64,000 nt of DNA from a bacterium (lineage in GTDB: Bacteria; Patescibacteriota; Minisyncoccia; Phycocordibacterales; UBA5272), in contig JAHFNB010000001.1 of NCBI GenBank assembly GCA_023267595.1, positions 8,837-72,836 of the forward strand. Direction: 5' to 3'. Made by a program: the position numbers and the translations under genes. Shown here piece after piece: positions 1-64,000 of this stretch (position 1 is its first letter; every line of letters begins with the position of its first letter). Below the pieces are notes generated by a model that did no database searches, was not told the origin of the DNA, and was given only the letters and a program-made list of their open reading frames with translations.

Positions 1-98
1 TGCTGTACTATGACTAATCCTCTCATATTTTGCCAGAAAAGTCAATAAAATGAGTATGATCAATTGAATACTAGATGACGGGTATTTTTTAAGCAAAA

Positions 99-123
99 AG
101 ACCTACTTACAAAGGTCTTTTTT
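99..123 (-). terminator. intrinsic terminator-like hairpin downstream of the 159..1016 minus-strand gene
   Basis: inverted repeat aaaagacc-N9-ggtctttttt followed by T-run on minus strand. Confidence 0.5.
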
Positions 124-158
124 GTATTTCTTTTGGTGTCCAACCTTAATCTTCTAAA

Positions 159-1016
159 TTATCTCAAAACGTACCTACTCCAACGCTTTTCCCCTATACG
201 CTCTATAAGGTTGTCATAAAGGAGAGCATTTAACTCTCTTTGTATTGTTTTTTCACTACATCCTCGTATTCTTGAAGCAATGTCCTTTATACTCACATCC
301 ACCCCTTTAACAAAAAGGGCTAGTATTTGCTCACGTCTTGACTGTTTCCGCATTTGAAATGAAGACGCAAGAGGAAGATTATTACTCTTCACATGCTCCA
401 TGAGGTTTGTATGTACTGAACTTATGTCTTTTATTTTATCTTGTCCTTTATTTACTAATTCTTGTCCTTTATAATCTTTTCCTTCTAATTTTGAGGTAAT
501 ACCTGCTTGACGTATAAGATCATGACTACGACGCAAGTCTTGTTCATTTGTATGCAGTCGAGCAAGATTAAGAGGTGTGAGTACATCATAGGATGTCGAA
601 GTGATTGCTGAGGTGAACGTACCTTTATCATCTAATGCTTGATCATCTACAGAAAGCATCTCTTTGGTAAGGATTGGTTGTTTCTTTTCTAAGACAAGTT
701 GTAATGAACGAAATCCTTCCATGAGTAATTCGCCGTTCATTTGAGAGACAATTCCCGTAGTGATAGCAACGTGAAGGAGTGAGACAATTTCAGTAACAGA
801 CTTAAGTGAGATTTTCATTTCTATTACTCTGTCTTTTACATCTAATTGGGAAAGGGCATTCATTGAAGACAAGAGTGCTACTGCATTTTTTCGTAAACCA
901 TGTTTTATGGGTTCAGAATTAGACATTAAATCAGTAACAAGATAGAGAGCAGTTACGAGTCGTTCTGACTTTTTTGCAACTAATGTTCCGTAGTCTTTTT
1001 TTGCTTCTTCATTCAT
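159..1016 (-). CDS. hypothetical protein with C-terminal winged-helix (DeoR-type HTH-like) segment
   Basis: 285 aa; C-terminal ...SEKTIQRELNALLYDNLIERIGEKRWSRYVL resembles wHTH; divergent from ftsK across a 290-bp AT-rich region. Confidence 0.35.
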   Translation of the reverse strand: MNEEAKKDYGTLVAKKSERLVTALYLVTDLMSNSEPIKHGLRKNAVALLSSMNALSQLDVKDRVIEMKISLKSVTEIVSLLHVAITTGIVSQMNGELLMEGFRSLQLVLEKKQPILTKEMLSVDDQALDDKGTFTSAITSTSYDVLTPLNLARLHTNEQDLRRSHDLIRQAGITSKLEGKDYKGQELVNKGQDKIKDISSVHTNLMEHVKSNNLPLASSFQMRKQSRREQILALFVKGVDVSIKDIASRIRGCSEKTIQRELNALLYDNLIERIGEKRWSRYVLR

Positions 1017-1310
1017 AATGTCTTTTATTTGTCTTTATTTATATATCTATTGTCTTATAAAATATCTGTAACTTCTGTCTCTTTTTTATTATGACTTATT
1101 AAAAGTTACTACTACTGGTACATAGTGTCTATTCTATGCCTTTTATTACAAATGTAAATACTTGTCTAATACAATTTTTATGTCCCTATGATAAACAACC
1201 TCTACCTCTACCGTTGTTCCTTTCTTAATCTCTTGTTTCTTAGTTCTCTTCTTCGTTATTCCTTATATAAACACTATGTTTTTGGTATACTTTTTATATA
1301 ATTATTCCCT

Positions 1311-3587
1311 ATGGCAAAAGAGTCTCTTCAAATAGATGTACCACGTACACGTAGACGCCGAAGTAAAGATCCTGTACTTACAGAAACTGTACTTGGTGTT
1401 CTTGCAGTGATCTTTATTATGATTGGGACACTTCTTATTTTCTCTGCTGTTGGTGCAGGTGGTGAAGGTGGGAAAAATCTTTTTGAAGGAATAAGTTCCC
1501 TTATTGGTAAGTTCACCTATCTTACTCCACTTCTCTGTTTTTATATTGCTTACTATTTATGGAAAGAAGAGATCCCTGAAATACGTTTTATGACTGCACT
1601 TGGAACTATCTGTCTTGTGCTTGGTATTGCAGGATTTGGAACTATTATAGGACCAATCAATCAACCACCTGATCAAATCTTTGGTGGATACCTTGGTTTG
1701 GTTATTGTGAATCCTCTTCTTGAATACTTTGCATACTATCCGAGTATTGCAATATTAGTTGGTATTACTCTTATTGGAGCAATTATCACTCTTGAACGAA
1801 AACCGTCTCTTACACCACTGTTACAGATACTTATGTATCCACTTAAACATATCTTTGCATTACGCCAAGCAAGAAAAGAACAGTCATTTGATGATGAAGA
1901 ACACGAACCTGCACAATATGTACCAGAAGAATCTATAGAATTGCAAGATGACAACTTAAGAAAAGAACTTTTTGGTGAACTTGCACCAATTGATGATGAT
2001 CTCCCACAACTCAAAAAAGAAATACCTATGAAGCCAGTCATACTCACACCTGAGTTTGTACCACCGCCACTTGATCTCTTAAACGTTGATAGTGGAAAAT
2101 CAGGTGCTGGAGATTCTCGTGCAAAAATGATAACTATTCAAAAAACTCTAGAGCATTTTAAAATTCATGTTGAAATGGGAGAAGTAACTGTTGGTCCTAC
2201 GGTTACACAGTTTACTTTGAAACCTGCTCAAGGAGTAAATCTTTCAAAGGTTGTTGCTCTCCATGATAATCTAGCCATGGAGTTAGGATCTGAATTTTTA
2301 CGTATTGAAGCACCAATACCTGGAAAAACTCTTGTGGGTATTGAAGTACCTAATGAGAGAAAATCTTTACTTGGTCTTCGCTCAATGCTTGAATTAGATG
2401 AATTTAAAAATGCAGGTCCACTTTTTATGGCGATTGGAAAAAGTATTATAGGAAAACCAATTTTTGGAGATCTTGAGAAAATGCCACACTTACTCGTTGC
2501 CGGGGCTACACGAACAGGTAAATCAGTAACGCTTCAAAATCTCCTTGTTTCATTACTCTATAAAAACTCACCTTATGATTTGAAACTCATTATCCTTGAT
2601 CCAAAACGGGTAGAGTTTACTGCATACACCAATCTTCCTCATCTCTATACTCCTATTATTAAAGAGCCAAAAGGTGCCATTAAAGCACTCAACTGGGCAA
2701 TACAAGAAATGGAAAGACGATATGAAATACTTGCAGAACATGGTCAAGTAAATGTACATGACTATAATAAAAAAATATTATCTCCTGCATTAGACAAAGC
2801 ACGAAAGAAAGGAAAGGTTGGTGATGAATTAACTGACATTCCTCCAAAGATGCCTTATATTGTAATTATTTTTGATGAATACAACGACTTTATGCTTTCT
2901 TATCCAAAAGAAATATCTCCACTTATTACAGCACTCACTCAAAAAGGTCGTGCTGCGGGTATTCATCTCATCTTGGCAACACAACGACCAGATGTAAAAG
3001 TAATTACAGGAACTATCAAAGCAAATATTCCTGCACGTATGGCTCTTAAAACTACATCACAAATTGATTCACGTACAATCTTAGATGCCTCTGGCGCGGA
3101 AGATCTTCTTGGAAATGGTGACATGTTATACATGGCATCAGATAACCCTCGATTACTTCGTCTTCAAGCACCTTTCATTTCTACAGAAGAAATAAAAGCA
3201 GTTGTTTCATATATTAAACACGCAAATGTTGATTTTATTCCAGAAAGTATCGATATTTCAAAAGTAAAAGTTGGAACATCAAGTGGACTCGTTTCAGATG
3301 ACGGAGTAAATAGTGGTACAGAACCAGAAGATGATGAAGACTACATGAGTGCGAAGGATTACGTAATCTCTACAGGAAAGGCATCTACCTCTTCCCTTCA
3401 AACTGCATTTCGTTGGGGTTACAATAAAGCAGCACGTATAATCAATGACCTTGAACGATTTAGCATTATCGGTCCTGCACGACAAGGAGAGCGCTATCGA
3501 GAAATTCTTGTCGGTGGATCATCTGGTGAAGAGCAATTAGAAGAAACATTACAAAAGGATTCAACAACTGATGATATTTTTAAGTAA
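1311..3587 (+). CDS. ftsK: DNA translocase FtsK/SpoIIIE
   Basis: N-terminal TM helices, Walker A VAGATRTGKS, Walker B IIFDEYND, RecA-like motor, C-terminal gamma wHTH (QTAFRWGYNKAARIINDLE). Confidence 0.9.
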   Translation: MAKESLQIDVPRTRRRRSKDPVLTETVLGVLAVIFIMIGTLLIFSAVGAGGEGGKNLFEGISSLIGKFTYLTPLLCFYIAYYLWKEEIPEIRFMTALGTICLVLGIAGFGTIIGPINQPPDQIFGGYLGLVIVNPLLEYFAYYPSIAILVGITLIGAIITLERKPSLTPLLQILMYPLKHIFALRQARKEQSFDDEEHEPAQYVPEESIELQDDNLRKELFGELAPIDDDLPQLKKEIPMKPVILTPEFVPPPLDLLNVDSGKSGAGDSRAKMITIQKTLEHFKIHVEMGEVTVGPTVTQFTLKPAQGVNLSKVVALHDNLAMELGSEFLRIEAPIPGKTLVGIEVPNERKSLLGLRSMLELDEFKNAGPLFMAIGKSIIGKPIFGDLEKMPHLLVAGATRTGKSVTLQNLLVSLLYKNSPYDLKLIILDPKRVEFTAYTNLPHLYTPIIKEPKGAIKALNWAIQEMERRYEILAEHGQVNVHDYNKKILSPALDKARKKGKVGDELTDIPPKMPYIVIIFDEYNDFMLSYPKEISPLITALTQKGRAAGIHLILATQRPDVKVITGTIKANIPARMALKTTSQIDSRTILDASGAEDLLGNGDMLYMASDNPRLLRLQAPFISTEEIKAVVSYIKHANVDFIPESIDISKVKVGTSSGLVSDDGVNSGTEPEDDEDYMSAKDYVISTGKASTSSLQTAFRWGYNKAARIINDLERFSIIGPARQGERYREILVGGSSGEEQLEETLQKDSTTDDIFK

Positions 3588-3613
3588 TGTAAAGATATCA
3601 ATCCATTATTAAT

Positions 3614-3967
3614 ATGATTGAACCTTATGATCTACGGAAAAAGATAGAACTCTATTTTGTAGGAACCCTTCTTGTTATTGCACTTATATACGGACTTTTC
3701 CGTGCATACCCTCTCATAGCAGGACCATCTATTACCATCTACAACCCGCAAGATGGTGATATTGTTGCTAGTTCTACTTTTGAAATAACTGGTCTAGTAA
3801 AACGAGCAAATGAAATAACTTTACAAGGTCGCCCCATAACTATAGATACCGAGGGTCATTTCAAAGAGGTATTGGTAGCCTACACGCCATATACTATACT
3901 GGTATTACATGCTACCGATAAATATGGGGCAACAATTACCAAGACACTTCGAGTAATACCGAAATAA
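3614..3967 (+). CDS. small membrane-anchored hypothetical protein
   Basis: 117 aa, one N-terminal TM helix then predicted beta-rich extracytoplasmic domain. Confidence 0.4.
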
Positions 3968-3983
3968 ACAATTACCACTTAAT

Positions 3984-5081
3984 ATGATGAAGAAAAAAGT
4001 TGCAAAACCGCCAAAAACAGTAGGAACACGAGAATCTAACGAAAAAGGAATGAGATCTGGTAATTCAGATGCATTGTTACGAGAAATACAAAATAAATTT
4101 GGTGAAGGATCAATGATGAAATTAGGAAGTGCACCGAAAGTTGATGTTGGTGTTGTTCCTACAGGATCACTTGGATTAGATGCTGCTCTTGGCGTTGGAG
4201 GATTACCTCGCGGAAGAATTGTAGAGATCTTTGGCCCAGAATCATCCGGTAAGACAACACTGACGCTCCACGTCATTGCAGAAGCACAAAAACTTGGGGG
4301 TATCTGTGCGTTTATTGATGCAGAACATGCAATGGACCCAGAATATGCCAAAAAACTTGGAGTAAATATAAATGAATTACTTATCTCTCAACCAGATAAT
4401 GGTGAACAAGCCCTTGAAATTGCAGAATCAATAGTACGAAGTGGAAAGGTAGATGTACTTGTTATTGACTCAGTCGCAGCACTTACACCAAAAGATGAAA
4501 TAGAAGGAGACATGGGAGCACAACATGTTGGAAAGCAAGCACGCCTCATGTCACAAGCACTTCGAAAATTAACTGCGATTGCTCATCGTTCACAAACAGT
4601 TATTATTTTTATCAATCAAATTCGTATGCAAATCGGTGTGATGTTTGGAAATCCAGAAACAACTCCAGGTGGAAAGGCACTTAAGTTCTACTCTTCTGTT
4701 CGCCTCGATATTCGTAAAATTGCTCAGATTAAAAAAGGAGATGATGTTGTTGGTGCTCGTACAAAAGTAAAAGTTGTAAAAAATAAAGTTGCAGCCCCTT
4801 TTAAAACAACTGAATTTGATATTATGTACAACGAAGGTATTTCTCGTGAGGGAGAACTTCTCGCACTTGGTGAAAAGTTTAAACTTGTGCAAAAAACAGG
4901 AAGCAGTTATACCTATGGAGATGAAAAACTAGGTCGTGGGTATGATGCTGCGCGTACATATTTACGAGAAAATAAAAAAGTTGGTGCTAAACTAACAAAA
5001 GAAATAGAAAAATTATTAGTAAGTGGTGCACTTTCATATTCTGGTTCTGTAGATCCAGAAGAAAATGAGCAACCAGAATAA
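3984..5081 (+). CDS. recA: recombinase RecA
   Basis: [36 protein letters not shown], full RecA core; ~25-aa N-terminal extension. Confidence 0.95.
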
Positions 5082-5087
5082 ATAACA

Positions 5088-5369
5088 ATGATCATGTTTA
5101 ATCCACACCTAGGAGGAGAACCTATAAACACTCAAAGAGAAATTATTGAAGGATACACAGTGCCTACAGAACAAGAGGTCATGATGTGGGATATATCGAA
5201 ATTAGAAAGTGAATTTAAAACTCTCGAAGATTTACGAATGAATCTCATACAAAAAAGTGAAAGAGAAAGTGGCATACCTGACTCTACTATTATAGGACAA
5301 GTACGAACTCTTGCAGAAATAGGACGATCTATGTTTTCCAGAATAGAGACCTTAAAGAAAGGAAACTAG
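5088..5369 (+). CDS. hypothetical protein in the position usually occupied by recX
   Basis: 93 aa ORF starting 7 nt after recA stop; no recognisable motif. Confidence 0.3.
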   Translation: MIMFNPHLGGEPINTQREIIEGYTVPTEQEVMMWDISKLESEFKTLEDLRMNLIQKSERESGIPDSTIIGQVRTLAEIGRSMFSRIETLKKGN

Positions 5370-5434
5370 TTCAAAAATAGAGAGATTTGTATTTCGGCTA
5401 TTTTTTGGTATGATAGTGCTTACTATTTGTTTAA

Positions 5435-6034
5435 TTGGAAAATCCTATGGCAAAACTTGATTATAATGAAATAAAACCTAGAAAATACATCGTTTATAAT
5501 GATGAACCTTTTGAAATACTTGAGTCTCACGTAGCACGTACCCAACAGAGAAAACCACAAAATCAGGTAAAGATGAGAAATATGCTAAATGGAAAAGTAA
5601 TTCCTGGCACTTTTTATGCATCTGACACTGCAGATGAAGCAGATATTATAAAACGTGAAGCAAAATTCATCTATGCAAGTCGTGGAGAATATTGGTTCTG
5701 TGACCCACATGATGCAAAAAATAGATATACAATACCTGAAGATATTCTAGGGAATGCAACAAAATATTTGAAGGCAGACACAATTGTCGATTTGATGATT
5801 TTTGAATATGATGACGAAGAAAAAATAATTGGTGTAACTCTTCCAATCAAAATGACTTTCACTGTAAAAGAAGCACCTCCTGCAATCAGAGGAAATACTT
5901 CTTCTGGTGGGAACAAACTAGTGACCCTTGAAACTGGTGCACAGATTACAACACCACTGTTTATTGAAACAGGAGAAAAGATTATTGTAAACACAGAAAC
6001 TGGAGAATACGTTGAACGTGCACCTAAGAACTAA
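5435..6034 (+). CDS. efp: elongation factor P
   Basis: KOW-like N-terminus, C-terminal TTPLFIETGEKIIVNTETGEYVERA matches EF-P domain III. Confidence 0.85.
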   Translation: MENPMAKLDYNEIKPRKYIVYNDEPFEILESHVARTQQRKPQNQVKMRNMLNGKVIPGTFYASDTADEADIIKREAKFIYASRGEYWFCDPHDAKNRYTIPEDILGNATKYLKADTIVDLMIFEYDDEEKIIGVTLPIKMTFTVKEAPPAIRGNTSSGGNKLVTLETGAQITTPLFIETGEKIIVNTETGEYVERAPKN

Positions 6035-6056
6035 CTCTAGTTTACTTTAATCTATA

Positions 6057-6160
6057 ATTATTCCAGATACGCGAAGTCTAGAGATTTTTGGAAGAAGACG
6101 TACATATACTAGTACGGCGACTGAGAAAAATCTCGTAGCGACAAAGTAGATGGGATGATT
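6057..6160. repeat. ~103-bp intergenic repeat element, copy 1
   Basis: ~93% identical to 19146..19248; contains nested inverted repeats gagattttt/aaaaatctc and cgtac/gtacg. Confidence 0.6.
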
Positions 6161-8900
6161 ATAGATTAAAGTTGTATTTTTTGAGTATTTCTGACTCCAC
6201 TTCTTCCTTTGGTCTTCCATACGTTAAATAACTTAATTCTTTCAGAGAATCGATTCGTGACATATCCCCTATCTTTGGTGGTAACGTAACAATATCAAAT
6301 GGTTTTCTTGGTTCACCATTAACAAGCATTTTTATATATGCATGGTAGTTTTCTATCTTCATGATATCTCCTGCAGTAAATGTAGGTGCAAATTGTTGCT
6401 CGAGATACTGTGCATCGTCTCCTCCTACACGAAATACGGCAAGTGATCCAACATTTCCAAATACTGCACCTTTTATATCTTCTGGTAATTGTGCAATGTA
6501 TTGATGTGCTACTGAAAGAGATAATCTGTACTTGCGTGCTTCAGATAAAATACTTGCGATACTTGGTGTCGTCACATTTTGGAATTCATCAATATACAAG
6601 AAAAAATCTGGTCGCTCTGTTGCGTTCACACGTGACATTGCTGCTTGAGATAATTTACCCACCAAGATAAGTCCAAGCAAATGAGAATTAATATCTCCAA
6701 GTCTTCCTTTTGAGAGATTTACTAGAAAAATCTTTTTCGTATCCATAATTTCTCTAAAATTAAAAGCAGATTTTTCCTGTGCAATAATCGGCCTCATAAT
6801 ATCATTTGACATAAACACATCAAACTTACTGTTAACATACTGTGTCCAGTTGGAGAGACCTTGCTCCCCTGTTGTTTTCTCTGCATTTTGCCAAAATTGT
6901 AAAAGAAGTGGATTTTTTGTTTTTGATAATTTGTAATCTCTGAAATCTTTATCAGAAAATACTCGTGATATTTCCAAAAGTGTATTTCCACTTTCTGGAT
7001 GTTCCATAACAAGAAGTGCTGCATTTCTAAAATATGATTCAAATCCTGGACCGCCGGAGACTTTCATATCAAATAATTTATTGAAAATGCCGAGTAATTC
7101 ATTAACCACAAATGTCTTTTGTTCGGGAAAATTCTTATCATATTCAAGCATATTTAATCCCATTGGACGCTCTATATAACTCGGATCAAAGTAAATGACA
7201 TCTTTGGTGCGCGCAGGTGGGATATGTGACAAAATATCTTGAATATCAGATCCATGAGGATCGATAAAGCAACACCCTTCCCCATTTTCAATATCTTGAA
7301 TAATCATATTTTTCAAGATAGATGTCTTTCCTGTTCCTGTTTGACCAATAACGTATAAATGTCTCATTCTATCCTCACGAGCAAAATGTATCGTTTGTTT
7401 TTGATCACGGAAATTATTTATACCAAGTACAATTCCTTCTGTTGGCATATCCATTGGGGCTTGGGCTGCTTTTTGTAACCTGACATTTGCCACATCTTTT
7501 GTCTGCATTGGAAAATGAAATACTGATGCGAGTTCAGAGATGTTAAGTGGGTAACTTTCATCTTCATTCCAAAGACGATATGAAAAGCGGTGAAGCAAGG
7601 CTTTTTGTTTTCTCCCATCTACTTCTTCCCACACAATACTATTTCCTCCAACAAGAGAAAACTGTGCGAACGCATTCTCCAAATCAGAACGTATTGCTTG
7701 TGCACGTGCAAAGTCTGCGGCTGAAGCAATAATACGAATATTTGTTTCAACAATTGTCTTTGCTAATTTTTCTTGTACATATTTCATTGCATTTTCTTCT
7801 ACCAATGATGGTTTCTTTTCTTTTTCCTTCTCTAATTGTTCTTTTGTTTTTGATGCTGAAAACATTTCACCAAGCACATGAAATGTTTCTTTAAGTGTGC
7901 TTTGTTTATCGATTACTCGTTTGAGTGTTTCTCCTTTTCGTAAATCCTCGAGCATATCACCGTATCGTTTTGCAAAGACATCTCCCGATGGACGTATGAG
8001 TAACTGTAGTGCAAGTCCTTCATTATCTTTTGCAATTTTTGTAAATGTTGAAAGAATAAGAGACATTGGATCGGCTTCCATGTTTTCATAGGTTTTTATA
8101 GGTAATGCAGGATGCGTACTTGCCTTAGCATACGAAGCAGCCGTGACTGCATGACTATGAAAAATATTATAATCATCTTTACACTCACGAACTTGTGCAG
8201 TTGGAAATACACCTAACACCACTTTTTCAAATAACGCCGCATAATCAATGTGTATTGCACAATAAAATGATGTCGTCGTAGTTCCGTTTGCTACACCCAG
8301 TTCAAGGGTATAATAATTCTTCTCTTTATTTGTTGCATCACTTGCGAGTGCCTGCATGGATGCATACCACTGTTCCATAAGTGCCATCATTTCCTTCATA
8401 CTCTTCACATTTCCCTCTGTTCCTTCTGGGAGTATCACTTCAAACAACTTCATATGAAGTGCTTTCCACTCATCTTTTGCAAGATTATTATCCATCACAT
8501 GACCAGAAAGAAGATACTGTACTAAGAATCTTTCAAAATCATCTTCCACTTCTGGATCATTTAATTCTTGCGCCATAATAAAGGCATTTTTCACCCCTTT
8601 ATCTGCCATAACTTGAGCAAGCATAGAAACTTGAGCATCAGTCTCTCGTGGAGATAACCATTCAAGCAATCTGTGTTTCTCTCCACTTGTTAATTGCACT
8701 TGTGGTGCAAGTATTTTTTCTTCTGGAACTTCTCTATAATCACGAACCACTTCACGAGCATGATCACTCTCTTTGAATCGATTTTCGAATCCTTTTGCAC
8801 GCTCAATTTTATTCGCAAGTTGCAAGCGTAAGTGTGCCACCTCTTCTTCAGGAGTAGTAAGCAGTGTATCCATACTGTACAGTTTACAGTTTACGGTCAA
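6159..8900 (-). CDS. FtsK/HerA/VirD4-superfamily P-loop ATPase (T4SS coupling-protein-like) with unknown ~450-aa N-terminal domain
   Basis: Walker A VIGQTGTGKTS, IDPHG, FDPSYIERPMGLNML, Walker B FFLYIDEFQN, RKYRLSLSVAHQYIAQL; no TM segment; starts 23 nt after map stop. Confidence 0.55.
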   Translation of the reverse strand: MTVNCKLYSMDTLLTTPEEEVAHLRLQLANKIERAKGFENRFKESDHAREVVRDYREVPEEKILAPQVQLTSGEKHRLLEWLSPRETDAQVSMLAQVMADKGVKNAFIMAQELNDPEVEDDFERFLVQYLLSGHVMDNNLAKDEWKALHMKLFEVILPEGTEGNVKSMKEMMALMEQWYASMQALASDATNKEKNYYTLELGVANGTTTTSFYCAIHIDYAALFEKVVLGVFPTAQVRECKDDYNIFHSHAVTAASYAKASTHPALPIKTYENMEADPMSLILSTFTKIAKDNEGLALQLLIRPSGDVFAKRYGDMLEDLRKGETLKRVIDKQSTLKETFHVLGEMFSASKTKEQLEKEKEKKPSLVEENAMKYVQEKLAKTIVETNIRIIASAADFARAQAIRSDLENAFAQFSLVGGNSIVWEEVDGRKQKALLHRFSYRLWNEDESYPLNISELASVFHFPMQTKDVANVRLQKAAQAPMDMPTEGIVLGINNFRDQKQTIHFAREDRMRHLYVIGQTGTGKTSILKNMIIQDIENGEGCCFIDPHGSDIQDILSHIPPARTKDVIYFDPSYIERPMGLNMLEYDKNFPEQKTFVVNELLGIFNKLFDMKVSGGPGFESYFRNAALLVMEHPESGNTLLEISRVFSDKDFRDYKLSKTKNPLLLQFWQNAEKTTGEQGLSNWTQYVNSKFDVFMSNDIMRPIIAQEKSAFNFREIMDTKKIFLVNLSKGRLGDINSHLLGLILVGKLSQAAMSRVNATERPDFFLYIDEFQNVTTPSIASILSEARKYRLSLSVAHQYIAQLPEDIKGAVFGNVGSLAVFRVGGDDAQYLEQQFAPTFTAGDIMKIENYHAYIKMLVNGEPRKPFDIVTLPPKIGDMSRIDSLKELSYLTYGRPKEEVESEILKKYNFNL

Positions 8901-8923
8901 CAGTTGCCAGTGAATACAAATGC

Positions 8924-9691
8924 CTATTGAGTGATAATTTCTGCTTTTCCGTCAGTAATCAAAATGGTATGTTCAAAATGCGCAGATTTTTTACCATCAC
9001 GAGTTTTAAAAGTATATCCATCATCTGCCAAATATACTTCATCAGTCCCTAGATTTACCATTGGTTCAAGTGCAAGTACCATTCCTTTTACAAGTTTTGG
9101 ACCCTTCACTCCATCATCAAAGTTTGGTACATAGGGTTCTTCATGTACTTTATACCCAACACCATGTCCTGATAATATTTTTACGATGCCATATTTTTTT
9201 GGAATTGCCTTTTCAATAGCACGTGATATATCATTTACATACTTTCCATTCTCTGCTGCGTGTATTCCTGCCATAAGCGCTTTCTTTGTCACTTCAATCA
9301 ATTCTTCTTCCTCTTTTGTTATTTTTCCAACAGGTACAGTTATTGCCGAGTCAGATATCATTCCTTTATGTGTCACTCCACCATCTAATCCAACAATATC
9401 CCCTTCTTTGAGCACATACTCCCCTCCTATGCCATGCACCACTTCATCATTCACTGAAATACAAATACTTCCTGGATATGGATAATCTGCCCCAAATGGT
9501 TGATAGTGTAAAAATGCAGGTTTGTCCCCCATCTCTACTATCATATCGTGAACAAAATCATTTAAATGTTGTGTGGTAACTCCAGGACGTACTTCATTTT
9601 TTACGGCCTGCAAAACACGCGCAAGTCTTTTTCCACTTTCACGTAGTATTTTTATATCATTTTCTGTTTTTATTTTTACATCATATTTCAT
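8924..9691 (-). CDS. map: methionine aminopeptidase type I
   Basis: pita-bread fold motifs HGIGG..., HFEHTILIT; start moved to MKYDVKIK (ORF-track start 9724 would overlap adk). Confidence 0.9.
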   Translation of the reverse strand: MKYDVKIKTENDIKILRESGKRLARVLQAVKNEVRPGVTTQHLNDFVHDMIVEMGDKPAFLHYQPFGADYPYPGSICISVNDEVVHGIGGEYVLKEGDIVGLDGGVTHKGMISDSAITVPVGKITKEEEELIEVTKKALMAGIHAAENGKYVNDISRAIEKAIPKKYGIVKILSGHGVGYKVHEEPYVPNFDDGVKGPKLVKGMVLALEPMVNLGTDEVYLADDGYTFKTRDGKKSAHFEHTILITDGKAEIITQ

Positions 9692-9710
9692 AACATGTAG
9701 TTTCCAGCAT

Positions 9711-10319
9711 CTATCCTCTAACATCTAACTTCTCCAGTATTTCTTTATGAACTTCTTCGATTGTTTGTTCACCGTTAATATGTAGCACCTTGTAACGTGG
9801 ATCATGTAAATACACATCAAGTGTAGGGAGTACTTCTGTCTCAAACCAAGAAAGTCTACGTTCTATATCCTCAATACTCTTATCATCATCACGTCCACGA
9901 GCAAGTAATCGTTCCTTTGACCAACCTTCAGAGACATCAACATAGACGACAATTGGTTTTTCATATCCTAAAAATGTAATAGCACTGTGTAATACATGTA
10001 CTTCAAAAGGTTTACGTGGCGCGCCATCAAGTAATATAGTTTCATCACCTTTAAGTGTGTTTATAAAAATATTTGCCCAATTATAGACAGCCAAAAACTC
10101 AGGTTGTAATGCTCCTAGTTCATTAACTTTTCTAGAGAGAGAAGAAACATAGGTATCTTGTTTTGCAAACGCACGAAAACCATCCCCTGTTGTGATATGG
10201 ACTACATTTTCTATACCTTTACCTTCCAATTCCTTTTTAAGTAATTCTGCCTGAGTCCCTTTCCCACATCCAGAACGCCCTATAAATATAAAGAATTGCT
10301 TCTGTCTTTCTCCTTGCAT
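9711..10319 (-). CDS. adk: adenylate kinase-like nucleoside monophosphate kinase
   Basis: P-loop IFIGRSGCGKGTQAE; spc-operon position between secY side and map. Confidence 0.75.
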   Translation of the reverse strand: MQGERQKQFFIFIGRSGCGKGTQAELLKKELEGKGIENVVHITTGDGFRAFAKQDTYVSSLSRKVNELGALQPEFLAVYNWANIFINTLKGDETILLDGAPRKPFEVHVLHSAITFLGYEKPIVVYVDVSEGWSKERLLARGRDDDKSIEDIERRLSWFETEVLPTLDVYLHDPRYKVLHINGEQTIEEVHKEILEKLDVRG

Positions 10320-10355
10320 TCCTGTATGCTATCACAAAATGTGAGAAAAATCTTC

Positions 10356-11009
10356 TTATACTCCGTAGACTTTCTTCAATGTTTCTTGATCACCCTTTAA
10401 TCGTCTTCCTTCTTTAATGTTTTTATATAGTTTATATCCACTGTAAGCCAAGTAACTTGCTCCTGCGACAATAGGCAACACTCCAAATGTACTAGCAGCC
10501 AATATACCAGTACCTGTAACGACTCCTGTACTACCTGTTGCTAGAGTGCTAATAAATCCTGGAACTAATGATGCATTTACTAATATATAACCCATACCGG
10601 CTACAATAACTGGTAATGTAACTGCTTCCATTGCACCAAAGGAAGAAGATGTACTGGTAGATTTTATAATAGTCTCTGCTTCTCCATAATTTTTTCCCTG
10701 AATATTTGGATATTTTTGAAGAAGTTCATTATGTGCAACATCACTTTCATTTGGTGTAATTGGTGATACTACCTCTTTTTTCTCTGGAGTATTCATTGCT
10801 ACTGGCGTAGCAATTTGTTCAGGAGGTTTTGAGAGTGTTTCAGTTAATTTTTCTACACGCATTGTATCTTCTGACTTTGGTAATTCTGGAATTGGTGTCT
10901 CGAACTTTGCATCTAGGTTTTGTAGAAGAATTGCGGGAGATTCTACTTGTGCTGCCTCTTCAACAGATACTGGCTCAAAATCAATACTATTATTTGGTTT
11001 ATTTTCCAT
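10356..11009 (-). CDS. glycine-zipper membrane protein, paralog B of tandem pair
   Basis: N-terminal MENKPNNSIDFEPVSVEEAAQVESPAI identical to paralog A; acidic middle; Gly/Ala/Ser-rich C-terminal TM segments; start set at conserved MENK. Confidence 0.55.
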   Translation of the reverse strand: MENKPNNSIDFEPVSVEEAAQVESPAILLQNLDAKFETPIPELPKSEDTMRVEKLTETLSKPPEQIATPVAMNTPEKKEVVSPITPNESDVAHNELLQKYPNIQGKNYGEAETIIKSTSTSSSFGAMEAVTLPVIVAGMGYILVNASLVPGFISTLATGSTGVVTGTGILAASTFGVLPIVAGASYLAYSGYKLYKNIKEGRRLKGDQETLKKVYGV

Positions 11010-11016
11010 ATTTTTA

Positions 11017-11667
11017 TTAAGCAAAAACTTTTCTCGCACGATTCGTATTAATCATATTTTTTATCTTACGCACACCCTGATATAAAAGATATGCTGCACC
11101 ACCTACTGCAATAACTGGGCCGACTACAGAAGTAGCCCCCAACATAGTCATTTCAATTGTACCACTTGTTAAAAGAGCAGAAACTCCAGATGACAAAACC
11201 CCTTGTCCTGCAGAATTTGCCGCCGCAAGTCCAAGAAGAGACAACATTCCACCACCAATCACTGTAACACCAGATACAGTGGATTTTTCTTTTATATCCA
11301 ACCTTTCAAAATCTAGACCAGATTTTACTGTATTTTCTGGTGTGTCAGATGGACCCATTTTTCTTCCATAATCACCATAACTACTCATAAGTGAATTCAA
11401 AACTTGATTTTCTTTTACTTGACCTTCAACTGTATTTTCTTCACTCTTAATTTCTGGAGATGTAGGTAATTTTTCTTGTAGTATAAGTGAATCTTTTATT
11501 TCTTGAGCACGAATTATATCTTCTGGTTTTTGATCTACAGACTTTGATACTTCGTATTTTGCATCTAAATCTTCCGGAGGAATTGCAGGAGATTCTACTT
11601 TTGCTGCTTCTTCAACAGATACTGGCTCAAAATCAATACTATTATTTGGTTTATTTTCCATATCCAA
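11017..11667 (-). CDS. glycine-zipper membrane protein, paralog A of tandem pair
   Basis: same N-terminal 27 aa as paralog B, ~75 nt near-identical at DNA level; C-terminal GGGMLSLLGLAAANSAGQG...GPVIAVGGAAYLLY. Confidence 0.55.
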   Translation of the reverse strand: MDMENKPNNSIDFEPVSVEEAAKVESPAIPPEDLDAKYEVSKSVDQKPEDIIRAQEIKDSLILQEKLPTSPEIKSEENTVEGQVKENQVLNSLMSSYGDYGRKMGPSDTPENTVKSGLDFERLDIKEKSTVSGVTVIGGGMLSLLGLAAANSAGQGVLSSGVSALLTSGTIEMTMLGATSVVGPVIAVGGAAYLLYQGVRKIKNMINTNRARKVFA

Positions 11668-11732
11668 ATAGTATATACCTGACTCAAAATAAAAACACTA
11701 CCTGTATCAAGGTAGTGTTTTTATGTAAAAAA

Positions 11733-12992
11733 CTAGTATTCTTTCATAGAAAGTTGAGCATCAATCTTCTTTATCAAATCAAGTACTACTGATACAACAA
11801 TTAGCAAACTCGTTCCCCCAACTTGAATTGCTGTTAATCCAGTCACTGCTTGCACAACAACAGGAAGAACAGCAACTATTCCTAAGAAAACTGCACCAAA
11901 AAGTGTCACACGAGCAAGGACATACCCAATATGTTCTGCCGTTGCGGTTCCTGGTCTATATCCTGGGATAAACGCACCATTTTTCTGAAGGTTATCTGCT
12001 GTCTTTTCTGGATCAAACATTACTGCCGTATAAAAATACGTAAATGTTACAACAAGAAGGAAATACACTCCTCCATACACCCAATGATTTGCAAGTAATG
12101 AATTAACTGTAATTGCAACTGAACGAAGCATATCTTGTGAAGATGTTGCAAGTAATTGACCTAGTAATTGTGGAAAAAGTAAAATTGAAATTGCAAAAAT
12201 TATCGGCACCACTCCTGCTTGATTAAGACGAAGTGGAAGATATGTCGAATGTCCTAATGTACTTCCTGACATACGTGTTTGACGTGCATAAGTCACTGGT
12301 ACTGGACGTTCTGCTTCTGTTACATATACAACTCCTGCAATCACAATAAGCGATAATACAAGTAGCCCTACAACCATCGGAATCTGTGATACATCAAATG
12401 TAATGAAAAATTGTCCCAAATGTTGTGGAAGTGCCGCAACAATACCTGCGAAAATAATTAAAGATACTCCATTTCCAATACCTTTTTCATTAATCTGTTC
12501 ACCTAGCCACATCATGAGCATGGTACCTGCAGTAATGATAATGAGGTTAAGTGCCATAACTTCTCCTGTTAAACCAGAAATAACATTCTGACGTGAAAGA
12601 AGGGTAAGGAGTGCAAATCCCTGAAGTACCGCCATAGGAAGAGTAAGTAAACGACCATATTGTACAAAGCGACGACGTCCTTGATCTCCCTCTTCTTGAT
12701 ACATCTCTTTAAGACGAGGTGAAAGTACCGTCGTTAACTGCATAATAATAGATGCAGTAATATATGGTCCAACACCAAGCATCACAATAGAAAATGATGC
12801 GATTCCCCCTCCTGCAAAGATATTAAGTAATCCGAAAAAACTATTGTTCTGTAAAAATTGTGCAAGATTTGATGCATCAATCCCCGGAATTGGGATAACT
12901 GCGAGTATTCGAGTAAGTACCAAAACACCAATAACAAATAAAATACGGGTACGTAGTCCGCGATCAGAAAAAATTGCCGTTAAGGTATTCAT
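11733..12992 (-). CDS. secY: preprotein translocase SecY
   Basis: 10-TM SecY architecture, conserved plug/loop motifs. Confidence 0.95.
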   Translation of the reverse strand: MNTLTAIFSDRGLRTRILFVIGVLVLTRILAVIPIPGIDASNLAQFLQNNSFFGLLNIFAGGGIASFSIVMLGVGPYITASIIMQLTTVLSPRLKEMYQEEGDQGRRRFVQYGRLLTLPMAVLQGFALLTLLSRQNVISGLTGEVMALNLIIITAGTMLMMWLGEQINEKGIGNGVSLIIFAGIVAALPQHLGQFFITFDVSQIPMVVGLLVLSLIVIAGVVYVTEAERPVPVTYARQTRMSGSTLGHSTYLPLRLNQAGVVPIIFAISILLFPQLLGQLLATSSQDMLRSVAITVNSLLANHWVYGGVYFLLVVTFTYFYTAVMFDPEKTADNLQKNGAFIPGYRPGTATAEHIGYVLARVTLFGAVFLGIVAVLPVVVQAVTGLTAIQVGGTSLLIVVSVVLDLIKKIDAQLSMKEY

Positions 12993-12994
12993 GA

Positions 12995-13507
12995 TTATTT
13001 CTTTTTCTTAGCAGACACTTTCTTTTCTTTTTTTGGTTTCACAGGAAGTGCCGGCTTCTCTGAAATTGTAACAGTTCCTCCTGCTTTTTCAATTTTTTCT
13101 TTTGCTTCTTTTGAAACAGTACATCCTGAGATAGTAAGAGCAATAGCAATCTCCCCTGTCCCTAATATTTTTACCTTTGGATGTTTACCAAAAATTTGTG
13201 CAATAAGACCTTTTGCAACAAGAGCCGTAGGTGTAACAACATCTCCTGCAGAAAATACTGAAAGAGCACGAACATTTACCACTGCTTCTGGGCCACGATA
13301 AAATACAGACTTCGCGCGATTCTTTCCATGACCTCGTAACTTTGGAAGTTTCTTGATGATATCACGCATTGCTGGACGAACTCGGTGACCAGCACGTGCA
13401 GTTTGACCCTTGCCACCTTTTCCAGATGTCTTGCCACGTGTACCTCCACGTCCTACGAGTTTTGATTTTTTAAGTGCGTGTGCACGTTTGATTTCGTGTA
13501 TTTGCAT
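12995..13507 (-). CDS. rplO: 50S ribosomal protein L15
   Basis: RGGTRGKTSGKGGKGQTARAG motif; Lys-rich C-terminal tail. Confidence 0.9.
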   Translation of the reverse strand: MQIHEIKRAHALKKSKLVGRGGTRGKTSGKGGKGQTARAGHRVRPAMRDIIKKLPKLRGHGKNRAKSVFYRGPEAVVNVRALSVFSAGDVVTPTALVAKGLIAQIFGKHPKVKILGTGEIAIALTISGCTVSKEAKEKIEKAGGTVTISEKPALPVKPKKEKKVSAKKKK

Positions 13508-13513
13508 AATAGT

Positions 13514-14176
13514 TTACTTAGTTATTTCCACTACTTCAGTAGGAATCTTTGTCACTTGTACTGGAGATTCACCATGTGCATACGCAATTTGTTCCAATGC
13601 TTTCATAGTTGCGCGGGCATTGTTTAATTTATTCTTTGTTCCAGAATAAAACTTTGCAGTTACATCAGATAATCCAGCAAGCGATAAAATAGTACGAGCA
13701 GATGATCCAGCAATGAGTCCGCGTCCACGATTTGGCATAATCATCACTGATGACGAATTATACTTTGCTTCAATATCATGTGGAAGAGATTTACTTTTTG
13801 TCATTCTAAGATGTATCATGTTTCTCTTTGCAGATTTGAGTGCCTTTTCAATAGCAACTTGTGTATCAAGTGCTTTCCCTGTTCCAAGACCAATACGTCC
13901 ATTTCTGTCTCCTGCAACGAGTGCAACAGAAAGTGTAAAACGACGTCCTCCTGAAACTACACGAGTCACACGACGAATACTAATAGTTTTACTATCAAAC
14001 TCTGGCTTCTCTCGTGGAGCACGAGGTCTACCTCCTGATCGTCCACCTTGTTTTCCTTTACTAGACTGTCCTCCGCGAGCACCACGAACAACCCGTTCAG
14101 GTTTATCTTGTGCAACTGCGACATTTCCTGTTTCTACTACGGTACCTTCTTCAATTGTTTTAATTTCTTCTGTCAT
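13514..14176 (-). CDS. rpsE: 30S ribosomal protein S5 (with ~60-aa N-terminal extension)
   Basis: RVTRVVSGGRRFTLSVALVAGDRNGRIGLGTGKA; directly abuts rplO, so no rpmD (L30) between. Confidence 0.9.
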   Translation of the reverse strand: MTEEIKTIEEGTVVETGNVAVAQDKPERVVRGARGGQSSKGKQGGRSGGRPRAPREKPEFDSKTISIRRVTRVVSGGRRFTLSVALVAGDRNGRIGLGTGKALDTQVAIEKALKSAKRNMIHLRMTKSKSLPHDIEAKYNSSSVMIMPNRGRGLIAGSSARTILSLAGLSDVTAKFYSGTKNKLNNARATMKALEQIAYAHGESPVQVTKIPTEVVEITK

Positions 14177-14181
14177 ACTAT

Positions 14182-14532
14182 TTAGAATGTTAAACCTGCT
14201 TCACGTGCGGCATCTGCTAATGCTTGTACTCGACCACGATATGAGAACCCTCCACGATCAAATACAACTGACTTTATCTTCTTTGCGAGTGCAAGTTCTG
14301 CAATCTTTTTCCCAACAGTCTTAGCGCGTTCTACTTTTGTCATTGTATCATTAAGTGAGATATCTGACGCAGATACAAGTGTTATACCTTTAACATCATC
14401 AATAAGTTGTGCGTACATATAACGATTAGAACGAAACACACAAAGACGTGGGCGAGATTCAGTTCCTGATACTCGTGTACGGATCTTTTTATGAAGTCGA
14501 ATTCTTTTTTCTGTTTTTATATTTGTTTTCAT
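14182..14532 (-). CDS. rplR: 50S ribosomal protein L18
   Basis: [18 protein letters not shown] motif. Confidence 0.9.
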
Positions 14533-14548
14533 ATAGTTATATTACAGA

Positions 14549-15082
14549 TTAAGCAGACTTCTTACCTTGCTTACGACGAATAACTTCATTACTGTAACGA
14601 ATACCCTTACCTTTGTATGGTTCTGGTTTCTTCATTTGGCGAACTCTGTTTGCAAAGAGTCCAACCATTTCTTTATCAATACCTGTAATAGTAAGAGAAC
14701 CTTTTTCTGCAACTACTGTTAACCCTTGTGGAATCTTCATAGTAACTGGATGTGAAAACCCAAGTGAAAGGTGAAGTGTGTCCCCTTTTACTTCCCATTT
14801 AAATCCAACTCCTTCTACAAGTAATTTCTTTTCAAATGGAGTAACTACACCTGCAATCATGTTTTGTACATGAGACATGTATGTTCCCCAAAGTGCACGA
14901 GAAAACTTATCATTCCGACGAGGAGTCGATGAAATAATACCGTTTTCATTTTTGAAATCGATTTCTTCACGAATCTCGCGAGATAATTCTCCCTTTGGCC
15001 CTTTGACACGTACCGCATGGGCATCAAGAGTTACCTCGACACCTGTTGGAATATGTAATTGTTGTTTTCCGATTCTGCTCAT
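14549..15082 (-). CDS. rplF: 50S ribosomal protein L6
   Basis: two L6 repeats, operon position. Confidence 0.9.
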   Translation of the reverse strand: MSRIGKQQLHIPTGVEVTLDAHAVRVKGPKGELSREIREEIDFKNENGIISSTPRRNDKFSRALWGTYMSHVQNMIAGVVTPFEKKLLVEGVGFKWEVKGDTLHLSLGFSHPVTMKIPQGLTVVAEKGSLTITGIDKEMVGLFANRVRQMKKPEPYKGKGIRYSNEVIRRKQGKKSA

Positions 15083-15092
15083 ACGTTTATGA

Positions 15093-15476
15093 TTACCAAA
15101 TTGTGAATAAAAGTTCGCCGCCGACCATTTCTTTGCGGGCTTGTTTATCTGTCATGATGCCTTTTGGTGTTGAAAGCACGAGGATTCCATGACCATACTT
15201 CACAGGAGAAATATCTTTTACACCTGTATACATACGCTTTGATGGTTTTGAAACACGCTTCACATCGTGAACACGTGGTGCTCCACCTTTATATTCAAGC
15301 ACAACTTCTACAGTTGGCTTTGTACCATCCTGCACATGATATGTCTTGATGTACCCTTCTTGTTTAAGGAGTTCAAGTATTGCCACCTTCATTTTTGATG
15401 AAGGAATAGTAATACTGGTCTTTTTTACAAGACCCGCATTTTTAATTGCGATGAGCATGTTTGCTAGTGTGTCCAT
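15093..15476 (-). CDS. rpsH: 30S ribosomal protein S8
   Basis: MDTLANMLIAIKNA..., operon position. Confidence 0.9.
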   Translation of the reverse strand: MDTLANMLIAIKNAGLVKKTSITIPSSKMKVAILELLKQEGYIKTYHVQDGTKPTVEVVLEYKGGAPRVHDVKRVSKPSKRMYTGVKDISPVKYGHGILVLSTPKGIMTDKQARKEMVGGELLFTIW

Positions 15477-15483
15477 ATATGTT

Positions 15484-15669
15484 TTACCAAGATGCCTTTT
15501 TAATACCTGGGATCATTCCCTCGTTTGCAAGTTCACGGAAACATGTTCGACATAGACCGAAATCACGCATGAATCCTCGCTTACGACCACACTTAAAACA
15601 ACGATTTACAATTCTTGAAGAAAACTTTGGTGTTTTCTTACTACGTGCAATAGTTGATGTTTTTGCCAT
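15484..15669 (-). CDS. rpsN: 30S ribosomal protein S14 type Z (zinc-binding)
   Basis: 61 aa, [25 protein letters not shown]. Confidence 0.9.
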
Positions 15670-15813
15670 TGTTGTTATTAATTACACTATCTGAATATCA
15701 CGTGATTATGTACGTAAATCTTGGGTTTTTACCAAAACTTGCGGAGATACACGGATTACAGACAGTCACCGGATTCTAGCATAAAATCCCCTCCTTAGCA
15801 AGAATAAAAGAAA

Positions 15814-15836
15814 TCCGCGCCATAGGCGCGGAGAAA
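15814..15836 (-). terminator. GC-rich hairpin followed by T-run, terminator of the 156-aa gene
   Basis: tccgcgcc-atag-gcgcgga; on minus strand followed by atttctttt. Confidence 0.5.
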
Positions 15837-15849
15837 CCGAGTTTTACTT

Positions 15850-16320
15850 TTATCCGATACGTAACACACTACTTAGTCCTCGTAACTTCTTTTTTCTCTG
15901 TTCTATGAGTTTTGCTTTTTCATCACTAGAGAGAGCGACTCTTAATGTGTCTTCGAAATCTCTCTGCTCTCTTTCTGCCATCTTTTGACTTGTAATAGCA
16001 GCAAAGAATCCCCACGCAGAGCGTGCTTGACCTTGCTTATGCAGTGCACATAATCGAAATTCTTTTTGCCTCATGATTTCAGGATCTTGTGCATCAAGAG
16101 CATCTGCTATAACAATTAAAGAGTTAGGAAATGGAGGTCGTGTATCTTGATCATCATCTCGATATATCTCGATCGCCTCAGAAATATCTTTCTTCCTATA
16201 TTCAAAACCAGGACAATTTTGGAGAGAAAAATGATATCCTCGTATGTGCTCTACTTCATCTCTTTTTTTATGACCAGCCTCTTGATAGCCACAATTTCTA
16301 CAAATAAATCCGTAAGCCAT
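15850..16320 (-). CDS. hypothetical Cys/His-containing protein (possible zinc-ribbon N-terminus) inserted in spc operon
   Basis: 156 aa; N-terminal CRNCG...H...H...C; acidic/helical remainder; no family recognised. Confidence 0.4.
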   Translation of the reverse strand: MAYGFICRNCGYQEAGHKKRDEVEHIRGYHFSLQNCPGFEYRKKDISEAIEIYRDDDQDTRPPFPNSLIVIADALDAQDPEIMRQKEFRLCALHKQGQARSAWGFFAAITSQKMAEREQRDFEDTLRVALSSDEKAKLIEQRKKKLRGLSSVLRIG

Positions 16321-16383
16321 GATTCACCTCAAAGAACAAAAGTTACTTCCTACACTACTACACCGTAAAAGTGTGTCAACATA

Positions 16384-16905
16384 ATGAATTACATTATAAA
16401 AAAGTATATACTACAGTACATGCAAATTATTTTTTACGTATTGGAAGTTATTGGACTATGGAAAATGTTTGAAAAAGCACACGTTGCAGGATGGAAAGCA
16501 CTTATTCCTGTATATAGCACATACCACAAAGTTAAAATTGCTAATCGTTCTCTTTCTTTCTTTTGGTTTATGATTTCTCCTTTTATTGGTGTATTTATTA
16601 CAGTGATATTATGGGGAATTATTGGTCTTTTTTCTTCAATACTAGGAGATACTTCCCCTCTCATTACTCTCTTCTCTGATCTAGTAAGTAGAACTGTCCC
16701 ATTTTTTGTTGGTCTCTTTGTTATCTTAGTTCTTATCGTTACACTACCACTTGGTATTATTTTGCAATATGATATTGCAAAATCATTTGGTAAAGGTGCT
16801 TGGATGACTGTAGGATTAGTCCTTGTTCCTTTTATCTGTAACTTAGTCTTAGGATACGGAAAAGCAGAATATAAAAAAATACATAGAACAAAAGAAGAAC
16901 AGTAA
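16384..16905 (+). CDS. DUF5684-like small polytopic membrane protein
   Basis: 173 aa; motif LWKMFEKAHVAGWKALIPVYSTYHKVKIA plus 3-4 TM helices; opposite strand to flanking ribosomal genes. Confidence 0.45.
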   Translation: MNYIIKKYILQYMQIIFYVLEVIGLWKMFEKAHVAGWKALIPVYSTYHKVKIANRSLSFFWFMISPFIGVFITVILWGIIGLFSSILGDTSPLITLFSDLVSRTVPFFVGLFVILVLIVTLPLGIILQYDIAKSFGKGAWMTVGLVLVPFICNLVLGYGKAEYKKIHRTKEEQ

Positions 16906-16938
16906 ATAAAAAACCAGTCCATAGGACTGGTTTTTTAT

Positions 16939-18303
16939 TTACCAAGCAATCGGCATTGCATTTCCTGTAACTGTTGTCTGTGCAGTTCCTACTACTTGTC
17001 CAGATGGATTTGTAATATTTGCAATAAATACAACATCTTGTTTATAGTACGTACTATTTGTAATCATTGCAGGAATCTCCTGTTGAGCACTATTAAGCGT
17101 AAATGGCATTGCAAACTCCTGACCACATGGAATACCTGCTACGGTTACTTGTACATTAGCAATAGGACATACTGCGTGAATACGTAATGAGTATTGACCA
17201 TAAATACTTGCATCATAGTAATTACTTGCAGGAATGTTGATGTAAAGTCTGAATAATTCACCAGAGTTTACTGGGTTCTTATTTGCAGAGATAACTACAT
17301 TACCATAGAAAGAATATGGACGTTTGATAAAGATTGGAGAAACGGCTGCGCGGAATGTAGAGGTAACACCTGCAATATCCGTAAGAGGAGTTGTGATAAC
17401 AATACGATATGAACCTTGAGCATAATTTTGTGCACATGATCCAGTACAAAGATAATCTAGAATATCTTTTGTAAGAGTAAACGTAGCAGAATTACCACTT
17501 GTTGTCATAATGTACTTACTTTGTCCAGAACTATTTTCAAGGAGAATCTGATACTGACTCGCATTAATATTATTTGTAGTCCATGTAACATTTACCGTAT
17601 CTCCTTCATTGTAATGACTGTCAGTTCCTGGTGAAGAAATAGAGAGTGTCCCTGGTTGTGGAATAAGACCATAGGTATATCCAATGTTTGGACTGTAGAC
17701 AATATTTGTACCATATACAAACGATGTATTTGTTGTTGCAGGTGTAATTACATTTGTCGTAATTGGATTGTATGAATTATATGCGGTATAGTTTGAACCT
17801 GTTGTTCCGTACGTATACGTTGGATTATTTGAGTTAGTGATGATAGTCGATGTGATATTTTTTACATATGGATCATATGTATCTACAACTGTTGTACCTG
17901 CTGAATATCCATAATCATAATTTGAATATGATGTATTGTATGTATTTGAATTGTAGGTATTTCCATTACAAAGTTGTGCATTGATTAGATCACGTGTTGA
18001 TTGTCCTACTGTACCTGTTGTAAGAAGACCACTATTTGATTGAAAAGACACAACTGCAGAATACGTAGCCGGACCAAAGTAACCATTTGGTGTTGCATAG
18101 AGATAACCACGTCCTGCTAGAAAGTTTTGAAGTGTGTATACATCTTCATTTTCAGAACCAGACTGAAGTGTACGAGTGATAGATGTACCACATCCATAAT
18201 TATTATAATCGGTAAAAATACCTGCAAAGGTAAATGTTGGAGTACTGAGGAAAAATCCCACAAATCCAAGGAGAAAAATACTGTTTTTGATTCCTGTTTT
18301 CAT
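16939..18303 (-). CDS. secreted protein: signal peptide + peptidoglycan-binding (PG_binding_1-like) domain + N/T/Y/S-rich low-complexity linker + Cys-containing C-terminal domain
   Basis: N-terminal MKTGIKNSIFLLGFVGFFLSTPTFTFA; DVYTLQNFLAGRGYL...GPATYSAVVSFQ matches PG-binding helix pattern; ~120-aa N/Y/T/S-rich repeat-like region. Confidence 0.6.
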   Translation of the reverse strand: MKTGIKNSIFLLGFVGFFLSTPTFTFAGIFTDYNNYGCGTSITRTLQSGSENEDVYTLQNFLAGRGYLYATPNGYFGPATYSAVVSFQSNSGLLTTGTVGQSTRDLINAQLCNGNTYNSNTYNTSYSNYDYGYSAGTTVVDTYDPYVKNITSTIITNSNNPTYTYGTTGSNYTAYNSYNPITTNVITPATTNTSFVYGTNIVYSPNIGYTYGLIPQPGTLSISSPGTDSHYNEGDTVNVTWTTNNINASQYQILLENSSGQSKYIMTTSGNSATFTLTKDILDYLCTGSCAQNYAQGSYRIVITTPLTDIAGVTSTFRAAVSPIFIKRPYSFYGNVVISANKNPVNSGELFRLYINIPASNYYDASIYGQYSLRIHAVCPIANVQVTVAGIPCGQEFAMPFTLNSAQQEIPAMITNSTYYKQDVVFIANITNPSGQVVGTAQTTVTGNAMPIAW

Positions 18304-18372
18304 GGCCTAACCCTACACTATATTTACTTTATTGTCAAGATTCCTCAAAAAGATGTCGGGAGAAAACAAAAA

Positions 18373-18390
18373 TTCCCCTTAAAGGGGAAC
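18373..18390. terminator. bidirectional hairpin terminator immediately downstream of rplE
   Basis: ttcccc-ttaaa-ggggaa flanked by T-runs on both strands. Confidence 0.5.
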
Positions 18391-18412
18391 TTTTGTTTCT
18401 TTTTTAACTGTT

Positions 18413-18973
18413 TTACGCCTTCTTAAACGGAATACCAATAAGTTCAAAAAATGCTGTCGCCTCCTCTTTTGTCTTTGCAGTTGTTCCAAGAGTAATTGCC
18501 ATTCCAAATATATCCTTTAATTCTTCATCTTTAATTTCTGGGAAAATAGTATGTTCTTTGATACCAAATGTCATATTTCCAATATTATCCACTGATGTCT
18601 TATTGAGTCCACGAAAGTCCTTAGTACGAGGAAGAGATACGTTTAATACCTTGTCTAAGAATCCAAACATACGTGCACCACGAAGTGTTACTGCAACACC
18701 GATTGGATCTCCGATACGTGTCTTAAATGAAGCAACGGCTTGCTTTGCTTTGCGAAGTGTTGGACGTTGTCCTGTAATCTTTGTAAGGCGATCAATTACG
18801 AGATCATTTCGCTTACGATCTTTCTTCATTGCAGTTCCTGTTGCGACAGAAACACTTACCTTTACTAAGTGAGGTGATGCAAGTTTATTTTTATATCCGA
18901 ATTGCTTTGCTAATGTTGCATACGCAAGTTCCTGCTTTTCTTTTACTCCTATAAATTCACTTTTCTTTGCCAT
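18413..18973 (-). CDS. rplE: 50S ribosomal protein L5
   Basis: ITGQRPTLRKAKQAVASFKTRIGDPIGVAVTLRG... Confidence 0.9.
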   Translation of the reverse strand: MAKKSEFIGVKEKQELAYATLAKQFGYKNKLASPHLVKVSVSVATGTAMKKDRKRNDLVIDRLTKITGQRPTLRKAKQAVASFKTRIGDPIGVAVTLRGARMFGFLDKVLNVSLPRTKDFRGLNKTSVDNIGNMTFGIKEHTIFPEIKDEELKDIFGMAITLGTTAKTKEEATAFFELIGIPFKKA

Positions 18974-19105
18974 ATATTTTTTGTGTAAGCACGATTGGTC
19001 TCTTTCGAGAACGTCGTACGCGCTTATCTTGCGGATAGATTCTATCTCGCGTTATTAATTGGTAGACCTATACTCTACTATAAAATTAATACTTTGTAAA
19101 ATAAA

Positions 19106-19130
19106 GGGCGATGCTTGTAGCATCGCCCTT
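19106..19130. terminator. palindromic hairpin (agggcgatgcttgtagcatcgccct) between rplX and rplE
   Basis: perfect 10-bp stem; near-identical core to hairpin at 57394..57422. Confidence 0.4.
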
Positions 19131-19145
19131 TATAAAAAGTAAGAA

Positions 19146-19248
19146 ATTATTCCAGATAGGCGAAGCCTGGAGATTTTTGGAAGAAGACGTACACACTAGT
19201 ACGGCGACTGAGAAAAATCTCGTAGCGACAAAATAGATGAGATGATTT
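19146..19248. repeat. ~103-bp intergenic repeat element, copy 2
   Basis: ~93% identical to 6057..6160, same orientation; lies between rplX stop and rplE start. Confidence 0.6.
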
Positions 19249-19483
19249 ATGACTTTTTAACTTTCTTTTCGGCAAGTTTCACATTTGATGCGTCCATTGG
19301 CATTGCTACATCTATAATTCCACCTTTCTCCCCTGCTTTCTTTGGGCGAGTATGCTTCTTCATAAGGTTAAGTCCTTCAAGGACTACTTTATTTTCTGCG
19401 CGTAAAACACGAGCAACAGTCCCTGACTTTCCTTTTTCTTTACCTGCAATCACTATTACTTTATCTCCTTTTTTTACTTGCAT
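19247..19483 (-). CDS. rplX: 50S ribosomal protein L24
   Basis: KOW motif MQVKKGDKVIVIAGKEKGKSGTV. Confidence 0.9.
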   Translation of the reverse strand: MQVKKGDKVIVIAGKEKGKSGTVARVLRAENKVVLEGLNLMKKHTRPKKAGEKGGIIDVAMPMDASNVKLAEKKVKKS

Positions 19484-19488
19484 ATATA

Positions 19489-19869
19489 TTAAATTACTTC
19501 TGGCGCAAGTGATGCGATTTTCTTATATCCATCAATTCCTGTTTCTGATAATTCACGAGGCACTGGTCCAAATACACGACCTGCTTTTGGTTCTTTCTTT
19601 TCTTTATCAACAATCACAACAGCATTATCATCAAAAGAAATATATGACCCGTCCGCACGACGAACTTTCTTTGTCGTACGCACAACAACACCATATACAA
19701 TATCCTTCTTCTTTGTTTGCTTTCGAGGTTCTGCAACTTTTACAGAGAGAACTACCATATCTCCAAGAGATGCATAGCGACGCTTACTTCCACCGAGCAC
19801 TTTAAACACACGGCCGAACTTTCCGCCTGAGTTATCTGTAATCTTCACATTTGTTCCTGCTTGTATCAT
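19489..19869 (-). CDS. rplN: 50S ribosomal protein L14
   Basis: MIQAGTNVKITDNSGGK... Confidence 0.9.
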   Translation of the reverse strand: MIQAGTNVKITDNSGGKFGRVFKVLGGSKRRYASLGDMVVLSVKVAEPRKQTKKKDIVYGVVVRTTKKVRRADGSYISFDDNAVVIVDKEKKEPKAGRVFGPVPRELSETGIDGYKKIASLAPEVI

Positions 19870-19894
19870 AGTGTTTGTATTAGTACTTTCGTAA

Positions 19895-20143
19895 TTATTT
19901 GCGACCGACTACCACAAAATTTTTATCCTTAGATAGTGGACGACACTCTTCAATAACCACAATATCTCCTACCTTGTATTCATTCTTTTCATCATGGGCT
20001 TTATAGTGTTTATCGATTTTGTAGAACTTCCCATATTTCTTGTGAGAAACATATCGATTCACATTAACTACAACAGTTTTATCCATCTTATCTGAGACGA
20101 CTGTACCTGTTAACTTTTTTCTTGTTGATTGAATTGTTTTCAT
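19895..20143 (-). CDS. rpsQ: 30S ribosomal protein S17
   Basis: [30 protein letters not shown]; start chosen at MKTIQ; no room for rpmC (L29) between rplP and rpsQ. Confidence 0.85.
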
Positions 20144-20153
20144 AAAATTATAT

Positions 20154-20573
20154 TTAACGTGCAACGACGCGTGTCTTTACAGGAAGTTTTGTTCCCGCCT
20201 TTCGAAGTGATTCACGAGCAATGGCTTCTGTAACACCATCTACTTCAAACAAAATTCGTCCTGGACGAACTTCAAATACATAACGTTCTGGATCTCCTTT
20301 TCCTTTTCCCATTGGTACTTCTGCTGCTTTTTGTGTTACAGGACGATCAGGGAAAATACGAACCCAAACCTTTGCAGTTTTTCCTGCTGCACGAGTCATT
20401 GCGCGTCGTGCTGCCTCGATTTGTGCTGCAGTAACGCGAGAAGGAGTTTCTGCCTTAAGACCAAATGATCCAAAAGAAACAGTAATACCTCGTGTTTCAG
20501 GACGTTCAAGTTTTGCCTTAGATAATCGGGCAGTTTGCCATTTTCGGTGTTTTACTTTCTTTGGGAATAACAT
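20154..20573 (-). CDS. rplP: 50S ribosomal protein L16
   Basis: [21 protein letters not shown]... Confidence 0.9.
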
Positions 20574-20587
20574 ATAGGTATCATTAA

Positions 20588-21292
20588 TTATTTCTGTCCT
20601 TCTTTCTTATCAAATTTCATACCACGATAAATCCACACTTTAATACCAATAACCCCATATGTCATGTATGCTTTATCACGTGCAAAGTCGATATCTGCGC
20701 GAAGTGTCTGAAGAGGAATACCTCCACGCTTGATTTGTTCACGGCGTGCCATTTCTGCTCCACCAAGACGACCAGATACTGCAATACGTGCACCAAGAAC
20801 TTCACGATTTCCCATAACCTTCTCAATGGTCATTTTAAGAACACGACGAAATGGGAGACGCTTTTCAATTCCTTCTGCAACCATTGCTGCAACAATTGCT
20901 GCATCTGCTTCTGGATTATTTACTTCGATAATGTCTAACTTCACATCTTGTGGAACAATTATCTTTAGACGGTGCATTTCTTTCTTGAGTGTTGTACGTA
21001 ATTTATCAATACCATCTCCACCACGACCAATAATCATACCTGGACGTGATGTATGAATCATAATACGATATTGCTTTTCACTTCGTTCAATTTCAATCAT
21101 TGAAATATACATACCGCGAAGTTTCTTTGTTAACCATGAACGTACAAGAACATCTGCACGAAGATGATCAACATACTGAGGTGTTGTTTTTGTAAACCAT
21201 CGTGACTTCCAATCGCGAATGATACCTAGTCTATGTGAATATGGGTGTACTACGTGTGTCATATAATTATTTCTTTGCTTCCTTAGGAGCAA
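20588..21292 (-). CDS. rpsC: 30S ribosomal protein S3
   Basis: KH domain plus S3 C-terminal domain. Confidence 0.9.
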   Translation of the reverse strand: MLLRKQRNNYMTHVVHPYSHRLGIIRDWKSRWFTKTTPQYVDHLRADVLVRSWLTKKLRGMYISMIEIERSEKQYRIMIHTSRPGMIIGRGGDGIDKLRTTLKKEMHRLKIIVPQDVKLDIIEVNNPEADAAIVAAMVAEGIEKRLPFRRVLKMTIEKVMGNREVLGARIAVSGRLGGAEMARREQIKRGGIPLQTLRADIDFARDKAYMTYGVIGIKVWIYRGMKFDKKEGQK

Positions 21293-21593
21293 GTTCTATT
21301 ACTACCTTAGATGTATGTTTGTGAATTGGAAATGCGCGACCCATTGCTCGTGGCATCCAACGCTTAATCACAACTCCTTTATCAACCGTTGCCTTCTTAA
21401 CGATCAGTGTATCCGCAGCAACTCCTGCATTTGCAATTGCAGAATCAAGAAGTTTTTTAATTGGAAGTGATCCACGTTTGATTAAATGTGATAAAATAGC
21501 CTGTGCTTGTGATGCAGTCTTTCCTTGAACAAGTGACGTAATCAAACGTACTTTTCGTGGTGCTTGGCGATAATTGTTTAAAGAGGCTTTCAT
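21267..21593 (-). CDS. rplV: 50S ribosomal protein L22
   Basis: operon position, L22 fold motifs. Confidence 0.9.
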   Translation of the reverse strand: MKASLNNYRQAPRKVRLITSLVQGKTASQAQAILSHLIKRGSLPIKKLLDSAIANAGVAADTLIVKKATVDKGVVIKRWMPRAMGRAFPIHKHTSKVVIELAPKEAKK

Positions 21594-21601
21594 ATAAAAT
21601 A

Positions 21602-21946
21602 TTATTTCTTCTTGGTCTCAACAGTTGCCTTAGCAGTCTTTGCAGCAGTGAGTTCCCCTTCCTTCTTCTTCTGATCGATTTCTTTTTGCATTTTTCCACC
21701 ATGACGAACGAATTTACGTGTTGGAGAAAATTCACCGAGTTTGTGTCCAACCATATCTTCTGTAATCAGAACTTCAATATGTGTCTTTCCATTATAAACT
21801 CCGAAAATAAAACCAACCATTTCAGGAGAAATATCTGAGCGACGAATCCATGTCTTAATCACTCCTGTTGATTCAGGACGCTTGCCGAGAACTTTTTTAA
21901 GTACTCGTTCATCAACGTATGGACCTTTGTGTAGTGATCGTGTCAT
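21602..21946 (-). CDS. rpsS: 30S ribosomal protein S19 (with Lys/Glu-rich C-terminal extension)
   Basis: [19 protein letters not shown]...GKTHIEV. Confidence 0.9.
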
Positions 21947-22008
21947 GGTTTTTCGTAATAGGGCTTAATTATATCAGTTTTTTCGTGAAAGTAAAGATAA
22001 ACCCTTTA

Positions 22009-22848
22009 TTATTTCTTCTTTCGTACAACACGACGAGATACGATGTGTACGTTTGAATACTTCTTAGGACTACGAGTCTTGTGGCCTCCTGTTGTCTTTC
22101 CTTGCTTTGTCTTTGGACGACGTGTTCCTCGTGGTTGTGCTCCTTCACCTCCTCCGTATGGGTGATCTACTGGGTTACGTGCTTTTCCACGTGTCATTGG
22201 TCTCCATCCAAGATGACGAGATGTTCCTGCCTTTCCTAGATTTCTTAGACGATATTCTTCATTTGATACTTCTCCAATAGATGCAAAACACGTGTCTACT
22301 ATTTTTCTAACTTCTGTTGAAGGAAGTTTAATAGATGTATAACCATTATCATGAGCAACTACTTGTGCATACACTCCTGCAGAACGAACAAGTTTTGCGC
22401 CACCACCACGCTTTACTTCAATATTGTATACAAATGTTCCTACAGGAATATTTTTAAGTGTTGTACGATTACCGACTTCTGTTGGAGCAGTTGTTGAAAC
22501 TATAAATGTATCCCCTACTTTCATGGTCTTTGGAATAAGCACATAACGTTTTGCTCCATCTTTGTATGCAACAAGACCAATAAATCCAGAACGGTTTGGA
22601 TCATATTCAACAGTTTGTATTTTTGCAGGAATATCTAATTTATTGTAAACAAAATCAATATCACGATATGAACGCTTGTGTCCTCCACCACGTGATTGAG
22701 ATGTGATACGACCGTATGCATTTCTTCCAGACCCACGACGAAACCCTTTTGTAAGAGGTTTATATGGATCATTAGTCGAGATAATACCTCGATATGATAC
22801 CGTGGTCATTTTACGTCGTGATGGTGTTGTTGGTTTATATGATTTCAT
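22009..22848 (-). CDS. rplB: 50S ribosomal protein L2
   Basis: conserved L2 C-terminal GGGEGAQPRG... region. Confidence 0.95.
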   Translation of the reverse strand: MKSYKPTTPSRRKMTTVSYRGIISTNDPYKPLTKGFRRGSGRNAYGRITSQSRGGGHKRSYRDIDFVYNKLDIPAKIQTVEYDPNRSGFIGLVAYKDGAKRYVLIPKTMKVGDTFIVSTTAPTEVGNRTTLKNIPVGTFVYNIEVKRGGGAKLVRSAGVYAQVVAHDNGYTSIKLPSTEVRKIVDTCFASIGEVSNEEYRLRNLGKAGTSRHLGWRPMTRGKARNPVDHPYGGGEGAQPRGTRRPKTKQGKTTGGHKTRSPKKYSNVHIVSRRVVRKKK

Positions 22849-22866
22849 ACGTGTTTTATAACCTAA

Positions 22867-23181
22867 TTATTGTGAAATAGTGATAGTATCACCCTTCTTT
22901 AAGAAAACGATTGCTTTCTTGATTCCTGATTGCACACCTTTTTTCCCACGAACAAATACATTTCGTGCAGGCATATTGGTAATATTAATTGCACGTGGTG
23001 TTACTTTGTATGTCTTTTTTATTTCATCTGCAATTGTTCCTTTTGTTGCATTTTTTGTCACAACAAAGGTAAACGCATTACTATTTGATTGCATTGATGC
23101 TTTTTCAGTAACACGTGGAGCAATAATCACACTCTTTGCTACTACCTTTACTTCTTCAGTTGTTGTTTTCTTTGTTGCCAT
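22867..23181 (-). CDS. rplW: 50S ribosomal protein L23
   Basis: operon position between rplD and rplB, size. Confidence 0.85.
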   Translation of the reverse strand: MATKKTTTEEVKVVAKSVIIAPRVTEKASMQSNSNAFTFVVTKNATKGTIADEIKKTYKVTPRAINITNMPARNVFVRGKKGVQSGIKKAIVFLKKGDTITISQ

Positions 23182-23187
23182 ATATAT

Positions 23188-23850
23188 TTATTTAACTTTA
23201 GATGAAAGGTACGCAATAGTATCTTCTGGATTTGCAATCACCAAGTATCGTGTATTTGCAATATCAAGTGGATTTAAGTCATCCATATTGTGAAGTGTCA
23301 TGTATGGAAGATTACGAAATGCTCGCTTTGTCATATCACTTCCCTTTCCGATAGTCATATATACATTATTTGGCTTCTTGTAACATAGTGTCTTGAAACC
23401 TTCGATAGTAGTAAGCCCCTGCATCATAGTGTTTGCATCTTTTGTCTTGCCAGTTTGTTCAGGAATTGCATCAACAAAGATTACCTTACCAGACTTTACT
23501 TTTGCAGATAAAAGTGAAAAGAGTGCAGCAATTTTCATTCCACGTGGAATAGTTTTTTTGTAATCCTTATCATTGCGAGGACCAAAGGTTACACCTCCAT
23601 GACGCCATAATGGAGAACGTGATGATCCGTGACGTGCACGTCCAGTTCCCTTTTGTTGCCATGGTTTAATACCTCCTCCTCGTACTTCTCCACGATTCTT
23701 TGTGTGTGCAGTACCAGCACGACGATTTGATGCTTGAGAATAAAGAACTTGTGATACAAGATCTGCATTCCATTTCGCACCAAAAATATTCTCTGGTAAT
23801 TCGAGTTCCTTCTTTACTTTTCCTTCAATTGTATATACTGGTACTTTCAT
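23188..23850 (-). CDS. rplD: 50S ribosomal protein L4
   Basis: RRAGTAHTKNRGEVRGGGIKPWQQKGTGRAR. Confidence 0.9.
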   Translation of the reverse strand: MKVPVYTIEGKVKKELELPENIFGAKWNADLVSQVLYSQASNRRAGTAHTKNRGEVRGGGIKPWQQKGTGRARHGSSRSPLWRHGGVTFGPRNDKDYKKTIPRGMKIAALFSLLSAKVKSGKVIFVDAIPEQTGKTKDANTMMQGLTTIEGFKTLCYKKPNNVYMTIGKGSDMTKRAFRNLPYMTLHNMDDLNPLDIANTRYLVIANPEDTIAYLSSKVK

Positions 23851-23863
23851 AATAATGTTCTAA

Positions 23864-24472
23864 CTAGTTCTGTGATACGAGTTCAACTAATGTGCCACGT
23901 TTTCCTGCAACTGCACCCTTAAGAAGGATAATTCCATTTTCAACATCAACATCAAGAATCGTTGCATTCTTTTGTGTAACGCGATCACTTCCCATTCTTC
24001 CTGGCATACGCTTTCCTTTGTTAACACGTTGTTGTCCTGTTGAACCAATAGAACCGACTTCACGTGCAGAGTGCTTTTGACCGTGTTGTCCCCATCCACC
24101 TTTCATACCATGACGCTTCATACCTCCTTGGAATCCTTTTCCTTTTGAAATAGAAGAAACAGTGACAATATCTCCTTTGTTGAAAATATCACATGCAATA
24201 GTTGCACCAATAGACAAGTCTCCTGATGGTGTACGAAATTCTTTCACTGTTTTATACGCATTATCTTTCAGATGTCCACGAAGTGCTTTTGAAACACGTT
24301 CTTTCTTTTGAACTCCTGACCCAACTTGAATAGCCTCATAACCATCTTTTTCTAAGGTCTTAAGAGCAGTTACTGTCATAGGAGTAGCCTTCAAGATTGT
24401 TGCAGGATGAACTCTTCCGTCTTCGGAAAAGAATTCTGTCATATGTTGTTTTGTTGCGAGTGTGAATTTCAT
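23864..24472 (-). CDS. rplC: 50S ribosomal protein L3
   Basis: operon position, L3 motifs (GKGFQGGMKRHG). Confidence 0.9.
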   Translation of the reverse strand: MKFTLATKQHMTEFFSEDGRVHPATILKATPMTVTALKTLEKDGYEAIQVGSGVQKKERVSKALRGHLKDNAYKTVKEFRTPSGDLSIGATIACDIFNKGDIVTVSSISKGKGFQGGMKRHGMKGGWGQHGQKHSAREVGSIGSTGQQRVNKGKRMPGRMGSDRVTQKNATILDVDVENGIILLKGAVAGKRGTLVELVSQN

Positions 24473-24498
24473 ACTTTTATCTGTAGATATCTATCGGG

Positions 24499-24870
24499 TT
24501 ACGCCATTTTTACATCAATATCAACACCAGAAGGTAATGATAAATTGGTAAGTGCTTCAATCAATTTTGCATTTGGATTCACAATATCGATGAGACGCTT
24601 GTGCACACGCATTTCGAATTGTTCACGAGCATCTTTGTAAACGAATGATGCGCGGTTCACAGTGTAACGCTTAATTTCCGTTGGAAGTGGAATTGGGCCG
24701 AGTATCACTGCTTCAAAACGTCGTGCTGTATCAATAATTTGTTTCACTGATGCATCAAGCACTTTACTTTCATATGCGCGTACACGTATACGTAACTTCT
24801 GAACTTCGGCAACTTTTGCTGCTTTCGTTTTTGTTGAAGCCTTCTTTGTTGCTTGTGCGGTTACTGCCAT
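24499..24870 (-). CDS. rpsJ: 30S ribosomal protein S10 (N-terminal extension)
   Basis: LRIRVRAYESKVLDASVKQI... Confidence 0.9.
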   Translation of the reverse strand: MAVTAQATKKASTKTKAAKVAEVQKLRIRVRAYESKVLDASVKQIIDTARRFEAVILGPIPLPTEIKRYTVNRASFVYKDAREQFEMRVHKRLIDIVNPNAKLIEALTNLSLPSGVDIDVKMA

Positions 24871-24907
24871 GTTTGTAATGATGAATATCTTATTAAGAAG
24901 ATATTAT

Positions 24908-26101
24908 TTATGCAATGATCTTTGTAACAACTCCTGCACCTACTGTCTTTCCTCCTTCACGGATAGCAAAACGTCCTTGTTCTTCAAGAGCAATTGGAGC
25001 GAGAAGTTTAACAGTAAACTTCACAGTATCTCCTGGCATAACCATTTCTGTTCCTGCAGCAAGCGTTACTTCTCCTGTTACGTCAGTTGTACGTACATAG
25101 AATTGTGGCTTGTAACCATTTAAGAATGGAGTGTGACGTCCACCTTCTTCTTTCTTAAGAATGTAAACTTCACATTCAAAATCAGTATGAGGCTTTACAC
25201 TCCCAGGCTTTGCTAGAACTTGTCCACGAAGAATATCTTCCTTCTTAATACCACGGATAAGAATACCTGCGTTATCTCCTGCTTGTCCTTCTGGAAGAGA
25301 TTTATTGAACATTTCAATACCAGTAACAATAGTTTTTGCAGTATCTTTAAGACCAACAATTTCAATTTCTTCGTTTAACTTGATGATTCCACGTTCAATA
25401 CGTCCTGTTACTACAGTTCCACGTCCTTCAATAGTGAAGATATCTTCTACTGGCATAAGGAATGGCTTTGCAGTATCACGTTCTGGTACTGGAATGTAGG
25501 TATCAAGTGCATTCATGAGTTCAACAATCTTTTGAGCCCAAGGATCATTGATGTCTGTTGCTTGAGATGCCTTAAGACCTGAACCACGAATAATTGGAGT
25601 ATTTGCTCCATCAAATCCTTGTTTTGTAAGGAGTTCACGGATTTCCTCTTCAACGAGTTCAATCATTTCTTGGTCATCAACCATATCACACTTGTTTAAG
25701 AATACTACGATTCGAGGCACACCAACCTGCTTGGCTAGGAGGATGTGTTCACGAGTTTGTGGCATAGGACCATCAGTTGCAGCAACTACGAGGATAGCGC
25801 CGTCCATCTGAGCCGCACCAGTAATCATGTTTTTAATATAGTCCGCGTGACCTGGAGCATCGATGTGTGCATAGTGACGAGTGTCAGTCCAATATTCACT
25901 GTGTGATAGAGAAATAGTAATACCACGGGCCTTTTCTTCAGGTGCCTTGTCAATTTCGTCTACTCCTTTTAACTTAATAGAAGCATCCTTAAGGTGAAGA
26001 ACGTTAAGAATAGCCGATGTAAGTGTAGTCTTTCCATGGTCAACGTGACCAATTGTTCCTACGTTTACGTGTGGTTTTGAGCGATCAAATGTTTCTGCCA
26101 T
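24908..26101 (-). CDS. tuf: elongation factor Tu
   Basis: [23 protein letters not shown]-motifs; full length. Confidence 0.97.
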
Positions 26102-26298
26102 ATGTTTTTGTTGGGTCTTGCCTCCCTTTTTTATAGGGGGTATTGGACTAATAAATTATATAAATAATAAAGAAACTAGTAATTTTGCTAACTCTCTCTT
26201 AGCCAAGCAAGTAAATCCGAGATAAAGTGCCAAGTGAGTGACAATGATTCTAACATATCTACCGTATTTCTGCAATGTTTATAAGTATAAAAAGAAAT

Positions 26299-26320
26299 TC
26301 CCCGCACATGTGCGGGGAAT
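26299..26320 (-). terminator. GC hairpin (ttccccgcacatgtgcggggaa) downstream of tuf
   Basis: perfect 9-bp stem; second hairpin gattcgga-tttc-tccgaatc at 26322..26341; same tccccgca hairpin motif at 45253 and 49199. Confidence 0.5.
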
Positions 26321-26352
26321 GATTCGGATTTCTCCGAATCGATCGGCTATTG

Positions 26353-26829
26353 CTAGCCGGAATTACCGAAGTCGGCGCCGACCAGTCCGGTATTGATCGC
26401 GGTGATCATCGTGTGTCCGCGATAGACATCCGGCGGTGGCGTTGCCGGACTGTTTTCGGCCATGAGGCCGGCGTTCGCGCGCGCGTCGATATAGAAATAA
26501 ATGGCACTGCCCGATCCATGGTCTCCGGCGGAGTACGTCGGAGGTGCCGCGCCCTGCGTCGGTATCGCCTCGAGATCGTGCCGGATGATCATGATTTCGC
26601 CGCGGTGGCCGAACTGGCCGGAATCGATCACAATCGGCACGCCGCCGACGATTCCCGAAACCTGGATTCGCGCGCCGGTGGCTTTCTTGTCACCTTTGAT
26701 CACCAGTGCGTTATCCTGCGCACCGAAACCCGGCGGTGCGGCTGCCGGATTGCCGGGAGGCGCCGCCATGCCGATCGAGGCTGCCATGGCAAGCACTGCG
26801 CCTGCCATGCACATCAGGAGTTTTCTCAT
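26353..26829 (-). CDS. signal-peptide protein encoded in a >60% GC island (probable foreign gene or chimeric insert)
   Basis: 158 aa, MRKLLMCMAGAVLAMAASIGMA signal sequence, Pro/Ala/Gly-rich; GGGGA-type RBS 8 nt upstream; GC content sharply different from flanks. Confidence 0.5.
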   Translation of the reverse strand: MRKLLMCMAGAVLAMAASIGMAAPPGNPAAAPPGFGAQDNALVIKGDKKATGARIQVSGIVGGVPIVIDSGQFGHRGEIMIIRHDLEAIPTQGAAPPTYSAGDHGSGSAIYFYIDARANAGLMAENSPATPPPDVYRGHTMITAINTGLVGADFGNSG

Positions 26830-27023
26830 TGCATTTCCCCTTGTAAAGAACCCTCCTCCTCCCTTCCCTCAAATGAGGGAGGGCAAGAGGGTATTTACAA
26901 ATACTACAACGTACTTTTAAAAAAGACAAGGTAATGTGGATAACATAATCTAGAGACAATATTATACTTATACTCAGATAAAGTTCTCTTTTTTATTAAC
27001 TTAAATCTAATTTTTATAATTAT

Positions 27024-27227
27024 ATGAAAGCATTACACATGATTGCGTTTATCCTTCTTGTTGTCGGAGGATTAAACTGGGGGCTAAGTGCCATTGGATA
27101 CAACGTCATTGATATGTTACTTGGTGCGGGTTCAACACTTGCACAAGTGGTATACATCCTCGTTGGCCTTTCTGCACTTCTCATTCTTGTTACTCACAAA
27201 AGTGATTGCAAGACATGCATGGCGTAA
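27024..27227 (+). CDS. DUF378-family small membrane protein
   Basis: 67 aa, two TM helices, GGLNWGL...YILVGLSAL pattern typical of DUF378. Confidence 0.6.
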   Translation: MKALHMIAFILLVVGGLNWGLSAIGYNVIDMLLGAGSTLAQVVYILVGLSALLILVTHKSDCKTCMA

Positions 27228-27249
27228 ATATTTGTTTGGTTTACATTTT

Positions 27250-27278
27250 AAAGAGCAGCATCTACGATGCTGCTCTTT
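27250..27278. terminator. bidirectional perfect palindrome terminator between DUF378 gene and fusA
   Basis: aaagagcagcatc-tac-gatgctgctcttt. Confidence 0.55.
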
Positions 27279-27357
27279 AAAATGTTTTATTATATTTTGT
27301 ATCTTAAAAAAGATAACATTGTAGCGACAAAGTAGTTCGCCAAAATATTTTTTTAAA

Positions 27358-29502
27358 TTACTTTTTATTTTCCGCAATATCCTTTGCAATGTTTGCAGGT
27401 ACTACATCATACTTTCCAAACTCCATCGTGAAACTTGCGCGTCCTTCTGTCATTGAACGAAGTGAATTCACGTACCCAAACATTTCAGATAGTGGAACCA
27501 TAGCACGAATAACTTTATCTTGTCCCCGCTCATCCATTCCTTCTATTTGTCCGCGCTTTGAAGAAATATTTCCTGTAATATCTCCATAGAATTTATCAGG
27601 TGTTACAATTTCCACTTTCATGATTGGCTCTAGAATAACTGGCTTTGCTTTTCCTACTGCATCCGCAAGCGCCATACCTGCTGCTAACTTAAAGGCAATT
27701 TCAGAAGAGTCCACTTCGTGGAATGATCCATCGTAGACTTCACAAGAAATATCTACCATCTTAAATCCAGCAAGTGTTCCTCTATCCATAGATTCACGAA
27801 GTCCCTTTTCTACTGCGGGTACGAACTCTTGTGGAATTGCACCTCCTTTGATTGAGTTTATAAACTCAAAGTTATCATATCGTTTTGTATTCTTTGGTAA
27901 ATCTTCTTTTGCAATGGTGTAATCAATAGGTCTAATATTTATTTTCACATGACCATATTGTCCACGACCACCGGATTGCTTAATATATTTTCCTTCACCA
28001 GAAGCATTACCAAGAATAGTTTCTTTATAGGCTACTTGTGGCTTTCCTGTATTTGCTTCAACGTTAAACTCTCGCTTCATACGATCCACAATAATATCTA
28101 AGTGTAATTCACCCATACCAGAAATAATTGTTTCAAGTGTTTCTGGATCAGATGAAACACGAAATGTTGGATCTTCGATAGCAAGTTTTGAAAGTGCAAT
28201 ACCCATTTTTTCCTGATCTGCTTTTGTTTTTGGTTCCACACGCATTGAAATCACAGATTCTGGAATCACAATTCTTTCAAGAATAATTGGATGCTCTTCA
28301 GTACACATTGTGTCTGAGGTAATAGTGTCTTTCAATCCTACTGCTGCAGCAATTTCCCCAGCATATACCGTTTTCACTTCTTCTCGTTCATTTGCATGCA
28401 TTCTCAAGATACGTGATACACGTTCTTTTTTATCTTTTGTAGAGTTATAAATATAACTTCCTGCTTCTAGTGTTCCTGCATACACTCGAAAGAATGTTAA
28501 CTGCCCAACGAACGGGTCTGCCATAGACTTAAATGCGAGTGCAGCAAATGGTGCAGTGTCAGATACTTCAACTGAAATAGTCTCACCCGTATTTGGATCT
28601 ATTCCTTTTGGCGCACTAATATCAAGTGGTGATGGTAGATAATCAATAACTGCATCAAGCACGAGTTGTACTCCACGATTCTTAAGGGATGATCCACAAA
28701 ATACAGGGAATAGTTCATTTGCAATGGTTGCTTTACGAACTGCGGCTTTTAATTCTTCTATTGTAAACTCTTTTCCTTCAAGATACCCTGTCATCATATT
28801 TTCATCTGTCTCCACAATCTTTTCAATCATTTCCGCACGACGCTTCTTTGCTTCATCGAGTAATTCTGCAGGAATATCAACCATAGTTACATCCTTTCCT
28901 TTGTCTCCAGAGAATTTTGCTTCCTTCATCGTAAGGAGATCGATAATACCATCAAATTTTTCTTCTTCCCCTATTGGCATTTGCATACGCACTGCCTTCT
29001 TTGAAAGGCGATCCAAGATAGACGCATAGGCTTTATCAAAGTTTGCACCCATTCGGTCTAATTTATTGATATAGCAAATACGAGGAACAAGAGCATCTGA
29101 TGCATATCTCCAATTTGTTTCTGATTGTGGTTCTACACCTGCTACTCCGTCAAACACAACAACAGCACCGTCAAGCACGCGAAGTGATCGCTTTACTTCA
29201 ATCGTAAAGTCGATGTGTCCTGGTGTGTCGATAATATTAAAACGACATTTCTTACTTGTATCTTCTTTTGTAGAATATGTAGGGTTCCAAAATGCAGTTG
29301 TCGCAGCAGAAGTAATAGTAATACCACGTTCACGCTCTTGTTCCATCCAATCCATAACTGTATCTCCTTCGTGTACTTCACCGATTTTGTGTGACACACC
29401 TGTATAGAACAAAATACGTTCTGTTGTAGTAGTCTTTCCAGCATCGATGTGAGCAATAACTCCGAAGTTTCTTGTTTTGTTTAATGGATAATCTCGAGAC
29501 AT
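27358..29502 (-). CDS. fusA: elongation factor G
   Basis: [18 protein letters not shown]-domain and domains II-V. Confidence 0.97.
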
Positions 29503-29544
29503 AAATGTTATAAATTAAATGTTATTGTAAAGAACTAATAAATA

Positions 29545-30015
29545 TTACCAAGCGAAGTGCGCAAATGCTTTATTCGACTCAGCCATTCTGTGAGTATCTT
29601 CCTTCTTCTTTACTGCAGTTCCTTCATTATTTGCTGCTTGCATGATTTCGTCTGCTAATTTGAAACGCATTGCTTTTCCTTTCTTTGCATTTGCTGCTTC
29701 AAGAATCCAACGTAATGCGAGCATGAAGCGTCGTTCCTCACGTACTTCACGAGGAACTTGGTAGTTTGCTCCACCAATACGACGTGAACGCACTTCTGTT
29801 ACTGGCCCTGCATTTCTTAGTGCTGCTTCAAATGTTTCTAGTGGATCCTCTACCTTTAATTTTTCCTTGATAATATCAAAAGCATCGTACACGATATCTC
29901 GTGCAGTATTTTTCTTTCCTCCTGTCATCACATAGTTAATAAACTTAGATACCTTAAGTGAATTATATTTCGCGTCAGGTCCTACGATATTTCGATTTTT
30001 AACTTTTCTACGCAT
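29545..30015 (-). CDS. rpsG: 30S ribosomal protein S7
   Basis: str operon position, S7 motifs. Confidence 0.95.
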
Positions 30016-30181
30016 GGTAATGAATTGTACTTGTGTGCTGTTCCCTGAAAGCGAGGTACTTCACAAGTGTTTAATTTCTGTAAGGCTTTCAATACTTGAT
30101 AAACAAGTGCTACCTATACTACAACAAAATAAGGATAAAAGCAAAAGCACGACCTTTCGGTCGTGCTTTCTTATTTACTTT

Positions 30182-30607
30182 TTACTTTGCCTTAGCAGCC
30201 TTTGGTTTCTTTGCTCCGTACAATGATCTCCCTTGGAATCGCTTATCAACTGGTGTTGCATCTAATCTTCCACGAACAATATGGTAACGCACACCTGCCA
30301 AGTCCTTTACACGACCACCACGGAGGATTACCACAGAGTGTTCTTGCAACTTGTGACCCATTCCTGGAATATATGCAGTTACTTCCATCCCATTTGTGAG
30401 GCGTACACGAGCAATCTTACGAAGCGCAGAGTTAGGCTTCTTTGGTGTTGTTGTTGTTACCTTGATACATACACCACGCTTAAAAGGAGAATTATAAAAA
30501 TTAGGACGATTTTGTATTGCATTAAAACCACGAGTCATAGCAATAGAACGCGACTTTCTTTTTGTAGTCGTGCGTGACTTCTTTACCAGTTGATTAATAG
30601 TTGGCAT
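30182..30607 (-). CDS. rpsL: 30S ribosomal protein S12 (with ~12-aa insertion near N-terminus)
   Basis: PTINQLVKK..., [12 protein letters not shown], start set at MPTINQL; insertion [19 protein letters not shown] relative to canonical S12. Confidence 0.9.
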
Positions 30608-30666
30608 AAATACTATATAGTAGTCCACATACTACCAGAGGAGACACTTTTTTGCAAGAAAGAAAA

Positions 30667-31161
30667 CTATCGTTCCGTTCTTTTTAAAGCAATAATTGTA
30701 TCGTTCCGTAAGTCATAAACAACTGCAAGAGATGGGTACATGATAATATAGTCCCCCTCTTTCACATTTTCAAAAAGAGAGTTCTGTTTCTTGAGATTTT
30801 CCCCATCTTGTACTCGAACAACTGCATCTGGCATAGTTTTTGGTAATTGTGTGTGCTTCCCTACACGTGAGAGTATTTCTGATTGAGAAACAACAACATC
30901 ATCTGCAAATGTTGTACCTATAAATGCATATCCTCCATAAAGTGCAGATCCTGTAATTAAAAACCCGATGAAAATCTTAAAAGTAGAGTGAAATGTTTTT
31001 GAGAGAAGTATGTCGCGAAGAGTTCGTTTACCATAATGCTTAGTGCTTCGTGCTATTTTTGATATAGTTCCACGCTTTGGAGAATGTTTTTTTTGTGTTG
31101 TACGAACAGAAGATTTCATTGTCTTCTCATTATAGGACAAAAAGACAATTATTAAAGACAA
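30667..31161 (-). CDS. hypothetical membrane-anchored protein with basic N-terminus
   Basis: one TM helix (IFIGFLITGSALYGGYAFIG) after Lys/Arg-rich N-terminus. Confidence 0.35.
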   Translation of the reverse strand: MSLIIVFLSYNEKTMKSSVRTTQKKHSPKRGTISKIARSTKHYGKRTLRDILLSKTFHSTFKIFIGFLITGSALYGGYAFIGTTFADDVVVSQSEILSRVGKHTQLPKTMPDAVVRVQDGENLKKQNSLFENVKEGDYIIMYPSLAVVYDLRNDTIIALKRTER

Positions 31162-31193
31162 CTTATAAAGATTCTTGTGGATAACAAGAAAAA

Positions 31194-31823
31194 CTACAAA
31201 AGTATACTTTGAACAACACCAAAAACATATGGCATAAACATCCCATAAAGGACAGATGCAAGGAGTATTGCTGCAATTAAATACAATGGGCTATACACCA
31301 ACTGTGAATTGATATGCAATCTCGGAAAAAGCCCTTGTAATATAGACATTCCATCAAATGGAGGCACTGGAATAAGGTTGAAAAATGCAAGTGATACGTT
31401 CACGATAATAATCGTAAACAATGCTTGCCCAAGAGGAATAGTGAGTAATCCTTGTGAAACAAGTACTTTAAATATAATTCCTGTAATAAGTGCAAGGAAA
31501 ATATTAGTAAGTACTCCTGCTGCTGCTACAAATGCTTCCCCAAACCTACTCCGTATATTGTGTATGTTATATGGAACGGGTTTTGCCCACCCGAAAAATG
31601 TCCCTGCAGTGAAAAACGCAAGTAACGGGACAATCACAGATCCCATCACATCTATATGGGCTAGAGGGTTTAAGGTTAATCTCCCTGCACGATATGCAGT
31701 TTCATCCCCTTGTATATAAGCAGCATACCCATGTGCTACTTCATGCAAAATGATAGAAAATACAACGATTATTATGGGAAATATACCTGAAGATAGTGCT
31801 AAAACATCATTCATATGAAACAT
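31194..31823 (-). CDS. site-2 protease family (peptidase M50) zinc metalloprotease
   Basis: HEVAHGYAA HExxH in TM helix, polytopic membrane protein. Confidence 0.7.
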   Translation of the reverse strand: MFHMNDVLALSSGIFPIIIVVFSIILHEVAHGYAAYIQGDETAYRAGRLTLNPLAHIDVMGSVIVPLLAFFTAGTFFGWAKPVPYNIHNIRSRFGEAFVAAAGVLTNIFLALITGIIFKVLVSQGLLTIPLGQALFTIIIVNVSLAFFNLIPVPPFDGMSILQGLFPRLHINSQLVYSPLYLIAAILLASVLYGMFMPYVFGVVQSILL

Positions 31824-31896
31824 AATACCATGCTTGCCAAAAAACGTTGCGAAACATGCTCTTTTATGATAGGATAGAGCAACTAACTAGAAATAT

Positions 31897-32100
31897 ATGG
31901 CAAATGTCTGTCCACTATGCGAAAAAGGTTCAAAAGTCGTAGGAAAGTATTCTAATCGTGTTCGTGCTACCAAGTTCAACCCTCGTGGTGATCGCCGTGT
32001 ATATCCAAACCTCCAGTGGGCACGTATTCCAAATGGTCCAAGAGTAAAGATTTGTACTTCTTGCATGAAGAAAGGTCTCCATCTCCAAATCAAACTATAA
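31897..32100 (+). CDS. rpmB: 50S ribosomal protein L28
   Basis: MANVCPLCEKG...RATKFNPRG...N; 67 aa. Confidence 0.8.
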   Translation: MANVCPLCEKGSKVVGKYSNRVRATKFNPRGDRRVYPNLQWARIPNGPRVKICTSCMKKGLHLQIKL

Positions 32101-32162
32101 TGTTGAAATTATCCGGAAAAGCATGCCTACGGCATGCTTTTCTTTTTGCAAAATATTCGCAA

Positions 32163-33122
32163 CTATTTCTCTGTCTCTACTTCCATTAATCTCCCATCAG
32201 TTATAAATGAAATAGTCCCATGTGTTATCGTTGAAAGAATTTCTTTGCTATATTTTTGTAATCGTTCTAATGCTTCAGGATTTGGATGCCCATATCTATT
32301 GTCTTTTCCAGCACTTATAACTGCATATTCTGGTTTACTATATTTCAATAACAATTCACCATTAGATGATTTACTTCCGTGATGACCTGCTTTATAGACA
32401 GTAATATTTTTATCTAATCCTGCTATAATTAATTTTCCTTCTTCTGTACTTGGTAAATCCCCCGTCAGTAAAAAAGTGTCGTTTCCAAATTTTATTTCCA
32501 TACTCACTGAAGCATCATTCGTATCATTCTTTTTTCCAATAAACTTTTCTGTATAATTTTTTGGTGGATACAAAATTGTTGCAATCACTCCATCATGAAA
32601 ATCTATCTCATCATTTATTTCTGCAACACGCACATCTGCACTTTCATCTTCAATATGTTTTGTTAGATCTGCAAACACTCCTGTTATACTTTCTGCTTTT
32701 GAAATTACAACTGTATGCACATTATATTTTTCTAGTACTGGGATTAATCCTGTTACATGATCTGCGTCCGGATGTGTCGCGACGATGACATCAATATCGT
32801 TATCAAAATAATTTAATTGCTTCGATAATTTTTCCAATATTTTATTTGTAGGACCACCGTCTACTAGCATTGTGTGTCCGCTTGGTGTTTGTATTAAAAT
32901 TGAATCCCCTTGTCCGATATCTAGAAATGATACGCGTAATTTTTGTGGAGTAAGTAAAATTATTATTTGATACAACATGACACCACCTATGAAAAATAAA
33001 ATACTGATAGCAATTATTTTTCCATAATTACGGAAAAACATTATAATGTTTTCTCTTATTTCGAGAATCCATTCTTTCATAATATACATACTATCATATA
33101 TGATCCTACTACCACCTCTCAC
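32163..33122 (-). CDS. ComEC/Rec2-type metallo-beta-lactamase domain protein (stand-alone, N-terminal TM anchor)
   Basis: FLDIGQGDSILIQ, ATHPDADHVTG, YKAGHHGSK, GHPNPEAL motifs. Confidence 0.75.
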   Translation of the reverse strand: MRGGSRIIYDSMYIMKEWILEIRENIIMFFRNYGKIIAISILFFIGGVMLYQIIILLTPQKLRVSFLDIGQGDSILIQTPSGHTMLVDGGPTNKILEKLSKQLNYFDNDIDVIVATHPDADHVTGLIPVLEKYNVHTVVISKAESITGVFADLTKHIEDESADVRVAEINDEIDFHDGVIATILYPPKNYTEKFIGKKNDTNDASVSMEIKFGNDTFLLTGDLPSTEEGKLIIAGLDKNITVYKAGHHGSKSSNGELLLKYSKPEYAVISAGKDNRYGHPNPEALERLQKYSKEILSTITHGTISFITDGRLMEVETEK

Positions 33123-33145
33123 CTAAAACCTGTAAACTGATCTAC

Positions 33146-33721
33146 ATGGACTTACATACACTCATTTCATCTGGCTCATATGTAGCAATATTTTTACTCA
33201 TGACTACAAACGGTATTGCAAATCTTCCGTCGTCACAATTCCTTTATATTATTTGTGGCTACTTTATTGCAACAGGAAATCTTCTTTTTATTCCAACAAT
33301 TATTGCAGGTGCACTAGGTAACACTCTTGGTAACATCATTACATTTTTACTTGTGAAAAAATATGACAAACCTTTTGCTAGAAAATTATTAATGATGAAC
33401 GAAGAAACATTTACCAAAGTTCATGCTGCACTACACTCAACATTTACACATAAAGGTATGTGGTGGATTTTCTTGGGTAAACTGACACCTTCTGTAAAAG
33501 CATTTATTCCAGTCGTCGCAGGTCTCGCTAGTACTCCAAAAAAACTCACGTATTTTATTTTTCTAATCGCGTCCTTTATCTGGGCGACAGGTATTACATT
33601 CCTCGGGTACAAGTTTGGAGAGCATATCACATTCACTTCTTTTTCAATCATTTCATTAGCAATTGGTAGTATCATCTTATTTGTTATATATAAAAATCTA
33701 AAGAAAAAATTAGACTTCTAA
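33146..33721 (+). CDS. DedA/SNARE-associated (VTT) family membrane protein
   Basis: 191 aa, 4-5 TM, PSSQF... and G-x-G motifs. Confidence 0.55.
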   Translation: MDLHTLISSGSYVAIFLLMTTNGIANLPSSQFLYIICGYFIATGNLLFIPTIIAGALGNTLGNIITFLLVKKYDKPFARKLLMMNEETFTKVHAALHSTFTHKGMWWIFLGKLTPSVKAFIPVVAGLASTPKKLTYFIFLIASFIWATGITFLGYKFGEHITFTSFSIISLAIGSIILFVIYKNLKKKLDF

Positions 33722-35238
33722 TAGGAGATGACATCTGTGAGAACTCCGTCTTCATACGTACTCTTCGTTTCATTTTTTATTTTGTGTACAAAATAAATCA
33801 TAAAGAAAAATAGTGACACATACACTAAACACATTTCTAAAAATGAAATCGTGAGTGTAAATGTTGAGAATGGTAATCTCTCAATTACTTCTGCTACATG
33901 TAACATAAATGAAATTACAAGCATATCTGCGATACCAAATACTGATGAAATCACACCTGATATATACGACATAACTACTACAATACATGATAGTAGCATT
34001 GCGAGTGGTACAAGAGGAAGTACGATAACATTCGCGATAAGTGCATACACTGATACTGTGCCGAATGTATACATAATATATGGAAGTGTCACCACATAAG
34101 CAGATAATGTTGTGATACATAATTCTTTCAAAGCACGCGTTGAAATATTTTTAAATATGTTCCCGATTGGTTCTGCAAAATATACTATCCCTGCAGTTGC
34201 GAGAAATGAAAGATGAAGTGACACATCATGCAGCAATGCATATGGTTCATACATCACAATTAAAAATAGTGAAATAATGAGTGCTTGTTTTGCTACATAT
34301 TGTCGACCAAGTAATGTTGCGAGTAATGTAATAAAAGCCATGAGTGTCGCACGTATCACACTTGCCTCCCCTCCCACCATCATCACAAATAAGATTACAG
34401 AAACACTAGCAAGTGTGATACGAACAAAAAGCGGTAAGAAAATAAACACAAATAATATAAAAGAAATCACTACTGCAATATTGAATCCTGACAAAACGAT
34501 GATGTGTGATAATCCTGCTGTGCGAAATGTTTGAATAAGTTCTTTTGATAATGAAGAGTCACCGAATAACATTCCAGTTGCAAGTGCTGATTCTGGTACA
34601 CTCACATATCTTTCAATACGTAAAATTAAATTTTCTTTCCACCTTCCTAAAATATCTTTCACTGTGTGTGCTTCAATATCTATTATTTCAATTTGTGGAT
34701 AAAATATTTCACTACCAATATTTCTTGTCGCCAAATATGATGCGTAGTCGAAACTCTTTGCACTTCCATGTGATGGTATTACATCCGGCTCCGAAACTTT
34801 CCCTGTTATCTGTAGTGTCTCTCCTATTTTATATTTTGGATACAGTGGTGTACGAAGTTGCACATCAAAAATATTTTCTTCATGAGTGATTGGATGCACA
34901 GTAAATATCTGATATGCATCTTTTGATTCAGGTGAAGAAATGATTGTTGCATCAAATGTGCAAATTTTTTCACACACAAAATTATTCTTTTCTTCTACCA
35001 ACTGCACTCGTATTATTCCAACTACTAATCCAATAGAAAATAATATTGTAACCAGAGGAATTCTGTATTTACCGTCAACTGTAAACTGTTGTCTGTTAAC
35101 TAGCAACAGTGGTGCTTGTATAAATACAAGCACCACTGTTGCTACTGCCACTTCTGTTGCAAACCTTGAAACTTCACCAACTACTATTCCCAAACATATT
35201 CCTACAATCAGAACTAATGTTTTTGAGTGTATATTCAT
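33718..35238 (-). CDS. comEC: ComEC/Rec2 DNA-uptake channel, membrane domain (no MBL domain in this ORF)
   Basis: competence domain GMLFGDSSLSKELIQTFRTAGLSHIIVLSGFNIAVV and many TM helices. Confidence 0.7.
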   Translation of the reverse strand: MNIHSKTLVLIVGICLGIVVGEVSRFATEVAVATVVLVFIQAPLLLVNRQQFTVDGKYRIPLVTILFSIGLVVGIIRVQLVEEKNNFVCEKICTFDATIISSPESKDAYQIFTVHPITHEENIFDVQLRTPLYPKYKIGETLQITGKVSEPDVIPSHGSAKSFDYASYLATRNIGSEIFYPQIEIIDIEAHTVKDILGRWKENLILRIERYVSVPESALATGMLFGDSSLSKELIQTFRTAGLSHIIVLSGFNIAVVISFILFVFIFLPLFVRITLASVSVILFVMMVGGEASVIRATLMAFITLLATLLGRQYVAKQALIISLFLIVMYEPYALLHDVSLHLSFLATAGIVYFAEPIGNIFKNISTRALKELCITTLSAYVVTLPYIMYTFGTVSVYALIANVIVLPLVPLAMLLSCIVVVMSYISGVISSVFGIADMLVISFMLHVAEVIERLPFSTFTLTISFLEMCLVYVSLFFFMIYFVHKIKNETKSTYEDGVLTDVISY

Positions 35239-35263
35239 GCTTCAAGCATCTAGCATCAAACTT

Positions 35264-35827
35264 CTAACTGAGAGTATACTCACTCCTCGGTCCCCTATAT
35301 AGTTGCAAATCGTTCGCATTATCTGCACACATTGTTGCTATCGTATCTGCTCTTTCATTCATTGTTACTCCTACATGTGCTGGTACATATTTCCAACTGA
35401 CTTTCACTCCACCTTTCTGAAGTCGTTCCTCCTCTTTTTTCAAATCTTCCCACAAATCTTGATTCAACACCGGCTTTTTCGTAGATCCTTTCCAACCCTT
35501 TGCTATCCATCCATCTATCCATTCCGTCATTCCCCTTTTCACATACTGACTATCAGTACATACCTCGACAGATTTTAGACCATAGACATTAGACATTAGT
35601 TTTTCTTGTTTAGCATTTATATGTCGCAGTCCTTCAATTGCTCCAGTCAACTCCATGCGATTGTTAGTTGTCATATCTTCTCTACCACCGAGTTCTATAA
35701 CTTCGTCTAGATTATCGTATTTACTGTTGTCTGTTGTCTGTCGTCTGTCGACTAGTATCACTGCACCCCACCCCCCTTTCCCCGGATTTCCTCTACTTGA
35801 CCCATCCGTATACATAGTGATTTTCAT
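35264..35827 (-). CDS. rnhA: ribonuclease HI
   Basis: MYTDGSSRGNPG, ELTGAIEGL, CTDSQYV, ADTIA; ~30-aa insertion. Confidence 0.85.
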   Translation of the reverse strand: MKITMYTDGSSRGNPGKGGWGAVILVDRRQTTDNSKYDNLDEVIELGGREDMTTNNRMELTGAIEGLRHINAKQEKLMSNVYGLKSVEVCTDSQYVKRGMTEWIDGWIAKGWKGSTKKPVLNQDLWEDLKKEEERLQKGGVKVSWKYVPAHVGVTMNERADTIATMCADNANDLQLYRGPRSEYTLS

Positions 35828-35850
35828 ACATTAGAGTATAACAAACTGCC

Positions 35851-38124
35851 TTATAACTTCTTTACTTTCAATAAAATTTCTTCGATATTTTTATTATGCA
35901 CCAAGAAAAAATATAGATTTCCTTTCCCTAATTTTTCCCATATTTTTGCAATTTCTTCTTTATACTGTGTATCTCCACTAGTAATACGGTCTTCTCCTTT
36001 CCACTCAAGAGCAACAATATTATTTTTCTTTGTTACTACAACAAAATCTGGGTAGAATTTATTTTTCTGCCATCCTTGAATATAAAATGGATCTTTCTTT
36101 TCACGATTACGCACCCAGTACTCAATATTAGGTAATGTATCTAAATCAAGTCTTTCAACAAGTTTCTTTTCTTCACTATTCAATTTTTCTATTTTTTTGT
36201 AGTAACTTTTATTAAAGATCTGTGGAATCTCTTGACCAAGACTGATAGTTTCTGGAAATTTTTTTATTGATTTTACTGAAATTTTTTTAGTTTTTATAAG
36301 TCCATAAAATTTTTTCTTTGTATATTTTTCAAGAATTTCAGAAATTTTATTCTCTAACTTTTCGAGAAAAAGGTACCTGTTTATTGATAATTCTGTTAAT
36401 GTTTTCTTATTAATCTTTAATTGATATTCGATTACTTTTTTAATAAACGTAATTTTTTCTTTTCTTTCAAGATAACGAAATCTCAATTTTTTATCAAGCC
36501 ATACGATAAAATCCAATTCTGTAATATTCCTATCTTGATAAATTAGATTAAGTGATTTTTGTGATTCACGAATCCACTCATTCTCATTTTTAATATCAAT
36601 AATTGCACGGCCATCATTATCATAATTAATATCAAATTCGAATTTATAATTTTGCTTAGAAAGTTTAAAATCTTCTTTGATTAGATCCTCAAAAGATAAC
36701 TTCTCTTTTTCATAACTTACCATTGGCACATATAGATCTTTCTCAAATGCGCGACGAACTTCAAATTCTTCTCCTTGATTTTTATTTCTTCCATTAATAA
36801 AATCTGATTTACTATATCCGTTATTTTCAAGCCCAGAAATGATTACTTCTGCAGCCTCATTAAAATTCTTAGCGGACGCAAAAATATAACTTCTGTTTAA
36901 ATTTTCATTTTCTTTTATTTTTGCATAAGGCATTCGTAAGATTCGTCCGATAATCTGTTCTACTGCTATTTTTGATCCCACATTAGCAAGAGAAACTAAT
37001 ACATACGCAAATGAACAATCCCAACCCTCTGCTAGAGCATTGACAGTAATAATATACTTAACCTTACACTTATTCGATAATAAATTAATCCCCTCTAATT
37101 CATTTCTTCCTGAAATTTTAATTACTATTTCTTCTTCTGGAATCTTTGATTTCAATAAATAACTCTTTACAGTATCAACAGTTACATTCTTATTTATCTT
37201 ACTTTCAGATTGTGCTTGAATAAGAGTAATAGGACGTATATATTCTTGTTTATCTTTACGTGCTTCTCTTTCAAGTTCATTTCTTTTTGCTATTCCTCGA
37301 TCGAGAGCATTCTCCCACTGTACAGAACTTTCAAGTACAATGGGGATTTTAACCATATGTTCCTCTTTTAACTCAGAAGCAGAAATATGTACAAGAATAT
37401 TACTTCCAGAACGTGGAGTTGCGGTATATTCAATGATAAAACTTGGGTTTAAATCTTTAATAAAATCTATAGAAAGTTTTGTTTGTGTCTTATGTCCTTC
37501 ATCTATTACCACAAGTGGATTATTTATCCTGATGACATTTGCAAGTGAATTAACAATCGTCCCATTTTCATCTTTTTCTAAAAAATTATTATCTTGTAAA
37601 TTTTCAAAATGACTAAGAAGTTCACCATTTTCTTTATAAACCTTGTACTTTTTCTGAGAAACTTTATCTTGACGAAATGCTTCTAGACTTGCTACTACAA
37701 TACACATATTATTATCAATATCACCTTTACGTATTTTCAATGCTTCTTCATTTGAAAAAATGGTAACTTTATTATCAAAGGCTTGATCTAAAGTTCGTCT
37801 ATGCCCATCATTGCGATCTTTAAATTTCTTCAGTGTTTGTGATTTTATAGCCTCTGAGGGCACAAACCAGAGCACAACTCCGCGTTCCATTTTATTTTTT
37901 AAGACTGTTTTAAATATTTCAGGTAAAGCATGACAACCAACGAGAGTTTTCCCTGCCCCGGTCGGTAACTTTATACATACAAATGGGACATTATCGAAAA
38001 AATCACTTTTATACGGTTGATTTGTAATCCCCATAAAAGAATAGTTATGTCCGACCCTTATAGATTCTTTTAAGAATTTTTGTAACAAGTCTATTGCTTT
38101 TTTTTGATATTTTTTAAGTTCCAT
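35851..38124 (-). CDS. res: type III restriction enzyme Res subunit (SF2 helicase-nuclease)
   Basis: LPTGAGKT motif I, VVIDEGH motif II, SF2 motif VI; immediately downstream of mod. Confidence 0.85.
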   Translation of the reverse strand: MELKKYQKKAIDLLQKFLKESIRVGHNYSFMGITNQPYKSDFFDNVPFVCIKLPTGAGKTLVGCHALPEIFKTVLKNKMERGVVLWFVPSEAIKSQTLKKFKDRNDGHRRTLDQAFDNKVTIFSNEEALKIRKGDIDNNMCIVVASLEAFRQDKVSQKKYKVYKENGELLSHFENLQDNNFLEKDENGTIVNSLANVIRINNPLVVIDEGHKTQTKLSIDFIKDLNPSFIIEYTATPRSGSNILVHISASELKEEHMVKIPIVLESSVQWENALDRGIAKRNELEREARKDKQEYIRPITLIQAQSESKINKNVTVDTVKSYLLKSKIPEEEIVIKISGRNELEGINLLSNKCKVKYIITVNALAEGWDCSFAYVLVSLANVGSKIAVEQIIGRILRMPYAKIKENENLNRSYIFASAKNFNEAAEVIISGLENNGYSKSDFINGRNKNQGEEFEVRRAFEKDLYVPMVSYEKEKLSFEDLIKEDFKLSKQNYKFEFDINYDNDGRAIIDIKNENEWIRESQKSLNLIYQDRNITELDFIVWLDKKLRFRYLERKEKITFIKKVIEYQLKINKKTLTELSINRYLFLEKLENKISEILEKYTKKKFYGLIKTKKISVKSIKKFPETISLGQEIPQIFNKSYYKKIEKLNSEEKKLVERLDLDTLPNIEYWVRNREKKDPFYIQGWQKNKFYPDFVVVTKKNNIVALEWKGEDRITSGDTQYKEEIAKIWEKLGKGNLYFFLVHNKNIEEILLKVKKL

Positions 38125-38126
38125 AA

Positions 38127-39668
38127 TTAATATACTTTTATTTCATACGGAATTTGTTTGAAAATTATCTGGTGAGAAGATAATACTTCTTCCGATATTG
38201 TACAGAAATCTGCATATACAATTTTTGTATTTGTATTTTTCTCTACCTTTTGTAAAAAAGATTTTGTTAACATATTTTTACCTTTTTCTTTAAAAAAGAG
38301 GTAAAAATCATTACCTTGAAAATTTCCAATGAAATTTCCAATGATTTGTTTCTTTTCCAAATTTGTCTGTGTTTCAGTAAAATAAATATATTTTGCCAGA
38401 TCCGTAAAAGATATTTCTTCATCAATTGAACCTTCTGGATTAAAGAGTTTATTACCTAATGTGCAATATTCAAAATTTCCACCTAGTTCTTTTGAAATCT
38501 TACGAATTCGTTCTGAAGTAACTTTTTGTGCTATATCTGGTTCAAGTTCAATTAAAACAAATTGTCTGTTTCCATTATCCTCTTTATTTAATTCTAAAAC
38601 GGCATGCCCTGTAGTCCCAGATCCCGCAAAAGAATCCAGGATAATATCGTTACTTTCTGAGTAAAGGGAAAGTAAATATTTTATAAGTTCTACAGGTTTT
38701 GAGTTCTCAAAAACCCTTCCTTCAAATAAATTTTCTAGGAATTTATTTGCACTTGTTGCAGATCCTTTTCCTTCAATAATAGAAACAGGTACCACCTCTC
38801 TCTCTTCTTTAATAAATATCTTTATAGAAGGAACCGCATCCCCGCTTTTACCCCAATAAATTCTCCCGTCTTTATTCAAAAGATCAAATTCTTCTTTATC
38901 AAAATGCCACTGACGAGTAAAAGATTTACCAGAAGGAGAAACAACAGTATAGAAATTTTTTCCATGCGCTAAAGATTTTTCTGTAGTTTTTGACATATTG
39001 CCCGCTTTATAAGAACCCCTTGGATCATTATCTGGATTACCATAAGTATTTTTAAAGTCTGGAATTGACTTAACTTTATTAAATCTGACTTTTTCTTTAT
39101 TTTTATAACCAACATATATATATTCATGTTCATTTCTGAAACGATGAGTAATTTTCATACGTCCGGCACCCGCATCTCCATCCCCAACTTTTTTCCAAAT
39201 CATTATCTCCCAAGAATCAACACCAAATATTTCTTCCATTAAAAACTTTAAGTCACAATGTTCATTATCATCAATAGAAATAAAAATAACTCCATCTTCA
39301 CGGAGGAGATCACGGAGGAGTTTCAATCTTGGATACATCATACAAAGCCACTTATCATGACGAGTTAAGTCTTCTCCTTCACCTCCGACGACTTTTCCTA
39401 TCCATTGTTTTATTTTTGGAGAATTAACATTATCGTTATATCTCCAATTCTCATTACCAGTATTATAAGGTGGATCAATATAAATACATTTCACTTTTCC
39501 AATATAGTAAGGCATTAGTGCTTTGAGTGCTTCCAAATTATCACCTTCAACTATTAAGTTGTCACTTATACCTAAAGAAAGAGACTTATTCTTTTTAAGT
39601 AATCGAAAAGGTACCTCTTTATCATGATTTATTATTTTTTCTTTTCCTATCCAATTTAAACTAGGCAT
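38127..39668 (-). CDS. mod: type III R-M DNA methyltransferase Mod subunit
   Basis: DPPY (IYIDPPYNTGN) preceding FAGSGTT: beta-class N6A/N4C MTase order typical of Mod. Confidence 0.85.
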   Translation of the reverse strand: MPSLNWIGKEKIINHDKEVPFRLLKKNKSLSLGISDNLIVEGDNLEALKALMPYYIGKVKCIYIDPPYNTGNENWRYNDNVNSPKIKQWIGKVVGGEGEDLTRHDKWLCMMYPRLKLLRDLLREDGVIFISIDDNEHCDLKFLMEEIFGVDSWEIMIWKKVGDGDAGAGRMKITHRFRNEHEYIYVGYKNKEKVRFNKVKSIPDFKNTYGNPDNDPRGSYKAGNMSKTTEKSLAHGKNFYTVVSPSGKSFTRQWHFDKEEFDLLNKDGRIYWGKSGDAVPSIKIFIKEEREVVPVSIIEGKGSATSANKFLENLFEGRVFENSKPVELIKYLLSLYSESNDIILDSFAGSGTTGHAVLELNKEDNGNRQFVLIELEPDIAQKVTSERIRKISKELGGNFEYCTLGNKLFNPEGSIDEEISFTDLAKYIYFTETQTNLEKKQIIGNFIGNFQGNDFYLFFKEKGKNMLTKSFLQKVEKNTNTKIVYADFCTISEEVLSSHQIIFKQIPYEIKVY

Positions 39669-39951
39669 TTATCACTATATTATACTCTATTTAACTTATA
39701 ATTCTTAGAGTGCTAGACTTATAGAAACTCCTGTACATTTCGTGAGGTGATCATGAGTAAACGTAAACCAAAAAAGCAACCTCTCGGCGAAGTCATCCGT
39801 GAGAAAGCAAATCGTTCGCTTGCCATACTTGGTATGTCCTTTGTATGGCGAGGAGGTGGACAATTTTTCAATATACACCCAATCGGAGATCGTCTTTCAC
39901 ACCGAAAACCATAAGAATCACACTGCCCTCCTAATAGAGGGCAGTTTAATT

Positions 39952-41775
39952 TCACACCACCTCCTTTATTCTTAACCTCAACTCTGTTTTTCCTCTAAAC
40001 ACACTCTTCTCAATATGAGCAAGCAATGTATGTTCCTTTTTTATTTTTTCCTCCAGTTCTTTTGGTGCAAAAAACATTATGGCTTTTTTATCACCATAAA
40101 AAACTTCTAAATGCTGCTCTTTCTTTCCAAACCATCTCACTGACACTGGTGCCACACCTCTAAATGCAAATAAGGGTTTCACATTCCCCACTCCAAATGG
40201 TGCGAGTACACTTATCGCGTTATGTGTGATATGGTTTACATCTTCAATATTCAAATATGCATGTGCAATTGTCTCTTCACTTCCTAAATCTTTTATCGTC
40301 ACATGCTTAATTGCAACATTTAATGCGTGTGATAATTCTCCCACTTTATCAAGTGAACATTCAAATCCCCCTGCTTGTTCATGTCCACCACTATGTGTAA
40401 TAACATCTGGAAATATTTCTTTTGCAACTGCCATTAATTCCACCACATGCACATCCCCACGCGAACGACATGATCCTTTCACAACACTTTTGTCATCGCC
40501 TTGTCCATATACGAATGTTGGCTTCCCTGTTTCATCAATTATATTCTGCGCGATTAACCCTAATATTCCAGCCCCCCAAGAAATATCTCCAACCACAACC
40601 ACATCATTCTTGTACACATCATGATCAAATGAAATAGTGCTCACTATATCCTTCACACCTGATTTTCTCTCTGTATTTAATGCTTCTAGATCTTCAACAT
40701 ATTTCTGCGCAAGAATACCATCTCGTTCATACAACATCTTATGTGCTTGTATTGGATCCCCCATTCTACTTGCTGCATTTATTCTCGGTGCAATAGTAAA
40801 AGCAATATCATCTTCTGTCAGATGTTCTTTTGATACTCCTTGCGCACGAAAAATGTGATTGAGTCCATGACGTCTAGTCTGACGTAATACTTTCAAACCA
40901 AAATGTGCGAGTGTTCTATTTTCTTTCACAAGTGGCACCATATCTGATATCGTAGATATTCCCACTAAGTCGAGTAACCACTTTTCATATCCATCTTTCA
41001 AACTTGATACTGCTTTTAATACTTTTTCAAATTTTGAATTTTTACTGTTGTCTTTTGTCTTAGGTCTATTGTCTCCATGTGCTTTGCTTTCTTCTCGCAA
41101 TCTGGAAAGCAAAGCACATGATAACTTCCACGCCACTGCACATCCACACAACATATCATCATGATACTTACATACATCTTGTTTTGAATTTATCACTGCC
41201 ACTGCGTCCGGCACCACTTGCACCATTTTCTTTTTTGTCTTTCCATTTTTTACTTCTTTATGAATAGGCAAGTGATGATCCGTCACAATCATATCCACCC
41301 CCACACTCTTCGCATATTCCACTTCCTCAATATTTGTAATTGCTAAATCCACAGTAATAATTAAACTTACTCCTTTCTTTTTTAAAATATCTATTGCATG
41401 TTTATGCACACCGTAACCTTCATTGTGACGATGAGGAATATATAACTCTACTGGATATGAAATATCGTCAAAAAATGTTCGAAGTAACACTCCCCCTGGG
41501 ACTCCATCACAATCATAATCACTATAGATAGCAATTTTCTCTCCTTTTTTCATTGCACTTATTATTCTTTCTACTGCTTTGGTCATTCCATATATGAGAA
41601 ATGGATCACCAATATCTTTTTCATATGAAGGGTTGAGAAATTGCTCGGCTTCCTTTTTGTTTTTCACCCCGCGTTGTGCAAGTAATCTCAAAGTAAGTGG
41701 ATGTACGTCCAAATCACCATACATTTTCTTTAATTTTTCCAATTCTATTTCTGGAAGTACAGAAAATTTACTCAT
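39952..41775 (-). CDS. recJ: single-stranded-DNA-specific exonuclease RecJ
   Basis: DHH motifs DYDCDG, VTDHH, DHHA1-like C-terminal domain. Confidence 0.85.
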   Translation of the reverse strand: MSKFSVLPEIELEKLKKMYGDLDVHPLTLRLLAQRGVKNKKEAEQFLNPSYEKDIGDPFLIYGMTKAVERIISAMKKGEKIAIYSDYDCDGVPGGVLLRTFFDDISYPVELYIPHRHNEGYGVHKHAIDILKKKGVSLIITVDLAITNIEEVEYAKSVGVDMIVTDHHLPIHKEVKNGKTKKKMVQVVPDAVAVINSKQDVCKYHDDMLCGCAVAWKLSCALLSRLREESKAHGDNRPKTKDNSKNSKFEKVLKAVSSLKDGYEKWLLDLVGISTISDMVPLVKENRTLAHFGLKVLRQTRRHGLNHIFRAQGVSKEHLTEDDIAFTIAPRINAASRMGDPIQAHKMLYERDGILAQKYVEDLEALNTERKSGVKDIVSTISFDHDVYKNDVVVVGDISWGAGILGLIAQNIIDETGKPTFVYGQGDDKSVVKGSCRSRGDVHVVELMAVAKEIFPDVITHSGGHEQAGGFECSLDKVGELSHALNVAIKHVTIKDLGSEETIAHAYLNIEDVNHITHNAISVLAPFGVGNVKPLFAFRGVAPVSVRWFGKKEQHLEVFYGDKKAIMFFAPKELEEKIKKEHTLLAHIEKSVFRGKTELRLRIKEVV

Positions 41776-41842
41776 GCATGCCAGTATACCAGTACTCCCC
41801 TAGTACAATTTGTCTTTTATAATTCTAATAAAAGACAAATAA

Positions 41843-43348
41843 CTATTTAACCTTAAACTGTTTCTTGATTTCTTGTATCTTCTCTATATTTTTTTCCTCC
41901 ATCCCCTTCTTCCCCTGCTCACCAAGAGATTTTAACTCATCAACTGACAACTTTACCAGTTCTATTGCACGTTTATCTAGATACTCTTCTGTATTTTTAC
42001 TTGGTTCCTCTAGTACTTCATCAAATAAAGCATGTAAAACGTAGCCAATTTTCGGACCTGCTTGTTCTTTGGTTACTTCCATGATTCTTTTTCCATCAAT
42101 CTTTAACATTTTAAGAGAAATAGGATCTTGTAGTGCCTGTTCCACCATAGATTCATACATTCTTAAGCGATATGGCTCTTCTTTTGGTCTTCCTGTTCCT
42201 ATTCTGTCACAAATACGTAAATCTATAAGATCCCAAATATTTTCTTTACCTACATTTGTAATTAAGCGACGTACTGCAGATAAAGTAATCTGCTCTGTAT
42301 CTGAGAAAAACATATGCCAACGTACAAACATAGATACTTTTTCAATCATTTCCTTTGGAAACTTAAGTCTCTCCATTATTTCACGTGTAACGCGTCCACC
42401 TACTACATCATGACCATAAAATGTGTAATCACTCTTCTCTTTTGAGAATCTACGAGTCTCTGGTTTTGAAATATCATGAAAAATAGCCGAAAGTCGCACA
42501 TGAAGTGGCCACTTTTTATCTGCTGCATGTTGAACCGTACGCAAATTATGCTCCCAAACGTCATATTTATGTGCTTGATTCTGCTCTATTCCTATTCCTC
42601 TCTCCAATTCAGGTAAAACATACTGTAATAATCCAACTTGTTCCATAATCATAAAACCTCGCATAGGAAAATCAGTCATAACCAACTTTACAATCTCATC
42701 TCTCACCCTTTCACGTGAAATGTTATTAAGTAAATGCGCATTTTTTTCTATACTTTCACGTGTAACGGCATGAATATCAAAATCAAGTTGACTTGCGAGA
42801 CGTATTGCGCGCATAAGTCGTAATGCATCTTCATTGAAACGGACATCTCCACTTCCAACAGTACGAATTATTTTGTCCTTTATATCTTCTACTCCATTAA
42901 ACGGATCTACCATCTCCCCTGTTACCGGATTGTACGCAATGGCATTAATCGTCAAATCACGACGTTTTAAATCGTCAGTGATATCTTTACTCCAAATTAC
43001 CTGATCAGGGTGTCTATTGTCAGAATATGTCGTCTCAAGACGATATGGAGTCACTTCCACAATCTTTACACTCTCATCACTGCAAACTGGTAGATTTTCC
43101 TCACCACATGTCACTACTCCTACTGTTCCAAATGAATTTTCGTAGAATGTTTTTGGAAATAGTGCAATAATCTCCTCTGGTGTAGCATTCGTTGTGATAT
43201 CAAAATCATGAGGCTTTGTCCCAATGATAAGATCTCGAACACATCCACCAACAAGAAAAGCCTCAAATCCTTCATCTTGAAGCATTGCAAGTACCATTAT
43301 CACCTCTTTTGGTACCACTGTCTTAATTATTGACTGTATTTGTGACAT
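41843..43348 (-). CDS. cca: CCA-adding tRNA nucleotidyltransferase / poly(A) polymerase family with HD domain
   Basis: LVGGCVRDLIIG...DFDITT head motif, HD region, C-terminal extension. Confidence 0.8.
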   Translation of the reverse strand: MSQIQSIIKTVVPKEVIMVLAMLQDEGFEAFLVGGCVRDLIIGTKPHDFDITTNATPEEIIALFPKTFYENSFGTVGVVTCGEENLPVCSDESVKIVEVTPYRLETTYSDNRHPDQVIWSKDITDDLKRRDLTINAIAYNPVTGEMVDPFNGVEDIKDKIIRTVGSGDVRFNEDALRLMRAIRLASQLDFDIHAVTRESIEKNAHLLNNISRERVRDEIVKLVMTDFPMRGFMIMEQVGLLQYVLPELERGIGIEQNQAHKYDVWEHNLRTVQHAADKKWPLHVRLSAIFHDISKPETRRFSKEKSDYTFYGHDVVGGRVTREIMERLKFPKEMIEKVSMFVRWHMFFSDTEQITLSAVRRLITNVGKENIWDLIDLRICDRIGTGRPKEEPYRLRMYESMVEQALQDPISLKMLKIDGKRIMEVTKEQAGPKIGYVLHALFDEVLEEPSKNTEEYLDKRAIELVKLSVDELKSLGEQGKKGMEEKNIEKIQEIKKQFKVK

Positions 43349-43391
43349 AAATTATGTTAGAATTTCCTAGTAAATAAGGCTTATTTATATT

Positions 43392-43463
43392 GCTTCTGTG
43401 GTGAAATGGATATCATTACGGTCTTCGGAACCGTCGTTCCTGGTTCGAATCCAGGCAGAAGCA
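43392..43463 (+). tRNA. tRNA-Arg (anticodon TCG)
   Basis: manual cloverleaf: acceptor GCTTCTG/CAGAAGC, anticodon loop cTTCGga, T-loop TTCGAAT; no encoded CCA. Confidence 0.7.
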
Positions 43464-43566
43464 CATTCTTCCCCATATTGTACCGTTACATGTGTAACAA
43501 ATTACATTACTATCCCCTGTTTCACTGCGTAGGATATGCTCTGCTATCTCACTCTTTACTTCGTTG

Positions 43567-43637
43567 TGCGGCGTAGGAGAATCGAACTCCTGTCTCAACC
43601 TTGGCAAGGTCGTGTTCTACCACTAAACCAACACCGC
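43567..43637 (-). tRNA. tRNA-Gly (anticodon GCC)
   Basis: manual fold of reverse complement: GCGGTGT...anticodon loop ttGCCaa...TTCGATT. Confidence 0.8.
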
Positions 43638-43897
43638 ATTGAAAGACATTGTAACATAAGACGTTTTAAGAGAGAAGATAATTTTATAATCACAAAAATT
43701 ATCAAATATGGGGATAAACCTGTGGGAACTGTGCATAAAAGACAGTAAAGTACGTATAAGGCAGACTATACAGATAGTGGCTTTAATTGCAAAATATCCT
43801 TATGTAATAAAGGTTTTAAAAAGGCAAATGGCTTTTTTATAAAGGATAATAAGACAATCGTTTCACGTGAAACAATATAATATAACTATAAATACTT

Positions 43898-44287
43898 GTG
43901 GCGGAACATAATGAAATAGGTAAAATAGGGGAAAATATAACGAGAACGTTTCTCATGAAACATGGTTTTACCGTTTCAGAAACCAATTACCGAACAAAAT
44001 ACGGGGAAATAGATATTATAGCGAGAAAAGACAATAAACTGCGGTTTATTGAAGTTAAGAGTATAAAAGTCAAAGACGTAGCAGAGAGGGGAAATCTTAC
44101 AATTAAACCAGAAGATAATCTGACAAAAGAAAAGTGGAGCAAAGTAGTAGTGAGTATTGAAATATATTTACAAAATAGGGGAGTTCCACGTGAAACTAGG
44201 TGGCAAATAGATCTTGCCTGTGTTTATATAAATACTGAAATAAGAGAGGGGAGAGTCTATCTACTAGAGAATATACATAAAGAGTGA
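43898..44287 (+). CDS. yraN: YraN-family (UPF0102) endonuclease
   Basis: YGEIDIIARKDNKLRFIEVKS PD-(D/E)xK core. Confidence 0.7.
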   Translation: MAEHNEIGKIGENITRTFLMKHGFTVSETNYRTKYGEIDIIARKDNKLRFIEVKSIKVKDVAERGNLTIKPEDNLTKEKWSKVVVSIEIYLQNRGVPRETRWQIDLACVYINTEIREGRVYLLENIHKE

Positions 44288-44300
44288 CAACTGAAATACA

Positions 44301-44327
44301 AAAAACAGGCAATTGCCTGTTTTTTGT
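44301..44327. terminator. bidirectional hairpin between yraN and tRNA-Gly
   Basis: aaaaaacaggcaattgcctgttttttg perfect palindrome with flanking A/T runs. Confidence 0.6.
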
Positions 44328-44333
44328 ATTTTG

Positions 44334-44404
44334 TGCGGCGTAAGAGAATCGAACTCTTGTCTCCTGCTTGGAAGGCAGGCATTCTACCACTAAACCAACA
44401 CCGC
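44334..44404 (-). tRNA. tRNA-Gly (anticodon TCC)
   Basis: manual fold of reverse complement: anticodon loop ctTCCaa, T-loop TTCGATT. Confidence 0.8.
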
Positions 44405-44505
44405 TTGTAGTGACTATACTACTATATTTTTTATAATATTTCCAGTAGATAATGCATGCAATTCAATAAAAATATGATAGTATACAGAGACACAAAGTTT
44501 TATAT

Positions 44506-44578
44506 CGGAATGTGGTGTAACGGCTAACATCCCTGGTTTGGGACCAGGTGACTCCGGGTTCGAATCCCGGCATTCCGA
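44506..44578 (+). tRNA. tRNA-Pro (anticodon TGG)
   Basis: CGGAATG acceptor, anticodon loop ttTGGga (G37), T-loop TTCGAAT. Confidence 0.8.
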
Positions 44579-44583
44579 CTGAA

Positions 44584-44616
44584 AAGATAAATCCGCCTTG
44601 ATGGCGGATTTATCTT
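44584..44616 (+). terminator. hairpin terminator after tRNA-Pro
   Basis: aagataaatccgcc-ttgat-ggcggatttatctt. Confidence 0.55.
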
Positions 44617-44689
44617 TGAAGGAGGAGTGCAAGAAACCAACTGCTTGGCTTCTGTCGGGATTCGAATAGGGGTCGCAGAACCTTTTGTT

Positions 44690-44739
44690 TCGAACAAAGT
44701 GAGAAACTGGTTCTGTGACCGAATATCCCGGCATTCCGA
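44690..44739 (+). other. degenerate 3' fragment of tRNA-Pro (gtgac..cgaatatcccggcattccga), 15-bp exact direct repeat of the tRNA 3' end
   Basis: atcccggcattccga present at 44564..44578 and 44725..44739; upstream gtgac also shared. Confidence 0.5.
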
Positions 44740-44747
44740 AAAAATAT

Positions 44748-44775
44748 AAAAGCACTGGCAATTGCCAGTGCTTTT
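44748..44775. terminator. palindromic terminator downstream of hup
   Basis: aaaagcactggcaattgccagtgctttt. Confidence 0.6.
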
Positions 44776-44797
44776 ATATTTTAAGAAACGTAGTTAA

Positions 44798-45070
44798 TTA
44801 CTTAACTGCATCCTTAAGTGCCTTTGCTGCAGAGAACTTAGGAACTTTTGTAGCAGAAACATGGACTGTTTCTCCTGTCTTTGGATTACGGGCTTCACGT
44901 GCTTTACGCATTTTGACCGTAAACTTTCCAAGACCTGCGATAGCAACCTCATCTCCTTTTGCAAGAGTTTTTACGATTGTACCAAATACTGTATCTACTA
45001 CTTCTTCTGCTTGTACCTTTGTTGAACCAAGTACTGCATGTACTGCTTCAACGAGACCTGCTTTGTTCAT
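44798..45070 (-). CDS. hup: DNA-binding protein HU
   Basis: MNKAGLVEAV...GFGKF..RNPKTGE signature. Confidence 0.9.
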   Translation of the reverse strand: MNKAGLVEAVHAVLGSTKVQAEEVVDTVFGTIVKTLAKGDEVAIAGLGKFTVKMRKAREARNPKTGETVHVSATKVPKFSAAKALKDAVK

Positions 45071-45293
45071 AGAGTTTGAAGTTTAAGATGTTGTATTTTT
45101 CCTAGGATTACAACATCAAAAAATAAATTTATTAATCTCCTCGCATGCGTTAGTACACACGATAGGATGAAATTATTATATACCGCAGGGCTTTTTTAGC
45201 AAGTCAAATAAACATATGATTTATTTTTGTCAAAATAGTATATAAAAGAAAATCCCCGCAATTTTCTGCGGGAATTTCGAGAAACTTCGGACA

Positions 45294-45902
45294 TTATAGT
45301 CCGTTTTGCATGCGAAGAGGGTAGGATGCGGTGAATTTTGTCGGATCTTGTTTCTTTTTTACTTGTGATTTTTTTATAACAACCTTTTTCACTACCGGTT
45401 TTGGGCAGGTTTTCGGTTTTTCACCAATAAATTCATCACAAACGAGACGAAGATTGGTGCGAAGCATCCTGATACGCCGATTTTGTACAGATACTTCTTC
45501 GCTCAGAAGACTTAACTCGTTTTTCAGATGAGGAATTGCAACGGACTTGTAGTCACGAACCTCATCTGTGAGATTTTTATTTTCTCTGTTGAGACGCAGA
45601 ATTTGTGTCATCGCATCATCAACCGTAATACTCATATGCCTATTGGTGATTTGCAGATCTTTATTGTCTTTCTGCAAATCTTTGTTAGCAACCAATAAGT
45701 AAACACTGAGCAAGAGAAAAATGCAGGAAATAATGAGAGAGAATCCCGTTACCATTCGATGATTGTGAAGTTGGTAATCGTGATTTTTTTCCTCGAAGTC
45801 TTCCTTCTTAACCACATTACCTAGCAAAGTCTGTTTTGCAGACTTTTCAATGTCGCGAACAATATCTGCCGAACTAGTCGGCACTATCTTCAATGATGGC
45901 AT
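45294..45902 (-). CDS. hypothetical single-pass membrane coiled-coil protein with Lys-rich C-terminus
   Basis: TM helix LIISCIFLLLSVYLLV, heptad-like region, KPVVKKVVIKKSQVKKK tail. Confidence 0.4.
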   Translation of the reverse strand: MPSLKIVPTSSADIVRDIEKSAKQTLLGNVVKKEDFEEKNHDYQLHNHRMVTGFSLIISCIFLLLSVYLLVANKDLQKDNKDLQITNRHMSITVDDAMTQILRLNRENKNLTDEVRDYKSVAIPHLKNELSLLSEEVSVQNRRIRMLRTNLRLVCDEFIGEKPKTCPKPVVKKVVIKKSQVKKKQDPTKFTASYPLRMQNGL

Positions 45903-46020
45903 GTCTATCTCCGTCTATTTTGTGGTGCCTCCACAGGCACATCACGTCATTGGTCTGATGAAAACACTACAAGAAAATACTACTTATGTCAATGTATTCT
46001 AATAGATAGATATTATTTTG

Positions 46021-47535
46021 CTAACGAGCAAACTCAATAACACGACTCTCACGAATAACGTGTATTTTTATTTCTCCAGGAAATCGTAACTCTTGTTCAA
46101 CACGGATCGCAATTGCACGAGCAAGATTTCTTGCTTCTAAATCATTTACAAGAGTAGGGGAGACAAATATTCGTATTTCACGTCCTGCTTGAAGTGCGTA
46201 CACCCGTTCAATACCAGTAAATGACATGGCAAGTGCTTCCAAATCTTCTAATCGTTTAATATATCTATCCACAGTATCGCGACGTGCACCAGGACGTCCT
46301 CCACTTATCGCATCTGCTACTTGAACAAGAACACTTTCGATTGTTTCGTATGGATATTCTTCGTGATGTGCTTGCATTGCGAGTATCACTCGTTCATCAA
46401 CACCATACTTCATCAAAATTTTCCTTCCAATTTCCACATGAGTCCCTTGTATTTCATGATCAACTGCTTTTCCAATATCATGAAGTAATGCTCCTGCTTT
46501 GGTAACATAGACATCTGCACCTAATTCTTGTGCGAGCACTCCACCAATGTGAGCCATCTCAATTGAATGATCCAAAACATTTTGTCCGTAACTGGTACGG
46601 AAATATAATCGTCCAATAATTGGAATAAGTTCATCTGGAATTGAAAGTAGCCCACATGCAAGCACTGCTTCTTCTCCTTTCTTTCGCATAAATACTCCAA
46701 TATCTTTTTTTGCTTTATCCAAACACTCTTCTATCTTTGCAGGTTGAATACGTCCATCTTTTATCAACATCTCAAGTGCATTTTTTGCAATGGCACGACG
46801 CACCGGATCAAAACATGAAATAACAATTGCATTTGGTGTTTCATCAACGAGTAGTTCAACACCTGAGAGGCGTTCAAATGTTTTTATATTTCTCCCTTCT
46901 TTACCTATAACTTTTCCTTTTACTTCTTCATCAGTGATTTCAACAGAAGATGTCATAAACTGCGATATAGTTCCATTTGCAATACGATAAATACTGCTTG
47001 CAAGAATATCTCGTGCCTTATCTTCCAGAATCTTTTCTCCGTCCCGTGAGATTTTCAACATACGTGACTGTAAATCTTCTTCTCCTTCACGCATTATTTT
47101 TTCTATAACAAGTGCTCGTGCTTCTTCTTGACTTAATTGTGCAACTCTTTCTAATTCATGCTGAAGGTTCTTTTCTTTTTGTTCTATAACATCTCTAAGA
47201 GAAGAGAGTTCTTTACTCTTTTCTTTGAGTGATTGTAGTTCACGAGTAATGTCACTATCACGATGTGCTAATTCTGCTTCACGTTTATCTAGACGTTCTT
47301 CTTGTTTTACAATTCTCTCTTCATCTTTTTGCAATGATTCACGAAGAGCCTTCGCTTTTCCTAATGCTTCTTCTTCAATACCATGTGCTTCTCGTTTTGC
47401 ATCAAGCAATTTTTCTTCTATGTCAGATTCTATAGACCCACGACGAGAAAGTGCCACGTAATGACGTGCTATATATCCAAGAGTTGCGCCTACACTAAGT
47501 ACGACAACTCCTTCAAGGAGAAGTGTTCCTGTCAT
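46021..47535 (-). CDS. rny: ribonuclease Y
   Basis: N-terminal TM + coiled coil, KH (VIGKEGRNIKTFE), HD (LLHDIGK). Confidence 0.9.
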   Translation of the reverse strand: MTGTLLLEGVVVLSVGATLGYIARHYVALSRRGSIESDIEEKLLDAKREAHGIEEEALGKAKALRESLQKDEERIVKQEERLDKREAELAHRDSDITRELQSLKEKSKELSSLRDVIEQKEKNLQHELERVAQLSQEEARALVIEKIMREGEEDLQSRMLKISRDGEKILEDKARDILASSIYRIANGTISQFMTSSVEITDEEVKGKVIGKEGRNIKTFERLSGVELLVDETPNAIVISCFDPVRRAIAKNALEMLIKDGRIQPAKIEECLDKAKKDIGVFMRKKGEEAVLACGLLSIPDELIPIIGRLYFRTSYGQNVLDHSIEMAHIGGVLAQELGADVYVTKAGALLHDIGKAVDHEIQGTHVEIGRKILMKYGVDERVILAMQAHHEEYPYETIESVLVQVADAISGGRPGARRDTVDRYIKRLEDLEALAMSFTGIERVYALQAGREIRIFVSPTLVNDLEARNLARAIAIRVEQELRFPGEIKIHVIRESRVIEFAR

Positions 47536-47536
47536 G

Positions 47537-48124
47537 TTACTTTGAAGTCTTTGGTTTCAAGATGTGATCTACAATCCCGTATTTCTTTGCTTCTTCTGCA
47601 GTCATCCAATAATCACGATCACTATCTTTTTCTATGGTATCTAGTTTCTGCCCAGTATTTTTTGCGAGAATCTCATTTAACATCTTCTTTAAGCGAAGCC
47701 CTTCTTTCAAATCAATTTCCATATCAGTAACTTTTCCTCGTGTTCCAGAAGATGGCTGGTGAATCATCACTGTTGCATGTGGTAAGATGCTACGCTTTCC
47801 TTTTGTACCAGAAGAAAGGAGAAATGCGCCCATAGATGCTTGTACACCAATACCAACTGTTGCAACATCACATTTAAGATGCTTCATAGTGTCATAAATA
47901 GCAAGACCATCGTAGACACTTCCACCAGGGGAGTTTATATAAAGCATTATATCTTTCTTTGAATCTTCTGCTTCTAGGAAAAGCATTTGTGCCACAATAA
48001 TAGATGCAGTATGCTCATCAACGGCGTCGCCTAAGAAAATGATTCTCTCCTTAAGAAGGCGTGAATAGATATCATATGCACGTTCACCAAACTGGCTTTT
48101 TTCAATAACTGTAGGTATTAACAT
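47537..48124 (-). CDS. clpP: ATP-dependent Clp protease proteolytic subunit
   Basis: catalytic-triad context [22 protein letters not shown]. Confidence 0.92.
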
Positions 48125-48381
48125 AATAACTAGGTGATAGGTACTAGGTGATAGGATAAATATATATATACCACCTAAAACCTAAATTAATTCAATAATA
48201 AAATTCAAAATGATTCAAAAACCCTTGTAATCAAGCATATCTATCGTGTCGTTCGCTCTTTCAATATACGCACTATACCATGATTTTTCTCTAGAGAAAC
48301 GATTGACAAATACTATATTTATGCTATAATAGTAATTAGACAGAAGTTATTTGCTTTTTGACACGTTTATAGGAGAAAAAG

Positions 48382-49113
48382 ATGTCCACACTGATTTTCG
48401 TGGGAACCATTCTCCTTCTCTTCATTGTGATAGTTCTACTATCAGACGAAGGGAAGGTAAGGAGGAATGGGGGATTTGTATTCCTCACCCTTGCAATTCC
48501 GTACATCTTCCATGATGTTCTGCAAGGTGCTGTCCTTGTGGTGATAGGAGTTCTCTTCTTCACCATAAAGTCTATCGTGAACTGGGTAAACTTCCGTTTT
48601 GCATTCAGACGGGCGGTGCGCAATGCACGAGTGCATGCTCCTGCAGCACCAGCGATTCAAGCAATACCAGTTGCAAATGCACCAATTGCAGGAAATCATG
48701 GTTTCAGAATCGAATCCATTCCGTGGTTATACATTGGAATGGCCATTACTCTTCTTTCAGCAACGTATGCCGGACACGAAGAGAAATGGGGGATACTTGC
48801 CCTCTCATTGATTGCATTCCTCATCCTTGCCATCACAGAATGGAATCAATGGGGAATAGTAAAGACTTTCACGCAAGAAAAGGTAGGACCTGTAGTAGTG
48901 AAAGGGATACTCTCTACCCTAATGGGGGTTGGGAAATGCCTGTTTCTTGGCTACGGTGTCACTGTAGCCTTCATTACATGGTTCCTCTTCTTTGTATTCT
49001 GGTGGTATGTTGCGAGAAGGCCGCCAGAATTCATCACGATAGGAATGATCCTGACAGGTGTATCAGCATTTGTCATGGTCATCGCTTCGATGAAATCGAG
49101 GAAAAGAATTTGA
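48382..49113 (+). CDS. hypothetical 7-TM membrane protein with atypically high GC (~45%)
   Basis: 243 aa, C-ending codon bias (ttc/ctc/atc) unlike flanks; strong terminator follows. Confidence 0.5.
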   Translation: MSTLIFVGTILLLFIVIVLLSDEGKVRRNGGFVFLTLAIPYIFHDVLQGAVLVVIGVLFFTIKSIVNWVNFRFAFRRAVRNARVHAPAAPAIQAIPVANAPIAGNHGFRIESIPWLYIGMAITLLSATYAGHEEKWGILALSLIAFLILAITEWNQWGIVKTFTQEKVGPVVVKGILSTLMGVGKCLFLGYGVTVAFITWFLFFVFWWYVARRPPEFITIGMILTGVSAFVMVIASMKSRKRI

Positions 49114-49147
49114 ATTAGGAAGCCGGGGGTGCCAAGGCTCCTTTGTA

Positions 49148-49178
49148 CGGGCGACTGCTAAGCAGTCGCCCGTTTTTT
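49148..49178 (+). terminator. strong rho-independent terminator
   Basis: cgggcgactgc-taa-gcagtcgcccg + tttttt. Confidence 0.7.
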
Positions 49179-49598
49179 ATTATTAAAAGACAAAAAGAAA
49201 TCCCCTGCATTCTATGTCCGAAGTTATTCGGGCACACAATGCAGGGGATTCTCAAAAGAGAGTTTATAACTACATAAGTTTTCACAACTTAAAAGTTAAT
49301 AAAAAGAGCAAAACTTTAGGGTTTTTATGGTGTGGCATCTAGTAAAAGATTTTGACGGCCACAATTAGAAGGAACTACTTGGTAAGTATTGCGTGAAGTA
49401 TTGTAATACCCATTACGCATGGGCGAGCGTACTACTGCTCCACTTACCCTGTCCCTAATAATACGTTCTATGTCTTTTATAAGCAATAGGACATATGTGG
49501 ATAACTTTATGATGTCTTTTAATACATATATCTACTCATAAAAAATTGTCCCTTCACTTGTGTTGCAATGTCTTTTTATACACTATAGTGTAATAAAC

Positions 49599-50288
49599 AT
49601 GCGATTACATCGCTTCTACGTATTACAACCCCTTGGTGAAGAAGTTGTTATAGATGATGTTTCTCTTATAAAACAGTGGACAAAAGTTTTTAGATATACA
49701 CAAGGTGACTTTGTTATTCTCTTTAATGGAGAAGGTACTGACATCACCTATAGTATTGAAGAGATATCTCCAAAAATAATTCTTCTTAATCGTAGTAGCC
49801 TTTCTCCTTCTTATACTCCTCACAAAAAGGTAACACTATACCTTTCTCTTATCAAAAAAGATAACTTTGAACTTGCAGTACAGAAAGCAACTGAACTAGG
49901 AGTAACAACCATTGTTCCTATTCTTTCTGAACGATCAGAAAAGAAAAATATAGACTTAGACAGATTGCAAAAAATCGTTATCGAGAGTTCTGAACAATCT
50001 GGCAGAGGAGATGTGCCTACAATATTACCCATCATCACATTATCTGAAATAGTAGAAACTCAACTTCCGCATGATGTGTCCTATGTACTACAAATGGGAG
50101 AATCATCCTTACGTAGGCACTATAATCAAGAAATAAGTGTTGGTCTCTTTATTGGGCCTGAAGGTGGGTGGAGTGATGAAGAAAAGAAATTATTTCAAGA
50201 AAAAAATATACTGAGTGTTTCACTAGGATCAACAACATTACGAGCAGAGACTGCAGCAATAGTTGCTACCGCATATATACTAGAATAA
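49599..50288 (+). CDS. rsmE: 16S rRNA (uracil1498-N3)-methyltransferase RsmE
   Basis: MRLHRFYV start, PUA-like N-terminus, LFIGPEGGWSDEE SPOUT motif. Confidence 0.8.
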   Translation: MRLHRFYVLQPLGEEVVIDDVSLIKQWTKVFRYTQGDFVILFNGEGTDITYSIEEISPKIILLNRSSLSPSYTPHKKVTLYLSLIKKDNFELAVQKATELGVTTIVPILSERSEKKNIDLDRLQKIVIESSEQSGRGDVPTILPIITLSEIVETQLPHDVSYVLQMGESSLRRHYNQEISVGLFIGPEGGWSDEEKKLFQEKNILSVSLGSTTLRAETAAIVATAYILE

Positions 50289-50352
50289 TTATAATTCTTC
50301 GTGATACACTAACGACAACCCGAAAGGGCATTAATTATAACTAATCATCTTT

Positions 50353-50748
50353 ATGAAGATAAATTACGCTCTTATTTCTCGTATACTCATTGCACTACTC
50401 TTTGTGGTTGCAGGAGTGCAAAAAATTATTGGTTTCCAAATGATAGTTGGATATATTGGATCTCTAGGAGTACCTCTCCCTGTTATCGCGACTGCGCTTG
50501 TCATCATTATTGAAGTTCCTGTGGCAATTGCATTCGCGTGGGGATACAGAACATGTATTATGGGTATGATACTCATTGCATTTACCCTTGTTGCAACACT
50601 TCTCGTACACCGAGACTTTGCAGTTGCACCAAATATGGTGATGGCACTTAAAAATATTGCAATTATTGGAGGTATTATGGCAGCAATTATGGCGTGCGAT
50701 TGTGGAAAGTGTCCTATGAGTATGGATAGTGATTCAAAGAAGAAATAA
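50353..50748 (+). CDS. DoxX-family membrane protein
   Basis: RILIALLFVVAGVQKI... 4-TM DoxX pattern. Confidence 0.6.
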   Translation: MKINYALISRILIALLFVVAGVQKIIGFQMIVGYIGSLGVPLPVIATALVIIIEVPVAIAFAWGYRTCIMGMILIAFTLVATLLVHRDFAVAPNMVMALKNIAIIGGIMAAIMACDCGKCPMSMDSDSKKK

Positions 50749-50810
50749 TCTTCTTTCTATTTATACAAAAATAAAACAAGCACCGAAAGGTGCTTGTTTT
50801 ATTTTTTATA

Positions 50811-51875
50811 TTACTTACTTCCTTCTAGAAACTTCAATACCTTTTCGTTGGTAAGTGCCTGATACAAATAATTCTTTGCTCTATGCTCATCTGCATCTTG
50901 AACTGTTGCAAGCAATCGTACTAGTTCTACTTCTATTTCTTCATCTGTTGCAGTTAATTTTTCTGCTTCAGCAATCTTATGTAAAATAAGTTGACTCATT
51001 GCCCGCTTTTCTGCATCTTTTCTCCAGTCAGACTTTATTTCATCTTCTGTTTTCTTTGAATGTGTTAAATATTCTTCCCATGTTCCACCAAAACGAGTGA
51101 CATCTGCTTTCATTTGAGCAAGCATACTTGTTAATTCTCCTTCTATAATTGCCTCTGGCATATCAATAGTTGTCTCTGCAATTAATTTTTCCATAATTGC
51201 TGCACGCTTTTTTTCACGAGCCTTTTGTTCTTTTTCAAGTTTGAGATTTTCTCCTACTTTATTCTTTAAATCTTCAAGATTTTTAAAATCACCACCAAAA
51301 CTTTGTGCAAACTCATCATTTAATTCTGGAAGAGTTACATTTTCATGTGTATGCTCATGCGCGTGGTCATGTCCTTCATGGTTATGATCATGTGCTTCGT
51401 GGTCATGTTGTGTAGCACGACCTTTACGTAACTCTTCTAATACATCTGCAATATCCTTATCGGTTACTTCTATCTTTTCATCATTACCACGTGCATCCTT
51501 CGCAAGTTTTGTATACGCAGGAAGTTTGACTTCAGGCATAACAGGGACCACCATAGTTAGTTCGAGCGGATTTCCTTTTGCAAGTTTTGTAATCGTAACT
51601 TTTGGATCTGTCACAGGAATAATTTTATGATCTGCAATCGCTTTAATATACGCATCACGAAGAGCAATATTAGCCATTTCTTCTAAGATAATCATATCAC
51701 CGTACTTTTTCACAATTGCTTCTTCTGTTGCATTTCCTTTACGGAAACCATCGATCTCAATGTTATTCTTTACTACTTGTAAACCTTTTGCGTGATACCC
51801 TTCGAATTCTTTTTCATCAATGATGATTTTGAATTCTACTTCACCTTTAGGAAGATTTGTTTTTTCAATTTTCAT
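50811..51875 (-). CDS. tig: trigger factor (N- and C-terminal domains; FKBP/PPIase domain absent, His-rich linker)
   Basis: ribosome-binding GFRKGN motif, C-terminal LPELNDEFA... arm; HDHEAHDHNHEGHDHAHEHTHE insert; 354 aa. Confidence 0.75.
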   Translation of the reverse strand: MKIEKTNLPKGEVEFKIIIDEKEFEGYHAKGLQVVKNNIEIDGFRKGNATEEAIVKKYGDMIILEEMANIALRDAYIKAIADHKIIPVTDPKVTITKLAKGNPLELTMVVPVMPEVKLPAYTKLAKDARGNDEKIEVTDKDIADVLEELRKGRATQHDHEAHDHNHEGHDHAHEHTHENVTLPELNDEFAQSFGGDFKNLEDLKNKVGENLKLEKEQKAREKKRAAIMEKLIAETTIDMPEAIIEGELTSMLAQMKADVTRFGGTWEEYLTHSKKTEDEIKSDWRKDAEKRAMSQLILHKIAEAEKLTATDEEIEVELVRLLATVQDADEHRAKNYLYQALTNEKVLKFLEGSK

Positions 51876-51891
51876 ACAGGATTAAAGGTAA

Positions 51892-52422
51892 CTACTTAGT
51901 AAACTCTTTTTTATAAAGTGATAAAGCCTCCTCGATAACTTTCTTTGCATATTCTGCCCCACGAACACCATCTATAGTGACCACTTTATTTTGCAATTTC
52001 TTGTAGTTTTCATAGAAATGAACAACTTCTTTGATAAAGTGAGGATTCACATCTTTAATATCTTGTACATGTGAAAAACGTGGATCACTAACTGGAACAG
52101 AGATAATCTTTGCATCACTATCACCAGAATCAATCATGTCGAGTACTCCAACAGGGCGTACATCAACTAAAACTCCTGATTGTAATGCTTCTGTCGTGAT
52201 TACGATAACATCAAGTGGGTCTCCATCATGCCAATGTGATTGTGGAACAAACCCATAATCAAAAGGAAATGTCTGTGCTGTGTGAGAAACACGATCAAGT
52301 TTAATTAATCCTGTTTCTTTGTCGAGTTCATATTTATTAAGAGATCCTTTACTGATTTCAATAACCGCAGTTATTTCATTTGGAACATTATTTCCTGCAG
52401 TTAATTCGTGAAGTAAATTCAT
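51892..52422 (-). CDS. ppa: inorganic pyrophosphatase (family I)
   Basis: DGDPLDVIVI, active-site Asp cluster. Confidence 0.9.
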   Translation of the reverse strand: MNLLHELTAGNNVPNEITAVIEISKGSLNKYELDKETGLIKLDRVSHTAQTFPFDYGFVPQSHWHDGDPLDVIVITTEALQSGVLVDVRPVGVLDMIDSGDSDAKIISVPVSDPRFSHVQDIKDVNPHFIKEVVHFYENYKKLQNKVVTIDGVRGAEYAKKVIEEALSLYKKEFTK

Positions 52423-52471
52423 AAGGGTAGTTTATAGTGAATAGTTAATAGTTACTAGTGTAATACAATGT

Positions 52472-53788
52472 TTATTTACTTTCCTCTGTAGATTCTACTT
52501 CAGGGATAGTTTCAACTGCATTTTCTATTTCTGTATTCTTCGGAGCAGTATCTTCTGTAACGGTGAGTGCTTCGATTACTTTATCTGCCTGTTCGTCAAT
52601 AGTTTCATCAGTAATACCACTTACCGTTGTAAGAGTTCCTTCTTTATCTACTTCTGCAATCATTTCACCACCAGAGATAATATCAATCTTCCATCCAGTT
52701 AATTTTGCAGCAAGACGAACATTTTGCCCACCTTTTCCAATAGCAAGAGATTGTTCTTGAGCGCTCACAGTTACAGTTGCTTTCTTTTCATCTTCTAATA
52801 ATTCAATAGAAATTACTTTTGCAGGAGAAAGCGCAGTCGCGATAAATCGACGAGCATCCGGTGACCATTCGATCACATCTATCTTTTCACCTGATAATTC
52901 ATCAGTAATAGCAGAGACACGAACACCACGTTGACCGACACATGCACCGATTGGATCAATACGTTCATCATTTGATTTTACTGCAATCTTTGAACGACTT
53001 CCTGGTTCGCGAGCAACTGCCACAATTTCTACAACACCTTGTGCAATTTCTGCACTTTCATTTTTAAAGAGTTCTATCAAGAATTTTGGATGTGTACGTG
53101 ATAGACGAATAGAAAGACCACGGAAGCCTTCTTCTATAGAAAAGAGATATCCTTTGATTCTTTCACCTGGACGAAGACGCTCTGTAGGAATCTGTTCCTC
53201 AAACGGTAAAATTGCCGTTGTACGACCAAGATCGATAAATGCAGTTCCACGTTCAATACGTTGAACAATACCAGAAACAATACTTTCTTCTTTATCTTTG
53301 AATTCACCGACAATTGATTCACGTTCCGCTTCACGAAGTTTCTGTACAATCACTTGCTTTGCAGTTTGTGCTGCGATACGTCCGAAATCATCTTTTGTAT
53401 CAAGTGGAAATACAATTTCCTCACCGAGTTCTGCATTTTTCTTGAGAAGTTTTGCAGTAGTGAGTAAGATATGACGTTCCTCATTGTAACGAGGAAGAAG
53501 TCCTTCTACTTCTTCACCTTCTTTTGATGTAGGTTCATAGACTTCTTCTTCACCTTCAACCGGCATACGTACCGTAGTTTCATCTACAACAATCTTAATC
53601 TGATCAAATGTAGTTTCTCCTGTATCAAAATTAATAGTACAACGAACTATTTGCCCGCGCTTTCCATATTCCTTTTGATAGGCTGCAGCAAGAGACTTTT
53701 CTACTGCATCAACCACTTTTTCATGGCTAATTTTCTTTTCTTGTTCTAATTGCTCAAGGGCAATTTTCAATGCTTTAATATCTAACAT
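52472..53788 (-). CDS. nusA: transcription termination/antitermination factor NusA
   Basis: NusA N-domain (MLDIKALKIALEQLEQEK), S1, two KH; start set at MLDIK because a GC hairpin (53821..53840) lies in the ORF-track extension. Confidence 0.85.
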   Translation of the reverse strand: MLDIKALKIALEQLEQEKKISHEKVVDAVEKSLAAAYQKEYGKRGQIVRCTINFDTGETTFDQIKIVVDETTVRMPVEGEEEVYEPTSKEGEEVEGLLPRYNEERHILLTTAKLLKKNAELGEEIVFPLDTKDDFGRIAAQTAKQVIVQKLREAERESIVGEFKDKEESIVSGIVQRIERGTAFIDLGRTTAILPFEEQIPTERLRPGERIKGYLFSIEEGFRGLSIRLSRTHPKFLIELFKNESAEIAQGVVEIVAVAREPGSRSKIAVKSNDERIDPIGACVGQRGVRVSAITDELSGEKIDVIEWSPDARRFIATALSPAKVISIELLEDEKKATVTVSAQEQSLAIGKGGQNVRLAAKLTGWKIDIISGGEMIAEVDKEGTLTTVSGITDETIDEQADKVIEALTVTEDTAPKNTEIENAVETIPEVESTEESK

Positions 53789-54019
53789 TTCTTTATATAA
53801 TCTAATTTTATAAAAATTCGACCGGCCTTTTGGGGCCGGTTCACAAGACACACATCCGATAACACTTACTATTATATAACATTCTAGAATTTTTGCAAGG
53901 GGTATCCAAAGATACGGTAAAACATTCTACTATATGGACCTTTACTTTCAAGTAGAGTATTTTACCTACGTGTTTACATAATCAAAAGACCAGTATGTAA
54001 GCATGATATAATTTGTACC

Positions 54020-54790
54020 ATGACAAAACGTATTACTCCTCTTATTGTGGGAAATTGGAAAGCAACACCACAAACATTAGATAAGGCTCTCAAGTTTATA
54101 AAAAATCTTGATAAACGTTATAGCAATGTAAAGAAAAAACTTCCTAAGAAGGGATACTATCTCGCGGTACCTGATGTATTTATTTCTAAACTAAGTTCAG
54201 TATCAATACATGGATACATCGGTGCAGAAAATGTATCAGGGATTTCTCTTGGACAAACCACAGGAGCAACAGTTCCTTCTCAATTACTTTCAGGAGGTGC
54301 AACATTTACCCTTATTGGTCACAGTGAAGTGCGAGCGCAAGGAGAAACAAGTGATGAGCGAGCACACAAAGTCGCACTTTCTCTACAATCAAAACTTCTT
54401 ACCATACTCTGTATCGGTGAGCACAAACGTGATAAGGAGGGAAACTATCTTGCTGAATTAGAAGACGATGTGAAGCAATCGCTCTCTCTTGTCTCAAGAA
54501 ATCTTTTTACTAATCTTGTTATTGCATATGAACCTGTATGGGCAATAGGAGGAGACACTCCTGCAACACCACAAGAGTGTTTTGAAGTAGTTATTGCAAT
54601 CAGACGTGCACTTTCATCACTCGTGGGTATTGATTATGCAAAAAAAGTACACGTGCTTTATGGTGGAACCGTTACAAAAGAAAATGCACTATCATTTATA
54701 CAAGATGGGGGGGTAGATGGTCTTCTTATAGGAAGATCTTCTCAAGATGTTTCTTCATTTCTCCATATAATTACTACGTGTCATGGATAG
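54020..54790 (+). CDS. tpiA: triosephosphate isomerase
   Basis: GNWK, IGHSEVR, AYEPVWAIGG, YGGTV. Confidence 0.85.
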   Translation: MTKRITPLIVGNWKATPQTLDKALKFIKNLDKRYSNVKKKLPKKGYYLAVPDVFISKLSSVSIHGYIGAENVSGISLGQTTGATVPSQLLSGGATFTLIGHSEVRAQGETSDERAHKVALSLQSKLLTILCIGEHKRDKEGNYLAELEDDVKQSLSLVSRNLFTNLVIAYEPVWAIGGDTPATPQECFEVVIAIRRALSSLVGIDYAKKVHVLYGGTVTKENALSFIQDGGVDGLLIGRSSQDVSSFLHIITTCHG

Positions 54791-55925
54791 TACTCTACAT
54801 ACTAAATGGAAAGAGTGCGGTGTACCAGATGTACACACTTTAAAAAACAAACATGTCATAGTGCGTGTTGATTGGAATATGCCAATTATTGATGGGGTAA
54901 TAACTGATACAAGTCGCTTTGATGTTACGGTTCCATTTCTTAAAGAATTATCTGTTGCGGGGGCTAAAATAATAATTCTTACTCATTTTGGTGAAAAAGG
55001 AGAAAGTCTACAAGTAATTGCAACTCATGTAATGCGTGCACTTCCTTTTATTTCTTTTATTCCAACACTCGTATTTGAAGATATACAGAAATCTATAAGT
55101 AAATGCAAAGAAGGGGATGGTATTTTGCTTGAAAATGTACGTATGTGGAAAGGGGAAACAGAAAATATACCATCACTTGCTAGATCATTCGCATCACTTG
55201 GAGATGTTTTTATCAATGATGCTTTCTCAGTTTCCCATAGAGAACATGCTAGTGTTGTTGGGATACCTAAATCACTCCTTTCTTATTTTGGTCCTACATT
55301 CATGCGAGAATTAGAACATTTACAAAATGCATTACACCCAGAAAAACCTGCACTTATGATAATTGGTGGCGCAAAAATTGCTACAAAATTACGTCTTATA
55401 GAAAAATATCTTAATCTCGGTGTACAAGTTTTTGTTGGAGGAGCAATGGTTCATACTATTTGGAAAGCACGAGGTATAGAAATTGGAAAAAGTTTATACG
55501 ATGAGACACAAAACCTTTCAGAAACATTTATTCATCATCCTTTATTACTCACACCATCTGATGTCATTCTTTCCAACGGAAATCGTGTACTCTACCATGC
55601 AATTCCTAAGGATGGAGTTGTTGTCGATTGTGGCAGTGAGACTACAGAAGCACTAGCAACCATCATACATAATGCTAAAACTGTTATCTTTAATGGCCCC
55701 CTTGGACTTTATGAAAAGGGATGGCTTCATGGAAGTGAACATATTCTTACAACATTAGCACATACAGAAGATATTACTTCATATATAGGTGGTGGAGATA
55801 CTGTTTCTATTGCTCATTCACTGCATCTTCTCAAAAAGTTCACCTTTGTCTCACTAGGAGGGGGAGCGATGCTTGACTTCCTCGCCTCTGGTACACTGCC
55901 TGGTATAGATGCTGTCACAAAATAA
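54783..55925 (+). CDS. pgk: phosphoglycerate kinase
   Basis: RVDWNMPI N-domain, C-terminal nucleotide-binding motifs; overlaps tpiA by 8 nt. Confidence 0.9.
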   Translation: MDSTLHTKWKECGVPDVHTLKNKHVIVRVDWNMPIIDGVITDTSRFDVTVPFLKELSVAGAKIIILTHFGEKGESLQVIATHVMRALPFISFIPTLVFEDIQKSISKCKEGDGILLENVRMWKGETENIPSLARSFASLGDVFINDAFSVSHREHASVVGIPKSLLSYFGPTFMRELEHLQNALHPEKPALMIIGGAKIATKLRLIEKYLNLGVQVFVGGAMVHTIWKARGIEIGKSLYDETQNLSETFIHHPLLLTPSDVILSNGNRVLYHAIPKDGVVVDCGSETTEALATIIHNAKTVIFNGPLGLYEKGWLHGSEHILTTLAHTEDITSYIGGGDTVSIAHSLHLLKKFTFVSLGGGAMLDFLASGTLPGIDAVTK

Positions 55926-56496
55926 CAACTCGCCTGTTATACAAGGTGTGGGGGAAGATGCAGAAACATTACAGAGGTTACTTATTTCCGCAAAACGTGG
56001 AGATACAAAAGCCTTTGGAGATGTATATACTCGTCTCTTCACTCCACTGTATCGCTACGTTCTCTCACGGTGTCATAGTAAAGAGATAACAGAAGATATA
56101 TGTCAACAGACTTTTCTTAATTTCTATGAAGCACTTGCTTCCTATAAACCAGAAAAGCATCCTCTTGCATATCTCTTTACTATAGCAAGGCGCTTACTCA
56201 TCAATCATCATCAAAAAAACAAATCAGTTTCTTTTGATGAAACTATCCTTGAAACAGTACACGATGAATCTGTTGATATTATAGAGGAAACTCATATTCA
56301 TCTCCTTGCTCATCATGTAATGACACACATAGCATCACTAACAGAAGATGAGCAAGAAGTAATTCGTCTCTACTACTTTGGAGAATTAACGTATGATGAA
56401 ATTGCTACCACTCTTACAACAAGTAATGCAAACATTCGAAAAATAAAAGAACGTGCACTCAAAAAATTACGCGTTCTTTACACACAAAATCCATGA
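55909..56496 (+). CDS. ECF-type RNA polymerase sigma factor
   Basis: sigma-70 region 2 (YRYVLSRCHSKEITEDICQQTFL) and region 4 HTH (LTYDEIATTL...IRKIKERAL). Confidence 0.75.
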   Translation: MLSQNNNSPVIQGVGEDAETLQRLLISAKRGDTKAFGDVYTRLFTPLYRYVLSRCHSKEITEDICQQTFLNFYEALASYKPEKHPLAYLFTIARRLLINHHQKNKSVSFDETILETVHDESVDIIEETHIHLLAHHVMTHIASLTEDEQEVIRLYYFGELTYDEIATTLTTSNANIRKIKERALKKLRVLYTQNP

Positions 56497-56828
56497 ACAC
56501 TATAAGTACTAACACAATAGAAAAGATTCTATCCACGTATAAGGAGACCGTGTCGCCGTCACAAGGTATGCTTATAAACATTCTTAATCAAATACCAGAG
56601 AAAGAATCCAACCGTACCCGACGTGCGATACGCTCCCCCTATATGTGGCTTGCCATCACACAATACACGGCATTATGTCTTATGCTACTTATAGTCTCAC
56701 CAACCATTACTGTATTTACAAGCAATGAAAATAGTTTTGCAACCATTGATAGAGAAGTCGATGCATTTGAAGCGGGGATAAATAGAGAAGATGCTTACAA
56801 TATGTTGGTAAACTATAATAACTTATAA
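56493..56828 (+). CDS. putative single-pass anti-sigma factor
   Basis: 4-nt overlap with sigma gene; one TM helix (MWLAITQYTALCLMLLIVSPTI). Confidence 0.4.
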   Translation: MNTISTNTIEKILSTYKETVSPSQGMLINILNQIPEKESNRTRRAIRSPYMWLAITQYTALCLMLLIVSPTITVFTSNENSFATIDREVDAFEAGINREDAYNMLVNYNNL

Positions 56829-56845
56829 AATAAAATCTAAAAACT

Positions 56846-57379
56846 ATGAACAAAAAATTACTCATTTCAACACTTGCAATTATGTCGCTTATTCCTAGTC
56901 TTACATTTGCACAAGATGTAACAACACAGGCAACAACAACTGTAAGTACTGCAACATCAACTGCTGCACAAGTATTTACAACATGTTCACAAAAAGCAAT
57001 CGAGGTACGTGATACCGCGATAGCAACTGCACGAACCGTGTACAATACAACAATGAGTGCCGCATTATCTACTCGTAAAGAAGGAGAAAAAGCAGCAATC
57101 GCATTATCTGATACTACTGCAAAGAAAGTAGCAATGAAAGCGACAATGGAAGCCTATAAAACTACTGTAAAACAAGCCCAGGAAACTCTTTCAAAGACAC
57201 GTAAAACTATCTGGGCACAATTTGAAATAGATGCAAAAGCATGTCGTGATGCTAAGAAAGCAGCACAAGATAAACTCGTAGCCGACAAAAAATTAGAAGC
57301 AGAAAAGAGAAAGAAAGAAGCAAAAACTCTTGTAGAAAAGAAGAAAATAGAGGAAAGTAGGGGAAAAAATGAAAACTAA
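56846..57379 (+). CDS. secreted Ala/Thr/Lys-rich helical protein
   Basis: signal peptide MNKKLLISTLAIMSLIPSLTFA; low-complexity helical/coiled-coil remainder. Confidence 0.4.
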   Translation: MNKKLLISTLAIMSLIPSLTFAQDVTTQATTTVSTATSTAAQVFTTCSQKAIEVRDTAIATARTVYNTTMSAALSTRKEGEKAAIALSDTTAKKVAMKATMEAYKTTVKQAQETLSKTRKTIWAQFEIDAKACRDAKKAAQDKLVADKKLEAEKRKKEAKTLVEKKKIEESRGKNEN

Positions 57380-57393
57380 CATTTTTTAAAATA

Positions 57394-57422
57394 AATAAGC
57401 GATGCTTACAGCATCGCTTATT
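57394..57422. terminator. palindromic terminator (aataagcgatgcttacagcatcgcttatt)
   Basis: perfect 12-bp stem; core gcgatgctt.c/tagcatcgc shared with 19106..19130. Confidence 0.55.
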
Positions 57423-57426
57423 TATT

Positions 57427-58194
57427 TTATATTTTAATGTCAAGTACTACAGGTGCATGATCACTTCCTAAAAAATCATCCAAGATATCTGCGTGTTTAA
57501 TATTTTTTTGCAAAGGTTTGTTGACGAAAAAATAATCTATTCTCCACCCAACATTCCTTTCACGTGAACGAGTCTTCTGATCCCACCAACTATACTTTAT
57601 CTTCTTTGGATGAAGAGTTCTAAAAGAATCCACAAATCCTGCTTCTTCTACTCTATCTACCCATGCACGCTCAATAGGTAAAAATCCTATTTGATTACTA
57701 TTTTCTTTTGGACGTGCCAAATCTATTTCATTATGTGCCACATTTAAATCCCCACAAAAGATAACTTTTCCATATTTTTTTTCAAGTTTCTTTACATGTT
57801 TGAGAAACATATCGTAGTAACGAAGTTTAAATTGAAAATGTTCTTCATCTCGTCCACCATTTGGGAAATATGCTGTTACAAATGCAAAATCCTTAAAACA
57901 AACCGTAAGACACCTTCCTTCAATATCATATTCATCTTTCCCTAGTCCATAATGAACTTCTTCGGGTTTTATTTTTGTATACACAGCAACCCCTGAGTAT
58001 CCCTTTCTTTCTTTCGAAGAATCAAAGTATGAAATATATCCCGAGGGTGCTTTTATTTCATCATTAAGTTGGTCTGGGGTAGACTTGGTCTCTTGGATAC
58101 CAATAATATCTGCATTTTCTTTAAAGATTTTTTCAAGTGCACCTTTTTTGTATGAAGCGCGGATACCATTAACATTCCAAGAAATTAATTTCAT
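57427..58194 (-). CDS. xth: exodeoxyribonuclease III (AP endonuclease, EEP family)
   Basis: MKLISWNVNG, QETK, DLNVAHNEIDL, GSDHAPV; start trimmed from ORF-track 58284. Confidence 0.85.
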   Translation of the reverse strand: MKLISWNVNGIRASYKKGALEKIFKENADIIGIQETKSTPDQLNDEIKAPSGYISYFDSSKERKGYSGVAVYTKIKPEEVHYGLGKDEYDIEGRCLTVCFKDFAFVTAYFPNGGRDEEHFQFKLRYYDMFLKHVKKLEKKYGKVIFCGDLNVAHNEIDLARPKENSNQIGFLPIERAWVDRVEEAGFVDSFRTLHPKKIKYSWWDQKTRSRERNVGWRIDYFFVNKPLQKNIKHADILDDFLGSDHAPVVLDIKI

Positions 58195-58524
58195 ATGTAC
58201 GTATAGTATCAAAATATAAAGAAGGTGTCTTGTTACACCCTCTTTCAAAAACCAGCATATAAAGATATCATTTTTTTCTTCCACAAGGATCAGTCAGACA
58301 CTTTACTCCATAAGGAACATGGCACGTACGTCTTTGACAATATCTCTGAAGAGGTACTTGAGTTAATGGATTCTTTTTGCAACCAAGAGTGGTACAAATA
58401 AGAAATTGTGGATTTTTTATACATGCTGGACAATACTCAAACGCAGACCACAACATAGTGCACCTCCAATCTTTGATTATAAACCTACACCACACATACT
58501 ATACCAACTAATCAGATAAATACA

Positions 58525-59202
58525 CTACTTACCAAAACGACGTTTACGATTTCTATATTCTTCTAGAGCATCACCAAATGATGTAGTATCAAAATCAGGA
58601 AATAATTTTTTCTCAAATATCCACTCTGCGTATGTACTTTGTAGTGGCATAAAGCCTGAGGTTCTGCATTCACCACTGGTACGAATAATAAGGTCTGGAT
58701 TTGGAATGGATAATCGTGTAGTATCCAAAAAATCTTTAAGAGATAATTCTTTGTGGACGAGTAACTGTTCTTCTGCACGTCGTAATTCATCTTCACCCCC
58801 ATAATCAATGGCTAGGGCTACACAAAAATCGGTGTAACCTTTTGTTTCTTCTTCGACAAGAGATATTTTCTGCATAAGTTCATCTCCTAATCTATCTTTT
58901 CGTCCCAAGTGAACAATACGTGTTTTTGCTTTATGTGCTTCTTTATGTATTTCATCGAAACCTTGTGTAATAAGGGATAACAATTCATCCACCTCGTCTT
59001 TTGAACGAGACCAGTTTTCTGTAGAAAAAGCCCAGATGGTAAAGTAAGAAATACCTTGTTCTTTTGCATAAGAAATGAGTTCTTTGATTCGTTCATATCC
59101 TTTAAAATGCCCGAAACTTGCAGGATTTCCATGCTCTTTTGCCCATCTACGATTCCCGTCAGGGATGATAACAACATGATTGGGAACGCTTTTTTCGTTC
59201 AT
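58525..59202 (-). CDS. uppS: isoprenyl transferase (undecaprenyl diphosphate synthase)
   Basis: IIPDGNRRWA, cis-prenyltransferase fold motifs. Confidence 0.9.
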   Translation of the reverse strand: MNEKSVPNHVVIIPDGNRRWAKEHGNPASFGHFKGYERIKELISYAKEQGISYFTIWAFSTENWSRSKDEVDELLSLITQGFDEIHKEAHKAKTRIVHLGRKDRLGDELMQKISLVEEETKGYTDFCVALAIDYGGEDELRRAEEQLLVHKELSLKDFLDTTRLSIPNPDLIIRTSGECRTSGFMPLQSTYAEWIFEKKLFPDFDTTSFGDALEEYRNRKRRFGK

Positions 59203-59249
59203 AGAAATACACTATACCATTATTCGTATACAAAAAGAAAATATATGGT

Positions 59250-60191
59250 CTACTGTTTTTTTCTCTTAGAATGAAACTTTTCAAACTGATCACGAAGAAA
59301 TTTGTTCGTTACATTGGTATATATTTGTGTCGTTGCAATTGAAGAGTGCCCAAGCATCATCTGTACCGTACGAAGATCTGCGCCATTATAAAGTAAATCA
59401 GTTGCAAATGAGTGACGAATGACGTGTGGGGTACACTTTTTTGCAATACCCGCGAGTACAGCATATTTATGTACAATACGTTCAACACTTCGTGGTGTTA
59501 ATCGTACAGACTCTTCTTTTACCATGCGCGAATGTGCACGAGGAGAGTGATCAATAAACATTGCTTCATCAACATCCACACGTGCTTGTAAATATTTTTT
59601 AACTGCATCATGCGCACCACCAGAGACAAACACAACACGTATCTTTCCTCCTTTTCCTCGCACTGAAATCTCTCCTGTATGTAAATCTGTATCTCTATCT
59701 AATGAACATAATTCTGAAACACGTAATCCTGTTGAAAAAAATAATTCTAAGATTGCTTTATCCCGTAAACCAGATACGGTACTACTATCTGGTGCTGATA
59801 GTAAATTGTGTAATTCTTTTTCAGAAATGAGATCAAGTTCACGAGAAGAAGTTTTTGCGAGTTCAATACGCTCAGGATCATAACTCTGAGTGCCACGTCT
59901 TCTCATATATTTAAGAAATGCTCGAAGTGCTATGAGATGATAATTCTGTGTACGTTTGTCTAATGTCTCTTGCGCTTGACCTTTTTTCATAGCACGTGCC
60001 GGATGACGATTCAAATACACTCTATAGTCTCGCATCATCTGTTCAGTAATATCAGTAGGGGAATCCACCTTAATAAACTCTAAGAAACGAGTAAGGTAGT
60101 GATCATAATTTCGCACCGTAAGAGCAGATCTACCTTTTTCTATCTCTATATACTGAAGAAAATCTTGTTTTAAAGAGAAAAGTGAATGCAT
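59250..60191 (-). CDS. tyrosine site-specific recombinase XerC/XerD
   Basis: R..HxxR..Y catalytic set: ...RHSFATDLL...LGHSSIATTQIYTNV. Confidence 0.85.
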   Translation of the reverse strand: MHSLFSLKQDFLQYIEIEKGRSALTVRNYDHYLTRFLEFIKVDSPTDITEQMMRDYRVYLNRHPARAMKKGQAQETLDKRTQNYHLIALRAFLKYMRRRGTQSYDPERIELAKTSSRELDLISEKELHNLLSAPDSSTVSGLRDKAILELFFSTGLRVSELCSLDRDTDLHTGEISVRGKGGKIRVVFVSGGAHDAVKKYLQARVDVDEAMFIDHSPRAHSRMVKEESVRLTPRSVERIVHKYAVLAGIAKKCTPHVIRHSFATDLLYNGADLRTVQMMLGHSSIATTQIYTNVTNKFLRDQFEKFHSKRKKQ

Positions 60192-60314
60192 ATATGTTCA
60201 GTATACATGAATGTCGTACAATATTTATCTACAGAAAACCCTTTCTAGAAAAGGGTAAAGGGGCTTGCAATATAGAATAATCTATGCTATAATATAAGAA
60301 TAGTTAACTACATT

Positions 60315-60578
60315 ATGCTTACCGCACGAAAAAAGGCAACTGCCATTAAAAATGTTCAAATTCATACTAAAGATACAGGTTCTCCTGAAGTTCAGGTCGC
60401 CCTCCTTAGTAAAAAGATCACTGAACTTACTAATCATTTAAAGGAACACAAAAAGGATAACCATTCTCGTCGTGGACTTATTCAAATGGTTGCAGATCGC
60501 CGCAATCACCTTAAATACCTAGAAACTTCTAATAAAAAGCGTTACGATGCTATCGTTAAGAAATTAGGTCTTAAATAA
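60315..60578 (+). CDS. rpsO: 30S ribosomal protein S15
   Basis: KDNHSRRGLIQMVADRRNHLKYL. Confidence 0.9.
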   Translation: MLTARKKATAIKNVQIHTKDTGSPEVQVALLSKKITELTNHLKEHKKDNHSRRGLIQMVADRRNHLKYLETSNKKRYDAIVKKLGLK

Positions 60579-60726
60579 TTCGGACAAGTAAGTGCTACCC
60601 ACAAGGTGGCACTTACTTCTAAGTAGTAAGAGGGTATACTAACTATAGTTTCTTATTTTAATAATCAAAGTTACTAGTCTTATTCTCTGTAATAAAAACT
60701 AGTAACTACCAACCAATACTATTTTC

Positions 60727-61338
60727 ATGTCAGTTATAAAACATAGCGACCAGCGCGTCGCAGTATTTATAGATACTCAAAATCTATACCATAGTGCAAA
60801 AAATTTATACAATTCAAAAGTAAACTTCGGTGCCATTATGAATATGGCGGTAGGGAAGCGTAAACTCATTCGTGCACTTGCCTATGTAATCACCACAGAA
60901 GCAGGAGACGAAACAAACTTCTTCGAAGCACTTACCAAAATCGGTATCGAAACTAAAACAAAAGATCTTCAAGTCTTTTATGGTGGTGCTAAAAAGGCTG
61001 ATTGGGATGTTGGACTTGCAGTTGATGCTATTCGTCTTGCGCCAAAAGTAGATACTATCATCTTGGCAACAGGAGATGGTGACTTTGTTCCACTCGTTAC
61101 TTTCTTAAAAGAACATTTTGGTGTTCAAGTTGAAGTTATTTCTTTCGGACGTTCATCATCAACAAAACTTCGTGAAGCATGCGAAGACTTTATAGACATG
61201 TGTGATCATCCTGAAAAATTCTTAATTGGGTATCGTACACATCGTTCTTCTAAAAAAGGAAAAGGTGGTGTGAAAAAATCAAATATTAAAGAGTATTCTG
61301 ACGAAGACTTAGGAATATTTGCAGGAGGAGATAAATAA
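60727..61338 (+). CDS. NYN-domain (LabA/DUF88-like) protein
   Basis: VAVFIDTQNLYHS...ILATGDGDFVPLV PIN-like core. Confidence 0.7.
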   Translation: MSVIKHSDQRVAVFIDTQNLYHSAKNLYNSKVNFGAIMNMAVGKRKLIRALAYVITTEAGDETNFFEALTKIGIETKTKDLQVFYGGAKKADWDVGLAVDAIRLAPKVDTIILATGDGDFVPLVTFLKEHFGVQVEVISFGRSSSTKLREACEDFIDMCDHPEKFLIGYRTHRSSKKGKGGVKKSNIKEYSDEDLGIFAGGDK

Positions 61339-61423
61339 GAACATGGATACAAAAGAAGCACGCTTAGGTGTGCTTCTTTTGTATCCACTGCATACTGGCA
61401 ACTGTTAACTGTATACTAGATAT

Positions 61424-62068
61424 ATGTCGCTTGAAACTGTTGATACATTCGAACATGATATTGCTACAGAAATAAAAGAGAAGGAAGCAACTATTGGAGA
61501 CATTGCCTCAGCATCAAATGATGTTGGAAACATTCCCGTCTCCTCACAAAACTCTTCTCTTATCTCTATTCTTATTATTACTTTTATTCTTCTCCTGACA
61601 CTTCTCGTTGCCTATTTTGGATATACGTATTACAACAATAAAGTAAACCCACCAGAGAATACTGCAGTAGTTGTTATTCCTGATACCAACGATATCTCAT
61701 TGTTAAAAACACTCTCACCACAATTTGAAGAAGCAATAGGAAGATACATACGCAATGTTTCAAAATCACCATATGGATACACACTTACCATTGCATCATC
61801 AAATGCATATTCTTCTATCTTTGCATATATGCTAAAAAATGAACCTCTCTACGCAGATGATATAGCATCTGCACTTAATCAAGCACGTGATACGAGCACA
61901 ACAACAATCCCATTTATATTTTCTGATCGTACTATAAATAATCAAAATATTCGTGTTGGAATATCTGGATCAAGCAGTATTATGTACGCATTTATAAACA
62001 CACAAGCCCTCGTTATTGCAACATCAACCGAAGCCATTATGACTCTTCGCAGTGATATACTTCACTAA
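61424..62068 (+). CDS. hypothetical single-pass membrane protein
   Basis: TM helix ISILIITFILLLTLLVAYFGY; extracytoplasmic C-terminal domain; stop overlaps comM start. Confidence 0.35.
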   Translation: MSLETVDTFEHDIATEIKEKEATIGDIASASNDVGNIPVSSQNSSLISILIITFILLLTLLVAYFGYTYYNNKVNPPENTAVVVIPDTNDISLLKTLSPQFEEAIGRYIRNVSKSPYGYTLTIASSNAYSSIFAYMLKNEPLYADDIASALNQARDTSTTTIPFIFSDRTINNQNIRVGISGSSSIMYAFINTQALVIATSTEAIMTLRSDILH

Positions 62069-63624
62069 TGAGTGTTGCAACATTAGAGAGTGCACATATC
62101 GTAGGACTTAATGCTGAAAAAGTTGTTGTTGAAGTAGATATCTCACAAGGACTCTACACCTTCGCAATTATCGGTCTTCCTGATAAAGCAATTGATGAGA
62201 GTAAAGACAGAATTATTGCTGCACTTAAAAATACAGGGTTACGTAATCCAAAAACAGAAAATCATAAAGTTACTGTATCTTTATCTCCTGCTCATATTAA
62301 AAAAGAGGGATCTCATTTTGATGTACCAATTGCACTTACATATCTTATTGCATCAAAACAATTAACAATTCCATCAGATGTTGGGTGGTTTGTAGGAGAA
62401 TTATCACTTACTGGTGATATCGTACCTATGATGGGAGTACTTGCCATTGCAGAATATGCAAAACAAAAAGGTGTAAAAGCACTTTATGTACCCTATGCCA
62501 ATAAAGAAGAGGCGGCCCTTGTTGAAGGACTCACCGTATACGGATGCACCACACTGTTAGATCTTGTTTTGCACTTGGGTGGTACCATTGATGGTATTAC
62601 AAAAATTGTATCTCTATCTCCTTCTCCACAAACAGAAATTATATATATACGACCAGACTCATTCTTAGACTTCAAAGATGTGCGCGGACAAGAAACTGCA
62701 AAGCGTGCACTTGAAATCGCAGCAGCCGGTGGTCATAACATTGCACTCTATGGACCACCAGGAACTGGGAAAACTATGCTTGCTCGTGCATTTACCTCTA
62801 TACTTCCACCTCTTACTCATGAGGAGGCATTAACAGTGACTCGTATTCATTCTGTATCACACACGCAAACATCGATCATTACTCATCCACCATTTCGAAG
62901 TCCTCATCATACATCATCCTACGTATCACTCGTAGGGGGTGGAGCACATCCACGCCCAGGAGAAGTAACGCTTGCACATTATGGTGTTTTATTCTTAGAT
63001 GAATTTCCTGAGTTTGATAAACGTGTTATAGAATCTTTACGAGAACCACTAGAAGAAGGTGTCATCACAGTATCTCGTGCAAAGGGAACATTTTCTTTTC
63101 CTGCATCATGCACACTTGTTGCTTCTATGAATCCTTGTCCTTGCGGGTATATGGGGAGTAAATTAAAACGATGTATATGTAAAGCATCTGACATTGATAG
63201 ATATGCGCGAAAATTATCAGGTCCCATCATGGATAGAATAGATATTTGGGTGCCTGTGCAACATATAGATTATGAAACTCTTACCCATAATCGTATTGGA
63301 GAAGAGAGTGAACATGTGCGAACAAGAATCATAAAAGCGCGATCTTTTGCAAAAAAACGTTTTGAAGGTATGGGGGATTTTCGTATTACGAAAAATAAAG
63401 ATATGAAGGCACGGGATATTAGTAACTATATAACTCTTTCTCCAAAAGTTGAAAATCTTATGAAAGAACTTGCAACATCACACACATTATCTCCTCGTGC
63501 GTATCACAGAGTATTACGTCTTGCACGTACTATTGCAGACCTTAAACAAGCCCAAGACATCACAGACGCAGATATTTTGGAAGCCTTTCAATATAGACCA
63601 AAATTATATCAAGATCGTATTTAA
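62068..63624 (+). CDS. comM: YifB/ComM Mg-chelatase-like AAA+ ATPase
   Basis: N-terminal Lon-like domain, Walker A YGPPGTGKT, sensor motifs, C-terminal Mg_chelatase_C. Confidence 0.85.
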   Translation: MSVATLESAHIVGLNAEKVVVEVDISQGLYTFAIIGLPDKAIDESKDRIIAALKNTGLRNPKTENHKVTVSLSPAHIKKEGSHFDVPIALTYLIASKQLTIPSDVGWFVGELSLTGDIVPMMGVLAIAEYAKQKGVKALYVPYANKEEAALVEGLTVYGCTTLLDLVLHLGGTIDGITKIVSLSPSPQTEIIYIRPDSFLDFKDVRGQETAKRALEIAAAGGHNIALYGPPGTGKTMLARAFTSILPPLTHEEALTVTRIHSVSHTQTSIITHPPFRSPHHTSSYVSLVGGGAHPRPGEVTLAHYGVLFLDEFPEFDKRVIESLREPLEEGVITVSRAKGTFSFPASCTLVASMNPCPCGYMGSKLKRCICKASDIDRYARKLSGPIMDRIDIWVPVQHIDYETLTHNRIGEESEHVRTRIIKARSFAKKRFEGMGDFRITKNKDMKARDISNYITLSPKVENLMKELATSHTLSPRAYHRVLRLARTIADLKQAQDITDADILEAFQYRPKLYQDRI

Positions 63625-63679
63625 TTTTTGTTTAAAAATGTCTTAGAGACGAGGCAAGAGAAATTTTTAAAATAAAAAC

Positions 63680-64000
63680 TAGAAGGGATTCTTTGCTCCA
63701 CGAACTTCAAAGTGCAAATGTGGCCCTGTTGATCGCCCTGTATTTCCTACTTGTCCAATAACTTGGCCCTGAGATACTGTTTGTCCTGAAACAACATTAA
63801 CCGTACGAAGATGGGCATAAATTGTTTGTATTCCACCATCATGATTAATAACAATCATATTTCCATAACCACCATTATATCCACCAATTCTTGCAACTAT
63901 GACTCTACCAGATGCTGCTGCAATAACAGGAGTTCCTGATGGAGCACCAAAATCAATACCATTATGGCCATGTAAACCTTGAGTTTTACGGCCACCATTA
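63680..64000 (-). CDS. M23 (LytM-type) peptidase, C-terminal part (gene continues beyond window end)
   Basis: HNGIDFGAPSGTPV...HLHFEV zinc-binding motifs read from reverse complement. Confidence 0.75.

Follow-up and report, generated by a model that had tools for sequence, protein, structure and literature searches.

A GC-Rich Orphan Gene for a Predicted Secreted Protein in a Variable Slot between fusA and tuf of a Nomurabacteria-like CPR Bacterium

Why does a short segment of high GC content lie between tuf and fusA in an otherwise AT-rich stretch of bacterial DNA, and what does it encode? We addressed this question for a 64-kb stretch of DNA (the window) with an overall GC content of 36.7%. 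The GC-rich block extends from 26297 to 26893 (597 bp, approximately 61% GC), and both of its edges were found to be sharp when placed with 30-bp windows. In 200-bp windows outside of the block, the GC content has a mean of 0.366, a standard deviation of 0.042, and a maximum of 0.50. The peak within the block is 0.66, which is approximately 7 standard deviations above the outside mean. An initial annotation of this DNA had singled out the block as radically unlike the rest of the window and had placed fusA and tuf 1.25 kb apart. Both statements were borne out: the block is 61% GC against 36.6% outside, and 1256 bp separate the start of tuf (26101) from the end of fusA (27358). A DUF378 gene and a bidirectional terminator, both inside the fusA–tuf gap, had been omitted from that annotation. 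The features of the interval are listed below.

24908..26101, minus strand: tuf (EF-Tu), from the list of open reading frames (ORFs) and homology
26102..26260, minus strand: native tuf promoter and leader, kept in relatives with or without the block
26297..26893, no strand assigned: high-GC block, the sole region above 50% GC in 200-bp windows anywhere in the 64 kb
27024..27227, plus strand: gene for a DUF378 small membrane protein (PF04070, Pfam E 7e-14)
27243..27285, no strand assigned: bidirectional terminator with a 20-pair stem, in the interval between the DUF378 gene and fusA
27358..29502, minus strand: fusA (EF-G), from the ORF list

The best matches to the EF-Tu of the window among GTDB representatives are Paceibacteria-type Patescibacteria with no more than 81% identity. 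Closer relatives were found in a large protein collection, with identities of 99%, 97%, 97%, and 94%, and some of these are labelled Candidatus Nomurabacteria. Judging from EF-Tu, the host is best assigned as a Paceibacteria (“Nomurabacteria”-like) CPR bacterium. The expectation that fusA and tuf are normally adjacent, on which the initial annotation had relied, fails in Patescibacteria. In this group, the two genes are often 0.4–2.8 kb apart or entirely unlinked, and the gaps contain a mixture of small genes without any anomaly in composition. A search with the tuf leader specific to this clade, GACCCAACAAAAACATATGGC, yielded 17 further loci in which EF-Tu is 82–95% identical. The gene order in this clade is fusA, the DUF378 gene on the opposite strand, a variable slot, and the tuf promoter. 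Orthologues of the DUF378 gene are found between fusA and the slot in the relatives L089, L094, L101, L093, and L098, and the tuf promoter and leader can be aligned across the window, L088, L089, and the “empty-slot” relative L094. In the window, the DUF378 gene is native, of low GC content, and divergent from the gene within the block, and it marks the far edge of the slot. The clade resembles the canonical str operon (rpsL-rpsG-fusA-tuf) in that the S12-S7-fusA ... tuf-S10 operon order is kept. It differs in that fusA and tuf belong to different transcription units, between which lie a terminator, the divergent DUF378 gene, and a variable cargo slot.

An abrupt switch in composition is what would be expected if a fragment of a GC-rich organism had been mis-joined into a CPR contig, and a chimeric join had been offered as one of two explanations for the block. 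Two MEGAHIT assemblies, ENA ERZ27279977 (36-kb contig) and ERZ27279942 (57.5-kb contig), match the block and both of its junctions with 100% identity. Both junctions are also 100% identical in the Logan assemblies of SRR14366791 (window 26093–28150) and SRR14366796 (window 26091–27583), and in these short contigs CPR sequence flanks the insert on either side. Four other assemblies, which represent no fewer than two sequencing runs and two kinds of assembler, thus agree on the junctions. To create such a join, a de Bruijn graph assembler would have had to encounter two shared k-mers by coincidence in every one of these data sets. Chimerism is thus refuted. A mis-joined fragment is further contradicted by an orthologous gene, likewise GC-rich, that occupies this site in an unrelated JGI metagenome (3300064746) and is described below. 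In its favor, artefacts of this type do occur in these data. The ERZ27279977 contig ends with 269 nt that depart from the window sequence at the conserved GMGELHLD motif of fusA, and this divergence is unrelated to the block. We regard an assembly chimera as next to impossible. As a genuine part of the genome, the block should be retained in this MAG and not removed as contamination.

The block was found to contain a single transcription unit on the minus strand, the elements of which are as follows.

26353..26829, minus strand: orf158, an orphan coding sequence of 158 aa, from the ORF, codon periodicity, and the start of the orthologue
26764..26829, minus strand: predicted signal peptide, residues 1–22, MRKLLMCMAGAVLAMAASIGMA↓A, from rule-based criteria
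26836..26842, minus strand: RBS AAGGGGA, 6 nt before the ATG, read from the sequence
26855..26890, minus strand: 5′ UTR hairpin CCTCTTGCCCTCCCTCA / TGAGGGAAGGGAGGAGG, followed by a purine-rich GGGAGGAGG tract, from an inverted-repeat search
26901..26929, minus strand: candidate sigma-70-like promoter, TTGTCT-17 nt-TAGTAT, from inspection of the sequence
26287..26341, minus strand: tandem terminator of orf158, from inverted repeats and a terminator-like site at 26320..26297 on the minus strand

The GC content of orf158 is 62.7%, and the values for GC1, GC2, and GC3 were determined to be 0.635, 0.528, and 0.717, respectively (periodicity chi-square p = 0.002). The corresponding values for the host genes are approximately 0.55, 0.38, and 0.25, and GC3 is 0.25 in both tuf and fusA. 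An order of GC3 > GC1 > GC2 is expected for a gene of a genome with roughly 60–65% GC, and this order is seen in only the minus-strand frame of the block. A full-length open frame was retained in just 0.9% of the shuffled versions of orf158. The codons used by orf158 are GCC/GCG, GGC, CCG, ACC/ACG, and ATC, versus GCA, GGA, CCA, ACA/ACT, and ATT in the host. The codon usage had been described as foreign and of high-GC type, and this is confirmed by a GC3 of 0.72 versus approximately 0.25 and by codon preferences opposite to those of the host. The mirror-strand ORFs had been dismissed as artefacts of composition. This assessment is supported by the order of GC content by codon position, which fits the minus strand only, and by a homologue search with the 194-aa plus-strand ORF, which returned no match.

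Islands of high GC content in AT-rich genomes are often RNA genes, and the block might instead be a structured RNA or DNA element in which the ORF is a by-product of the small number of stop codons in GC-rich sequence. Long ORFs occur on both strands, and the whole block folds far beyond its shuffles on both strands, with z scores of −6.7 and −7.0, as would be expected of such an element. The ORF cores, however, fold no better than shuffles (z = −1.0 for orf158 and −0.7 for the orthologue in L089), and the excess stability of the block is thus contributed by the terminal hairpins. No Rfam family was matched inside the block even at E ≤ 1, and at gathering thresholds the whole window yielded nothing but 4 tRNAs. 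Codon-position periodicity is significant in two species (p = 0.002 and 0.0002), the two genes have a homologous ATG and a conserved signal peptide, and both ORFs stop just before a terminator. The block resembles the GC-rich structured RNA genes of AT-rich genomes in that it forms a local maximum of GC content and lies in an intergenic space flanked by housekeeping genes. It differs from them in its codon periodicity, its signal peptide, the lack of an Rfam family, and the lack of excess stability in its core. A structured RNA was rejected on the basis of the Rfam result, the core folding, and the periodicity, and we consider it very improbable. We therefore regard the block as an intact, self-contained transcription unit that codes for a protein.

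The initial annotation had reported a 158-aa ORF with a signal peptide and a GGGGA ribosome binding site, bounded by hairpins. All of these were present, the hairpins at 26297–26320, 26322–26341, and 26855–26890. The first terminator hairpin encountered by transcription, GATTCGGA-GAAA-TCCGAATC (26322–26341), has an 8-bp stem. The second (26297–26320) is a perfect palindrome with 12-bp arms, ATTCCCCGCACA/TGTGCGGGGAAT, and is followed by TTCTTTTTAT on the minus strand. The arms of the 5′ UTR hairpin are 17 nt in length with a complementarity of 82%. The TTGTCT/TAGTAT pair, which agrees with the consensus at 8 of 12 positions and falls under the threshold of the promoter scan, may tentatively be suggested as the promoter of orf158. 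The spacing of the ribosome binding site and the start of the orthologue (MKRVL...) support a start of translation at M1.

The N-terminus of the orf158 product consists of a basic n-region (MRK), a hydrophobic core (LLMCMAGAVLAMAAS), and the sequence IGMA↓A, with small residues at positions −3 and −1. The mean Kyte–Doolittle value over residues 4–20 is 2.1, versus −0.06 for the remainder of the protein. A lipobox cysteine in register is lacking from this segment. By rule-based criteria, the segment is predicted to be a Sec-dependent type I signal peptide. The mature protein would be approximately 136 aa in length, and proline, alanine, and glycine make up 40% of it. CPR bacteria generally live attached to other cells. 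The product of orf158 is predicted to be exported through the Sec pathway and to act outside of the cell, most plausibly at the cell surface or the host interface. An AlphaFold2 model from the single sequence was uninformative, with a pLDDT of 35.

No credible homologue of orf158 was found among roughly 15 billion proteins overall. A word-indexed search of a database of 5.8 billion protein clusters with orf158 returned only the query itself. An exhaustive HMMER search of 1.84 billion representatives gave three matches with E values of approximately 1e-4, all to long proteins built of repeats (of the Calx-beta, MAM, and low-complexity types). When the alignments were examined pair by pair, these scores proved to be summed over the repeats, and the matches were rejected as spurious. 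Searches of Pfam, NCBIfam, and PHROGs with orf158 were empty, and sequence and profile searches of the PDB gave nothing significant. JGI metagenome contigs and viral contigs were scanned with the proteins from both the window and L089, and no homologue was found. The blastn and tblastn searches of plasmids and phages returned one 48-nt chance match only. Thus, neither a donor lineage nor a homologue outside of the recipient clade was detected in the protein, contig, viral, plasmid, or phage searches.

When the 64-kb window was searched with the block (blastn-short) for further copies, complete or partial, only the block itself and chance matches of 12–20 nt were returned. One 20-nt match, at 50572, is located in an unrelated membrane-protein gene. 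The targets of DGRs and the hypervariable surface proteins of CPR bacteria are similar to orf158 in that a small secreted protein outpaces the flanking genes in divergence. They differ from orf158 in that there is no template repeat in the 64-kb window and the entire mature protein has diverged, not a C-terminal variable region. The DGR or repeat reading was rejected because no template repeat was found in the window. With regard to mobility, no flanking direct repeats of the block were found beyond chance 9-mers, and no integrase or other mobility gene is present among the ORFs of the fusA–tuf gap. The nearest of the 4 tRNAs in the window are 17 kb from the block.

A positional orthologue of orf158 was found in L089 (JGI 3300064746, 29-kb contig), in which EF-Tu is 97% identical to that of the window. 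The layout of L089 is the same as that of the window, and a GC-rich block is positioned exactly in the slot, with a GC content of 0.62–0.70 versus 0.32–0.44 in the flanks. The L089 ORF extends from 4364 to 4750 and encodes a protein of 128 aa that starts with MKRVL. The GC content of this ORF is 0.69, the values for GC1, GC2, and GC3 are 0.67, 0.59, and 0.82, respectively (periodicity p = 0.0002), and the set of GC-ending codons is the same as in orf158. The mature L089 protein likewise is 40% proline, alanine, and glycine. A Pfam scan of this protein was empty, and an exact look-up did not find it in the protein collection.

The two genes are most alike at their ends. The signal peptide of the L089 protein consists of MKR, VLVVAAGVALAVAFF, and TARA↓A. 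The two signal peptides, MRKLLMCMAGAVLAMAASIGMAAPPG and MKRVLVVAAGVALAVAFFTARAAPPD, align with a score of 52, versus a shuffle mean of 20 (sd 3.9), and none of 2000 shuffles reached this score. The AT-rich region next to the DUF378 gene, the 5′ UTR (CTTGCCC...hairpin...GGGAGGAGG), the CAATGA start context, and the tuf promoter and leader are homologous in the window and L089. An RBS-like GAGGAG in L089 has a spacing similar to that of AAGGGGA in orf158. The 5′ UTR pattern CTTGCCC...TTT.AGGG...GGAGG is common to both and is missing from the relatives with other cargo; the motif therefore belongs to the shared insert. The L089 terminator is a GC-rich hairpin of different sequence followed by an identical ATTT.TTTTTATAC tail. 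The proteins are 29% identical overall. The mature parts show a weak colinear resemblance of marginal homology (BLASTP E 0.03; shuffle p ~0.1), and no match was obtained by blastn between the two gene bodies.

These comparisons bear on when orf158 arrived. The initial annotation had proposed a very recent acquisition, and a homologue at the same locus in low-GC relatives had been named beforehand as the observation that would speak against it. Such a homologue was found in L089. The dS between the window and L089 is 1.07–1.43 for the flanking genes and 0.55 for tuf. A very recent acquisition is thus not supported, given the positional orthologue in a low-GC relative, the flanking-gene dS of ~1.1–1.4, and the homologous ends. 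The most economical interpretation is a single acquisition by the common ancestor of the window organism and L089. In a neighbor-joining tree of EF-Tu (a single gene, without support values), the window, L088, and L089 are grouped, and the PG_binding_1 carrier P0007 is the sister. This topology is only suggestive and would fit a single gain prior to the split between the window organism and L089.

The content of the slot differs considerably among the other members of the clade, and its length varies from 0.44 to 7.5 kb. The slot of L094 is empty (0.44 kb). The slots of L101 and L093 are approximately 2–2.7 kb in length. That of L101 contains a gene for a PG_binding_1 protein of ~380 aa (Pfam E 7e-10), and that of L093 contains a 380-aa ORF that closely resembles it. 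These slots occur with or without an MGMT-like gene and an apparent toxin–antitoxin pair, as judged by sequence resemblance. The contig P0007, from a 97%-identical relative, also has a PG_binding_1 gene in the slot. The 7.5-kb slot of L098 contains an IS30-like transposase (HTH_38 + rve), a STIV_B116-like gene, a TrmB-like regulator, and a 2.4-kb segment at 45–56% GC. A comparable GC-rich block upstream of tuf is absent from 18 relatives (the 17 loci and P0007), in which the windows reach a maximum of ~53–58% GC. The window organism and L089 are the only carriers of the block among the loci compared, and its distribution at this syntenic locus is therefore patchy. Since the content of the slot differs between relatives, the DUF378–tuf interval is a hot spot for insertion or replacement in the Nomurabacteria-like clade.

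The persistence of the high GC content of orf158 poses a difficulty for a single old gain. At four-fold sites in fusA, S10, L3, L4, and DUF378, a G or C in one species was found to be matched by G or C in the other with a probability of 0.29, versus a background of 0.21. The corresponding GC memory (lambda_total) is ~0.11 in total, or ~0.33 per branch, and these sites have lost nearly all of their ancestral GC state. From an ancestral GC3 of 0.8–1.0, host-like evolution is expected to give a present GC3 of ~0.40–0.46, and the observed values are 0.72 in the window and 0.82 in L089. The decay estimate comes from a rough two-state model with 531 sites, and the gap between the observed and expected values is large. 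GC3 values of 0.72 and 0.82 are not accounted for by one ancestral acquisition and passive amelioration thereafter. The possibilities are that the alleles are younger than the species split, that the GC content is actively maintained, or that the decay model fails at this locus.

The alleles would be younger than the species split if each species had recently and independently acquired its own from a diverse, unsampled GC-rich pool. These alleles would have been swapped by recombination through the conserved ends, namely the 5′ UTR plus signal peptide at one end and the terminator at the other. A GC-rich host or GC-rich Patescibacteria are examples of what such a pool might be. Each copy would be young, and a high GC3 would follow, in agreement with values far above the 0.40–0.46 that was calculated. 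The gene bodies cannot be aligned as DNA and the ends are homologous, as an exchange through the ends would produce. The slot has also accepted foreign DNA in L098 (the transposase, the STIV_B116-like gene, and the segment at 45–56% GC), and Paceibacteria of 54–59% GC exist among the tuf relatives. However, a member of the donor pool is absent from the ~15 billion proteins and the contig collections that were searched. Precise replacement at identical boundaries would be required twice, and the EF-Tu tree can be reconciled with a single gain. We judge recurrent acquisition to be rather unlikely.

Alternatively, orf158 may be a lineage-specific gene in which GC-richness is actively maintained, either by selection on codons or mRNA or by GC-biased gene conversion at a recombination hot spot. 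The composition would then be a functional or mechanistic property of the gene and not the signature of a donor. This would account for a high GC3 in both orthologues despite the saturated synonymous divergence of the flanks and for the set of GC-ending codons common to both. The highly conserved genes that bound the slot could anchor frequent recombination. It is difficult to reconcile with a GC3 of 0.25 in the highly expressed host genes tuf and fusA, with ORF cores that have no special mRNA structure, and with the fact that the gene is missing from all of the other relatives compared. In addition, we know of no mechanism that gives one gene a GC3 of 0.7–0.8 in a genome with a GC3 of 0.25. 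Active maintenance is, in our opinion, unlikely.

Horizontal transfer from a high-GC donor, as initially proposed, remains the best reading of the foreign composition and codon usage. In our estimation, it is modestly probable that the block is a genuine high-GC single-gene islet that was acquired horizontally before the split of the window organism and L089 and that carries a fast-evolving gene for a secreted protein. We infer from these comparisons the horizontal origin and the timing, as well as the secretion and extracellular role of the product. In the proposed sequence of events, orf158 would have entered the DUF378–tuf slot from a GC-rich donor, before the lineages leading to the window organism and L089 separated. 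It would have replaced the PG_binding_1/MGMT-like cargo that is seen in other relatives. The unit would comprise the upstream AT-rich region, the 5′ UTR hairpin, the RBS, the 158-codon ORF, and a double-hairpin intrinsic terminator. The Sec pathway would export the product, and cleavage after Ala22 would free a protein of ~136 residues outside of the cell. After entry, the body of the gene would have evolved extremely fast, and the signal peptide and expression signals would have been kept. Fast turnover together with a retained export signal would fit either a protein of the surface or interface or one that is loosely constrained and partly disordered.

Horizontally acquired ORFan islets are already known, and orf158 is best classified as a further example. 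It shares with them an abrupt shift in GC content and codon usage, its own expression signals, a patchy distribution, and a variable slot between core genes. It differs from the typical islet in that there is no detectable donor or homologue and no integrase, att site, or tRNA. It differs also in that the atypical composition has been kept over a dS above 1 while the body diverged almost beyond recognition. Among the features used to recognize compositional islets, an atypical composition and a patchy distribution were found here, and an identifiable donor and mobility signatures were not. Horizontal transfer into the genomes of Patescibacteria has been documented, mostly within the phylum (PMC12455944). 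The groundwater Patescibacteria of that study contain multi-gene genomic islands, and the partners in the transfers were identifiable (PMC12455944). The resemblance to orf158 is the presence of foreign DNA in a streamlined Patescibacteria genome. Unlike those islands, orf158 is a single orphan gene with a composition far from that of the recipient, and no partner was found.

The one aspect of this locus that is unusual for specialists is the retention of a donor-like GC3 in two species whose flanking genes are synonymously saturated. It is a rather doubtful proposition that a GC3 of 0.7–0.8 was held across speciation, amid near-complete turnover of the protein, by non-neutral maintenance of GC or by repeated re-import from a GC-rich partner.

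The characterization of orf158 provides a clear-cut case of a foreign orphan gene, predicted to encode a secreted protein, in a streamlined CPR genome, and it pinpoints the DUF378–tuf interval as an insertion hot spot of the Nomurabacteria-like clade. If the retention of GC3 is confirmed by more carriers, the locus would provide a small test case for the upkeep of atypical composition in bacterial genes and possibly a pointer to a GC-rich partner of these episymbionts. If the gene has indeed been re-imported from such a partner, possibly the host of the episymbiont, the locus would be a genomic marker of host association.

The leader of tuf (24908..26101, minus strand) differs in part among the relatives. 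The window carries the following element:

Window 26121-26140: hairpin in the tuf 5' leader, CCCCCT-ATAAAAAA-GGGAGG, ~20 nt before the start codon (ATG) of tuf

This hairpin is kept in L088, the tuf contig of a related strain or species, and in L094, a relative in which the interval between the DUF378 gene and the tuf promoter (the DUF378-tuf slot) is empty. In the sister species L089 (JGI 3300064746), a different complementary pair (CTGCTTGCATTTGCAGGCGG) is found in its place. The 16 nt that precede the tuf ATG (GACCCAACAAAAACAT) are invariant across the clade and contain no obvious Shine-Dalgarno sequence.

L088 (ENA ERZ27279942 k141_7821861) represents a second close strain or species found together with the window organism in one sample, with 99% identity in EF-Tu and 91% nucleotide identity over the tuf region. 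The contig includes 153 bp of sequence ahead of tuf and breaks off shortly before the position expected for the GC-rich block. The terminal 269 nt (positions 1-269) of L001, the contig that matches the window (ENA ERZ27279977 k141_5452823), code for a different EF-G, and the junction of this divergent end with the window sequence falls on the conserved GMGELHLD motif (window 28125). Probably the contig either switches strain or species at a conserved k-mer or has a chimeric end there.

Two direct repeats were found inside the window:

Window 6056-6160 and 19145-19247: direct repeat of 105 nt, 92% identity
Window 10856-11011 and 11508-11663: direct repeat of 156 nt, 81% identity, copies 650 nt apart

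Both copies of the 105-nt repeat can be folded into a long imperfect hairpin (z of -5.9 and -3.4 for the plus strand), and neither has an Rfam match. A small structured RNA is one possible identity of the repeat, a REP/MITE-like element another. The second copy of the repeat lies within the unusually long spacer that separates the genes for ribosomal proteins L24 and L5.

Gene content also varies around the slot and in the ribosomal protein operon:

Window ~16384-18303 (L001 10092-12011): operon interruption, PG_binding_1 and DUF5684 genes
L089 3031-3873, minus strand: extra gene of 274-280 aa between fusA and DUF378
L098 3484-8440 (Ga0208375_1000809): cargo of the DUF378-tuf slot

After L5, the operon of the window is broken by the gene for a 454-aa PG_binding_1 protein and an opposite-strand DUF5684 gene. 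In the relatives L101, L093, L098, L103, L106, and the P0007 contig, a PG_binding_1 gene of ~380 aa is located instead in the DUF378-tuf slot. The extra L089 gene, which lacks a counterpart in the window, encodes a protein with a membrane anchor at its N-terminus and without a match in Pfam. In L098 the slot extends over 7.5 kb, with genes for an IS30-like transposase (HTH_38 and rve), a STIV_B116-like protein and a TrmB-like regulator. It also contains orphan ORFs, which lie in a 2.4-kb stretch where GC is 45-56%, compared with ~33% in the background. The L098 cargo is a further foreign insertion at the DUF378-tuf hot spot.
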